Origin: Phyllobates terribilis
Lineage: Eukaryota
Assembly: GCF_046119375.1 (NCBI RefSeq)
Contig: NW_027362765.1
Span: 136,152,001-136,216,000 of the forward strand
Length of the DNA stretch: 64,000 bases
Direction of reading: 5' to 3'
The notes under the pieces are model-generated. The model had not been told where the DNA came from, made no database searches, and worked only from the letters and a program-made list of their open reading frames with translations. Both the position numbers and the translations under genes were made by a program. Positions 1 through 64,000 of the stretch are shown one piece after another (the first letter of the stretch is position 1; each line of letters begins with the position of its first letter).

Positions 1-250
1 TCCTAGAGATCAGATGGATACAGTTTCACACATCCAACATTCCCTCATGCAACATATTACTGGCAGACACAGACAGAAGGTGGCCCTTGTGCAAGAATAG
101 TGTATCACCCCTTTGAAATCAAATAGTTTATCATAATGTTCAATCCCACCTGCTTTGGAGATGGAGATTGGTCCCCTTACCTCTTGGCAGGGCCAGTGTT
201 AGGGGCAGGCAAACTAGGCTTTCGCCTATGGCCCCCCTCCCCACTTCCCC

Positions 251-1143
251 TGTATTATACTGTATGGAGAACTATGGGGAGTGCATTATACTGGAAGTAC
301 TATATTGGGGCTGCATTATACTCTATCAAGGACACTAGGCCTTGTATTATACTGTATGTACTATATTGGGGCAGCATTATACTCTATCAAGGACTATGGG
401 GAATGCATTATACTGTATGGAGGACTATGGGGAATACATTATACTGTATGGAGGACTATGGGATGTATTATACTATGGGGAGTGCACTGGACTGTATGGA
501 GGACTATTGGGGGTCATTATACAATATGGAGAACTATGGGATTCATTATACTATATTGAGGACTTTGAGGAGTGCATTATACTGTATGCAGGACTATGGG
601 ATGCATTATACTATGGGGGGTGCATTGGACTATATGGAAGACTACTGGGAGTGCATTATACAATATGGAGGACTATGAGGAGTGTATTATACTATATGGA
701 GGACTATGGGAAGTGTACTATACTATATGGAGGACTATGGGCTGTGCATTATACTATATGAAGGACTATGGGGAGTGCATTATACTGTATGGGGGACTTA
801 TGGGGGTGCATTATACTATATGGAAGACTATGTGGTGCATTATACTGTATGGAGGACTATGGGGGTGCATTATACTGTATGGAGAACTATGGGGAGTGCA
901 TTATACTGTATGTACTATATGGGGGCTGCATTATACTCTATCAAGGACTATAGGCCTTGTATTATACTGTATGTACTATATTGGGGCAGCATTATACTCT
1001 ATCAAGGACTATGGGGAGTGCATTATACTGTATGGAGGACTATGGGGAATGCATTATACTGTATGGAGGACTATGGGATGCATTATACTATGGGGAGTGC
1101 ATTGGACTATATGGAGGACTATTGAGAGTGCATTATACAATAT
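251..1143. repeat. Minisatellite, ~30-31 bp unit (gcattatactgtatggaggactatggggagt-like)
   Basis: Tandem units visible directly. They generate the repetitive, overlapping ORFs at 136-1190. Confidence 0.95.
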
Positions 1144-1145
1144 GT

Positions 1146-2070
1146 TTAGTCTGTTTCAGTAGGTTACACAATCATTGGGAAGACTGCTGACTTGACAGAT
1201 GTCCAGAAGGCAGTCATTGACACATTCCACAAGGTCCCAGAGTTCCAATTTTCATTTGGAAATCAAGGTCCCAGAGTCTGGAGGAAGAGTGGAGAGGCCA
1301 CAATCCAAGCTGCTTGAGGTCTAGTGTGAAGTTTCCACAATCAGTGATGGTTTGGGGAGCCATGTCATCTGCTGGTGTAGGTCCACTGTGTTTTATCAAG
1401 ACCAAAGTCAGCGCAGCCGTCTACCAGGAAATTTTAGAGCACTTCATGCTTCCCTCTGCCGACAAGCTTTTTGGAGATGGAAATTTCATTCTCCAGCAGG
1501 ACTTGGCACCTGTCCACACTGCCAAAAGTACCAATACCTGGCTTACAAACAACAGTATCACTGTGCTTGATTGCCCAGCAAACTCGCCTGACCTTAACTC
1601 CATAGAGAATCTATGGGGTATTGTCAAGAGGAAGATGAGAGACACCAGACCCAACAATGCAGATGAGCTGAAGGCTGCTATCAAAGCAACCTGGGCTTCC
1701 ATAACACCTCAGCAGTGCCACAGGCTGATCACCTCCATGCCACGCCGCATTGATGCAGTAATTGATGCAAAAGGAGCCCCGACCAAGTACTGAGTGCATT
1801 TACTGAACATACATTTCAGTAGGCCAACATTTCGGATTTTAAAAACATTTTTCAAGCTGTTGTTATAAAGTATTCTAATTTACTGAGATAATGACTTTTG
1901 TGTTTTCATTGGCTGTAAGCCATAATCATCAACATTAACAGAAATAAACACTTGAAATAGATCACTCTGTTTGTAATGACTCTATATAATATCTGAGTTT
2001 CACTTTTTGTATTGAAGAACTGAAATAAATTACATTTTTGGTGATATTCTAATTTAGTCAGATGCACTTG
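1146..2070 (+). mobile_element. Tc1/mariner element, internally deleted and 5'-truncated, right TIR present
   Basis: ORF 1314-1793 has Tc1 catalytic-domain motifs (VMVWGAMS, QQDLAPVH, NSPDL, RRIDAVIDAKGAPTKY). The terminal sequence ends ...gatgcacttg followed by TA and matches the terminus of the copy at 47176-48073. Confidence 0.92.
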
Positions 2071-4489
2071 TACTATTGATGTAACTACAGGGGCCCATTT
2101 CCACCTCTAAAGCAGAAAATTGCTTTTGCCTCAGACACACTATTGGACGACCCGTACACTTTTTCTGCACAGGGGTCCTCTTCTCTTTGTGTGCTCCCGT
2201 TACTAATGTGTCAGCAGTGTCCTGTGGGGCGTGTGGTGTATCTTGGGGCCAGACAGCGTTCATCACAGCAAGGACATTGTTTTTGTGTATCCAGTCCGAG
2301 TGGTTTCCGACCATTCCCAGTACGGACTGGTGTACCTGATCAGGTGACATTGTGAACAGTTGTACTAACAGTGGGCGAACACAACCTGACCCCTGACAGA
2401 AAGTGTGACCAGGGGCTAGCACATCCTACAGTGTGCACAGTGTTTTATTATCACCTACGTGGTGTGTGCGCACGACCACCACACCATTTCACTAGGAAAC
2501 TCCGTTCTCTGGATCATGGGGATCTGAGCCATTGGTGGGGGTCAGACCACTGGGACCCCACAATTGTGAGAACAGGGATTTGTAATGAAATAACTTGGTT
2601 GCCCAGCATGCACGTCACATCTCCATTCATTCTCTATGGAACTGTGGAGGTAGTCCAGTATGGCTTCAGAGAGAACAAGTACAGCCTCCTCCAAATCAGT
2701 TTGTGAATACCATTACCACCTCCCTTTTAAACAAGATGGGCAGCAGTGCACCCTTAGCTGGGCTCGCCTCAGAACGTACCGCCCACCTCTGCAGTGATGA
2801 CGGCAAAGACGGCATGTAGCCCATAATTTTGTTAATGGTATTAAAGGGGGCAATAAGGAGTTACTCCCATCTTCATACATGGATATTGTCGGACAGTCCT
2901 GTACTTCTGCAATTCACTGCTTATTAAAATGTGCAGCGGTTCTTAAGTTAACACCTTTCTTTACAGCTCGTTACCTAGGAAACTGACCACCGCTGCTCTC
3001 TGGCTTGTAAGCACTGCACTGAAGCTGGCTGGGATTAGGAGGGAACGGCAAGCGGCCTGATTCTCCAGGTCGGTATGATTAACCATGATAATAAACTTGT
3101 ATAGTTTTTTTTAGATTACTTTTTCCATCATTGGAGCTGAGTGAGGGCTTGTATTTTTTCTCTGCAGAGCTGACATTTTTATTCATATCATTTCGGGGTA
3201 CATATGACATATTCATCACTTTTTATTGCATTTTTGGGGTGGAAACTGTGGTGACTGAAAAATACAAATCTGGAGTTTTGATTTTTTTATTTTCAGCTTT
3301 GAATGTATATTTAAAAAAATTTATATTTTGATAGACCGGACTTTTATGTAAATGTTGGTACCAAATATGTTTATTTTTTTTACTTTAAAAGAGGGCTGAT
3401 TTTAAACTTTAAAAAAAATTTTTAGTCCCCTCAGGGGAGTCTAACCTGTGATATACAGTATATACTGCGATACCACAGTATATAGTACAAATCATAGTCT
3501 TCTTTGGAGTTTAGCCTATAGCTGAGTTTCAATGAAGGACATCATTGGTGGCGGCGACCCGGGCTTCTATGGTAGCGCTTGCCATTGCCCAATTTAAATG
3601 CAGCTTTCAGAGATTGACTACAGAATTCTTAATAGTGACACAGTAGTGTTCACAGTTAGCAAAGATGGCTCCTGTGTCAGACAGATGTCGGTCGTGTACT
3701 ACAGCCGGCATCAGCCCTGTATGGAGGGAGCACAGCTCCTGAGCCCGTACACATGCACTCTATGACGTACATGTACTGCAGGGTGCGTGAAGGCGCTATG
3801 GCTGGCAATAGACTTGGTGGTTCTCCACCTGGCACTGTCCATATGGGCATTCTGCATTACTTCTGGGGGCATACTGTTTGGTAACATGAAGAAGTAATTC
3901 TATGGGCACTAATAGGGGGCACAAGTTGGCATTACCCATGGGGCATTCTGCTTGCCGCCATTTATGGCTGTGCCATTATTACTAGGAGCGTTCTGGACAG
4001 CACCATTTTTGGGGGTAGTCAGTGTCTGGGCTGGTGCCAGAATTCTGGGCAAGTTCTGGAGCCCAAGGCTCCTGGGGGCCCAGATTTCCACTGGTAATGT
4101 CCACCATGTCTGCCCTGTACAGAGCCGATGTTATTCTGCTCCTACCACAGCATCTTAGCGTTACATACCGGTAACAATGGTTGGAGATGGGGGAAGGTGT
4201 CCCATCCCTCTCCCAGCCACCCATCCTCCTCCTCACCCCCACCATGATCACTGGCTGCGGAGGGCATTGTCATATAGGGGTAATCTGACACAGTACACTA
4301 TTATTATTATTTATATAGTAGCATTGATTCCATGGTGCTGTACATGAGGGGTTACATACAAAAATGATCACACTATTGCATATATTGTACAGGAGATGGC
4401 AGGGCAAGTCCCTCAGGGACACCAATGAACTAAGTTCTGGGATTCTCTGCCCGCTTCTCTTCCCCTCTCTATACGGCTCTTTCTCCGCT

Positions 4490-4725
4490 CCGTCCTCATT
4501 GACGAGGACAAGAGCAGAGCGAGGTGACACCCGGCCGGCACGTGAAGGTCACCGCCTGTTCCTTTAACAACGCCGGCTCCGGGGCGGGGCTAAATGACGC
4601 ACATCCGTGACGTAAGGGCAATGTCGCGGTTTCCGATTGGTCGCCGCCTTTGCCTGGACTGCGCACTGCTCGAACGCCAGTGTCACTTGGTATCTGGCGG
4701 GCGGAGAGATCGGAGCACCGGTAAC
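4490..4725 (+). promoter_or_regulatory. CpG-rich promoter and 5' UTR of PRELID3B
   Basis: CpG-dense stretch directly before the ATG, with a GC box (ggggcggggc ~4581), CRE-like tgacgca and tgacgtaa, and a reverse CCAAT (gattgg ~4635). Confidence 0.7.
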
Positions 4726-13281
<8,556 letters not shown>

Positions 13282-14512
13282 TCCATCGTCATCGTCACTA
13301 GGTGTTATACTGGAAAGGCTGCAGCGTCTCTCCGTGCACATAATCTATTTATTCTTATTTAAGAATGTATCTTTATTAAGTAGGATTTTTTTCAAATTGA
13401 AGCTTTGAGAGAAGTGTCAGCAACGTGGGAACAAGTAAAGCCGGGGACCAGGCTGTGGGATGACATAACCTCTTCCCAATAAACCCAGTTTCTAGTGTCG
13501 GCACAGTTGTGACGTTATCGTACCAGCTTCATGGCCGCTGTCGGACCAAGGGTCATGTTACACCAGCATCTCGCACATCCATATCTATAGCGCCCACATA
13601 GGTGGCAGAGGTCGTCTGCTCTATAATACCGCTCTTAGAATGTTCCTGCCATCATAGATACACGTACGGCTTTCATGCTAGAACCAGTGACCAATGCTGG
13701 GTTTGTCATGTCACAACCCTTTGTAGCAGTTTCTAGGTAAATGACAATCTTAGCTCTGCTTTATCTGGGAGTCCATTTACTTGTAGAAACTAATTATTGC
13801 TCAGTTTTGGCTGCTTGTGCTTTTTACAGCAGCCATATTTGTAAGGAGCAGTGCAAATAATTCTGGTGGCACTGCCCAGAGCAACCAGTAATTGTCACTA
13901 GTATATTATGACTTTCCCTCCTCCAATATCTGACCTCCAGGTCTATGTATCACTGACTGGTGGCCATGTTTTCCAGGTGACCAGTGCTTACGTGCATTGA
14001 AGCTAATGCCTGCATTTACCTCAGCCTGTCATTGCGCGGATTTGCACCGAATACGAAAGCTGATATGAGAATGTGGGAACTTTGTGCTAATCTATGAAAG
14101 CAAATATTTTACTTGAATTTTATTTGACAGGTTACGTAAAAGTTCGGGATTGTGAACATTTTTTTTTTTTTTCTAAAGGAAAAGCTTATGAACGTACTAC
14201 TTGGTTAATGGTCTACTGTATTGCACAAGGGAAACGGTGGTAATTGTAATGGAAGGGTTAATATTTAAAGAAACCGGTCTCAAACACATTGTTGAATCTT
14301 TTTATTAATGGTTTCATAATTACTAAATTGGATTTTTTCCCCCTCGTTGAAATCGCAATGTCCAATGACCGTCATGTTTTCCTTGTATAGAATCTGTGTT
14401 TAAAGGGGTATTCCAGTCAAAAACATCTAGTTTGGAGGTACAACTGATGAAATCCCTACCAACTCCAGAGCCCCATAGCCTTACAGTTGCAAGAAGCAGT
14501 TTTTGTGAATAA

Positions 14513-14720
14513 GGCCACGGCCCCACTATCAGTATTCCCCACTATCAGTAGTCGGTCAGTATTTTTTCTCAGGAGTGGGAGCCAAAACCAGGTGAGGAAC
14601 AATGAGAGGAAAGGTATAATAGAAACAAGTCACCAATTCTGCATTTATCACCCACTCCTGGTTTTGGCTCCCACTCCTGAGAAAAAATACTGACCGAATA
14701 CTGATAGTGGGGCTTTGACC
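14513..14720. mobile_element. Palindromic PIF/Harbinger-type MITE, copy 1
   Basis: 3-bp TSD TAA/TAA; arms caggagtgggagccaaaaccagg / cctggttttggctcccactcctg. Confidence 0.8.
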
Positions 14721-16201
14721 TAAAGTGATGGTTGAGTGTAGGTGGTGTGAGGCAGTCAAGATGGGACCAGGGTCCTGCGAACCTCCTACTACCTGCTGTC
14801 ACCCCCTATGCCATCATTGTGGCGTGTGACACTCATGATGGGACCAGGGTACTGCAAATTTTTTTGCTCAACTCCAAATTTGACCATTTTGGCAGTGAAT
14901 ACCCCTCTAAATTACTACAACCTCCATTTTGTTACACAGCTCCATAATATGACAGTCGCTCATTAGTGAAACGCCAGCAATAATGTTTTGCTTATTAATA
15001 ATGACTAATCTGCGGTTCCAGACAACTAAAAAAAAAAAAAGTGCAAAAAAAGAAAAAACATATATGGGTCCAGCCAATGCTGGCAGATTCGGAGGAATTG
15101 CCCAAAATTGCATTTTTAGCCTTAAGTTCTAACAACCATTATCAGGCTCAGTCATTAGTATTAGTATAGTAGCGGCAGTTCCCCCAAATTGGCGTACAAA
15201 AAAAATATCTAGTGTAATATTATATATTTTAGCTTGTGGCCTGCCTGGCAGCCATTTTGTGTCTACCTCCTGTGATTGGGATTTAAATCTGTGATTGAGA
15301 CAAAATGGCTGCCTGGTGTGTCAAAACAGACTGAGAACATGCAGCTTTGCTGGCTGTAGCAACCAATCAGCGCACAGCTTTTATTTTCGTAGGGCATTAA
15401 GCAGCGCGCTGATTGGTTGCTATAGGCAGTGAGGTTATTTCACTTTTTTGAGGCAGTTTTGATAAATAAGGCCCAATATGTCTAGTTTAAGGTTATTTGA
15501 AGGACTTTGTCAGCAGAAGCCTTAGGCCAAATAGTGTTGTTGAGCCAGTAGCCTCAAAGCTGTTGTGAAGACTACAACTCCCAGTATCTCCTGACAGCTG
15601 CAGGCTATCCGGATACTGGGAGTTGTAGTTTCACAACAGCTGTTCAGTCAGGTTCGGGATCACTGGTTTAAGAAAATTTACGCAATATTGTGTTTGCTTG
15701 TGTGAGAGTAATGTAACATGGCCTTACCTGTACAGACAATAAGGGTTAAACAGAAAAATGTTTTGTACGACGAGCACTCCTGAGTTTATTTTTATATTAA
15801 CCTTGTTGTTCATGTTATGTATGTCATGTCGATGAGCAAATGCCAGTAAAAGCTGGAAACGGAGCAGAAATGTGTCTGTCTATTATTGGGCTCAAAATGA
15901 TGAGTAGGTGTTGAAGGACACTAAATAGATCGTGATTTAACAAGCTGATGGGCCTAGACTAGCCAAAATGCCCCCATATTGGACCAGCATTCCTACTAAC
16001 TGGGACTGTCATAGGAGTAGACGTCAGAAAATATTTACACTGGTGCTCCATGCCCTACAGTCTGTTACGGGAATCCCTACAACATCCCTGGGCATTTGAT
16101 TCTTCCCGTTAAAGGGTAATCTAGCTCCATTCACTTCTGGGAGGTGAGTGGCTTGGTGGCGTCACATTTACAGTTAACTGCTGCTTGTGCATGTGACCCA
16201 G

Positions 16202-16797
16202 TGTAACGCTGGCATCCCTGCATAGTTCCTCTCCCTCCTTCCAGCAGGGACGCCGACATGCTCACAGCCATGGCTGCTCGGCAGCATCCCCCTCTGTCTC
16301 CCGCTGCAGCTTCCAGCACCTGCCCAGGTTTCCTAGCAATGCTCTTAGGTTGCACACTGCCTGCTCCTTAAAGGGGTGGCGTGCACTACGGAAATATCCT
16401 CAGTCTATAGCTGGGAGGCGTTTAAGGCACCCTCCCTGGTAGGGAGGTGCATGAGCAACTTTAGTTTCTAGTTTGTCTTCAAACTTTCTAGTCTGTCAGT
16501 TCCCCATCCGATCTAAACCAGTACCTGTGATCCTGTACCCGTCCTGTCTGAACCAGTACAAGTATCCTTTCTGCTCTTGTCCCACCTGACGCTCTGAGTC
16601 TATACCTGGATTTCTGACTGTTGAGGTTAGCTGCTGCAGTACCGGGGACTGCCCTGGATTGGTTCCTGGTGAATTCTGCAGCCTGGCCTATGCTTTACCA
16701 TCAGAGGCTCAAGTGAAGACCAGGTAGCCACTTAGTTACGCCCCTCCAGGGTACGCCCAGTCTGTGGCGCAGTGGTTCCATACCCACCAGTGTGACA
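16202..16797. mobile_element. Probable solo LTR
   Basis: TG...CA termini (tgtaacg...gtgtgaca), flanks cccag / cctag (5-bp TSD with one mismatch), ~600 bp, no coding capacity. Confidence 0.55.
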
Positions 16798-18029
16798 CCT
16801 AGCAGATGGCTGTAACCATGAGACCACTGATCCCTCCTCCCGATGCGGAGACTACCCCTTTTAATTAAATCTAAAATGACTATCGATTCCTAAAAACAGG
16901 CCCCCTAAGTGAATAAGCAGCTTGGTCCTCTTGGTAAATGCAGACCGAAGACTAGACTCCCTAAGTAACGAACCCTGAAAAACAGACCCTAGGTCTGACC
17001 CCTTATTAAGTACAAGCCCTGTCAGCTGATTCAAACTGCACAAACAATGGGCAGCACGGAGCAGACACCAGCTCCATTTTTGCAGCCTTTCAGAGAAAAC
17101 TTACTGTAAAAGCCATCTGGGGTCTATTCATCTTAAATGACTAGCTTGAGGTTTCCCCCTGCCTCGCTCCCAATAACTGACCGATCTCTCTTGTGTGTGT
17201 GTGAGTAAAGCACACATGGCTGTAATAACACAGCCAGTGTCTGAGTCAGGAAACCTGAATCCAGCTAACAGGTTCCATTTAATAAATCTGTAGAAGTTTG
17301 ACCAGTCTCCTGTTGTGTGCCACCCTATGGCATGGATCCATATGTCAACTGAGTGCTATTGTAATCTAAAAGTGATAACCACATCCAGTGCTCAAGACTG
17401 TATTCACACTTTGCAGTAATTCAGCCATGCCCACCTTAAGGGACAAATAAATACATAGATTTGCAGGTAACCCCTAAATGTTAAGGTATACACTCATTTG
17501 TGACAATGTAGTTTCATTGTTAGACCATCAAACAGTGAAATATGGTCATTGTTCAGCACGTCCGCTCTTGCTTTCACAGTTTTAATTTTATTGACCGACC
17601 AGAACAAAGTTCAGATACTTTGCCTCTCCTCGTTCTTGCAGCTTCGAGTCCTGGTCCCGCATACAACATCCTCAAGCTGAGATCTGGAGCCTGTGACTAC
17701 AGAGGCCTGGAGAGGTGGTCATTGGCCCCAGGGAGTCTTCTTTTTCTGGGTCCAGGGATTTACACATTTCTACCCCCTAGGCCAAAACACATAATTCTGC
17801 ACCTTCAAAAATGTTGATTTTATAATTTTTCAATTTAATATGTAGTTTATTTTTGAAACCTATAAGCACCTAATACAATCATTAGACTCTTTGAACCACA
17901 TTATATTTTTATTTCAAAATTACACCATGTATGAAATTGCATAACATTAACACCTACAAAAAAAAAGGTTCCGTCAAATTTCTTCAAGTTGTCTTAAATA
18001 CCTACTAGAATTTCTTCCTTCAATCCAGG

Positions 18030-18350
18030 AAAAGGCTTTGTTTCATTAAAATCGACAGATCTTGTTAAATCTGCTTTAATGCCAAGAAGTGCGAGGGCAT
18101 TCTGCTTATTTTGCTGCATCGTAGATCTTAAATAATCCTTGATTCTTCTAAGATCTTTGAACCGCGGAATTAGTCAAAAGTTCTTAATAAAATGTCAATA
18201 TTTGGATAAAGTGTTTGTAGTCCTTTTCCTTGTAGCCACTTGCAAAGTGCTAACGGATTTTAAGTCCCAATGTTGCAATCAGTTATGTGAGATTTCAGAT
18301 GGGGAAGTTAATCGTGTAGAGAGGGAACCAGATCACTGTAATTTCTGTAT
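18030..18350 (-). pseudogene. hAT transposase relic (C-terminal dimerisation domain)
   Basis: Manual minus-strand translation gives LQTLYPNIDILLR...TNSAVQRS...RIKDYLRSTMQQNKQNALALLGIKADLTRSVDFNE, which resembles the hATC motif pattern. Frameshifted. Confidence 0.65.
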
Positions 18351-18360
18351 CACAATCTTA

Positions 18361-18547
18361 GGCCACGGCCCCACTATCAGTATTTGATCAGTATTTTTTC
18401 TCAGGAGTGGGAGCCAAAACCAGGCGAGGAACAATCAGAGAAAAGGTATAATGGAAACAAGTCACCAATTCTGCATTTATCACCCACTCCTGGTTTTGGC
18501 TCCCACTCCTGAGAAAAAATACTGACCAAATACTGGGGCCCTTGGCC
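18361..18547. mobile_element. Palindromic PIF/Harbinger-type MITE, copy 2
   Basis: Same family as 14513-14720; TSD TTA/TTA. Confidence 0.8.
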
Positions 18548-18964
18548 TTACACTATGTGTGACTGCACACTGGGGTGTTACTGCAAGGGGGCATGTGATC
18601 ATAAACATAAGAAGGTTTGGTTGCTAAGAAGACGATTCCAGTTGGGTTTTATGAAATGGCTTCTTCTCGCATGCGCACTACACAAACCGAAGGATCTCTG
18701 AGACCTTGGGCTGAGGATTGGCCACCACTCCTCAGCCAGCGCTTTGTGTTTGCCCCCATTTTCCAGCCAGACCCTGAATAGTAGAAGTCAAGCGATATGA
18801 GCGCAATGAACCACTATTGTAACGTCAAATCTGGAATTTTCCTTTAATACGGGGTTGACGCTGAGTGTGAGAGAGAGAAATGGCAAATGATTTTTGCCAG
18901 TGACTGAGCAAGACGGCGCAAGCTGCAGAGATAGGCAATGTAAATTACCGCTCACTTTATTTAA

Positions 18965-21900
18965 CCCCTTTACAACCCAAGGTGGTTTGCACGTTAATGA
19001 CCAGGCCAATTTTTACAATTCTGACCACTGTCACTTTATGAGGTAATTACTCTGGAACGCTTCAACGGATCCCCCTGATTCTGAGATTGTTTTTTCGTGA
19101 CCTATTGTACTTCATATTGTACTTCATGATTGTGGTAAAATTTCTTCTATATCACTTGCATTTATTTGTGAAAAAAACAAAAATTTGGCAAAAATTTTGA
19201 AAATTTTAATTATCCCCTTAAATCACAGAGAGATGTCACACAAAATAGTTAATAAATAACATTTCCCACATGTCTACTTTACATCAGCACAATTTTGGAA
19301 CCAAATTTTTTTTTTTATTAGGGAGCTATAAGGGTTAAAAGTTGACCAGCGATTTCTCATTTTTCCAACAAAATTTACAAAACCATTTTTTTAGGGACCA
19401 CATCACATTTGAAGTCACTTTGAGAGGTCTTTATGACAGAAAATACCCAAAAGTGACACCATTCTAAAAACTGCATCCCTCAAGGTGCTCAAAACCACAT
19501 TCAAGAACTTTATTAACCCTTCAGGTGCTTCATAGGAATTTTTGGAATGTGGAAGAAAGAAATTAACATTTAACTTTTTTCACAAAAATGTTACTTTAGA
19601 CCCAAGTTTTTTTTTGTTTTCGCAGGGGTAACCGGAAAAAATGGACCCCAAAATCTGTTGTGCAATTTCCCCTGGGCACGCAGATACCCCATATGTGGGG
19701 AAAAACCTCTGTTTGGGCTCATGGCAGGGTTCGGAAGGGAAGGAGCGCCATTTGACTTTTTGAATGTAAAATTTGCTTGAATAATTAGCGGACGCCATGT
19801 TGCATTTGGGGAGACCCTGATGTGCCTAAACAGTGGAAACCCCCCACAAGTGACACCATTTTGGAAACTAGACCCCCTCAAGGAACTTATCTACATGTGT
19901 GGTGAGCACCTTGAACCCCCAGGTGCTTCACAGAAGTTTATAACATTGAGCTGTAAAAATAAAATGTTCACATTTTTCCCACAAAAATGTTTTTCAGCCC
20001 CCAGTTTTGCATTTTCATAAGGGTAACAGGAGAAATTGCACGATGCAGTTTGTTGTGCAATTTCTCCTGAGTAAGCAGATACCCCATATGTGGGGGAAAA
20101 CCACTGTTTGGGCGCACGGCAGGGTTCAGAAAGGAAGGAGCGCCATTTGACTTTTTGATTGAAAAATTTGCTTGAATAATTAGTGGATGTGCCTAAACAG
20201 TGGAAACCCCCCACAAGTGACACCATTTTTTAAACTAGACCCCTCAGGGAACTTCTCTAGATGTGTGGTGAGCACCTTGAACCCCCAAGTCCTTTACAGA
20301 AGTTTATAACATGGAGCCGTGAAAATAAAAAAATCTAACTTTTTCCACAAAAATGATGTTTTAGCCCCATTTTTTTTATTTTCACAAGGGTAAGAGGAGA
20401 AAATGGACCCCAAAAACTTTTGTGCAATTTCTCCTGAGCACGCCAATATATGTGGGGAAAATAGTGTTTGGGCGCACGGCAGAGTTCAGAAGGGAAGGAG
20501 CACTGTGTGACTTTTTGAACGCAAAATCGGCTGAAATCAAGAGCGGACGCCATGTCGCTTTTGGAGAGCCCCTGATGTGCCTAAATAGTGGAAACCCCCC
20601 ACAAGTGACCCCATTTTGGAAACTACACCCCTCAAGGATTTTATCAAGGAGTATAGTGAACATTTTGAACCCAGAGGTACGACAGAATTTAATAACATTA
20701 GGTCATCATATTGAATAAGTTGTCATTAGTCTTGAGCACAAGTGCTCACTGCTTGAGTTTGCATCGGGTACTCAGGTATGCACCATGTATCGCGGGTGCT
20801 CGAGTCCACGCCCGCATGTTTCACGGTTATTAGACACCCCCAAAAAAAACACGCGGGGATCGCTCGTACATGGCAGGCAATCCCCGCGAGGTTTTTTTGC
20901 CCGCGAAGCATATGGGGCGGAGACTCGAGCATGTCACTCAAGTACCCTCGATACTCAATGCATACCCAAGCACCTGATGCAAACTCAAGTAGCGAGCACT
21001 TGCGCTCAACACTAGTTGCCATATCGTCAACTTTTTTTTTTTTTTTACTTCTGAAAAAAAAAACAACCCTAACACCAACCCCAGCCCTAGCATTTATTTT
21101 TTACGCCGTTCCTAGTGCGGTATAAGTGATTAGACGACTTTATTCTTCGGGTCGGTGTGATTACAGCGATACCAGAATCATATCGGGTTTTTATGATTGA
21201 CAGCTGTCACACACTAAAAGACACACATTTTGTAAAATCTAGTTTTTGCGTCGCCATATTTTGAGAGCTATAATTTTTCCATATTTTGGCAGACAGAGTT
21301 ATGCGACAGCTTGTTTTTTGCGGGACGAGTTGACGTTTTTATTGGTGCCATTTTCAGGCACGTGACATTTTTTGATCGCTTTCTATTCCAGTTTTTGGGA
21401 GGCAGAATAAACAAAAACCAACAATTCAGGAATTTTCATTTTTTTATTTTTTTATTCTGCTCCGTGTGTGGTAAAATTGATAAGGTAGCTTTATTCTTCA
21501 GGTCAGTACGTTTACAGTGGTACCACATTTATATTGTTTTTCTATGTTTTGGCGCTTTTACACAATGAAAGCTATGTTATAGAAAAAAATATTTTTTTGC
21601 ATCGCTTTATTCTGAGAGCTATAACTTTTATTTTTCGGCTGATTGAGCTGTATTGCAGCTTGTTTTTTGCGGGACGAGATGACGTTTTCGGCGGTAACAT
21701 TTTTATTTATATTCGTCTTTTTGATTGCGTGTTATTCCATTTTTTGTTTGGCGGTATGATGATAAAGCATTGTTTTTTGCTTCATTTTTTATTTTATTTT
21801 TTTACAGTGTTCACTGAAGGGGTTAACTAGTTGGACAATTTTATAGGTCAGGTCGTTCCGGACGCGGCGATACCAAATATGTGTACTTTTATGTTTTGTT

Positions 21901-22552
21901 TTTTTTTTTGTTCTTTCATAATAATATTTATTGATGGGTACATTATATTTTTATTTTTGGTGGATTTTTTTTTTTTTTAATATTTTTACAATTTTTTTTT
22001 TTTTTTTCACTTTCTGACAGTTTTTTTACTTTTAGACTTTGTCCCACTATAAGACTTTCACTTTTTTTTATTCTGATCACCTGCATAGCATAGGAATGGA
22101 GCACCATCCCTGTGCCATGCAGGCTGTCAGTGCTGCACAGTGAGAAGATAGTTTGGTCATGTACTGCGCATGACCAAAAAATCTTCCTGCTGTCTGGTGA
22201 CCCGGATGTTGTCATGACGACATCGGGTTGTCATGGCAACATCCGGGAAGCCACGGCAGACAGCGCTGGAGGCCGGAAGAGGAGGTGAGTATACCGATCA
22301 CCTCCCCTTAGCCACCGCAATGCTGCGATCGACTTCAATCGCAGCATTGCGGGGTTAATGTGCCGGGAGCGGTCCGGGACCGCTCCCTGCACATAGAACC
22401 GGGTGTCAGCTGTGACAATCAGCTGACACCCGCCGGCGATCGCACCCGCACAGCCTGTGTGCACGGACGATCGCCAAGACGTACTAATACGGGTCAGGCT
22501 CTTAAAGCCCAGGGCACAGACGGGTATTAGTACGTCTTGGGCTTTAAAGGGG
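18965..22552. mobile_element. ~3.6-kb non-autonomous piggyBac-like element with internal tandem subrepeats
   Basis: TTAA on both sides; termini cccctttacaacccaag / cttgggctttaaagggg; motif gtggaaacccc..caagtgac recurs at 19833, 20200 and 20588; no transposase ORF. Confidence 0.75.
20727..21014. mobile_element. hAT MITE nested in the piggyBac-like element
   Basis: TIRs tagtcttgagcacaagtgctc / gagcacttgcgctcaacacta; 8-bp TSD gttgtcat / gttgccat. Confidence 0.8.
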
Positions 22553-22663
22553 TTAATGTATATGGATGTAAATTAATAAAAAACAGCATTTTCTATGTTT
22601 GAATTGTCACTCTCTGCAAAGAGAAACATTACCCATTAGGTCCCAGTCCAGAGCCTCTCACCT

Positions 22664-22747
22664 AGCCAAATCAGATCTCATACTTTGCACTGATGAGGGG
22701 CAGTACCCCGAAACACCGTGTCTGCAAATTGAGATTCTGATTTGGCT
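22664..22747 (+). ncRNA. Type I hammerhead ribozyme
   Basis: Core CTGATGA (22690-22696), stem II gggg-cagta-cccc, GAAA (22710-22713), minimal stem III, GTC cleavage triplet (22720-22722). Stem I tttgca/tgcaaa is extended by tctca/tgaga and agccaaatcaga/tctgatttggct. Confidence 0.85.
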
Positions 22748-23367
22748 TTTAACCTAAGTCATGTGATCAGGCTCCTTAAAGAGTCTGTATTGACTTTTAG
22801 GATTGCTGCTTCCTATAGGTGGCGCTAGAGTTCTAGTCCTCTTCCTCTGAAAAGACAATTTGCATATTTAATTTCCATGCCTTACAAGTCTCCTCACTAA
22901 CATTCCAGGCTTAGCTTACTCTCCACAAGGAGACACGTTACCTCTTAGACCCCATATGGCCTTTTCAAAATAATACTGAAAAATCTGTAAATATTTGGTT
23001 ATTTCTTCTTTATATACGTGCCCCTGACTGCTGCGCCCTAGGCCATGGCCTAGGTTGGCTTTATGGGAAATCCGACCGTGTCTGGGACTGTTGCCAACTA
23101 TGATTATGACGGACATCTATTTGGTCTTCACATAATCAGTAAAATACAAGAAGGTATCATTCATTAGATTTTATTACATGTAACACGGGACTTGCTAGGA
23201 AAATAGAAGATAAATGTAGTAAAATATTTCCAAGAGGAAAATGGTGACCATTTGTAGGTATAATTGACCAGTGATATTGCTTATCCCAAATAGCAAAAAT
23301 GTGTATATTACGTTTTTTTTCTATGCGTTTTTATCGTTGTGTTTTTTTGTATCTTTTTGGTGTCATA

Positions 23368-25009
23368 CAGTTATATGAAAAAGTTTGGGCACCCCTATTA
23401 ATCTTAAGCTTAATGTTTTCTTAAAATTGGTGTTTTTGCAACAGCTATTTCAGTTTGATCTATGTAATAACTGTTGGACACAGTAATGTTTCTGCCTTGA
23501 AATGAGGTTTATTGTACTAACAGAAAATGTGCAATCTGCATTCAAACAAAATTTGACAGGTGCATAAGTATGGGCACCTCACCAGAAAAGTGACATTAAT
23601 ATTTAGTAGATCCTCTTTTTGCAAAAATAACAGCCTCTAGTCGCTTCCTGTAGCTTTTAATGAGATCCTGGATGAAGGTATTTTTGACCATTCCTCTTTA
23701 CAAAACAATTCCAGTTCAGTTAAGTTTGATGGTCGCCGAGCATGGACAGCCCTCTTCAAATGATCCCACAGATGTTCAATGATATTCAGGTCTGGGGACT
23801 GGGATGGCCATTCCAGAACATTGTAATTGTTCCTCTGCATGAATGCCTGAGTAGATTTGGAGCGGTGTTTTGGATCATTGTCTTGCTGAAAGATCCATCC
23901 CCTGCGTAACTTCAACTTTATCACTGATTCTTGAACATTATTGTCAAGAATCTGCTGATACTGAGTGGAATCCATGAGTCCCTCAACTTTAACAAGATTC
24001 CCCGTGCCGGCATTGGCCACACAGCCCCAAAGCATGATGGAACCTCCACCAAATTTTACTGTGGGTAGGAAGTGTTTTTCTTGGAATGCTGTGTTTTTTT
24101 GCCGCCATGCATAACGCCTTTTTGTATGACCAAACAACTCAATCTTGGTTTCATCAGTCCACAGGACCTTCTTCCAAAAAGAAATTGGCTTCTCCAAATG
24201 TGCTTTTGCATACCTCAGCTGACTCTGTTTGTGGCGTGCTTGCAGAAACGGCTTCTTTCGCATGACTCTCCCATACAGCTTCTCCTTGTGCAAAGTGCGT
24301 TGTATAGTTGACCGATGCACAGTGACACCATCTGCAGCAAGTTGATGCTGCAGCTCTCTGGAGGTGGTCTGAGGATTGTCCTTGACTGATCTCACCATTC
24401 TTCTTCTCTGCCTTTCTGATGTTTTTCTTGGCCTGCCACTTCTGGCCTTAACAAGAACTGTCCCTGTGTTCTTCCATTTCCTTACTATGTTCCTCACAGT
24501 GGAAACTGACAGGTTAAATCTCTGAGACAGCTTTTTGTATCCTTCCCCTGAACAACTATGTTGAATAATCTTTGTTTTCAGATCATTTGACAGTTGTTTT
24601 GAGGAGCCCATGATGCCACTCTTCAGAGGAGATTCAAACAGGAAAACAACTTGCAAGTGGCCACTTTAAGTAGCTTTTCTCATGATTGCATACAGCTGGC
24701 TATGAAGTTCAAAGCTCAATGAGGTTACAAAACCTAAAAAAGTGCTTTAGTAAGTCAGTAAAAAGTAGGTAGGAGTATTTAAAACAAGAAAATGATAAGG
24801 GTGCCCATACTTATGCACTGTCAAATTTTGTTTGAATGCAGATTGCACATTTTCTGTTAGTACAATAAACCTCATTTCAATGCAGAAACATTACTGTGTC
24901 CAACAGTTATTACATATATCAAACTGAAATAGCTGTTGCAAAAACACCAATTTAAAGAAAACATTAAGCTTAAGATTAATAGGGGTGTCCAAACTTTTTC
25001 ATATAACTG
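23368..25009 (-). mobile_element. Full-length Tc1 (DD34E) transposon with ~210-bp TIRs
   Basis: TA TSD; termini cagttatatgaaaaagtttgg / ccaaactttttcatataactg; internal repeats within the TIRs; 1642 bp. Confidence 0.96.
23596..24611 (-). pseudogene. Tc1 transposase, intact except for a C-terminal frameshift
   Basis: MGSSKQ...GRPRK...WTDETKIE...QQDNDPKH...SPDLNIIEH, with 34 residues between the second D and the E. The frame shifts after KIPSSRI; the expected end LIKSYRKRLEAVIFAKRGSTKY* lies in another frame. Confidence 0.9.
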
Positions 25010-25953
25010 TATGTTAAATAAAACTGCTTTGTTTTTGATACTTCCAGGTATTTGGCTTTGACAAAACTTTATTGATATAGTGATGTGCGGATTACATGCG
25101 TTTTTTTTATGTGTTCCCACTGAAAAAACACTTGCGTTTCTTATCTGTGGATTTTCCACATCTAATGGAAGTCTATGGGGAAAATCTGCACCGAAAACTC
25201 TGCGTATCTGCAAGACTAAGTGACATGTTGCGGATTTAAAACACGCACCGCAGGTCAGTTTATGCTGAGAAAAAAAAAAAGCACAGTGTGAATGAGATTT
25301 CTATAAACCCCATCCAATTTTCTGGAACTTTTTGACACAATGGAAATACACAGCATTAAAAACGCACCAAAACTCATTGTGGGAAAATGGCCTAAGTGTT
25401 TATGCAGCATTTTTTACAGCCATAGGAAACAATAAGAAAGTACAAAAACATGACAAGAAAGCAACAAACAGGTTTTGCTGAATTTTTGCATCCTTGTTAA
25501 ATATATATATATATTTTTATAGATGTACTATAGACAAATCACACATGTAATCTGCACCAAAAAATTGCAGTATTTGTACAGCTAAGAGGGAAGGTTTTGG
25601 CTGCTAAAATGCCACAAGTGAACATAACCTTTATCCACTCTGGTACAGCTCACATCTGTGTGAAATTCTAGTTCTTCTCGCAATCTGCTTTCAGCTTCAT
25701 CACAAAGGAGAACTCTTGCTCATGTATATTATGGTGTCAGTTATGAGACACTGGAAGATTTTTTCAATAAGTACCCCTGTGGCAAACAACGGACCCCATT
25801 GATAATAGAGTTCACCTTGTTCTGCCTTGATGTTTGTAATTTTGGTGGGAAAAATAAAGGTGGTTTTAGATGAAGCGAAAAATCAGCAAATGAGCATTCT
25901 TGATTGGATTGTTTATGCCAGCATAATACTCTCGGTTATAAAACTCTAGGTTA

Positions 25954-26880
25954 GGCCTCTTTCACACGTCTGGATATTTCCGGTACTGGAAAAAACAGTA
26001 CCGGAGATGTCCATGTGTACCTGTGTATGATACGTGTGGCAACCGTGTGCCGCATCAGTATCATACGTACCGGCGCCTGGGAATCAGCGGTACAGTTAGT
26101 GCTGTTCCCAAGCGCCAGGTGCTGAATGCTGCCCTCATCATTGTCCCACACTTGCGCTGCGATCAGCGCCAGCAGGGGACAATGATGAGAGTAGTAGTCT
26201 GCTCCTGCTGTGTCCAAAACTTGTAAAAATAAGAATAAAAAAAATCCTTATACTCACCTGTCCTAAGTATCCCACGCTGTAATCCATCTGACCGCACACG
26301 CTGAGGAGCAGAGGAGAATGACACGCTCCAGCGAGCGGGCTCCTGACCTGCGCTGAGCTCACCAAGTGGTGTTCTGTCACTCAGTGAGCTCAGCGCAGTT
26401 CCGGGGCCTGCTCACTGCAGCGATTCATTTTCTGCTCCTCAGCGTATGCGGCCAGATGGATGAGCGTAGGACACTTACGACAGGTGAGTATAAGGATTTT
26501 TTTATTTTATTTTTACAGGTTTTGGACACTGTGGGGGCAGAATACAACTGTCAACATTGTCCCCTGCTCACGCTGATCGCAGCGCAGACAGGGGACAATG
26601 ATGACAGATGCCTGCAGCACCCAGTGCTTGGGAACAGCATGAACTCTACCACAGATTCCCAGGCACCGGTACGTGTCACATTGATGACACATGGATGTCA
26701 TCCATATGTCATCAGTGTGCACGTATGCAGGACTCTGTGCGGCCCGTGTTGTGGGTAAAAAACGGACATGTCAGCGTGTTTTGCCCACGGAAACACTGAC
26801 GTGCACAGACCCATTCACTTGAATGGGTCTGCTTGTGTTAGTGTCTCCAGTACTTATGAAAACGGACGTATGAAAGACCC
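25954..26880. mobile_element. PIF/Harbinger-type non-autonomous element
   Basis: Starts tta-ggcctctttcacacgtctgg and ends cggacgtatgaaagaccc. An inverted relative lies at 33949-34883 and a short one at 53401-53658. Confidence 0.65.
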
Positions 26881-28469
26881 CATATGGATAGTATACTCTC
26901 CGGTGTAAACAGGTGATGTGCTGATAATAACCTGATGCTGTATAAGGACACAATGATTGTGTAAGGCCTCATTAACATGTCTGTGTTGCACATACATGTA
27001 TCCATTTTTTTCACGGATACAACACATATCCATTATAATAGTGCTATTCAGATGTTTGTGTTTTTCACGGACCGTGCGTACGTACAAAACACATGGAGAC
27101 ATGTCTGTATTTTTTCCAGCAGCATGGACGACAAGCGCTAATACAGGTCTATGGCAGCATGAAAAACACGTACAGCACACGGATGACATCCGTGTGCTCT
27201 CCGTATTTAACACTGTAAAGTATAGGAGAAGCTTTGTAATCTATTTATTTATTTCTTTATCCATCCTTGAAAAACACTGATAGTAAAAACGGACACAAGG
27301 ACCATACACTGATCCAAACCACTGATGACATCGGTACAATTTTTCAGTAAATGAGCACCAAAATCAGCAGACCTAAATAGACCTTACCACTGCATTCGGT
27401 GCTACTCCTCTGTTTATTCCATGATAGAAGAAATAGCGCAATATCCTGTGCTTTTTATTCGCGGAAGTTAGTTAATGCCGTAAAAAAATTGTAATGCTGA
27501 ATGGAGAACCAAATGTTTGTATTAATGATCGTTCTTCCCCCTACCATTTTGGTCGACCTGTGTGAATAGGCCAGTCAAGGAGTGCTGTTCCAGTTGTATA
27601 GTATGTAGTCGCCTTTTTGCGTGTTACTGCGCCAAAATTGGCCAGTGTGAATGGGCTTAAAGGGTAAATGTCATGTTGAAACTGGTATGTGATCTGCAGG
27701 CTGGATGTTATAGAGCAGGAGAAGCTGATCAGATGGATGCACATTTTTGTGGGGAAAGTTTCAGTAAACTTTGTGTTTTAATCATGAATACCCAGGTATT
27801 TCTATAGAGTCCAGTGGGCGGTCCTATTCAGTGATTGACAGTCTTCCTTATATGACTGCATGCAGAGACAGCTGTCAATCACTAGTAGGACCGCCCACTG
27901 GACTCCTGAATACAAACACCTGGGATTTAAATTACTAAAATAGAAAATATGCTGAATCTTTTCCCTACAAACCCAGATATCATTCTGCTCAGCTTCTCCC
28001 TCTCTCACCACACGTCCCCACAGCGGGCTACACGTACGTGATGGCTTCTCTTTGAAGTAGAAAATGTTTGTAAATGGGTTGTAATGCTTGGGACTAAAGC
28101 CCCAACGGTCTCCAATAATGCCGCAGAAACATCATAAATATGGTGCACCTCCCAAATGTCATACATATAGGTATTATAACCAAAAAATCCGGTGCACACT
28201 TATTATTAAATCTGCCTGCTGTTTCATTACTGAAGTGGATGAAGAATGAAAGTGTATTGTGAGTTACAATGCTCCATTACACAGCGCATGCACTCTTCAC
28301 TAGACTGGGGCCTTCTGCCTGCTGCTTTCACTGAGGGGCATATTGTATTACAAAATGACGGACAGATTCTATTTCCACTTGTCAGTATTAAACCAGATGT
28401 CAATAAAGCTTTGATAAAAAAAAAAAGAAGCAGCAGCCCGGAAGATGCACCTGCCTCCTAATATTGCTT

Positions 28470-28666
28470 CTTCTGATTGGTTAGTATTAGCCGGCTCCTG
28501 CTCACGATTGGCTAACTAGGAATTATGTCCTGATTGGTTGACTGGTCTTTGTCCTCTCTTATGATTGGTGATTGACAGCGCGACTATCCTTTTCCTGTCG
28601 CATTCTCCCTCTGACCTTCTGTCTGAGCTGTTTCGGTCAGTGGACGGGTGTTGTGCGGCTGGCATC
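28470..28666 (+). promoter_or_regulatory. ATP5F1E promoter with four reverse CCAAT boxes
   Basis: ATTGG at 28476, 28507, 28533 and 28564; a pyrimidine-rich stretch at ~28601-28620 precedes the ATG. Confidence 0.65.
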
Positions 28667-31600
28667 ATGGTGGCGTACTGGAGGCAGGCAGGACTCAGGT
28701 AAGGGCGTGGGCTGAGAGGTGCTGCCGTGCTCACATAGGAGGAATGGTGTAGGCCTAGCTTCTGTGTGCGGCCTATCATTAGAAGGGGGTGAACCTGTGC
28801 CTGAAGCCTCTGTGCTCCCAGTATGGCCGTGCTGTGTCCCCCGCACCCCTTCCTGCAGAGCACGTGATTAGGGGCTCCATACAAGCAGTGCAAGGGGTTC
28901 TTACTAGTGCTGAGCTTCTATAAGAAGTCTGTCACCCCCTAATCAACATTCCACGACCTATGCCGGGATTATGGGGGGCTTAGCCCCTATAAAACCCATC
29001 GTAGCACTGCACTTGTTACCAGGGTAGGGCCTGAGTTTGGGCACACCATTGGTGCGGCCAAGAGTTTGGCTCACTGTTATGACCCCTCATTTTGCATGTT
29101 GAGCTCCATCCCCAGCTGGTGGTTGACTGCTGCTCTTCCCAGAATGGGCACTGCCTGATCTCTGCCCACATATGTGGTGCCCATATTATTGATGCCGGAG
29201 CGTGCACAGTGTGTGTGGATGTGTTCTCACTTCAGATGCCGCTCACTACACTTTTGGGAGTGTTAGTGTGGTGAGCAGCCTCTGTATGTGCACTGACACT
29301 GTGCAGCTCTGGTAGTGACATTGTGCGTTTGCACACACGCAGACTAAATTCAGACAGTGATGATACCCCGTTTCGAGGACCGGGCTGGTCTCTGTACTAC
29401 CTGCTTGCTCCATTTCCTCCTTTTGCACGCTTGCCAGCTTATCACTTTATATTCGAGCGCACTGTCACTGTGCATTCAGTAATATCGCATAGTGAGCATG
29501 CTTCGGAATTGACATCTGGTGCTTAATCGTTAGCTCAGGGCCTAGCTCAGTCCCTGTAACGGACACATCGGTAAGGCTTCGTATCAGGGTGGAGAAAGTA
29601 GCTGCTTCTGTGGACGCCGCCCTGGCCTCTTGATGACATCCCATTTGAGTATCCTAGCATGCACTGGGTATTAGCAAATGAAACGTCATAGGAATAGACG
29701 TTTTAAAAAAATAAATAAACAAAAAAAGTAGGAAGATAGAGTACAGAGGGAATGGTAAGAAATGTAATTGAAGAATACTATAAAATTGATTAGATAATTA
29801 TGAAAAGGACATTTCGGGTGAAATTCAGATTTGGCTTCGGATCTCTCTTTTTAAGAAAGTGTGGGAATTCGTCATGCAATCCATCGCTTCTTTTAATATT
29901 CATGATTTATGTATTTAATTCCAAACAAAATGATCAGTCATAGACAAATATTTATACCACGAGTAAGAACATCTAAAGTTCGAAACACGTTGGCTTTTTC
30001 TCCCGTCCCGCTTTTTTTTTTTATCTGTTTGTGATAAAATGATGTAGAATGAAATATTATTTTTTTTTTTTTATGAATTGTAAAGAAGTGATGAATCTAC
30101 TACACAAAGTTCAATGTTTGCTCTAGGAAGTGAGTGCTGTTAATAAGAAGTGGGGGTGCATGCTAATGGTGCGCTGAAGCACCCTAATTTGCATGCATAT
30201 TAAAAGTATTTTCTAAGAGACTGTACCAGTAACTGCCCCTATAATAATCACACTAACCCTGTATCTAAGTATAGATGGTCATCCCTTACATCAATATTAA
30301 AGACTCCCTTTGAAGGGAATCTGTCACCAGGTTTTTGCTACCTTGTCTGAGAGCAGCATGATGTGGGGGCAGGGAACCGGATTCCAGTGATGTTAGTTTC
30401 TTGGCTTCTTTCTATAATTTTGACAATCTGTCTTTTTTTATTTTGCTGCAGATCTAACAGTTCTCTGAATGCTGAGCTCTGTATAACCCCGCCCACACCA
30501 CTGATTGGCAGCTTTCTGCCTATTCAGAGTGTACACAGAAAGCTGCCAATCAGTAGAGTGGGTCGGGTTATACAGAGCTCATGAATATGGAGGACTACAT
30601 GGCCGCAGGATTGCTAGCCCTCTAATGATCTTCTGCTGATTTTAAACAGTGATTTTTATTAAAACTACACTAAGCAAAACAATAAGTGACACATCGCTGG
30701 AATCAGGGTCTCTGCCCCTACTTTATGCTGCTCTCAGATTAGGTGAAAAAAAAAAAAAAAACTGCTGACAGATTCCCATTAAGTATGCTGAGGTTTTGTT
30801 CTGCACTATACAGTACTACACTGTGATCACCACTTTACAGTAGAAGAACCTTGTGGCTTGTGCTCCATAAGGCTTCACAGGACACATGGAAACATAGCCG
30901 GAGCCATGCTATGTAGTGGTGTGATGCTGAACATATCCACCCCCCACCCTCAGCCCTTTACAGTGCTGCTGCCCTACCTATATAACCTGTACATGGGGTT
31001 GCATCCTGGATACATGATACCTCCACTGCCTACTATTTAAAAAAAAAAAAAATAATAATAATAATAAATTGCTTTTATGGGAATAGGTTTGCAATGTATT
31101 CTTTATTGATCACAGGGGTGATATTCAACCTATTGTCCACCCTGAATGTCTCCATGTAATGCTGAGATGTATTGGATTTCTTATAAATGGTGCAGACACC
31201 ATTGCCAGTAGCAACCCAAGCCCTGCCATCATTTTGTGTTGGTGCCGGAGAATGAATGCTCAGATCTGATGGTCTTTCTTCAATAATGTCTATTGTTTTT
31301 TCATGTGACATGTGTAATACTACAATTCTCCAGTGGGGGCACTGCAGGGCAAGCAAACGCCTGATGCCAGGACATCCTGCGATTCTTATTATCATGCATA
31401 TTCCTAGCTTTATCCCTGAACATTCATGGTGTATCCACAGGACCTCTGAGACTTTTTCCTGTCATGGGAGGTTGGGGGTCTATTGACATCTGTTCGTTCA
31501 TTCCTAGCTGCCACCTCAAGGGAAAGGATTATTGCAGGGGACGTTTCAGTCTGATCATAACTTGCAGTTTAGGTACACTCACATGACTTGGGTCTGGACT

Positions 31601-31746
31601 TAGTGTCTCCATCTTTTCACAGCTACATCCGCTACTCTCAGATCTGCGCCAGGGCGGTGAGAGCGGCTCTGAAACCACAACTCAGAGCGGAGGCTGACAA
31701 GGTATCAGTCGCCAACGTGAGGCTCATCAAACCGAAGAAAGAGTAA
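28667..31746 (+). CDS. ATP5F1E: ATP synthase F1 subunit epsilon, mitochondrial, 51 aa
   Basis: Coding exons 28667-28698 and 31623-31746: [51 protein letters not shown]. A donor follows at 31752. Confidence 0.96.
30314..30778. mobile_element. Kolobok/T2-type MITE in ATP5F1E intron 1
   Basis: Termini agggaatctgtca / tgacagattccca; flanks TTGA / TTAA. Related fragments at ~35380-35610 and ~57540-57645. Confidence 0.75.
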
Positions 31747-32054
31747 AAGAGGTGAGTGCTTGTACATGTCCTTACTGATGGGACGATGGCTGTCCTAACA
31801 GGGGGCAGTGCCCTGCGGGAAAGGTATCCCCAGTAAATATAGGGCATATAGATGGCAGTGATAGTGGTGTGCAGAGCTGCATGTCCACAGATACGTGGAA
31901 AGCGGAAAATAACCTGTGATGCACCTGTCCTCTCCACAGACATAATCAACATGTAGGTTTGCTGCACACAATCGCCCTCATCCACAGTTACTGAGTCAGT
32001 ATCATGGAAACGTTCTTCTCTACTCCGCAGTGACTGTGACTACTTGTCTTTCAG

Positions 32055-32190
32055 ATTCTCTCCACCAGAATTTCCATCTTGGAACAAGATGATTCCCACG
32101 AAGCCGCCTCCCGTCTGAACATGTCGCTGTTCCTGTCCTGAAGTACACTGACTAAATAAGTGAATAAATTAGGATGTATTATTTGTAAAT
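32055..32190 (+). other. ATP5F1E: ATP5F1E non-coding last exon (3' UTR)
   Basis: Acceptor cttgtctttcag at 32054; AATAAA at 32163-32168. The end coordinate is approximate. Confidence 0.7.
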
Positions 32191-32556
32191 GTCTCCTGTC
32201 TTTCCACTTCTTCAGTGAACAGAGCTTTATTGTAAAGTTTGACCTCTCAAACCAATAGTGCCCTCCTCAATCCTTGCATATTGCTGAGATGTGGGTTACT
32301 GTGATTCTTGCACTATAAAGCTGCTCCCCTATGATACTATGGGGGATCAACATGACTTGCACAATGTCGCCTCTGCAAAGCCTGGGGGGGTGGACTATGA
32401 GGAAAAAGACAACGCAATAAGGTTTTATCCGAGGGAGATAATGTTTAAACAAGGTTATGCTAACCTGATTTAGTTGTGTATACACAACATTTCCATGACT
32501 TATAAATCCAGCTGCTGCAGGTCCAACGGGTCATCAGACCGGGAAAACACAGATGA

Positions 32557-32794
32557 GGAGGATTTGCGGATAATCTGCGCTGCTGGTATCACACATAATA
32601 GATTCAAATCCAGACAAAGTATTTTGCGTTTTTTCTTCAGTCAACGCGTTTCAGACTTCTTAAGGACAAGGGTTTTCTTGTCTTGATGAAGAAGTCTGTG
32701 TGTTGACTGAAGAAAGAAAAAACGCTAAATACTTTGTCTGGATTTGAATCTATTATGTGTGATACCAGCAGCGCAGATTATCCGCAAATCCACC
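32557..32794. repeat. Near-perfect ~235-bp inverted repeat (foldback)
   Basis: 32560-32645 is the reverse complement of 32701-32791 (more than 60 bp perfect, then one mismatch and a 4-bp indel). Inner pairs cagacttctt/aagaagtctg and gacaag/cttgtc. Confidence 0.93.
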
Positions 32795-33948
32795 TAATTT
32801 AAGTTTAGGGGAGGGTGAAATACCTCTTTTACCAAAGGGAAATCTGTCCGGCCTTATTCAAATGTCCATGGTAGTCATCTATATGCTGTCTGTTTTCCAT
32901 GGACGGCACACACTTATTCCGGTCTGTGCCTATGGACCATATGTACTGATGGGTATGTATGAAAATATTGTAGACCTGTACCACTGTGGTGGGCTTTTCA
33001 GGTTGAATGCTGGACACTATATAGATGCCATCCAATTTTCATAGACTTGTTGCTAAGAGACACTGAGAACCCCCTTCTTGGCCTCCTTCCATTTATTTTA
33101 ACATATGGGGGGAAAAATAGCTTCCACCCTGCTGATAAAAACTGACAGCGAATGCAAACTAATCAGAAAATGGGCCATCCTACTGATAACGACCAATCTG
33201 TACTCCGGCTCCCCCTTCTGGTATGACTATCACACTGCACACGTGGAGTGACATCTGTACACAGTAAACGAAGAGGATGTGACACTTGCATTGATATGTG
33301 TGAAGATGGTTTCTGTCTTCTTTCTTCACTTGTGTTATCACCAGGGACTGTGCTTCCTTCCCTGCATTATATCTGTCACTCTCCCTAGCAGTGATGAAAG
33401 TCCACTGTATCGAGGCCTATCGATGGGTCTGTTCTAGCTTTTAGCAGAAGACTCTGGCTATGACGCGCATGGACTATTTTTTTTATTTTATTTTTTTTTT
33501 TACCACCTGATGTACAGTTGTCTCATCTGTAATCCAAAAAAGGGAAGTATAGCAGAGAGGATGCGGGTGATTCTGTCTTATGATAAACCCACGTGTCTAT
33601 ACTTCTTGTAATGACACAGCAGAGGAAAGTGCTGTGTATCATGTGATGTATGGAAACTAGATCATAGAGGAAAGTCATAATCAGTATGTAATCTGGTTAC
33701 ACGTCTAACCAAGTCCGAGGCATCAGATGGTTGCCCAATTGTGCGAGACACAGGCTGTACACGTCTTACCTTACCTGCTAGCCACGTTCAGGAGAACAAG
33801 AGCTGCTCCCGTCTTTGCAATTTTCATCTACACCATGGGACCTTTTGTATAGGAATGTAAGGAAACTTTACTCATGACATGATTTTGTTTCTTTATTGTG
33901 CACCAAGAAGACTAATACAAGCAAAGCCATAAAGGAAACTTACATTTA

Positions 33949-34883
33949 GGCCTTATTCACACGTCAGTGTCTCCAGTAAGTGTGGTGACAGTTCTCACAC
34001 GTACCGGAGACACTTACACACTGTGCACATGTCAATCTGTTTCCATGGACCGTGTGTCAGTTGTTGCACGGGCCACAAAACGCCCTGCACACTGACACAC
34101 ATATGACGTGTGTGTCATCAGTATCACACATATCGGTGCCTGGGAATCAGTGGTACAGTTAGCGCTGTTCCCAAGAGCCGGGTGCTGGAGGCAGCTCTCA
34201 TCATTGTACCCTGCTTGTGCTGCAATCAGCACCAGCAGGGGACAATGTTGAGAGTTGTATTCTGCCCCCTCTGTCTCCAACAAGTGTAAAACTAAGAATA
34301 AAATAAACACGTTCTTCTGTCCAAAGTTAAAATAACTCCGTGTCCCATTCCGTAATCCATTTGACTGACATTTCTTTATCAGCGTTAAATGTGAGGCGAC
34401 TGCACATGCTGGGGTGCAGGGGAAAATGACTCGCTGAGCTCAGTGAGTGACAGTTCAGGGGCCCACTTGCTGCAATGAGTAATTCTCCTCAGCGTATGCA
34501 GTCGCCTCAAGCCACTGATCAAGCTGATGAAGAAATGACTGTCAGATAGATTTTGGCCTGGGACATTATGGATTTTTCAACTTCGGACAGATGAGTATAA
34601 TGTGTATTTTATTCTTAAATTTTACACTTGTTGGAGACAGCTGGGGCAGAATACAACTCTCAACATTGTCCCTTGCTGACGCTGATCTCTGCGCAAGCAG
34701 GGGACAATGATGAGACTTGCCTTCAGCACCTGGTGCTTTGGAACAGTGCTAACTTTACTGCTGATTCCCAGGTGCCAGCATGTGTGATTCTGATGTGGAA
34801 CACTGTTGCCACACAAGTACACACGGACAACTCTGGTACTAGTTTTTTCAGTACCGAAAATATCAGGACGTGTGAAAGCGACC
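33949..34883. mobile_element. PIF/Harbinger-type non-autonomous element (inverted relative of 25954-26880)
   Basis: Termini ggccttattcacacgtc / gacgtgtgaaagcgacc; flanks TTA / TCA. Confidence 0.65.
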
Positions 34884-36200
34884 TCAGGCTGCTTTTTAAG
34901 AGAATAAGTCTGAAAATCAGCAGTAAATAACACAGTACATTGTGGAGGCCTTACCAAGCTACACATGAGCGTCAAAATGTTGCTTTCGGGTTGGAGATGG
35001 AAAGAAATGTTGGCCTCCTAACATATGCACAATAGAAGTATCACTAGTATAAGGGGATCATTTATAACAGCAGTGGCACTTTTTGCAGCTTTGACAGAAG
35101 AAATAGCACCATGTGCACCCCACTTATTCCCCCCTCTCCTCCTCCTTATCAAAGCCAGACACACTTATCTGGCAGCAGATATTTGCTATGTTACCGGAGA
35201 GCAATGTAGGCGCAGAGACCCTGTTTCCAGCACTGTGTCACTTACTGGTCTGCTTGTTGTTGGTTCAATAAAATCAGTGTTTTATCACCAAGAGATTATC
35301 ACTAGAGAACAAGTGGTCTTGTGCCATGTAGTCCTCCTGCTCTGTGTAGCACCCCAGTCTCCACTAATTGTCATTTTTCTGCCTATGCACAGTATACACA
35401 GAAAGCTGCCAATCAGTGGTGTGGGCGGGGTTATACAGAGCTCAGCATTTAGAGAACTGATAGCTCTACAACAGCAAAAACGGATTGTATCAAAATTACG
35501 GAAAGCAGCCCAGTAAGTGACACATCGCTGGAATCAAGGTCTTTGTCCCTACATCATGCTGCTCTCAGCTTACATAGCAAAAACCTGGTGATAGATTTCC
35601 TATAAGGAGATGAATGGAGCTTTAGAAAGCCTGGGCTTGTTACACATGTAATATTTGACAATAGCAAAACATTTCTTAAAGCACCTCTGAAAATCAGAAT
35701 AATCACATTTTGCCTACAAAATGTCTGTCCTAGATCTTTATATACAGAAAATAATGTACAGAGTGAGCAATATATTATGTTCCAGAACTTGTAAAGTCCA
35801 ATTTCCACAAAGCCTCCAGGTGTCATTCAAACATCCATGATTTTCACAGATTATAGTCTATGGGACTGTTCACATATCAATTTTTGTTATATCCAAAAAA
35901 AACAACAAAACCCTGTTCCTGCACACAGATGAAAAATTGGTCTTTTTCACATACGAAGAAAAAAAAAAAAAAAAAAAAAATGGCTGTCAGAATGAGGCTT
36001 TAGATGTAGGCCTCAATCAAATGTTAGCAGATTATATGTTCTATACTAAAAACATCATTGGGGATCTGTAATACCTTTAATCATTCAATAGTCCTGTGGT
36101 TAGGCCTGGACTTGGAGCTGCATTATGGCCATCTGAATGAGACCCAAGTTATTGCAGTACAAGTGGTACTGAGAGCTCATCGCCAAATCTTAAAGGTCTT

Positions 36201-39200
36201 CTACATGTAAACCTTTTCTATAGTCTTTTTTATTTGCACTACTTCTGTTTCTTCAACCTCTTCTTCAAAATAGTCCTCCATCTCAGCTGTGGCCTCCTGG
36301 TACTGCTGGTATTCTGCAATCAAGTCATGGGTGTTACACTCAGCCTCGGTAAACTCCATCTCATCCATGCCCTCTCCCGTGTACCAGTGGAGGAAGGCTT
36401 TCCTTCGGTACATGGCTGAGAACTGTTCAGCAATCCGTCTGAAGATTTCCTGGATGGCTGTGTTGTTGCCAATAAAGGTTGAAGCCAACTTGAGACCACG
36501 GGGTGGGATGTCGCACACTGCAACCTTGACGTTGTTGGGAATCCACTCCACGAAGTAGGCACTGTTCTTGGATTGCACAGCCAGCATCTGTTCATCCACT
36601 TCTTTGGTGGACATTAGACCACGGAAGATTCCAGCCACTGTTAGGTAGCGGCCATGGTGTGGGTCACAGGCTGTCATCATGGTCCTGGAGTCAAACATCT
36701 GTTGGGTTAGCTCAGGCACTGTCAGAGCTTTATATTGTTGGCTTCTGCGGGATGTTAGAGGAGCAAAACCAGTCATGAAGAAATGAAGACGAGGGAAAGG
36801 CACCATGTTGACTGCTAACTTTCTGAGATCAGCATTAAGCTGACCAGGGAATCGCAGAGAAGTAGTCACTCCACTCATTGTCATGGAAACCAGATGGTTA
36901 AGGTCACCATATGTTGGGTTGGACATCTTCAGTGTGCGGAAGCAGATATCGTACAAGGCTTCGTTGTCAATGCAGAAGGTCTCATCTGTGTTCTCAATCA
37001 GTTGGTGGATGGACAAGATGGCATTGTAAGGCTCCACCACTGTGTCTGACACCTTGGGGGAGGGCATAATGCTGAAGGTGTTCATAATCCTGTCTGGGTA
37101 TTCTTCACGAACCTTGTTAATAAGAAGCGTGCCCATTCCAGATCCGGTTCCTCCTCCGAGAGAGTGCACCAGCTGAAATCCTTGAAGACAATCACAGCCT
37201 TCGCTCTCTTTTCTCGCTATATCCATCACAGATTCAATCAGCTCGGCTCCCTCGGTATAGTGGCCTTTTGCCCAGTTGTTGCCAGCTCCAGAGTTACCTG
37301 TTACATAAAACAAAGATGTTTGTCAACTTATTCCAGTCCATGATGATGTCCAAAACTACAGAAGTCCACTGACCTTACAGAGTCTGCTTGAAAGACACAT
37401 TTCCTAAGCAATATGAGTGGAATCCCTCCTTACAGATTTTGTAACAATCTATAGAATAAGAGCTCCAGGACCACCATTACCATTGTCTAGACCAGTGTTT
37501 CCCAAACTTCAACTCGGCCCCCAACAATTCAGGTTTTCAGGATTTCCTCAGTATTGCACAGGTGATGGAATTATTATTAAAGACATCAGAACTGTGCAAT
37601 ACTCAAGAAATCCTGAAAACATCATCTGTTGAGGGCCGAGAGGACTGGAGTTTAAGAAAAATTGCCTACTCTAGACCAATCATTCCCAAACTCCAGTCCT
37701 AACAGCCCCCAACTCATCTTTTCAGGATTTCCCTAGTATTGCACAGGTGATGGAAGTATCAAGTCATCAACAATTGCCACAGGTTTCTCACCTGTTCAAT
37801 ACTAAGGTAATCCTGAAAACATGATCTGTTGGGGGGTTGTGAGGACTGGAGTTTGGGAAACACTGGTCTAGACCATAGTGTCCGAACACAAACTTCTCAA
37901 CCTCCTATCTACTTACGAGGAAGCTGGATTCAGGTCAGGAGGCCCGCAACTAGTCTGGACTTCGTGGTCTGTTATCGCACAGTGAAAGCTTGGTCTGTGT
38001 AACCGGCCTTATGGACACACACTCCCAATAATGACAATGGAGAGAGAGGAGATAATGTCACATTTTTATGTCATCTCTCTAGAGTGCATCGCATTGGTCT
38101 AGCAGACCCCAATCGATGCAGATCCTGTGGGTATCGTGTAAATGTATCAGGTTGGGAGATCTATGTAATGGAGGACTTTGGAAATCTGCATTGTGTTATA
38201 CCGTGGGCGATGCATGACACAGTGATTTCTAAGAGAGCATCCTAGTCGTCTTCTGAGCTGGCCAGATGCAGCCTTGTCTATCGTGACACAGACAAGCAGG
38301 CCGTGTCCACAGAATGGTGTTACAGGCTGTAAGGTGTGCACTCCTGGCTAAAAAAAGTCTACAAATCACATTGTATAAACGTCTACAGCAGCAGTCCTAA
38401 CCTGGCGGACTGTGATCTGTATCCAGGACAGGGATGCCAGATGTCCACTCTCTGCAGACCTGCCATCATAGATGCATTGCAGGAGGACAGTATCTTCTCA
38501 AATGCATCTTTGGATCGTGAGTCTGACATCAGGGGCAGGACTACTGTCGGGGCCTTGTGGTGGTACTTGGAAGTGAAGAAGTGTCGGGAGCAGTGAGTAT
38601 ATATTTGCCTATTTTTTTGCCTGGTCTTGGGTCTGTATTAACTTAGAGGTTTGTTTTTCTCACTAAAACAATAATAAATCCTGTAACTAATTCTACGACG
38701 TTTGCAAGAAATCAATAAGATGACACAACATTCAGCTTGGACCTGCACCTGTGGATCCTAGGTAAATGAATCCGGTCTATAGTCTTATATTCTTATCTAT
38801 TTCCACTATTCACATATTCAAGTAGGACTGGGATATCCTTCTTGATAAATATAATATTATAGGTTATGGGTACTATATTCTTTGATGGGATGTTGATCCA
38901 GAGAAACTAGTCTGATCGCCATATGTGGAATCGGGAAGGATATGGGTAATATAGGGCAATAGGGATATGGGTAATATAGGGCAATTCGCATCTGCCTCAC
39001 TGGGTTTTTTGCCTTCTGGATCGACATGTTAGGCCACAGTTCCACTATCAGTATTTGGTCAGTATTTTTTTTCTCAGAAGTGGGAGCCAAAAGCAGGTGA
39101 GGAACAATCACAGAAAGGCTATGTGCCCATGATGCAGAAATGCTCCGGATTTTTCCTGAGCATTTCTGCATCTCCCTGGCAGAAAAAACGCATGCGGATT

Positions 39201-42200
39201 GTACATGCGTTTTCTCAGCCAGGGACAAGCGTTTGTCACGCGTTTTGCTCATGCGGGTTGTCAAGAGCTTTTCCGAGTGATTTTAGCATCACTTGGAAAG
39301 TGCTTGACAACTTGGTCACACTATATAAATCCATGCAACCGGCATGAATTTATATAGTGTGACCAAGTTAATAATTAAAAAAAATAATAAAATGGTAAAA
39401 AATAAAAAAACATTATACTCACCTCCCTCGGTCTCCCTGGTGGCTCGTGGTGGTGTAAAAGGACCTTCCATGATGTCATTTAGTCATGTGACAGGTCACG
39501 CGACCGCGTCAGCGACTAAATGACGTCATGGAAGGTCCTTTTACACCATCACGAGCAACCGGGGAGCCAGGACGCACCATAGAGGAGACCGGGGGACATC
39601 GGAAGGTGAGTATAATGTATATTTTTTATTTTAAATTCTTTTTTTTAACAGGTACTATGGTACCCAGGTATGGTCTCTTCTCCAGACCGGGGTACCATCC
39701 GCACATTGAATCGCTTAATATCCGCATATGCACGTGTAGTCATACGGATATTAAGCGATTCAATGCAAGTCAATGGCGGCAATTACGCTGCGTGTCCACA
39801 AAATTAAGGACATTGCTTTTCCGCAATGATAATCCGCAGTGGAAATTTCCGCAGCATGTGCACAGCACATGCGGATTACCATTGGGGACCATGGGGCACG
39901 TATTACCAAGCGTTTTTTTAAAGCATTTTCACTGTGGAAATTCCCGGCCAAAACACTTGAAAAACACATAGTGGGCACACAGCCAAAAGGTATAATAGGA
40001 ACAAGTCACCAATTCTGCATTTATCACCCACTCCTGGTTTTGGCTCCCACTCCTGAGAAAAAATACTAACCGAATACTGACAAAATACTGATAGTGGGGC
40101 TGTGACCTTAGGGTGTAGGTTTAACTCTATGAACTTGCGTCTTCTTTCAACCTTAAAAGTATGAAACCTACAAAAAGATGTTGTGTGTATATTTTCATTA
40201 CCGTGGATGAAACTGTCAGGACGGAACAGAGGTCCAATAGTGCTGGAGCGTAGACTGTCCATGGTGCCAGGCTCCAGATCCACAAGCACGGCTCTAGGAA
40301 CGTACTTATGGGCTGCGGAAGGAGGGCAGAGAACACAATATTTGAAATAATCCCTGGCAATGAGAGAGAAGCTGAGTAATTCATGAAGAGATACTTACAA
40401 TGCGCCTCGTTGAAGTAGACATTGATCCTCTCCAGCTGCAGGTCGGAGTCGCCTTTGTAACTGCCTCCATTATCGACACCGTGTTCATCACTAATCACTT
40501 CCCAGAACTACAGAGAAACACAGAGGTCACCAAGGCTCTCGGCTCGGTGTAATAGCGAGCACACCACACTTCATGAACATCCAGAAACCCTTCTGTACAA
40601 TGTAGATAGTTATATCCGTACTGTAAAACTCCTAATAAAGTAATGGCTGATATGAGCCAATGCCGTGCAAATAAGCAAGTGGACTGCAAGGTTCATCTGT
40701 AGCCTTCTCCTCTGTCTATGGGGCGGGAGTGACACTGTTTTAGGATGATAGCCCAAACCTTGTCTTCCTACTACAGGGCAGCCCCTTTAAGAAGGATGCT
40801 TGGAACAGTTGGGTTCTGTGCAGCTCAGTATTTTTAGAAGGAGACCACATTCTAACTTCTCCCCATCCAGAAGGAAGAAGCTGCGGTTTTCTGACAGCTC
40901 AGGAAAGAAGAACATTGCAGTAGTGGAAGACTGCTATCTTCATCTCCATTCAGCAGACCTGCCCATGTCCCCTTATCAGTCCCCCACAGCTGAAGCCTGG
41001 GGCACACCCTCTGCTACCAGCCCTGCCAGGCCCCCTCATTCCCTCGCTTGCACTTTACTGATGTACAGAAAATCTTCAAGCTCCCATACATTGTACACTG
41101 TCTCTCCACGCCTCCGACATATAGTGCTGCTATTCCTATGAAACATGGACCTACCAACTACAGCTACACGACTGCCTCGTAGTATTCTGAGGATGACCCC
41201 TTACTAGGGTTGGTGGTGACATTTTCTTATCCCAAAAAAAAAAATAAAAAAAATTTTGACCTTGGCCAAATTAGCACTTTACTTCATTGAAAATAAGTGT
41301 TTGCCACAAAAATGTGGTGCCACTCATCCCCAAGATTAAAACCTGATATATGTATAATAATATACATATTGTTGTTTCTCCAGAAAGCAGAGGGACCAGT
41401 TAGTCTGAATACACACAAATTGTCAGCAGGTCCCAATGAAATAGTCAGGATCTGCTAAGATAAATCTCATGTCTGTAGTTACAATTAAGATCATGTGTCG
41501 ATTTTAGCAAATAAAGCTTATTCTGTATATCACAGGTCCTGATTTTCAAGATCTTTGCTTACTGTCCCTTGTTTTATTACATTAGAGCTCTCATACGATG
41601 TAGTGTAAAGAGCCCAGATCCGGTGTGATCATCGCGTGACCACAACTCGGTTTCCATTCAATGACTGCAAACTGTGAACTGAAAAATTTGCAAGAGGAAT
41701 TGATGCACAAAGAGAAGATTGAGAACTATTCACACAGATGCAGAATACTGAGAAGCTCTTGGACATCTCCACGTCTTGGCTTTTGCACTAGACACTTCAT
41801 TTTCCATGTTTGTTGTCATCCTTGTGCAGTTGACCGTCGTGCCGATATACAACAATCACAGCTAAATGAAACCTAAACCTTCCTCTAAACTTGTGAGAAG
41901 TAACAGATACATACAGAAGGTAACGGAGACCGAAAATCTATCACTTGTGCAATTTGAAGACAAGACTGGTCTGATTTTAAATACAGGCGTCTAACAGGCC
42001 CAGCAGTCATGGCAACCTTCATTGGGAGAATTTTTCAAAAATATACTCTCCAATGGAAAACCAATAGGCCCCAATACTAAAAATAAAAAGTATACTGATT
42101 AGGTCTCCTACAGAAGGAAGAAAACTGAATCTCTACCCAATAAGTCAATGTCCGACCTTAATGACTAAAGGTGCTGTTTTCCCCCTATACTGTCGGGGGA

Positions 42201-42924
42201 GCAAAAGCTCCGATACAGCTGTGAATAAATGGATCTCTCTTCTTAGTGAAGACTAATATTCTTAAAGAAGTAATGGGCAATGAAAAAAACGAATCAAAAA
42301 CGCATCAAAATTTGCATCAGCGTTTTTGATGGCAAAATAGAATGGGGTTCTTTTTTTTCACAGAACTTTGTGTACATGCATAAATAGAGACAGAAGGACA
42401 GTGAAAAAAATGTTGAAAAAACGCATCAAACAACGCGTTTTTGATGCAGCTGATTTCCTGCCAGAGATCAGTTTTGGCGCAGATTTGTTGTGGAAAAAAA
42501 ACCTAACATGTCTGAACATAGCCTTAGACTCCATACACTGGACTAAACTTTCCTGTGCAGTTACAGAATAGGCTGAGCCGAAAGCCAACTTAGTAGAGAT
42601 CCAGATCCAAATGTAGCAGAGTAGAGTTTGACATCATGATCTGTTCTTGTGGTTTTATATAGGACTGTTCTTAAACCTACAAGATTATCCTAACTGAAAG
42701 CGTTTACTCGCTGACATAGTCCTATAAGAAGTTTATTTCTGCTACATCCGTATCCTCTACATATAATCCAAAATGAGAAAGCAGTCCCCAGTAAAACATC
42801 TATCACTGTAATAATGATATCATCCTTCTATCCCCATCACTTGTGTTGTGCATAGGACGTCACGCACCTTTGCTCCTATTTGATTCCCGCACTGACCGAT
42901 CTGCAGATGGACGATTTCACGCAT
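36201..42924 (-). CDS. TUBB1: Tubulin beta-1 chain (class VI), 4 exons, 457 aa
   Basis: Exons 42924-42868, 40507-40399, 40312-40202, 37297-36201 (57, 109, 111, 1097 nt). [19 protein letters not shown]; GGGTGSG; HGNSGAGNN as in class VI; synteny with CTSZ and ATP5F1E. Confidence 0.96.
37493..37865. mobile_element. Tandem pair of hAT MITEs (37493-37664, 37677-37865)
   Basis: Termini cagtgtttcccaaact / agtttgggaaacactg; target copies gtctagac, ctctagac, gtctagac. Confidence 0.8.
39032..40107. mobile_element. PIF MITE copy 3, split by a nested 868-bp PIF-type element (39117-39984)
   Basis: Outer TSD TTA/TTA. Inner termini ggctatgtgccca / tgggcacacagcc with AAA duplicated. Removing the insert restores the family sequence cagaaaaggtataat. 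Confidence 0.8.
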
Positions 42925-42998
42925 CCTGGACTCCGGGAGGAACGTTCTGGTCGGTTCTGTGGTTCAAAGACTGTGACGCGGCAAAACTTCATAGGAGA

Positions 42999-43040
42999 TT
43001 ATATACTGGCGCTGACGTCACCGGCAGCATTATTATCTCT
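42999..43040 (-). promoter_or_regulatory. TUBB1 core promoter: TATA, CRE and GATA motifs
   Basis: Minus-strand TATATAA at 42999-43005 (~75 nt upstream of the ATG), palindromic TGACGTCA at 43013-43020, WGATAA at ~43033-43038. Confidence 0.6.
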
Positions 43041-44499
43041 GCACAAGTGGAGGGAGCATATAACGGGTATGGGTGGGTTATGTTATTCACCGTAAGAATC
43101 ACCTACTAAGTATAAAAAGGTGAAGAAAATTGTAACAATTAAAAAAAAATTATAGATATAATTGTTAAATACTTCTTAATTCCAGGACAAGCAGCAGCTG
43201 GTTTGGCCACCATTAGGACTCCCACTTGGGCACTGCTCAGCTTTCCCAGAGTCCTGAATGGTAAATCTATCCATACATGTAGAGTCATCCTCCACTGTCT
43301 GATCACTAGAGTAGGGCAGATCTTCTTTTCAGGAGTCTTGGAAAGATGGGTGACCAGCACCATAAACGCTATAATGGCAGTCATCTGCCTTTTTCCCAGA
43401 AGCAAGTCTTACCAAGAACCGGAGGAGCAGAATATGTAAGAAGGGTCTTACCAAGGAGCAGAGGGTTACTTTGCAGAGTTTTCGAAATGGAGTCACCCCA
43501 GGAGAAGAGATGTCCACAAGCCAAACCACGTCATCAGCTCAGCGTTATCTCCCTCCACACACACCAGTTACTGAGAATATGACACCACCCGCCACCCTCT
43601 ATACTGCCTGAGTACAGTGGCCACACAAGGAATGGTATCTAATGGTAAAATGTCCAAATCTGTGGATTATTGGAAAGAACTAGGCGTCCAAACATCTGGA
43701 CGTGGGTCTTTAGCAGCAGCGTCAGTGCCTGAACTATAGCAAGAACGCCTTCATTATTAAATGTAGTTTTATGTCACAATCACTTCTTTGTTCCTTAAAC
43801 AGTGCCACCACTGTATACAGGTCATATGTGGTATTGCAACTCTGCCATCATTTCAATAAAGCTGAAGCTCAGCAGCACGGCCAATGGAAAGCTGCCATAT
43901 TTTTCTAATCTTAAACATTTAAAAGGGGATATCATGTGCCGCTCACTCCCACATAGGAGGAGACCGGGTGCTGATGACCCCACACTCCTATCAAGATGAT
44001 CAGTAGGTATGTAATGAATTGGACACTTGCCCAGTATCTGATGACTGCCCACACGTCTCAGCAGGTGTGTGGGGCTGTAACGTCATTGCCACCATTCACC
44101 TCCCATGAGGGAGGGAGGTAGTGAGCGAGTGGCGTGGGATAACCCCTTTAAGGGCTGTATTATGATGAGTTCCCATCACAGCTTGTACCGCTCAGCCTGT
44201 CCATCATGTTCTGTCAGCAGAAACGAAGATGACTTTTGTACTATTCATAGCATTGTCTCAGCAAGTATACTATGACCAGTCATTAATGATTAATCTTCCA
44301 GGCACGGCCATTGCTATCACGGTAGACATAAATATGGGAATGCTGAGGGATCAAACAGATGAAAGTTTGGGCTGAGTACTAGGGAAGGTAGAGAATTCCA
44401 GAGGATAGGTGCAGCTCAAGAGAAGTTCTGTACTCGTAATTGGGGAGAAGGTGCTCCTCAGTGTTATCAGCCATCCATGTTAGCATTGAGATTTCCAAA

Positions 44500-47175
44500 T
44501 TTATTTTGAAACGGAAACAATGGTCGGATTGAAACGAAATTTTTCATGCCTGTAGGCCAGACCCTGAATTTCATGATATGGAAATTGTTTTGCTGTTTTC
44601 AAATCAATTCTAGGGGCTGCAACCCTCTAAACATCCCAAATTGGAAAGCGGCTAGAACAATTCCAAAGAAGGCGACTTTTCTCTGAAATTGTCAAATGGA
44701 TTGGTTTGAAAATCTCGTCAGTGATGGTCGATTATAAAAACTACCCCTCCGGTGCACCCCTAAACGCAAACCCTCCCCAAAGGATTGAAAATGGGGCGAT
44801 AATGATAACCTTGGTTTAATCAGTAAGCTTTCAAAGGCGCCCAAAAATGTCTGGAAGCTGGTCAAGAAATCTGAATGTTTATCCCCATTTTCAGGGCATT
44901 TGCATGTGTACCCCTTAGAATTTACCCCCTAAACGTCATGTTATGCAAAGAGGCAAACATTATGTTCATCTCCTCACATCTACTGATCAGTCTAACCAAT
45001 TTGCATCATCAAATGACCTGTCAAAAGCCACCAAGGGATAAAAACCCTCCCTATGTCTAACAGTTTAGCCGCAGCGGTCACCACTAACTTCAGCATCTAA
45101 GGGATTAAATGGCAACTAAGAAATTATCTTCAATCTATAGACCTGATTTCACCTTCTGATCGGAGTTGATGTATAGCGCCAGAACACGCTCTCATGAAGG
45201 TCTGTGTATCCTGATCAATCTGGTCGTGCTCGCTGTCCGTCATGTGGGAATTTAAACACATGGCTACAGGAAAAAAAAAGCAAATGAAAAACCACCATTA
45301 GTGACCACAAAATGCCACCCAGTCAGGTCATTATACAGTGACAAGTATGGTCCATATTTCAAACTGTAATTTTTTGGTAGCAACATGATTTGCTCTTGGT
45401 AGAGGAAGAAAAAAAATGGCTCCCATATTTAAAGTGTTTTTCCGCCTTCAGGAAAGTGGATCCTAAACGCTCTAAAATAACTAAAGTAGAGTAGGTATTC
45501 AGCCTCCTGTGCTCTTCCCCTCTCCTCTGGGTCCAATGCTGCTTGGGTCTACCTGTGCACAACTGCCAAGCTCAGTGATTGGCTACATTGATGTTGCGTG
45601 GAGGCAAAAAGACCTGAGCAGCATCGGGGAGGCGGCACTGGACCTGGGGAAGGAGAGTATCTGCTCTGTTTGTTATTTTAGAGCATTTTGGGTCCACTGA
45701 AAATGGAAAACCCTTTATATTTTTTGGTTAATCTGGTATTAAGAACCAAAAGCAAAATTAAAGGGTTAGTTTCAGGTCTGATCACATACTCCAGATTATT
45801 TAGACTTCTAAAGCAGAGTGCGTCACATTGAACTCCGCAAAAGTAAAAAAAGAAGAACCTCATAGGCTCCATGGAACGTTATACCTAGTGCAGTGCTGGA
45901 GGGGAGAGGGCTGAAAACCCCTTAGTGTGAATAAACTATTTACTGAACATTTTGTTATCGCTCTTCGGAGTTTACAGGCCAGATCATTCAGCCCCCCCCC
46001 CCCCCCCATGTTTTTCCTTTGTTTGTTGTTTGTTTTTTAAAATTCAAATGCTCATGTGAATGCACGAGGACAGCCTGACAGAACGCTAGTCTTGCCATAT
46101 TGGCCAAACAAACAGGTATTGCTTCTAAGGGGTTTTCAACCCACCCCCACCCCCGTGTAAGGGCTAACAACTCTTTTTAAGGTGTATCTGTAAGGCATAT
46201 CTGTAGGGAAAAACAAAAACCCAACAGACACCTGAAACAATGGTTAAAATCACAAGTTCAGCAGAAACACAAGTGCAGACGTGAAATAGAGTTGAAAAGG
46301 GGTGGTTTCTTCTTCTGTACAGTAATGGGGTTTTGGGAGGATGGAGAGGAGGCGTACACCACCTTTTGACCCAAGTTTTGAAATTTTCTCTCCATTAAGA
46401 AAATTCATTTCATGGGGTTGAAATTTGGGGTCCTTTTTGTGTGTCCCCCCACCCCCCCAAATGAGGGCTGGGGTGCCAGTAGTGCCACAAAAATGTGGGG
46501 CAAGCCTTACAGCATTACACCCCACAATCCATGCTGACTGTGTCCAAAATGCTCCAACCCCCACTTTTATGTGTGTGTGGGGGGTGGTAATGGCGTTTTT
46601 ACCGCTTGGTGGATTTTGACGGTCATCTGATGATGCAGATTGGTTAGACTGATCAGTAGATGTGAGATGAACATAATGTTTGCCTCTTTGCATAACATGA
46701 GGTTTTAGGGGGTAAATTCTAAGGGGTACACATGCAAAATCCCTGAAAATGGGGATAAACATTCCGATTTCTTGACCAGCTTCCAGACATTTTTGGGCAC
46801 CTTTGAAAGCATACTGATTAAACCAAGGTTATCATTATCGCCCCATTCTCAAGTCTTTGGGGAGGGTTTGAGTTTAGGGGTGTACCGGAGGGGTAGTTTT
46901 TATCGTAGGCGGTTGAACTTGACAGGATCACAAATGATAGGCAATCGACCATCACTGATGAGATTTTCAAACCAATCCATTCGACAGTTTCAGAGAAAAG
47001 TCGCCTTCTTTGGAATTGTTCTAACCGCTTTCCAATTTGGGGTGTTTAGAAGATTGCAGCCCCTAGAATTGATTTGAAAACAGCAAAACAATTTCTGTAT
47101 CATGAAATTCAGGGTCTGGCCTAAAGCCATGCAAAATTTTGTTTCAATCCGTCCATTGTTTCCATTTCAGAATGA
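44500..47175. repeat. Inverted pair of ~550-bp repeat copies (44500-45045, 46595-47175)
   Basis: Mirror ORF-track peptides MFIPIFR.FACVPLRIYPL at 44875(+) and 46762(-); the sequences align by eye with scattered differences and one ~40-bp indel. Confidence 0.8.
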
Positions 47176-48073
47176 ATGAATACTTGGCCGGGGCTCCTTT
47201 TGCATCAATTACTGCATCAATGCGGCGTGGCATGGAGGCGATCAGCGTGTGGCACTGCTGAGGTGTTATGGAAGCCCAGGTTGCTTTGATAGCAGCCTTC
47301 AGCTCGTCTGCATTGTTGGCTCTGGTGTCTCTCATCTTCCTCTTGACAATACCCCATAGATTCTCTATGGGGTTAAGGTCAGGCGAGTTTGCTGGCCAAT
47401 CAAGCACAGTGATGCTGTTGTTTGTAAACCAGGTATTGGTACTTTTGGCAGTGTGGACAGGTGCCAAGTCCTGCTGGAGAATGAAATTTCCATCTCCAAA
47501 AATCTTGTCGGCAGAGGGAAGCATGAAGTGCTCTAAAATTTCCTGGTAGACGGCTGCGCTGACTTTGGTCTTGATAAAACACAGTGGACCTACACCAGCA
47601 GATGACATGGCTCCCCAAACCATCACTGATTGTGGAAACTTCACACTAGACCTCAAGCAGCTTGGATTGTGGCCTCTCCACTCTTCCTCCAGACTCTGGG
47701 ACCTTGATTTCCAAATGAAAATTGGAACTCTGGGACCTTGTGGAGTGTGTCAATGACTGCCTTCTGGACATCTGTCAAGTCAGCAGTCTTCCCCATGATT
47801 GTGGAGCCTACTGAAACAGACTAAGGGGTCTTTTTAAATGCTTCGGAAGCCTTTGCAGGTGTTTTTTGTTAATTATTCAAATTTACTGAGATAATGACTT
47901 TTGTGTTTTCATTGACTGTAAGCCATAATCATCAACATTAACAGAAATAAACACTTGAAATAGATCACTCTGTTTGTAATGACTCTATATAATATATGAG
48001 TTTCACTTTTTGTATTGAAGAACTGAAATAAATTAACTTTTTGATGATATTCTAATTTAGTGAGAAACACCTG
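47176..48073 (-). mobile_element. Tc1 deletion derivative, same family as 1146-2070, left TIR present
   Basis: ORF 47144-47656 is nearly identical to 1314-1793, with WPANSPDLNPIENLW; terminus ...cacctg followed by TA; truncated at the transposase stop. Confidence 0.92.
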
Positions 48074-50033
48074 TATATATAGCCTCAGGGACCATGTAAC
48101 GCTGCAGTAGTTTGTGCCGACAATAGGAGTAACTGACGGAGAGTGCTGAAAGTAAAGGAGGGCAGAATATGCAATAGAAAGAAAATATAGAGAAAGTGAG
48201 AACCCTGTTTCATAACTTCATTATGTTCTAGCCACTAGGTGGCTCCTGACCTGCACACAGTGATCACACTCTAGTCATACAAAGAGAAGGTGGTATGTTA
48301 AGGCTGGCTTTCTATTTGTAACAGCGCCACACCTGTCTACAGGTTGTGTGTGGAATGGCAGTTTAGCTCTATTGAAGTTAACCGGGCTGATTTGCAATAC
48401 CACACGCAGCTTGTCAATAGGGGTGGCACTATTTTTAGAAGGTGCAATGTTTTTCTAATCCTGGACAAATAAGGTGACATCATATCAAAACCCCTTTGAA
48501 GTGAAAATGGCACTAATTCTCTTACGTCTGCACAATAGGAAAGATGTTTGTGCTCCAGAGCTGCTGTTCCTACTGTATCAGGCAACGATTTAAAGAGTCC
48601 TGGCGCTATTCACTTCCCTCTTCTATCCTCTCTTTTTAGTCTGTTAGTACTGAAATGCCCTTCTCCCTACTGTGTCTGCTTGCGCCAATATATGAGGAAA
48701 AGACTCTTCTACCCTGCAGCCACATGCATCCCTGCAACTCAAAATAACATTTCTCTTCATTTCAGCCCAGAAGAATAAAAAAATAGAAACATAATTTATT
48801 GATAGTGCACCCTGAGAACTCAGGTTTTCTCAGACATTTCAAGAACGTGCAGCCACACCATGCGACTACCGAGATGAGCGTGTGAACAAAGCCCTACATG
48901 TACGTCTGTTAGGACATTCAGTTTGTCTGTTCTGTTTTAAGAACAAGTGGAATCAGTTCTCCGCTACATCAGTGATGCAATGGAAGCAGTTAGGCCCCAG
49001 TGATTATAATGCTAGGGTCACACAAGCATATTTTCTCTCATCCACAAAATGGATCCGATCAGGCTAATCACACTATGATCAGAGTATGATCCGATTTTCT
49101 CGGACGTGGAGAACATGGGAAAAAAAAGTTCTCCATCCTGTTAAGTCTGTGGAAATCAGACTGCACTCAGCTGTCATCCGAGTGCAGTCTGATGATTTCC
49201 ACGGACTCCTAGACATGCACGGCTGATTACAATCTGAATATTGGATGCAAATCGGACATGCAGCGAGATTTTCCTCGGACAAACTCAGTCCAAGTAAAAA
49301 ATCGGGCATGTGTACGGTCCCATAGAATAATAATGGTCCAAGTGTGATCCGATGTTTTGTCAGATCGTATTTGGACTGAAAATATGGTGCGAGCCCTTAT
49401 GGTGACAGTCTCGGATCTTTCTTTTTGGAACGGAAGAAAAAGTTCTGATTGGAAAAAAAAAAGTCCATACAATCTATAAAACAGACCCCATAATAACCAA
49501 TGTGGCCCCTCAGCTCCCGTACACATCACTGATGCAGGGGATCACTTGTTCCTAATGGGACGGTAAGAAGCGCACCCCTATCAGCAGCCACGTGTGAACC
49601 ATGTCCTGGTCAGCCATTTTCTGCATTATTATAAGCTGTCATCCACCAGCCGGTTATATAACTTCTGCATTTCTAGGGCAGACTCGCTCTTGTATGACCG
49701 ACTGTGGGGATTTCCAGTTATGATGTGACTGACGTAAATAAAACGCAGATTTACGCTTCTCCAGAAAGAGAGAAAACTATCATTTCAGACCCCCCATCCA
49801 GCCCCCCACAGCCTGATGTGACCAGTGCAGAAAAGAGGAATTCTTTTTTGTGCAATGTGCCGGTAAATCTCTGCTGTCACCGCCCTGTCCCCTCCCCCAG
49901 TTACACAGAATGACCTATCCCTTTAAGGTTTCAGAAAAAAAATAGCTTGTGATTCAGCAATAGGGGAAGTGTCTCCTGTGTTTTCATACAGTCTCTTCCT
50001 GTCCATCACATGAGAGATCGCCTGTCCTTCACC

Positions 50034-53000
50034 ATGTACAGACATATCCTGCTCTTTGCCCTCATCTCCTGGGTTCATGGGGGGCTCTACTTTCAGGAGG
50101 GTCAGCACTGCTATAGACCAGGATCCAGAGGCAACTTTGGAGTGAGGTAGGTACCGCAGCAAGGTCAGTAGATGAGGGTAAGAGAAAAGACTTCTCAGAT
50201 ACAGCTGTGGTAGAACTACAAGTCCCAGCTTATCTGTACAATACGTCTGAGTTACAGCTGTGGTAGAACTACAAGTCCCAGATTACCCTGTAAAGAACTT
50301 CTCAGTTCCAGCTGTGGTAGAACTACAAGTCCCAGCTTATCTGTACAAGATTTCTCAGATACCGCTGTGGTAGCACTACAAGCCCCAGTTTTTCCTGCAA
50401 AATACCTCTTAGATACATGTGTGTGGTAGAACTACAAGTCTCAGCTTATCCTACCTGCTATTGGAGTTCTACACTAAATAAAATCAGAGCTGGTCTAGAC
50501 CTACAACTCCCAGCAAACCATTTTATTACATTATACCTTGGGCAGAAACAAAATTAATTACCGCCCTCTATTATCATACAAATGTGCCCAAAAAGTTTAC
50601 AAAGTTTTTTTCTATTTTTTTTTAGATTTAGATTCTTTTCGCCTTAGATGGGCGAAACACATTAGGCTAAAGGAAATACAGAATTTTGATAATTTGGAGG
50701 AACACTGCAGTAGATGCCATCTGTTCTCTGTTATCAGCCACTGACTGTGTAGTGTTCGGTGTGATAAATAAGGAAGGTGAGAACGATCCTCTGCCCTACA
50801 ATCAGTCCTTTATGTCTTCCCTCCAGCTCAGAGACATTTATAATGCTGATTTTAGGATGTGTGGCCCTTTAATGCTCAGTCCTGCAGAGGCGTATAATGG
50901 AATTGTGGTGACACCGCGTTACCAATGTGAGTGCACTTTTCTAGTAAATGAATGTAATGACCCGTTACGTGCTGTAAAGGTGAACGGCGGCTGCAACCAA
51001 AACCCACCACGGAAAGATGAGTGATATTTAAAGGGCACCTAACAAATATACAGACACTTCTACTGGTATGAAATACCAAGAATCTACATCTCCGGTGTGA
51101 TTCTAGAACACCGGTCACGTATATGATGTAGGAAGGGGCACAAAAATGTCCAATAAATGGCCCCCACTAATTAATCGTTGCGGTCAGCGAGTCATGTGAC
51201 AAGTTTCGTGTTACAGACGGGTTCACAGTGGGCAGGGATGAGATTTTTCCAGCTCTCTGATTGGTAGTGAATCCTATTGTGACCTTAGGTCCATGCCTAG
51301 TACTGGTGACAGGGTCCCTTTGAAGGGGGTCCCACCATAGCCATTGATAGTGCATCTGATCAGTAGAGATCTCTGGCCTTCAGATCCCTAGGAAGAAGGA
51401 TCCATAGTACCCAGGTAAAGTTCAGCACAAACATTGCTGATGTCCCAAAAAAACACAAAAGAAAAAAAAACTATTTTATATGTTTACACTAAGGAAATCG
51501 TTGCTTCTTCTACGGGAAGATAAAGGGTTTGTCCAAAATTTTTACAAAATTGTTTCTTTTCCCAGAAACAGAATCGATCAGTGAATTTGATTTTTTAAAG
51601 TCTTGCAGTTCAGTTACATCGAAGCTAAGCTGCAATACCACACACAGCCTGTTGACAAGTGTGGCGTTGTTTTAGCAAGGAAGTAGACATACTTTTCTAT
51701 AACTCCTGGTTAAATAGTTATCTGGCCAACAGCCATCTTCCCAATAGTTACACCCTATGGCCCAAACAAGTTTTTTTGTTACTGTATGGAGATAAGCTGC
51801 ACAGAGGTGTATGGTAGCTGCTTATCCCCCAGGGAAACAAAGGATCGGTTTTCATTAATCATAGAAGCTTTAGTTGTCAGCAGACGCCATTGAAACCGGT
51901 GGGATCTGTAGACCTCGCTGTATGAGAAGTGCGGACGTCTACATAAATTAATGGAAGGTTCTCCAGCCACAAATCACGGGAGGGATTGTGAAATAAATCA
52001 GGGCGTCTCCTTGAGTAGTCAGTGGGCAGTGTCTTAATGGCACTTGTTCTTCTCAAAGGTTCTTAAATATACTTGACGCTCCAGCCACTTGGATGCCAAA
52101 AATTCCCCCAGCAAATCTGTGTTGCTACTTCCTGATAGAGATGGAGGACATTTACACATTCCCTTTAAAGAAGATTCCCTCTTCTTCATAAATGGCTAAA
52201 ATTGCAAATTGCCTACAATAACAAGGGGCTTTGGAATTGACCTTTTATTAAAAATTGTCAAGGAGTTAGTTAAAAATGCGACTTTTGGCACCTTAATGGC
52301 TCTTTGGATCATCTCTGCCAAGATAGGCAGAGCTAGGGAGGAGCTGGGGTGTGACCACCCACCCAGTCAAATTCATCAAATGTGCCTCCTGAAGATTAGC
52401 CAAGAGGACAACCCTTTATGGGAATAATTGTGATAATTGGATGATTCTGTCAGACGCAGATGTTCTTACATACGGGCGGCACCATATAGAGCTGCTCATC
52501 TCCTCCTCATCTGTCACACATCGCTTTGTAGCAGGTCCTTGTTCTTGCACCAGTGATTAACTGACGTAATTTTTGTGCTTTCTTTGCCACAGCTGCTCAT
52601 AATAGGCACCTCAGCTGCTGCAGAACATCATACGGATTCCCTCTGAGATCTGTTTACGTTTCCTGTGGCTTTGCGCTTTTATATGGTCATATATTCTTAT
52701 AGTGTGATCCCACATATAACATAGTGCAGAGCAGGTAAATAATCACGTCTAGGACTAATCAGAACTGTCTTCCTCTACTACAGGACCTACCCACGTCCAC
52801 ATGAATACATCTCAGTGCAAAGTCTACCAAAGGTCTGGGACTGGCGTAACGTGAACGGCACCAACTATGTCAGCTCCACACGAAACCAGCACATCCCACA
52901 GTACTGTGGATCGTGCTGGGCACATGGGAGTACCAGCGCTATGGCAGGTGGGTTCATGTAACCTGTGACCAGTGCTCCTAAGGCCACGTTCACACATTCA

Positions 53001-56000
53001 GTATTTGGTCAGTATTTTACATCAGTATTGGTAAGCCGAAACCAGGAGTGGAACAATCAGAGGAAAAGTATAATAGAAACACGTCACCACTTCTGTATTT
53101 ATCACCCACTCCTGGTTTTGGCTTACAAATACTGAGGTAAAATACTGACCAAATACTGAAAGTGTGAGTGTGACCCAAAAGGAAGAAAAAAAGAAGGATC
53201 AATCCAGTTTCTTGTAGCTGCTCTGCACTGGAAACCTTAGGACCAATGTGGCAGTGGTCTTAGGTATGTTCCATTCCTTTGTTACAAAGAGTTTATCGCT
53301 CCAAACTGCTGCTTTGTCCCCCATGCTTCACACTTCAGCTTTGTTCGCTCAGAGAAAATAAACCTAAACTCGTCCAGGAAGTCAGTGCTGTTATCATTAA
53401 GGCACGTTTCAGACGTCCGGATATTTCCAGTGCTGGAAAAAACAGTACCGGAGATATCAGTGTCTGTGTGCACCTGTGCGGGATGTTTTGCGGCCCGTGC
53501 TGCAAGAAAAAAATGGACATGTCAGCGTGTTTTTCCCATGGACACACACTGACATGTGCACAGACCCATTCATCTGAATGGGTCTACGTGTGTCTGTCTC
53601 CAGTACGTGTGGAAACTGTCACCACACGTACTCAAAACACTGACGTCTGAAAGGCACCTTAAAGGGGTATTCCCATCTCCAAGATCCTATTCCACTATGT
53701 AGTAGGTGCAATAATAATAATATTAGCAAATACCTCCAATTAGAAATGTAGTATAGTTCTTCTGTTTCGTTATGTTGCCTCATGTGCAGGGCATTGCAGT
53801 AGCTTAGGTATCTATGGTTACGACCATTCATAGTTAGATGTTAGTGGTCATAACGATGGATTCCTAAGCTACAGGAAAGCATGAGGTAAGCGACATAGCG
53901 AATCTGAAGAACTATACTACATTTCTAATTGGAGGCATTTGCTAATATTATTATTATACCTACTACATATTGGGATAGGATCTTGGAGATGGGAATATCT
54001 CTTTAAGGACCGATAAGTAATTAGACAGCCTGTAAGTACAAGATTACACAGTCACTACCACACGAAACGGTGGATATGAGCACATTTATTTACTGTAAGG
54101 AAAAATTACAGGATTTTCAACACCCTAGAATTGAAAATTATATTGGCTCCCTTTCAGATCGAATTAATATTAAGAGGAAAGGAGCGTGGCCATCAGCTTA
54201 CCTGTCTGTGCAGAATGTGATAGACTGCGGAGAATCAGGATCCTGTGAGGGTGGCGATCATGGAGGAGTGTGGGACTATGCCAGCAAACATGGAATCCCA
54301 GACGAAACCTGCAACAACTACCAGGCGAAGGACCAGGGTAGGAGAACCTCATCAGCAGGGTGACAATGTCATGTGACCTTCAGACATTCATGGAACACGG
54401 CCCGGGCATGTACCGCGATGTGAGGCTTTTCCGCTGGTCTCCTGAACCAAACTTGACAGCTTGAGGCATATATATGGCTGTTGCGTTTGTGTCAGGAGTA
54501 GTGATGGGTCCATCCGAGCCAAAGAGCCAGCTCCTTGCTGGGAACGATGGAAGCAAGCAGCCCAGTGAGAGCAACTAACTTCGGAAGCCGGGTTTCGACT
54601 GTGTTAATTTCATCTGAAATGTTTGTTCACCTATGGTGAATACATATTTAATAGGGGTCCATTTAGGATCCAAAATAAATGGCTCTTTTTGGTGAGCGGA
54701 GCCAAGTGATCCAGATGACCAAAAAGAGCTGGACTACCCATCACTAGTCAATAGACCCGAAGCCAGTCTATCAATCGCGGTAAGTACACAGACGTCTAAA
54801 TTGAGCCTTAGTTCTGGAGAATTATCAAGAGTTACCTACATCAAATTAATTTACAGTTGCATGCACTTCTCTCTTTTTTGAGGAAGGGGCGTGAGGCCAC
54901 CTTACAACACCTTCCTTATCAATTAACATACAAGTAAATTAGGAGAAGTAGCACCTTCATTGTGCTGATCCCTCGGCTCCCAGAAGTCAGACACCTCAAT
55001 GATAAAACATCAGTGACTATCAGTGATAAAGTCTTGGATAACCTCTTTAATTCCCCTATGATGTTGCCAATGATTGTAAACTGCCCCAATACCAATAGTA
55101 GTCCGGACGTCCCTGAAATTGCCAGCATAGCAGATACGGAAAATAGTGGTGACTGCAGTGCCAGTAAGCGCCCCTAAACCCCCCAACCACAGTGCCCCTA
55201 AAAAGATTATTACATATAGACAGTACACTATTTTTTCCACACTAGATTTAAAAGATCTACCAAATTCTATGTGACCCAGAGATTAGACATCCTTCCATAT
55301 TTACAGATCTGTCTCTGGCTGTAAGACAACTGACAACATAAAGCTTCTCATGAACACTCTGCTCGGTTATTGCTAAACATAGAGAATATAAATGATACAG
55401 AAAGCAAAATAATACAAAATGTGTAGGAAGCCCTCAGTGACAGTCGTCTGGGGGACAGAAATCATTCATACCATGTCATTTCTTACTCTCAGAGTGCAAC
55501 AAGTTTAACCAGTGCGGCACCTGCACCACGTTCGGCAAATGCTTCAACCTCTCCAATTATACTCTGTGGAAAGTCGCTGACTACGGCGCGGTCAGCGGGA
55601 GGGAAAAGATGATGGCCGAGATCTACAAGAATGGACCCATCAGGTAATGTAGGAGAGAATTTGTGGGTGTGCACAACATCGACAAACATGTACCTGATTG
55701 GTGATCATGTAACGACGTAGGTCATCACATGTGAAGGAGCGCTTACACTAGACAAGTCTAAAGCTGCACCAGCTATATCACACAGCATGAACCACCATGA
55801 TAAATATTGTGCTTTTTAAAAAGGTTTTCTGGAGACGTCCAGAGCTGCTTACTTCTGTATCTGAAGTGCGTGGTACCGATGACGTTATGACCTGCACACT
55901 TGCTGAGATGTGCGCAGGATCTGCAGGTTTGTGGACAGGTCTTATTGTAATGAACAGGACATAGGCACAATATCACAGGTCCTGCAGGCAGCTCAGGAGG

Positions 56001-59000
56001 TGTGCTTAACCAAGAATGGTTCCCATGCAGCGCCGGACGTCTCCGGATAACTCCTTTAAAACTGTCTAGGCCAAGTTTGCACTAAAAATTAGACAATATT
56101 GAGTACAATTCCCATTGCTGTCATGTCAGTGAGCAGGAACAAAGAAAAAATCCCTGAATCATGATCAATCTCCTCCATCCTGCACTAGACATAAGCGTCG
56201 TGCTCCGCCCCTCAACTACACTAGACATAAGCGTCGTGCTCCGCCCCTCAACTACACTAGACATAAGCGTCGTACTCCGCCCCTCAACTACACAGACATA
56301 AGCGTCGTGCTCCGCCCCTCAACTACACTAGATATAAGCGTCGTGCTCCGCCCCTCAACTACATTAGACATAAGCGTCGTGCTCCGCCCCTCAACTACAT
56401 TAGACATAAACGTCGTGCTCCGCCCCTCAACTACACTAGACATAAGCGTCGTGCTCCGCCCCTCAACTACACTAGACATAAGCGTCGTGCTCCGCCCCTC
56501 AACTACACTAGATATAAGCGTCGTGCTCCGCCCCTCAACTACACTAAACATAAGCGTCGTGCTCCGCCCCTCAACTACACTAGACATAAGCGTCGTGCTC
56601 CGCCCCTCTACTACACTAGACATAAGCGTCGTGCTCCGCCCCTCAACTACACTAGACATAAGCGTCGTGCTCAGCGCCTCAACTACACTAGACATAAGCG
56701 TCGTGCTCCGCCCCTCAACTACACTAGACATAAGCGTCGTGCTCCGCCCCTCAACTACACTAGACATAAGCGTCGTGCTCCACCCCTCAACTACACAGAC
56801 ATAAGCGTCGTGCTCAGCCCCTCAACTACACTAGACATAAGCGTCGTGCTCCACCCCTCAACTACACTAGACATAAGCGTCGTGCTCCGCCCCGTTTTTT
56901 TTTGGACTATAAGACGCACCTAGGTTTTAGAGGAGGAAAATAGAAAAAAAAAGTTAAGCAAAAAATGTTGTCATGATGCCCTGTTAATGGTGAGGGGGGT
57001 CTGCTGCTGACACTGTTATAGGGGTAATGTCCCCCAATTCTGTTAATATCCCCGATCCTGGTATATACGGCCCCCTTATCCTGTTATACATGGCCCTCAT
57101 CCGCATCTCGGTATGCATGGCATCCCTCATACCTCTTCCTGGTATGTATGGCACCCCTCATCCCTCTTCCTGGTATGTATGGCCCCCCTCGTGAGATAGT
57201 CTGCCGGAATGGTCACTGCTCCCCACACCGGGACTGTGTGCGTGGGGAGCAATGACCATTCACTCACCTTAATAACACGCACACTGTACCCGCAGCGCGG
57301 CTCCTGCTGCCGCTCTGCGGTCTGTGTGCCCGCTATTAAAGACCATAAATATTCACTACAATCCACTCCCATAGTACTCTAGGCACCTCTATGATGAGGA
57401 ATATACTTGTACTTCAGGGTGGGCCTGTGGGCGGGTCTTTATTTGCTGATCTGGCCTAGAGCACCAGGATAAGACCCTGCCTACAGTCCCGCCCTGGAGC
57501 ACGAGCATGTCATTAACTCATCACTGCAAACACTGATTACACAAGATGGATTTCTTCACCTCAGGTATCATATTAATCAGTGCAGCAGCCCCAATCTGTC
57601 AATGCCTGTAGTTTACTTAGCAAAATCCTGCTGACAGGTTCCCTTCAAGTGTCATGCTCCGCCCCTCTAGCCTGCACTAGACACGAGTATCATGCTCCGC
57701 CCCTCTAGCCAGCACTAGACACGAGTGTCATGCTCCGCCCCTCGGCTACACTAGACACGAGTGTCATGCTCCGCCCCTCGGCTACACTAGACACGAGTGT
57801 CATGCTCCGCCCCTCGGCTACACTAGACACGAGTGTCATGCTCCGCCCCTCTAGCTACACTAGACACGATTGTCATGCTCCGCCCCTCTAGCTACACTAG
57901 ACACGAGTGTCATGCTCCGCCCCTCTAGCCTGCACTAGACACGAGTGTCATGCTCCGCCCCTCTAGCCTGCACTAGACACGAGTGTCATGCTCCGCCCCT
58001 CTAGCCTGCACTAGACACGAGTGTCATGCTCCGCCCCTCTAGCCTGCACTAGACACGAGTGTCATGCTCCGCCCCTCGGCTACACTAGACACGAGTGTCA
58101 TGCTCCGCCCCTCTAGCCTGCACTAGACACGAGTGTCATGCTCCGCCCCTCTAGCCTGCACTAGACACGAGTGTCATGCTCCGCCCCTCGGCTACACTAG
58201 ACACGAGTGTCATGCTCCGCCCCTCGGCTACACTAGACACGAGTGTCATGCTCCGCCCCTCTAGCTACACTAGACACGATTGTCATGCTCCGCCCCTCTA
58301 GCTACACTAGACACGATTGTCATGCTCCGCCCCTCTAGCTACACTAGACACGAGTGTCATGCTCCGCCCCTCTAGCCTGCACTAGACACGAGTGTCATGC
58401 TCCGCCCCTCTAGCCTGCACTAGACACGAGTGTCATGCTCCGCCCCTCTAGCCTGCACTAGACACGAGTGTCATGCTCCGCCCCTCTAGCCTGCACTAGA
58501 CACGAGTGTCATGCTCCGCCCCTCTAGCCTGCACTAGACACGAGTGTCATGCTCCGCCCCTCTAGCCTGCACTAGACACGAGTGTCATGCTCCGCCCCTC
58601 GGCTACACTAGACACGAGTGTCATGCTCCGCCCCTCTAGCCTGCACTAGACACGAGTGTCATGCTCCGCCCCTCTAGCCTGCACTAGACACGAGTGTCAT
58701 GCTCCGCCCCTCGGCTACACTAGACACGAGTGTCATGCTCCGCCCCTCGGCTACACTAGACACGAGTGTCATGCTCCGCCCCTCGGCTACACTAGACACG
58801 AGTGTCATGCTCCGCCCCTCGGCTACACTAGACACGAGTGTCATGCTCCGCCCCTCGGCTACACTAGACACGAGTGTCATGCTCCGCCCCTCGGCTACAC
58901 TAGACACGAGTGTCATGCTCCGCCCCTCGGCTACACTAGACATAACCGTTTTACCTAGAGCGTTTCTTTAGTTGCTGGTAAACGAGTGGTTTGTACATGT

Positions 59001-60144
59001 GGTTATTAAACACACAAATTTAACCCCTGTCTTTTTTTCAGCTGTGGGATAATGGCTACAGAAAAGCTTGATGCCTATACTGGAGGGCTGTACGCAGAGT
59101 ACCAGCCAAACCCGATGGTGAACCACATAGTGTCAGTGGCTGGATGGGGCGTAGATGAAAATGGAGTGGAGTACTGGGTGGTTCGTAACTCCTGGGGCGA
59201 GCCATGGGTGAGTATTGTATCTGGTGCAGCATGTAATATACCGCCGGGGGCACCAGGATTCTGCCTGCACCAGGAGGCTGTTCTAGAATTGCTGTGAATT
59301 CTAGCACCAGAAATTCTCTTACAATACACGTGGGGGATATGGAAAACTACATCCACAGGATAGGAGAACGCAGCGCAGAAATCAGAGTGTCACACATTTT
59401 TAACCTTTTGCAATTTTTAGAGTAAAATCTGCATGTAAACAAATTTGTAGTGGAAAATCTCCTCCAATGTCTGGACTGAGCCGAGGAGTTTGGTGGATAG
59501 AGGTCTGTGGTGTTCCCCTCTAAAATTAGGACCCACACTCCGATCTTTGATTATTTCTGCTCCCAATGTCCCAATTCAAAGACCCCACTGGGTGACATCC
59601 TTGACAACATGACTCGCGTACCACTATCCGTCCAGGGTACATCTGCTGCTGTGACCTGCTTCCGCCCCACAGTAATATGTATTTCCATAGTACATGGGCT
59701 GGCATTATGTATAAAACATATGAGCCTTAGTTATTCTATAATCCCATATTATACAATTTTTAGTACTTGGCACAAGGCTACTCCTGGCACTGGGCAGTCT
59801 ATAATATTGCAGTCACGTAAAGGGGTCGAGCTGCAATACCAAACTCAGCCTGTGGACAAGAGTAGCGCTGTGCACAAAGGGAAAAAATATATATACAGTT
59901 ATACAACACCCCTTAAGGCCAATTTACATAAAATAATCATGGTTCACATATAAATTCATAGGGGTTTTAGCAATAATAATCACAAAGTGTTGTACATGAA
60001 TGATAAAACTACTTATTGATCGGTACGCAGGGAGAGAAAGGCTGGCTGCGAATCGTGACCAGCACATACAAAGGAGGCCAGGGAGCGGACTACAACCTTG
60101 CCATTGAGCAGGACTGTGCCTACGGAGATGTAATACTACCATGA
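50034..60144 (+). CDS. CTSZ: Cathepsin Z (X), 6 coding exons, 295 aa
   Basis: Exons 50034-50146, 52784-52947, 54158-54337, 55493-55643, 59042-59207, 60031-60144 (888 nt). Signal peptide; propeptide Cys (QHCYRP); [14 protein letters not shown] mini-loop and catalytic Cys; catalytic His (NHIVSV) and Asn (RNSWG). Confidence 0.96.
50191..50513. repeat. ~54-bp tandem repeat carrying ACTACAAGTCCCAG
   Basis: Motif at about 50215, 50268, 50322, 50376 and 50431, plus a degenerate copy near 50501. Confidence 0.88.
52982..53175. mobile_element. Palindromic PIF-type MITE (subfamily related to 14513-14720)
   Basis: Arms gccgaaaccaggagtgg / ccactcctggttttggc; flanks TAA / CAA. Confidence 0.7.
53401..53658. 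mobile_element. PIF-type MITE
   Basis: Termini ggcacgtttcagacgtc / gacgtctgaaaggcacc; flanks TAA / TTA. Confidence 0.75.
53663..54002. mobile_element. Kolobok/T2-type MITE
   Basis: TTAA on both sides; TIR aggggtattcccatctccaagatcctat and its reverse complement. Confidence 0.85.
56185..56893. repeat. 36-bp minisatellite (ctagacataagcgtcgtgctccgcccctcaactaca), ~20 units
   Basis: Visible directly; produces the 12-aa repeat ORFs. Confidence 0.97.
57649..58944. repeat. 36/37/38-bp minisatellite (ctagacacgagtgtcatgctccgcccctc...), ~35 units
   Basis: Visible directly; three unit variants ending ggctaca, tagctaca and tagcctgca. Confidence 0.97.
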
Positions 60145-61066
60145 TGACTACTAAGATGGACACAAGACAGCAGAAGCTGCTGCAATTTGCATTTACCGCC
60201 GTGACAGTCCCTGCAGAGTCCCAGAGAACCACAGTACATCACACAACCAGATCAGCACCGCTAGTAAGGGGTCGTTGCTTTGACAGTGACTGGAGCACGA
60301 TGCCCACAAGACGTCTTCTTTTATTACCTATGACTCTGCTAACAATCAAATCTGTTGTATAGATTGTGATTATTACCTGTACATCGCTGTATTTCCATCA
60401 TGTGCAACACACTGACCACCGGCCAGCAAGGACAATAATGCAGGAGCACCAGTCCCTGAATATGACACGGATTTGTGTGTCTATACCATACACACCGAGA
60501 ACATGGTCTGTGTAAGACACCGTAATGATTCAGGAACACAATTAAAATCTGTTATTATGCAAAAAGTGGAAGAATGTCTATATATTCACAGAACGGCCAC
60601 CCACAGCAACACATTAGCGTACAGCTGAGCAAAGATTTGCCTCTGGTCTCCGTCAGACCAGGACGGTCTTCATTTCCTAAGCCCCTGGGAGTCGCTTGCG
60701 ACATCATGACTGTTATGCAACAGGTAGAAGCATCTTCATATATTGAGACAATTGTTGCCCATAAGAACACATTGGATTACAGCCGTTACACACAATAAAC
60801 ACACAAAAAGAGGAAAATTTCATGGAAAACAAAGAGGTGACGGTCGGGTTGTATGGGACACAGTACATATGACGAAGAAATTAAATGATTGTGCTTTTAG
60901 CCAAAGTATAGAGAGTAAAACCAGCACACTACAAACAGAGTGACAAGTCAAAATACCAATAAATATGAGGTATCAAACCAATAGGCTCTGCGTTATGTTT
61001 CGCTTGCGCTTCTTCACAGGGCAATAAGTGTAAGAAAGACATACGTCAGGGTGCAGAGAGTTATTT

Positions 61067-61864
61067 TATCCTGATGGAGTGTACGGGATCTATTTTCTAT
61101 ATCCTGATGGAGTGTATGGGATCTAGTTTCTTGCGGTATAATTTTTCATATCCTGATGGAGTGTATGGGATCTATTTTGTCCATCCTGATGGAGTATATG
61201 GGATCTAGTTTCTTGCGGTATAATTTTTCCATATCCTGATGGAGTGTACGGGATCTATTTTCCCTCTGTATCATTTTTCTATATCCTGATGGAGTGTATG
61301 GGATCTAGTTTCTTGCGGTATAATTTTTCCATATCCTGACGGAGTGTACGGGATCTATTTTCTCTATCCTGATGGAGTGTATGGGATCTATTTTCTATAT
61401 CCTGATGGAGTGTATGGGATCTAGTTTCTTGCGGTATAATTTTTCCATATCCTGATGGAGTGTATGGGATCTATTTTGTCCATCCTGATGGAGTGTATGG
61501 GATCTAGTTTCTTGCGGTATAATTTTTCCATATCCTGATGGAGTGTACGGGATCTATTTTCTCTATCCTGATGGAGTGTATGGGATCTAGTTTCTTGCGG
61601 TATAATTTTTCCATATCCTGATGGAGTGTACGGGATCTATTTTCTCTATCCTGATGGAGTGTATGGGATCTAGTTTCTTGCGGTATAATTTTTCCATATC
61701 CTGATGGAGTGTACGGGATCTATTTTCTCTATCCTGATGGAGTGTATGGGATCTAGTTTCTTGCAGTATCATTTTTCCATATCCTGACGGAGTGTACGGG
61801 ATCTATTTTCTCTATCCTGATGGAGTGTACGGGATCTATTTTATTGCGGTATCATTTTTCTATC
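61067..61864. repeat. Composite minisatellite of 33-bp and 50-bp units (83-bp dimer)
   Basis: Both units share tatcctgatggagtgtaYgggatcta and mostly alternate. Confidence 0.95.
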
Positions 61865-62140
61865 ACTGGTAGAAAGGTTTGAGGTGGCCCCAGGATAAGT
61901 CCCACTGTTAGAAAAACCTTTCTAATAATGCACACCACCTTTCTCAGCATAACAGATGCACAAACCAAACGTGTACAATAAAATGTTGTATTTTCTAAAA
62001 AGAAAAAAAAAGTTCCAAAAGCAAATATTTTACCAATGCATCTTAAAATGGGCAGGGAAATTATATATATATACACAAGCACAAATAAAAACGAGAAGAT
62101 GCCTCTCACGCCACATCAAGAGAACGTCCTTTGGAGCTGG

Positions 62141-64000
62141 TCAGTTTATCATTATGAATTTGGATTTGCAGTGAGCTGAAATAAGAAAAAAAAAGAAGGG
62201 GTGAGGTGACTGTTAGGAGTTTGTACACACTATTTGCATAAGAAAAAGTGGATGAATCTAAAGGGAAGCCATACTGCGCCACCTGGTGCTCGCAATGATA
62301 AGTGCGGGTAACCGTAAACAGTCGTCTGGTGCCACCTACTGGCCAGGAAAATGTAGATGAGCAGCAAGTTCTTACCTATAAACTCTGTCACAGGATCGTG
62401 TTCTCCTTCTGTTTTGATAGTGCCGGCTATACTTTCGTTTTCTAGGATGGGAAGAAAAAGCTGCACAAAGTCTGAGGTATAGGGAGGCGCAATGACATCC
62501 AGGACCTGGAGAGGAAAATGGCAATTATAAAAATCAATGGTAATTAAGATGAGGGGTGGGCTGTGGAACATAAAGATAGTGCCCACCTCTGTCACAAAGT
62601 ATCGTATGAGAGAGATGTCTGTGTCGAGCTTCTCCAGGCATCTGCGGATGTAGGTGACGACAGGCAGCACATACCCCCGACTCAACAGATGAACCATCCT
62701 GTCCAACAGCGTCTTCTTCAGCTCCAGCTACTCAGATGCATTGGAGAGACAGAGACAAATTAGAACTGAATACAGAATTCTGCAGGCTTCAGAGCTGAAC
62801 TCTCCCAATAATCCTTGAAGGCTCAATTTCTGCTAGTTTCTTATAGAGATCTATATTCTGGGCAGGTAGTTACAAATTCATTATTTTAGGTCTCAGAAGA
62901 AGAAGTGAGCAATGACAGACAAACCCTTTAAAAGTGAATCAGTCCGTAAGATTTCACCCCCAAACAATTTATATGTGCATGTAGCTCTTTCAAAGACAAG
63001 TCGAGCAATACATTCACATGGCCAGTCTAGTCCTCCATTACTGAGAAATCAGAATTTGCATTGAAATGCAAATGAGACTGAAGGACTATGGTAGATCTGA
63101 AGCCTCTGTCACTCCAGCTCTATTCCTCGCCCAGCACAGTCTCCTTCTGCTCGACTGACAGCCTTTATGCTGGGAGACTTCAGGCAACAAGCCGTCAGTC
63201 AAGCAGGAGGCGGTGGTGCTGGGTGCGGAATAGAGCTGGAGTGACAGAGGCTCCAGATATAGAAATGTGAAGGAAGAACTTTGGTATATCTATTCAAACG
63301 CTGATTTCTCACTAACGTAGGAATGGACTGGCCATGTAAGGTATTGCTGAACCTTGAAAGAGCTACATGCACATATAAATAGTTTTAAGGTTGAAATCTT
63401 GCAGACAGATTGCCTTTAAAGGGCTTTTACAGTTTAGGAAAAAGAAAAGGTCCCCAAAAGCTTTTATACTTGTAAAATATCAAACAGAGCATAGTCTCAA
63501 CTTCACTGGGCCCGGCGCAGACTTTCTGCACATCACTGCTGCAGCCAATCACAGAGGCTTAGCTGACAGAGGAGCGGAACACACCTTTAAATGGGACTAT
63601 ATTCTCATGACATAATCGCTTTAGGAAAAGCATCTGAAGCCTACATGGCCAACACAGACCCAGCACACCCTGCAGTCTCTTACCTGCTCCATGACATCTA
63701 GCTGTGAGTGCTCGGTTTCAAAGAGTTTAATAAGTAGCTGCAGGACTTGTGGGTGTAGAAGTTGGTGACAAGTGCTGATCTACAAGGACAGTGAAAGAAC
63801 ATGGAAGAATTCACTTTCGGAAACACAATTTCTTACTGCATAAAGTTAATGGGAATTGCCAGTAAGTGGTGGGAAGTCGCACGGATTTGCTTGATTGCTT
63901 TCTACAGTCAATTTCATGGGTAAAATCCCCAAAATGTGGTGTAAATATCCCAATGGTCTCTGATCTTTGGTGCACTCACCTCATCCAGCAGGGCCAGGTG
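62141..64000 (-). CDS. NELFCD: Negative elongation factor C/D (TH1L), 3' end only
   Basis: Exons >64000-63980 (HLALLDE), 63779-63684, 62727-62587, 62505-62376, 62175-62141; ...[24 protein letters not shown]...[23 protein letters not shown]...[11 protein letters not shown]. Confidence 0.96.

Follow-up and report, generated by a model that had tools for sequence, protein, structure and literature searches.

Non-LTR retrozymes, in the working definition that we take from the available text of two studies (PMC7229834, PMC7761336), are non-coding units of about 150–450 bp with one type I hammerhead ribozyme each and target duplications of more than 4 bp. According to the accessible part of a recent preprint (Li, Clavereau and Pollet, 2026; 10.64898/2026.07.22.740005), they occur in all seven amphibians tested, have a mean length of 316 bp and are linked to the termini of Penelope-like elements (PLEs); one of nine Xenopus dimers cleaved in vitro. 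PLEs had been named as candidate mobilisers of animal retrozymes (Cervera and de la Pena, 2020; PMC7229834, as far as its available text goes), to which the same part of the preprint adds co-occurrence and pLTR homology while calling the mechanism unresolved. Hammerheads that have an extended stem I or cleave as dimers have been described from salamanders and PLEs, and hammerheads associated with repeats from Xenopus (available text of PMC6155905, PMC6765202 and PMC3088659). As to PLEs themselves, the accessible part of one study describes the PAc protein as cutting and extending both strands at AT-rich sites, with reverse transcription beginning at two internal sites, which delimit the “tail”, and on RNA that is mostly uncleaved (PMC11167929), and excerpts of two others describe inverted, 5′-truncated copies of which just one end is tailed, as well as duplications of 8–10 bp (PMC8557442, PMC3846280).

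Here we analysed a stretch of 64,000 nucleotides from Phyllobates terribilis (“the window”), which contains one copy of a 329-bp repeat with a hammerhead ribozyme. By sequence definition, the repeat family counts as a non-LTR retrozyme of the newt satellite-2 type, and we consider it highly probable that the window copy is a decayed solo member, spread in trans by the reverse transcriptase/GIY-YIG protein of a Penelope-like element, probably a Neptune. Like the non-LTR retrozymes of animals, as described in the available sources, the family consists of a non-coding unit of about 330 bp with one type I hammerhead each, occurs as monomers and short arrays, has larger target duplications (above 4 bp in the family, not at the window copy) and shares its genome with PLEs; unlike them, the P. 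terribilis insertions are mostly dispersed, comprise 1–3.6 units and had no pLTR match in our sample. With newt satellite 2 and the axolotl retrozymes HHR_Amex1/2 it shares the length of about 330 bp, an extended stem I with internal loop, a weak palindromic stem III needing a dimer, and a perfect octamer. Stem III differs in detail (here ACAC-N-GUGU with at most 3 bp and a triloop, in axolotl 1–2 bp and a tetraloop), as does copy number, with thousands here against about 120,000 for the newt satellite 2 and HHR_Amex1/2 retrozymes. Two internal 3′ ends, a tail at one end, head-to-head inversion, duplications of 8–16 bp, AT-rich targets and missing poly(A) are in turn shared with PLEs (Poseidon PAc, PMC11167929; Neptune; Adineta Penelopes, PMC3846280; each as far as the available text goes). 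Unlike PLEs, the 329-bp unit has no open reading frame, carries a full canonical instead of a minimal ribozyme and has a tail of about 100 bp, compared with 30–40 bp in described PLEs and 70–100 bp in the Neptune-like families of P. terribilis.

The ribozyme and its repeat family

The window copy comprises the following features, of which those of the ribozyme were read directly from the letters:

22604..22954, + strand: complete retrozyme insertion, with the 329-bp unit present about 1.1 times
22664..22747, + strand: extended type I hammerhead ribozyme with a 23-bp stem I and a UAC/U internal loop
22664-75/22736-47, + strand: outer part of stem I, 12 bp
22676-80/22730-34, + strand: middle part of stem I, 5 bp
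22684-89/22723-28, + strand: proximal part of stem I, 6 bp
22690..22696, + strand: core CUGAUGA
22697..22709, + strand: stem II, 4 bp GGGG/CCCC (22697-700/22706-09), with the 5-nt loop II
22710..22722, + strand: GAAA (22710-13), palindromic stem III ACAC-C-GUGU (22713-21) and C17 (22722)
22858..22865, + strand: perfect octamer ATTTGCAT, exact in 129 sampled units
22861..22876, + strand: end site B, unit position about 259–277
22877..22954, + strand: “tail” bounded by end sites B and A; its family length of about 100 bp is reduced here by deletions
22921..22932, + strand: small hairpin with an AC-rich tetraloop that precedes end site A by about 17 nt and has a pair probability of 0.99 when the unit is folded
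22946..22954, + strand: end site A, where the window copy stops, unit position about 33–41

The initial annotation had described a single hammerhead with an intact core, a 23-bp stem I (6+5+12) with an internal loop and a 4-bp stem II, and all of this is borne out by the sequence: every core element was read at its position, a hammerhead descriptor matched once in the 64-kb window and in none of 100 shuffles, and the window holds no second copy. Stem I is interrupted by the UAC/U internal loop and a single bulged U, the fold has a z-score of −4.28, and pair probabilities are 0.7–1.0 for stems I and II except for one pair next to the bulge (0.5). With a conserved core, three helices and an open helix I, the ribozyme at 22664-22747 is a genuine type I hammerhead, whose cleavage site is predicted after C22722. 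The Schistosoma Sm-alpha ribozyme appears to share its 6-bp proximal stem I, an internal loop with UAC and a loop II of the form C...A with UA/CA at its end; unlike Sm-alpha, which has a Pol III promoter, the unit has so short a stem III that efficient cleavage as a monomer would not be expected.

Stem III had been called nearly self-complementary and too tight to close in a monomer. It is indeed weak and near-palindromic, with a pair probability of 0.03–0.04 in the monomer, but a closed form of 3 bp and a triloop is only 0.4 kcal/mol worse than the open one, so that “too tight” overstates the case. The proposed pairing between two copies is clearly favoured (self-duplex of the 9-nt palindrome −7.4, hairpin +2.1 kcal/mol).

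Rfam models do not recognise the family. The ribozyme had no match at the gathering score, an E-value scan over 2.5 kb returned no hammerhead, and the best hammerhead model was RAGATH-1 with 17.8 bits (E 0.48, 106 bases scanned). The model proposed for checking the initial annotation, RF00163, matched the 329-bp family neither in the window nor in the genome, where three sub-threshold matches among the 74 scored of about 2 million candidates all belong to other hammerhead families.

In the 10.57-Gb genome, a first search returned 4,055 first-look candidates (40 scored, 63 matches) and a longer query 11,030, while an exact 35-letter core pattern matched 93 times and a control pattern not at all; these counts indicate thousands of dispersed copies. 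The period is 329 bp, the unit loci checked contain no reverse transcriptase reading frame, and the tandem copies anticipated by the initial annotation exist as arrays of up to 3.6 units, with at least two adjacent intact ribozymes in nine of 19 long loci. A young subfamily, 2–9% diverged, includes intact trimers and tetramers. In contigs of four runs whose RNA status was guessed, 314–773 records were family-like at 80% likeness, a comparison in which strand, ends and circles are not readable.

A lack of covariation of stems I and II across genomic copies was part of what the initial annotation would have counted against its reading. Our covariation alignment comprised 67 of 98 ribozyme segments, hand-picked and enriched for subfamily and stem II variants, and 93.2% of its cells pair. 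Two-sided changes occupy 37 cells compared with 10.0 ± 5.3 in shuffles (0/500), whereas the number of pairs with a two-sided change is not above the shuffles (5 vs 4.1, 177/500). Among all sampled units, stem I pair 1 is U-A in 82, U-G in 41 and C-G in 21 of 159, stem I pair 2 is U-A in 135 and A-U in 11 of 162, and the loop-closing pair of stem II is G-C in 93 and C-G in 40 of 172. A hand count of the stem II pair in 87 pattern matches with both sides free gave 32 G-C, 23 C-G, 6 wobble, 16 G.G and 10 other combinations. The compensatory signal consists of three independent evolutionary events, two in stem I and one in stem II, a small number that nevertheless contradicts such a lack of covariation. 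A further A-U compensatory pair in stem II was rejected as a G-U subfamily plus random change, so that only G-C to C-G stands there. Together with the tandem copies and the favoured dimeric stem III, this covariation supports the initial assignment to the non-autonomous ribozyme retroelements of the retrozyme, newt satellite-2 and Penelope type.

The sole polymorphic core position is position 7 (U in 89 and C in 80 of 172 units), part of which may reflect CpG decay. The middle base of stem III (ACAC-N-GUGU) is C in 110, A in 31 and U in 28 of 176 units; other common variants lie mostly at core position 7 and in loops, and one, from A to U next to the bulge of stem I, disrupts a pair (unpaired in 17 of 66). 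Thirteen of the 16 stem II G.G cases are on unplaced scaffolds (C17, C35, C36, C47, C49, C71, C98, C119, C136, C140, C183, C235 and C251), 12 of which are identical over 33 nt, and the 13 probably represent one locus amplified inside a larger repeat.

After insertion, copies decay neutrally. CpG sites are changed at 31% of positions and other non-polymorphic sites at 5%, and among 39 units not selected on the ribozyme core, the core is kept in 22 and the core together with the stems in 13. Core divergence (16/465, 3.4%) compared with 5.3% at other non-polymorphic sites is a weak difference confounded by the choice of hits, and selection on individual copies was rejected on these grounds.

Newt satellite 2 reportedly has an snRNA-type promoter with an octamer and a PSE. 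The octamer ATTTGCAT also occurs at −240 in the P. terribilis U1 promoter and is, at the level of sequence, a lead towards such a promoter in the unit. For a PSE in the unit, the comparison with the U1 promoter is not significant (79% of shuffles score as high in the PSE-region alignment, and the spacing is atypical). The U1 snRNA genes form a 1,079-bp tandem array at C1:534628252-534671568 (40 units listed). Furthermore, a 16-mer of the unit at 22812-22827 resembles what we take to be the CTCF motif and is fairly well kept across family copies; thousands of unit copies could have spread candidate CTCF sites.

Anatomy of the insertions

The insertion analysis covered 102 loci with 110 insertions and left out segmental duplicates (L065, L076, L079-L081), a repeat fetch (L157), an unrelated array (L094) and loci of PLEs, U1 and other hammerheads. 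Outer 3′ ends (n = 154) concentrate at two places, classified by unit position as site B (about 255–280; 69 ends) and site A (about 28–50; 58 ends), with 27 ends elsewhere; sites A and B together account for 127 ends where 23 would be expected if ends were uniform. The two sites are about 100 nt apart, at distances of about 146 and 246 nt beyond the point of cleavage. None of the 154 ends comes closer to that point than about 10 nt, an absence partly forced by choosing loci for containing the ribozyme, and in the least biased subset, in which an end at C17 was allowed, none of 42 ends is found there.

All 44 insertions with two orientations are head-to-head and none is tail-to-tail. Their ends pair as A+B in 27 cases, A+A in one and B+B in two, with one end unclassified in the remaining 14; in an earlier subset, 22 of 24 pairings were AB (p = 1.8e-5). 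Target duplications of at least 8 bp (8–16 bp) flank 38 of 109 insertions compared with 2 of 109 controls, as determined with a search window that overlapped the element ends by 4–5 nt. Flanks are AT-rich (0.667 vs 0.580 ± 0.016), and 5-A tails are present at two of 92 ends. Because site B is itself AU-rich, its position is blurred by target microhomology.

Two internal 3′ ends, a tail at one end, head-to-head arms, AT-rich targets and the lack of poly(A) are thus all present, and the pattern of two ends, head-to-head arms and duplications is the Penelope “tail” signature. From it we infer that a Penelope-type transposon enzyme copies the 329-bp repeat, and that sites B and A would be the first and second internal starts of reverse transcription. 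The hairpin at 22921-22932 is, speculatively, a candidate for reverse transcriptase binding; it has no real covariation across the sampled units. A second hairpin before site B was rejected for its pair probability of 0 in the folded unit.

PLEs are abundant in the P. terribilis genome, with 4,370 GIY-YIG candidates (150 scored) and the GIY-YIG domain confirmed by Pfam, and their cysteine-rich linker suggests that they belong to the Neptune clade. Two Neptune-like families have alternative 3′ ends about 70–80 and 100 bp apart, like A and B. At least seven Neptune-like families were seen (L031-L060, L108-L127), with degenerate hammerhead cores in their termini, and in three such families the longer 3′ end stops 10–25 bp past a splice-donor-like CAGGTGAG.

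Template, parent and the window copy

In the course of events that we propose, source arrays of two to four units would be transcribed, and adjoining hammerheads would swap their palindromic stems III to cleave as dimers, as structure, covariation and the salamander precedent suggest; a contact between stem I and loop II may assist this cleavage. The borrowed protein, presumably the enzyme discussed above, would nick AT-rich DNA on both strands about 8–16 bp apart, and cDNA would start inside the RNA at the two fixed sites, one per strand. The outcome would be a head-to-head inverted insertion that is “tailed” at one of its ends, “untailed” at the other and flanked by a target duplication, followed by the neutral decay that is seen in the copies. 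The window copy would be a one-armed product ending at site A.

Which RNA serves as template can be judged from the inserted segments. A linear monomer released by cleavage is an unlikely template: of 161 segments, 68 are longer than a single unit, 122 run across the cleavage site and 3 have their 5′ end there, compared with 5.4 expected. Subfamily variants are common to both arms and to tandem units, with a concordance of 0.82 within an insertion and 0.55 between loci, which argues for one template lineage per insertion. All of this would also suit a circular monomer, produced by double cleavage and RtcB ligation, on which the reverse transcriptase runs round more than once, the template that current models of animal retrozymes assume; RNA circles have been shown in axolotl (available text of PMC7229834), and by analogy circular RNAs may exist for the 329-bp family. 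One circle should yield identical units, however, and in 16 young-subfamily loci, 35 of 56 locus-by-shared-variant cases are mixed within the insertion and 21 uniform. A linked variant pair is moreover confined to downstream units in three separate loci, and within-array distances are uneven (e.g. 2.4% vs 7.9%). We therefore regard the circular monomer as a serious but doubtful candidate, and lean slightly towards uncut multimeric RNA as the insertion template instead. The mosaics may have other sources: by our own estimate from a 1.9% background, recurrent mutation could account for about a third of the 15 shared variants, and further candidates are gene conversion, a local duplication at a later time, multimeric circles and template switching.

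A more far-reaching version of the multimer reading, held tentatively and at somewhat less than even chances, is that a Neptune-type protein, likely as a dimer, primes the two strands at the two fixed sites on one uncleaved multimer and not on a circular monomer, with the ribozyme selected for another role. Nearly every two-armed insertion would then be tailed at one end and untailed at the other because the two strands are primed at sites about 100 nt apart; and as the ribozyme is kept across subfamilies although cleavage would be off the insertion path, it would be selected for something else.

On another reading, the unit would be the solo pseudo-LTR plus 5′ tail of an undiscovered autonomous PLE, and its copies 5′-truncated PLE insertions. 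End architecture and tail length do match the Neptune-like elements of P. terribilis, only a small share of the PLE loci was examined, and of 57 retrozyme families in Xenopus, 24 have matches among repeats already known, in nearly every case PLE termini (10.64898/2026.07.22.740005, accessible part). In the loci checked, however, the sequence upstream of a unit is another unit or unique DNA and never the end of a reading frame, pure arrays reach 3.6 units, and the unit's ribozyme is canonical and extended where the PLE termini of this genome are minimal or degenerate. The initial annotation had seen no coding partner in the window and had suggested a search for a GIY-YIG/reverse transcriptase parent. 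We examined 50 of the 63 GIY-YIG matches, which came from scoring 150 of 4,370 candidates. The unit is the terminal repeat at none of these 50 loci, and neither they nor 77 unit loci contain a reverse transcriptase and GIY-YIG reading frame attached to the repeat. One GIY-YIG locus (L059) is a unit inserted inside a PLE with a 12-bp duplication. PLE proteins from eight loci have no match in the 77 unit loci, and the tail has no significant similarity to the termini of six PLE families; the best match of the unit body to PLE termini (p = 0.013) is one of 12 tests and is driven by the ribozyme core. We accordingly think it unlikely that the family is a PLE remnant.

Other hammerheads came to light in the same searches. 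Minimal hammerheads of the PLE type that have canonical cores and belong to other families are present at three loci (L154, L155 and L156), of which L155 is flanked by a 64-bp inverted repeat. At L094:1160-3034 (C2:954189294-954192327), four divergent type I hammerhead-like motifs lie about 280–350 bp apart and are followed by a tandem repeat of about 175 bp with one hammerhead-like motif per unit; apart from the 13 nt that surround the core, this cluster has no relation to the 329-bp unit.

The window copy itself consists of one 329-bp unit and about 40 bp more, with 87% identity to the family majority sequence. It has lost about 13 bp and some smaller pieces near 22876-22915, in the last third and outside the ribozyme, and no target duplication was found for it (best 5 nt). 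The initial annotation had placed its boundaries at 22557-22880 and had taken it for the terminal repeat of a larger element; alignment to the family corrects this to 22604-22954 and to about 1.1 copies of a whole unit. The earlier left boundary probably arose because a TTAA-ended palindromic DNA transposon ends at 22556. The copy had also been suggested as a source of small or circular RNAs, but with one cleavage site it would release neither monomer nor circle. It is probably an inert solo element, of which no more than weak cleavage would be expected, either in trans or as a monomer.

The copy is intergenic, between an upstream gene on the + strand with its last coding exon and stop at about 13280, which its motifs suggest to be PRELID3B-like, and a downstream gene on the + strand starting at about 28670, by the same token presumably ATP5F1E-like. 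They form part of a conserved gene block (4726-62727) that, again going by motifs, probably comprises PRELID3B, ATP5F1E, beta-tubulin (TUBB1-like), CTSZ and NELFCD. The copy lies on the same strand as both neighbours, 9.4 kb past the PRELID3B-like stop, and with its core and all stems intact it might be thought a domesticated regulatory ribozyme, comparable to amniote intronic hammerheads, or a terminator of PRELID3B read-through. This is very improbable: the copy is 13% diverged, has its deletions outside the ribozyme, and is not in an intron between coding exons of either gene. The same degree of intactness is found in 13 of 39 unselected units of the family, so that the intact core needs no special explanation and is mostly due to chance. 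That the family is a DNA-level satellite or MITE with an incidental or long dead hammerhead-like fold would agree with the neutral decay and the many palindromic MITEs near the window copy, but is hardly credible given the retrotransposition marks (fixed 3′ and variable 5′ ends, duplications of variable length, head-to-head inversions) and subfamily changes that preserve pairs.

Several other repeats share the window. Positions 18960-22556 hold a non-coding element of about 3.6 kb, whose terminal inverted repeats end in TTAA and whose interior contains many palindromes and a 395-bp tandem; it is probably a non-autonomous DNA transposon. A Tc1-family transposon at 23364-25013 has 215-bp inverted repeats and an open frame of 342 codons, with further Tc1 fragments at 1146-1793 and 47144-47824, and two related minisatellites with 36-bp and 38-bp units at 56180-58942 (about 95% matches) are highly homogeneous with a strong strand skew.

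Implications for animal retrozymes

The ribozyme is ordinary for amphibians, and the element is of an already known kind. What this analysis adds is that the insertion scars tie an amphibian retrozyme to Penelope-type copying unusually clearly. A two-end, AB-paired, head-to-head anatomy and an argument from mosaic units were not found stated for retrozymes in the literature searched, a body of text that leaves most subscription papers and the preprint supplements outside. Two open questions become directly testable, namely which enzyme moves animal retrozymes and whether circles are the transposition intermediate, as the family offers a 329-nt RNA, two predicted reverse transcription starts that are strongly coupled (27/30) and candidate Neptune partners in the same genome. 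If the tentative reading of two primed strands on one uncleaved multimer is true, the role of the ribozyme would lie elsewhere, for example in RNA stability via circles or in release from read-through transcripts, and the insertion scars would reveal the mobilisation mechanism of animal retrozymes.
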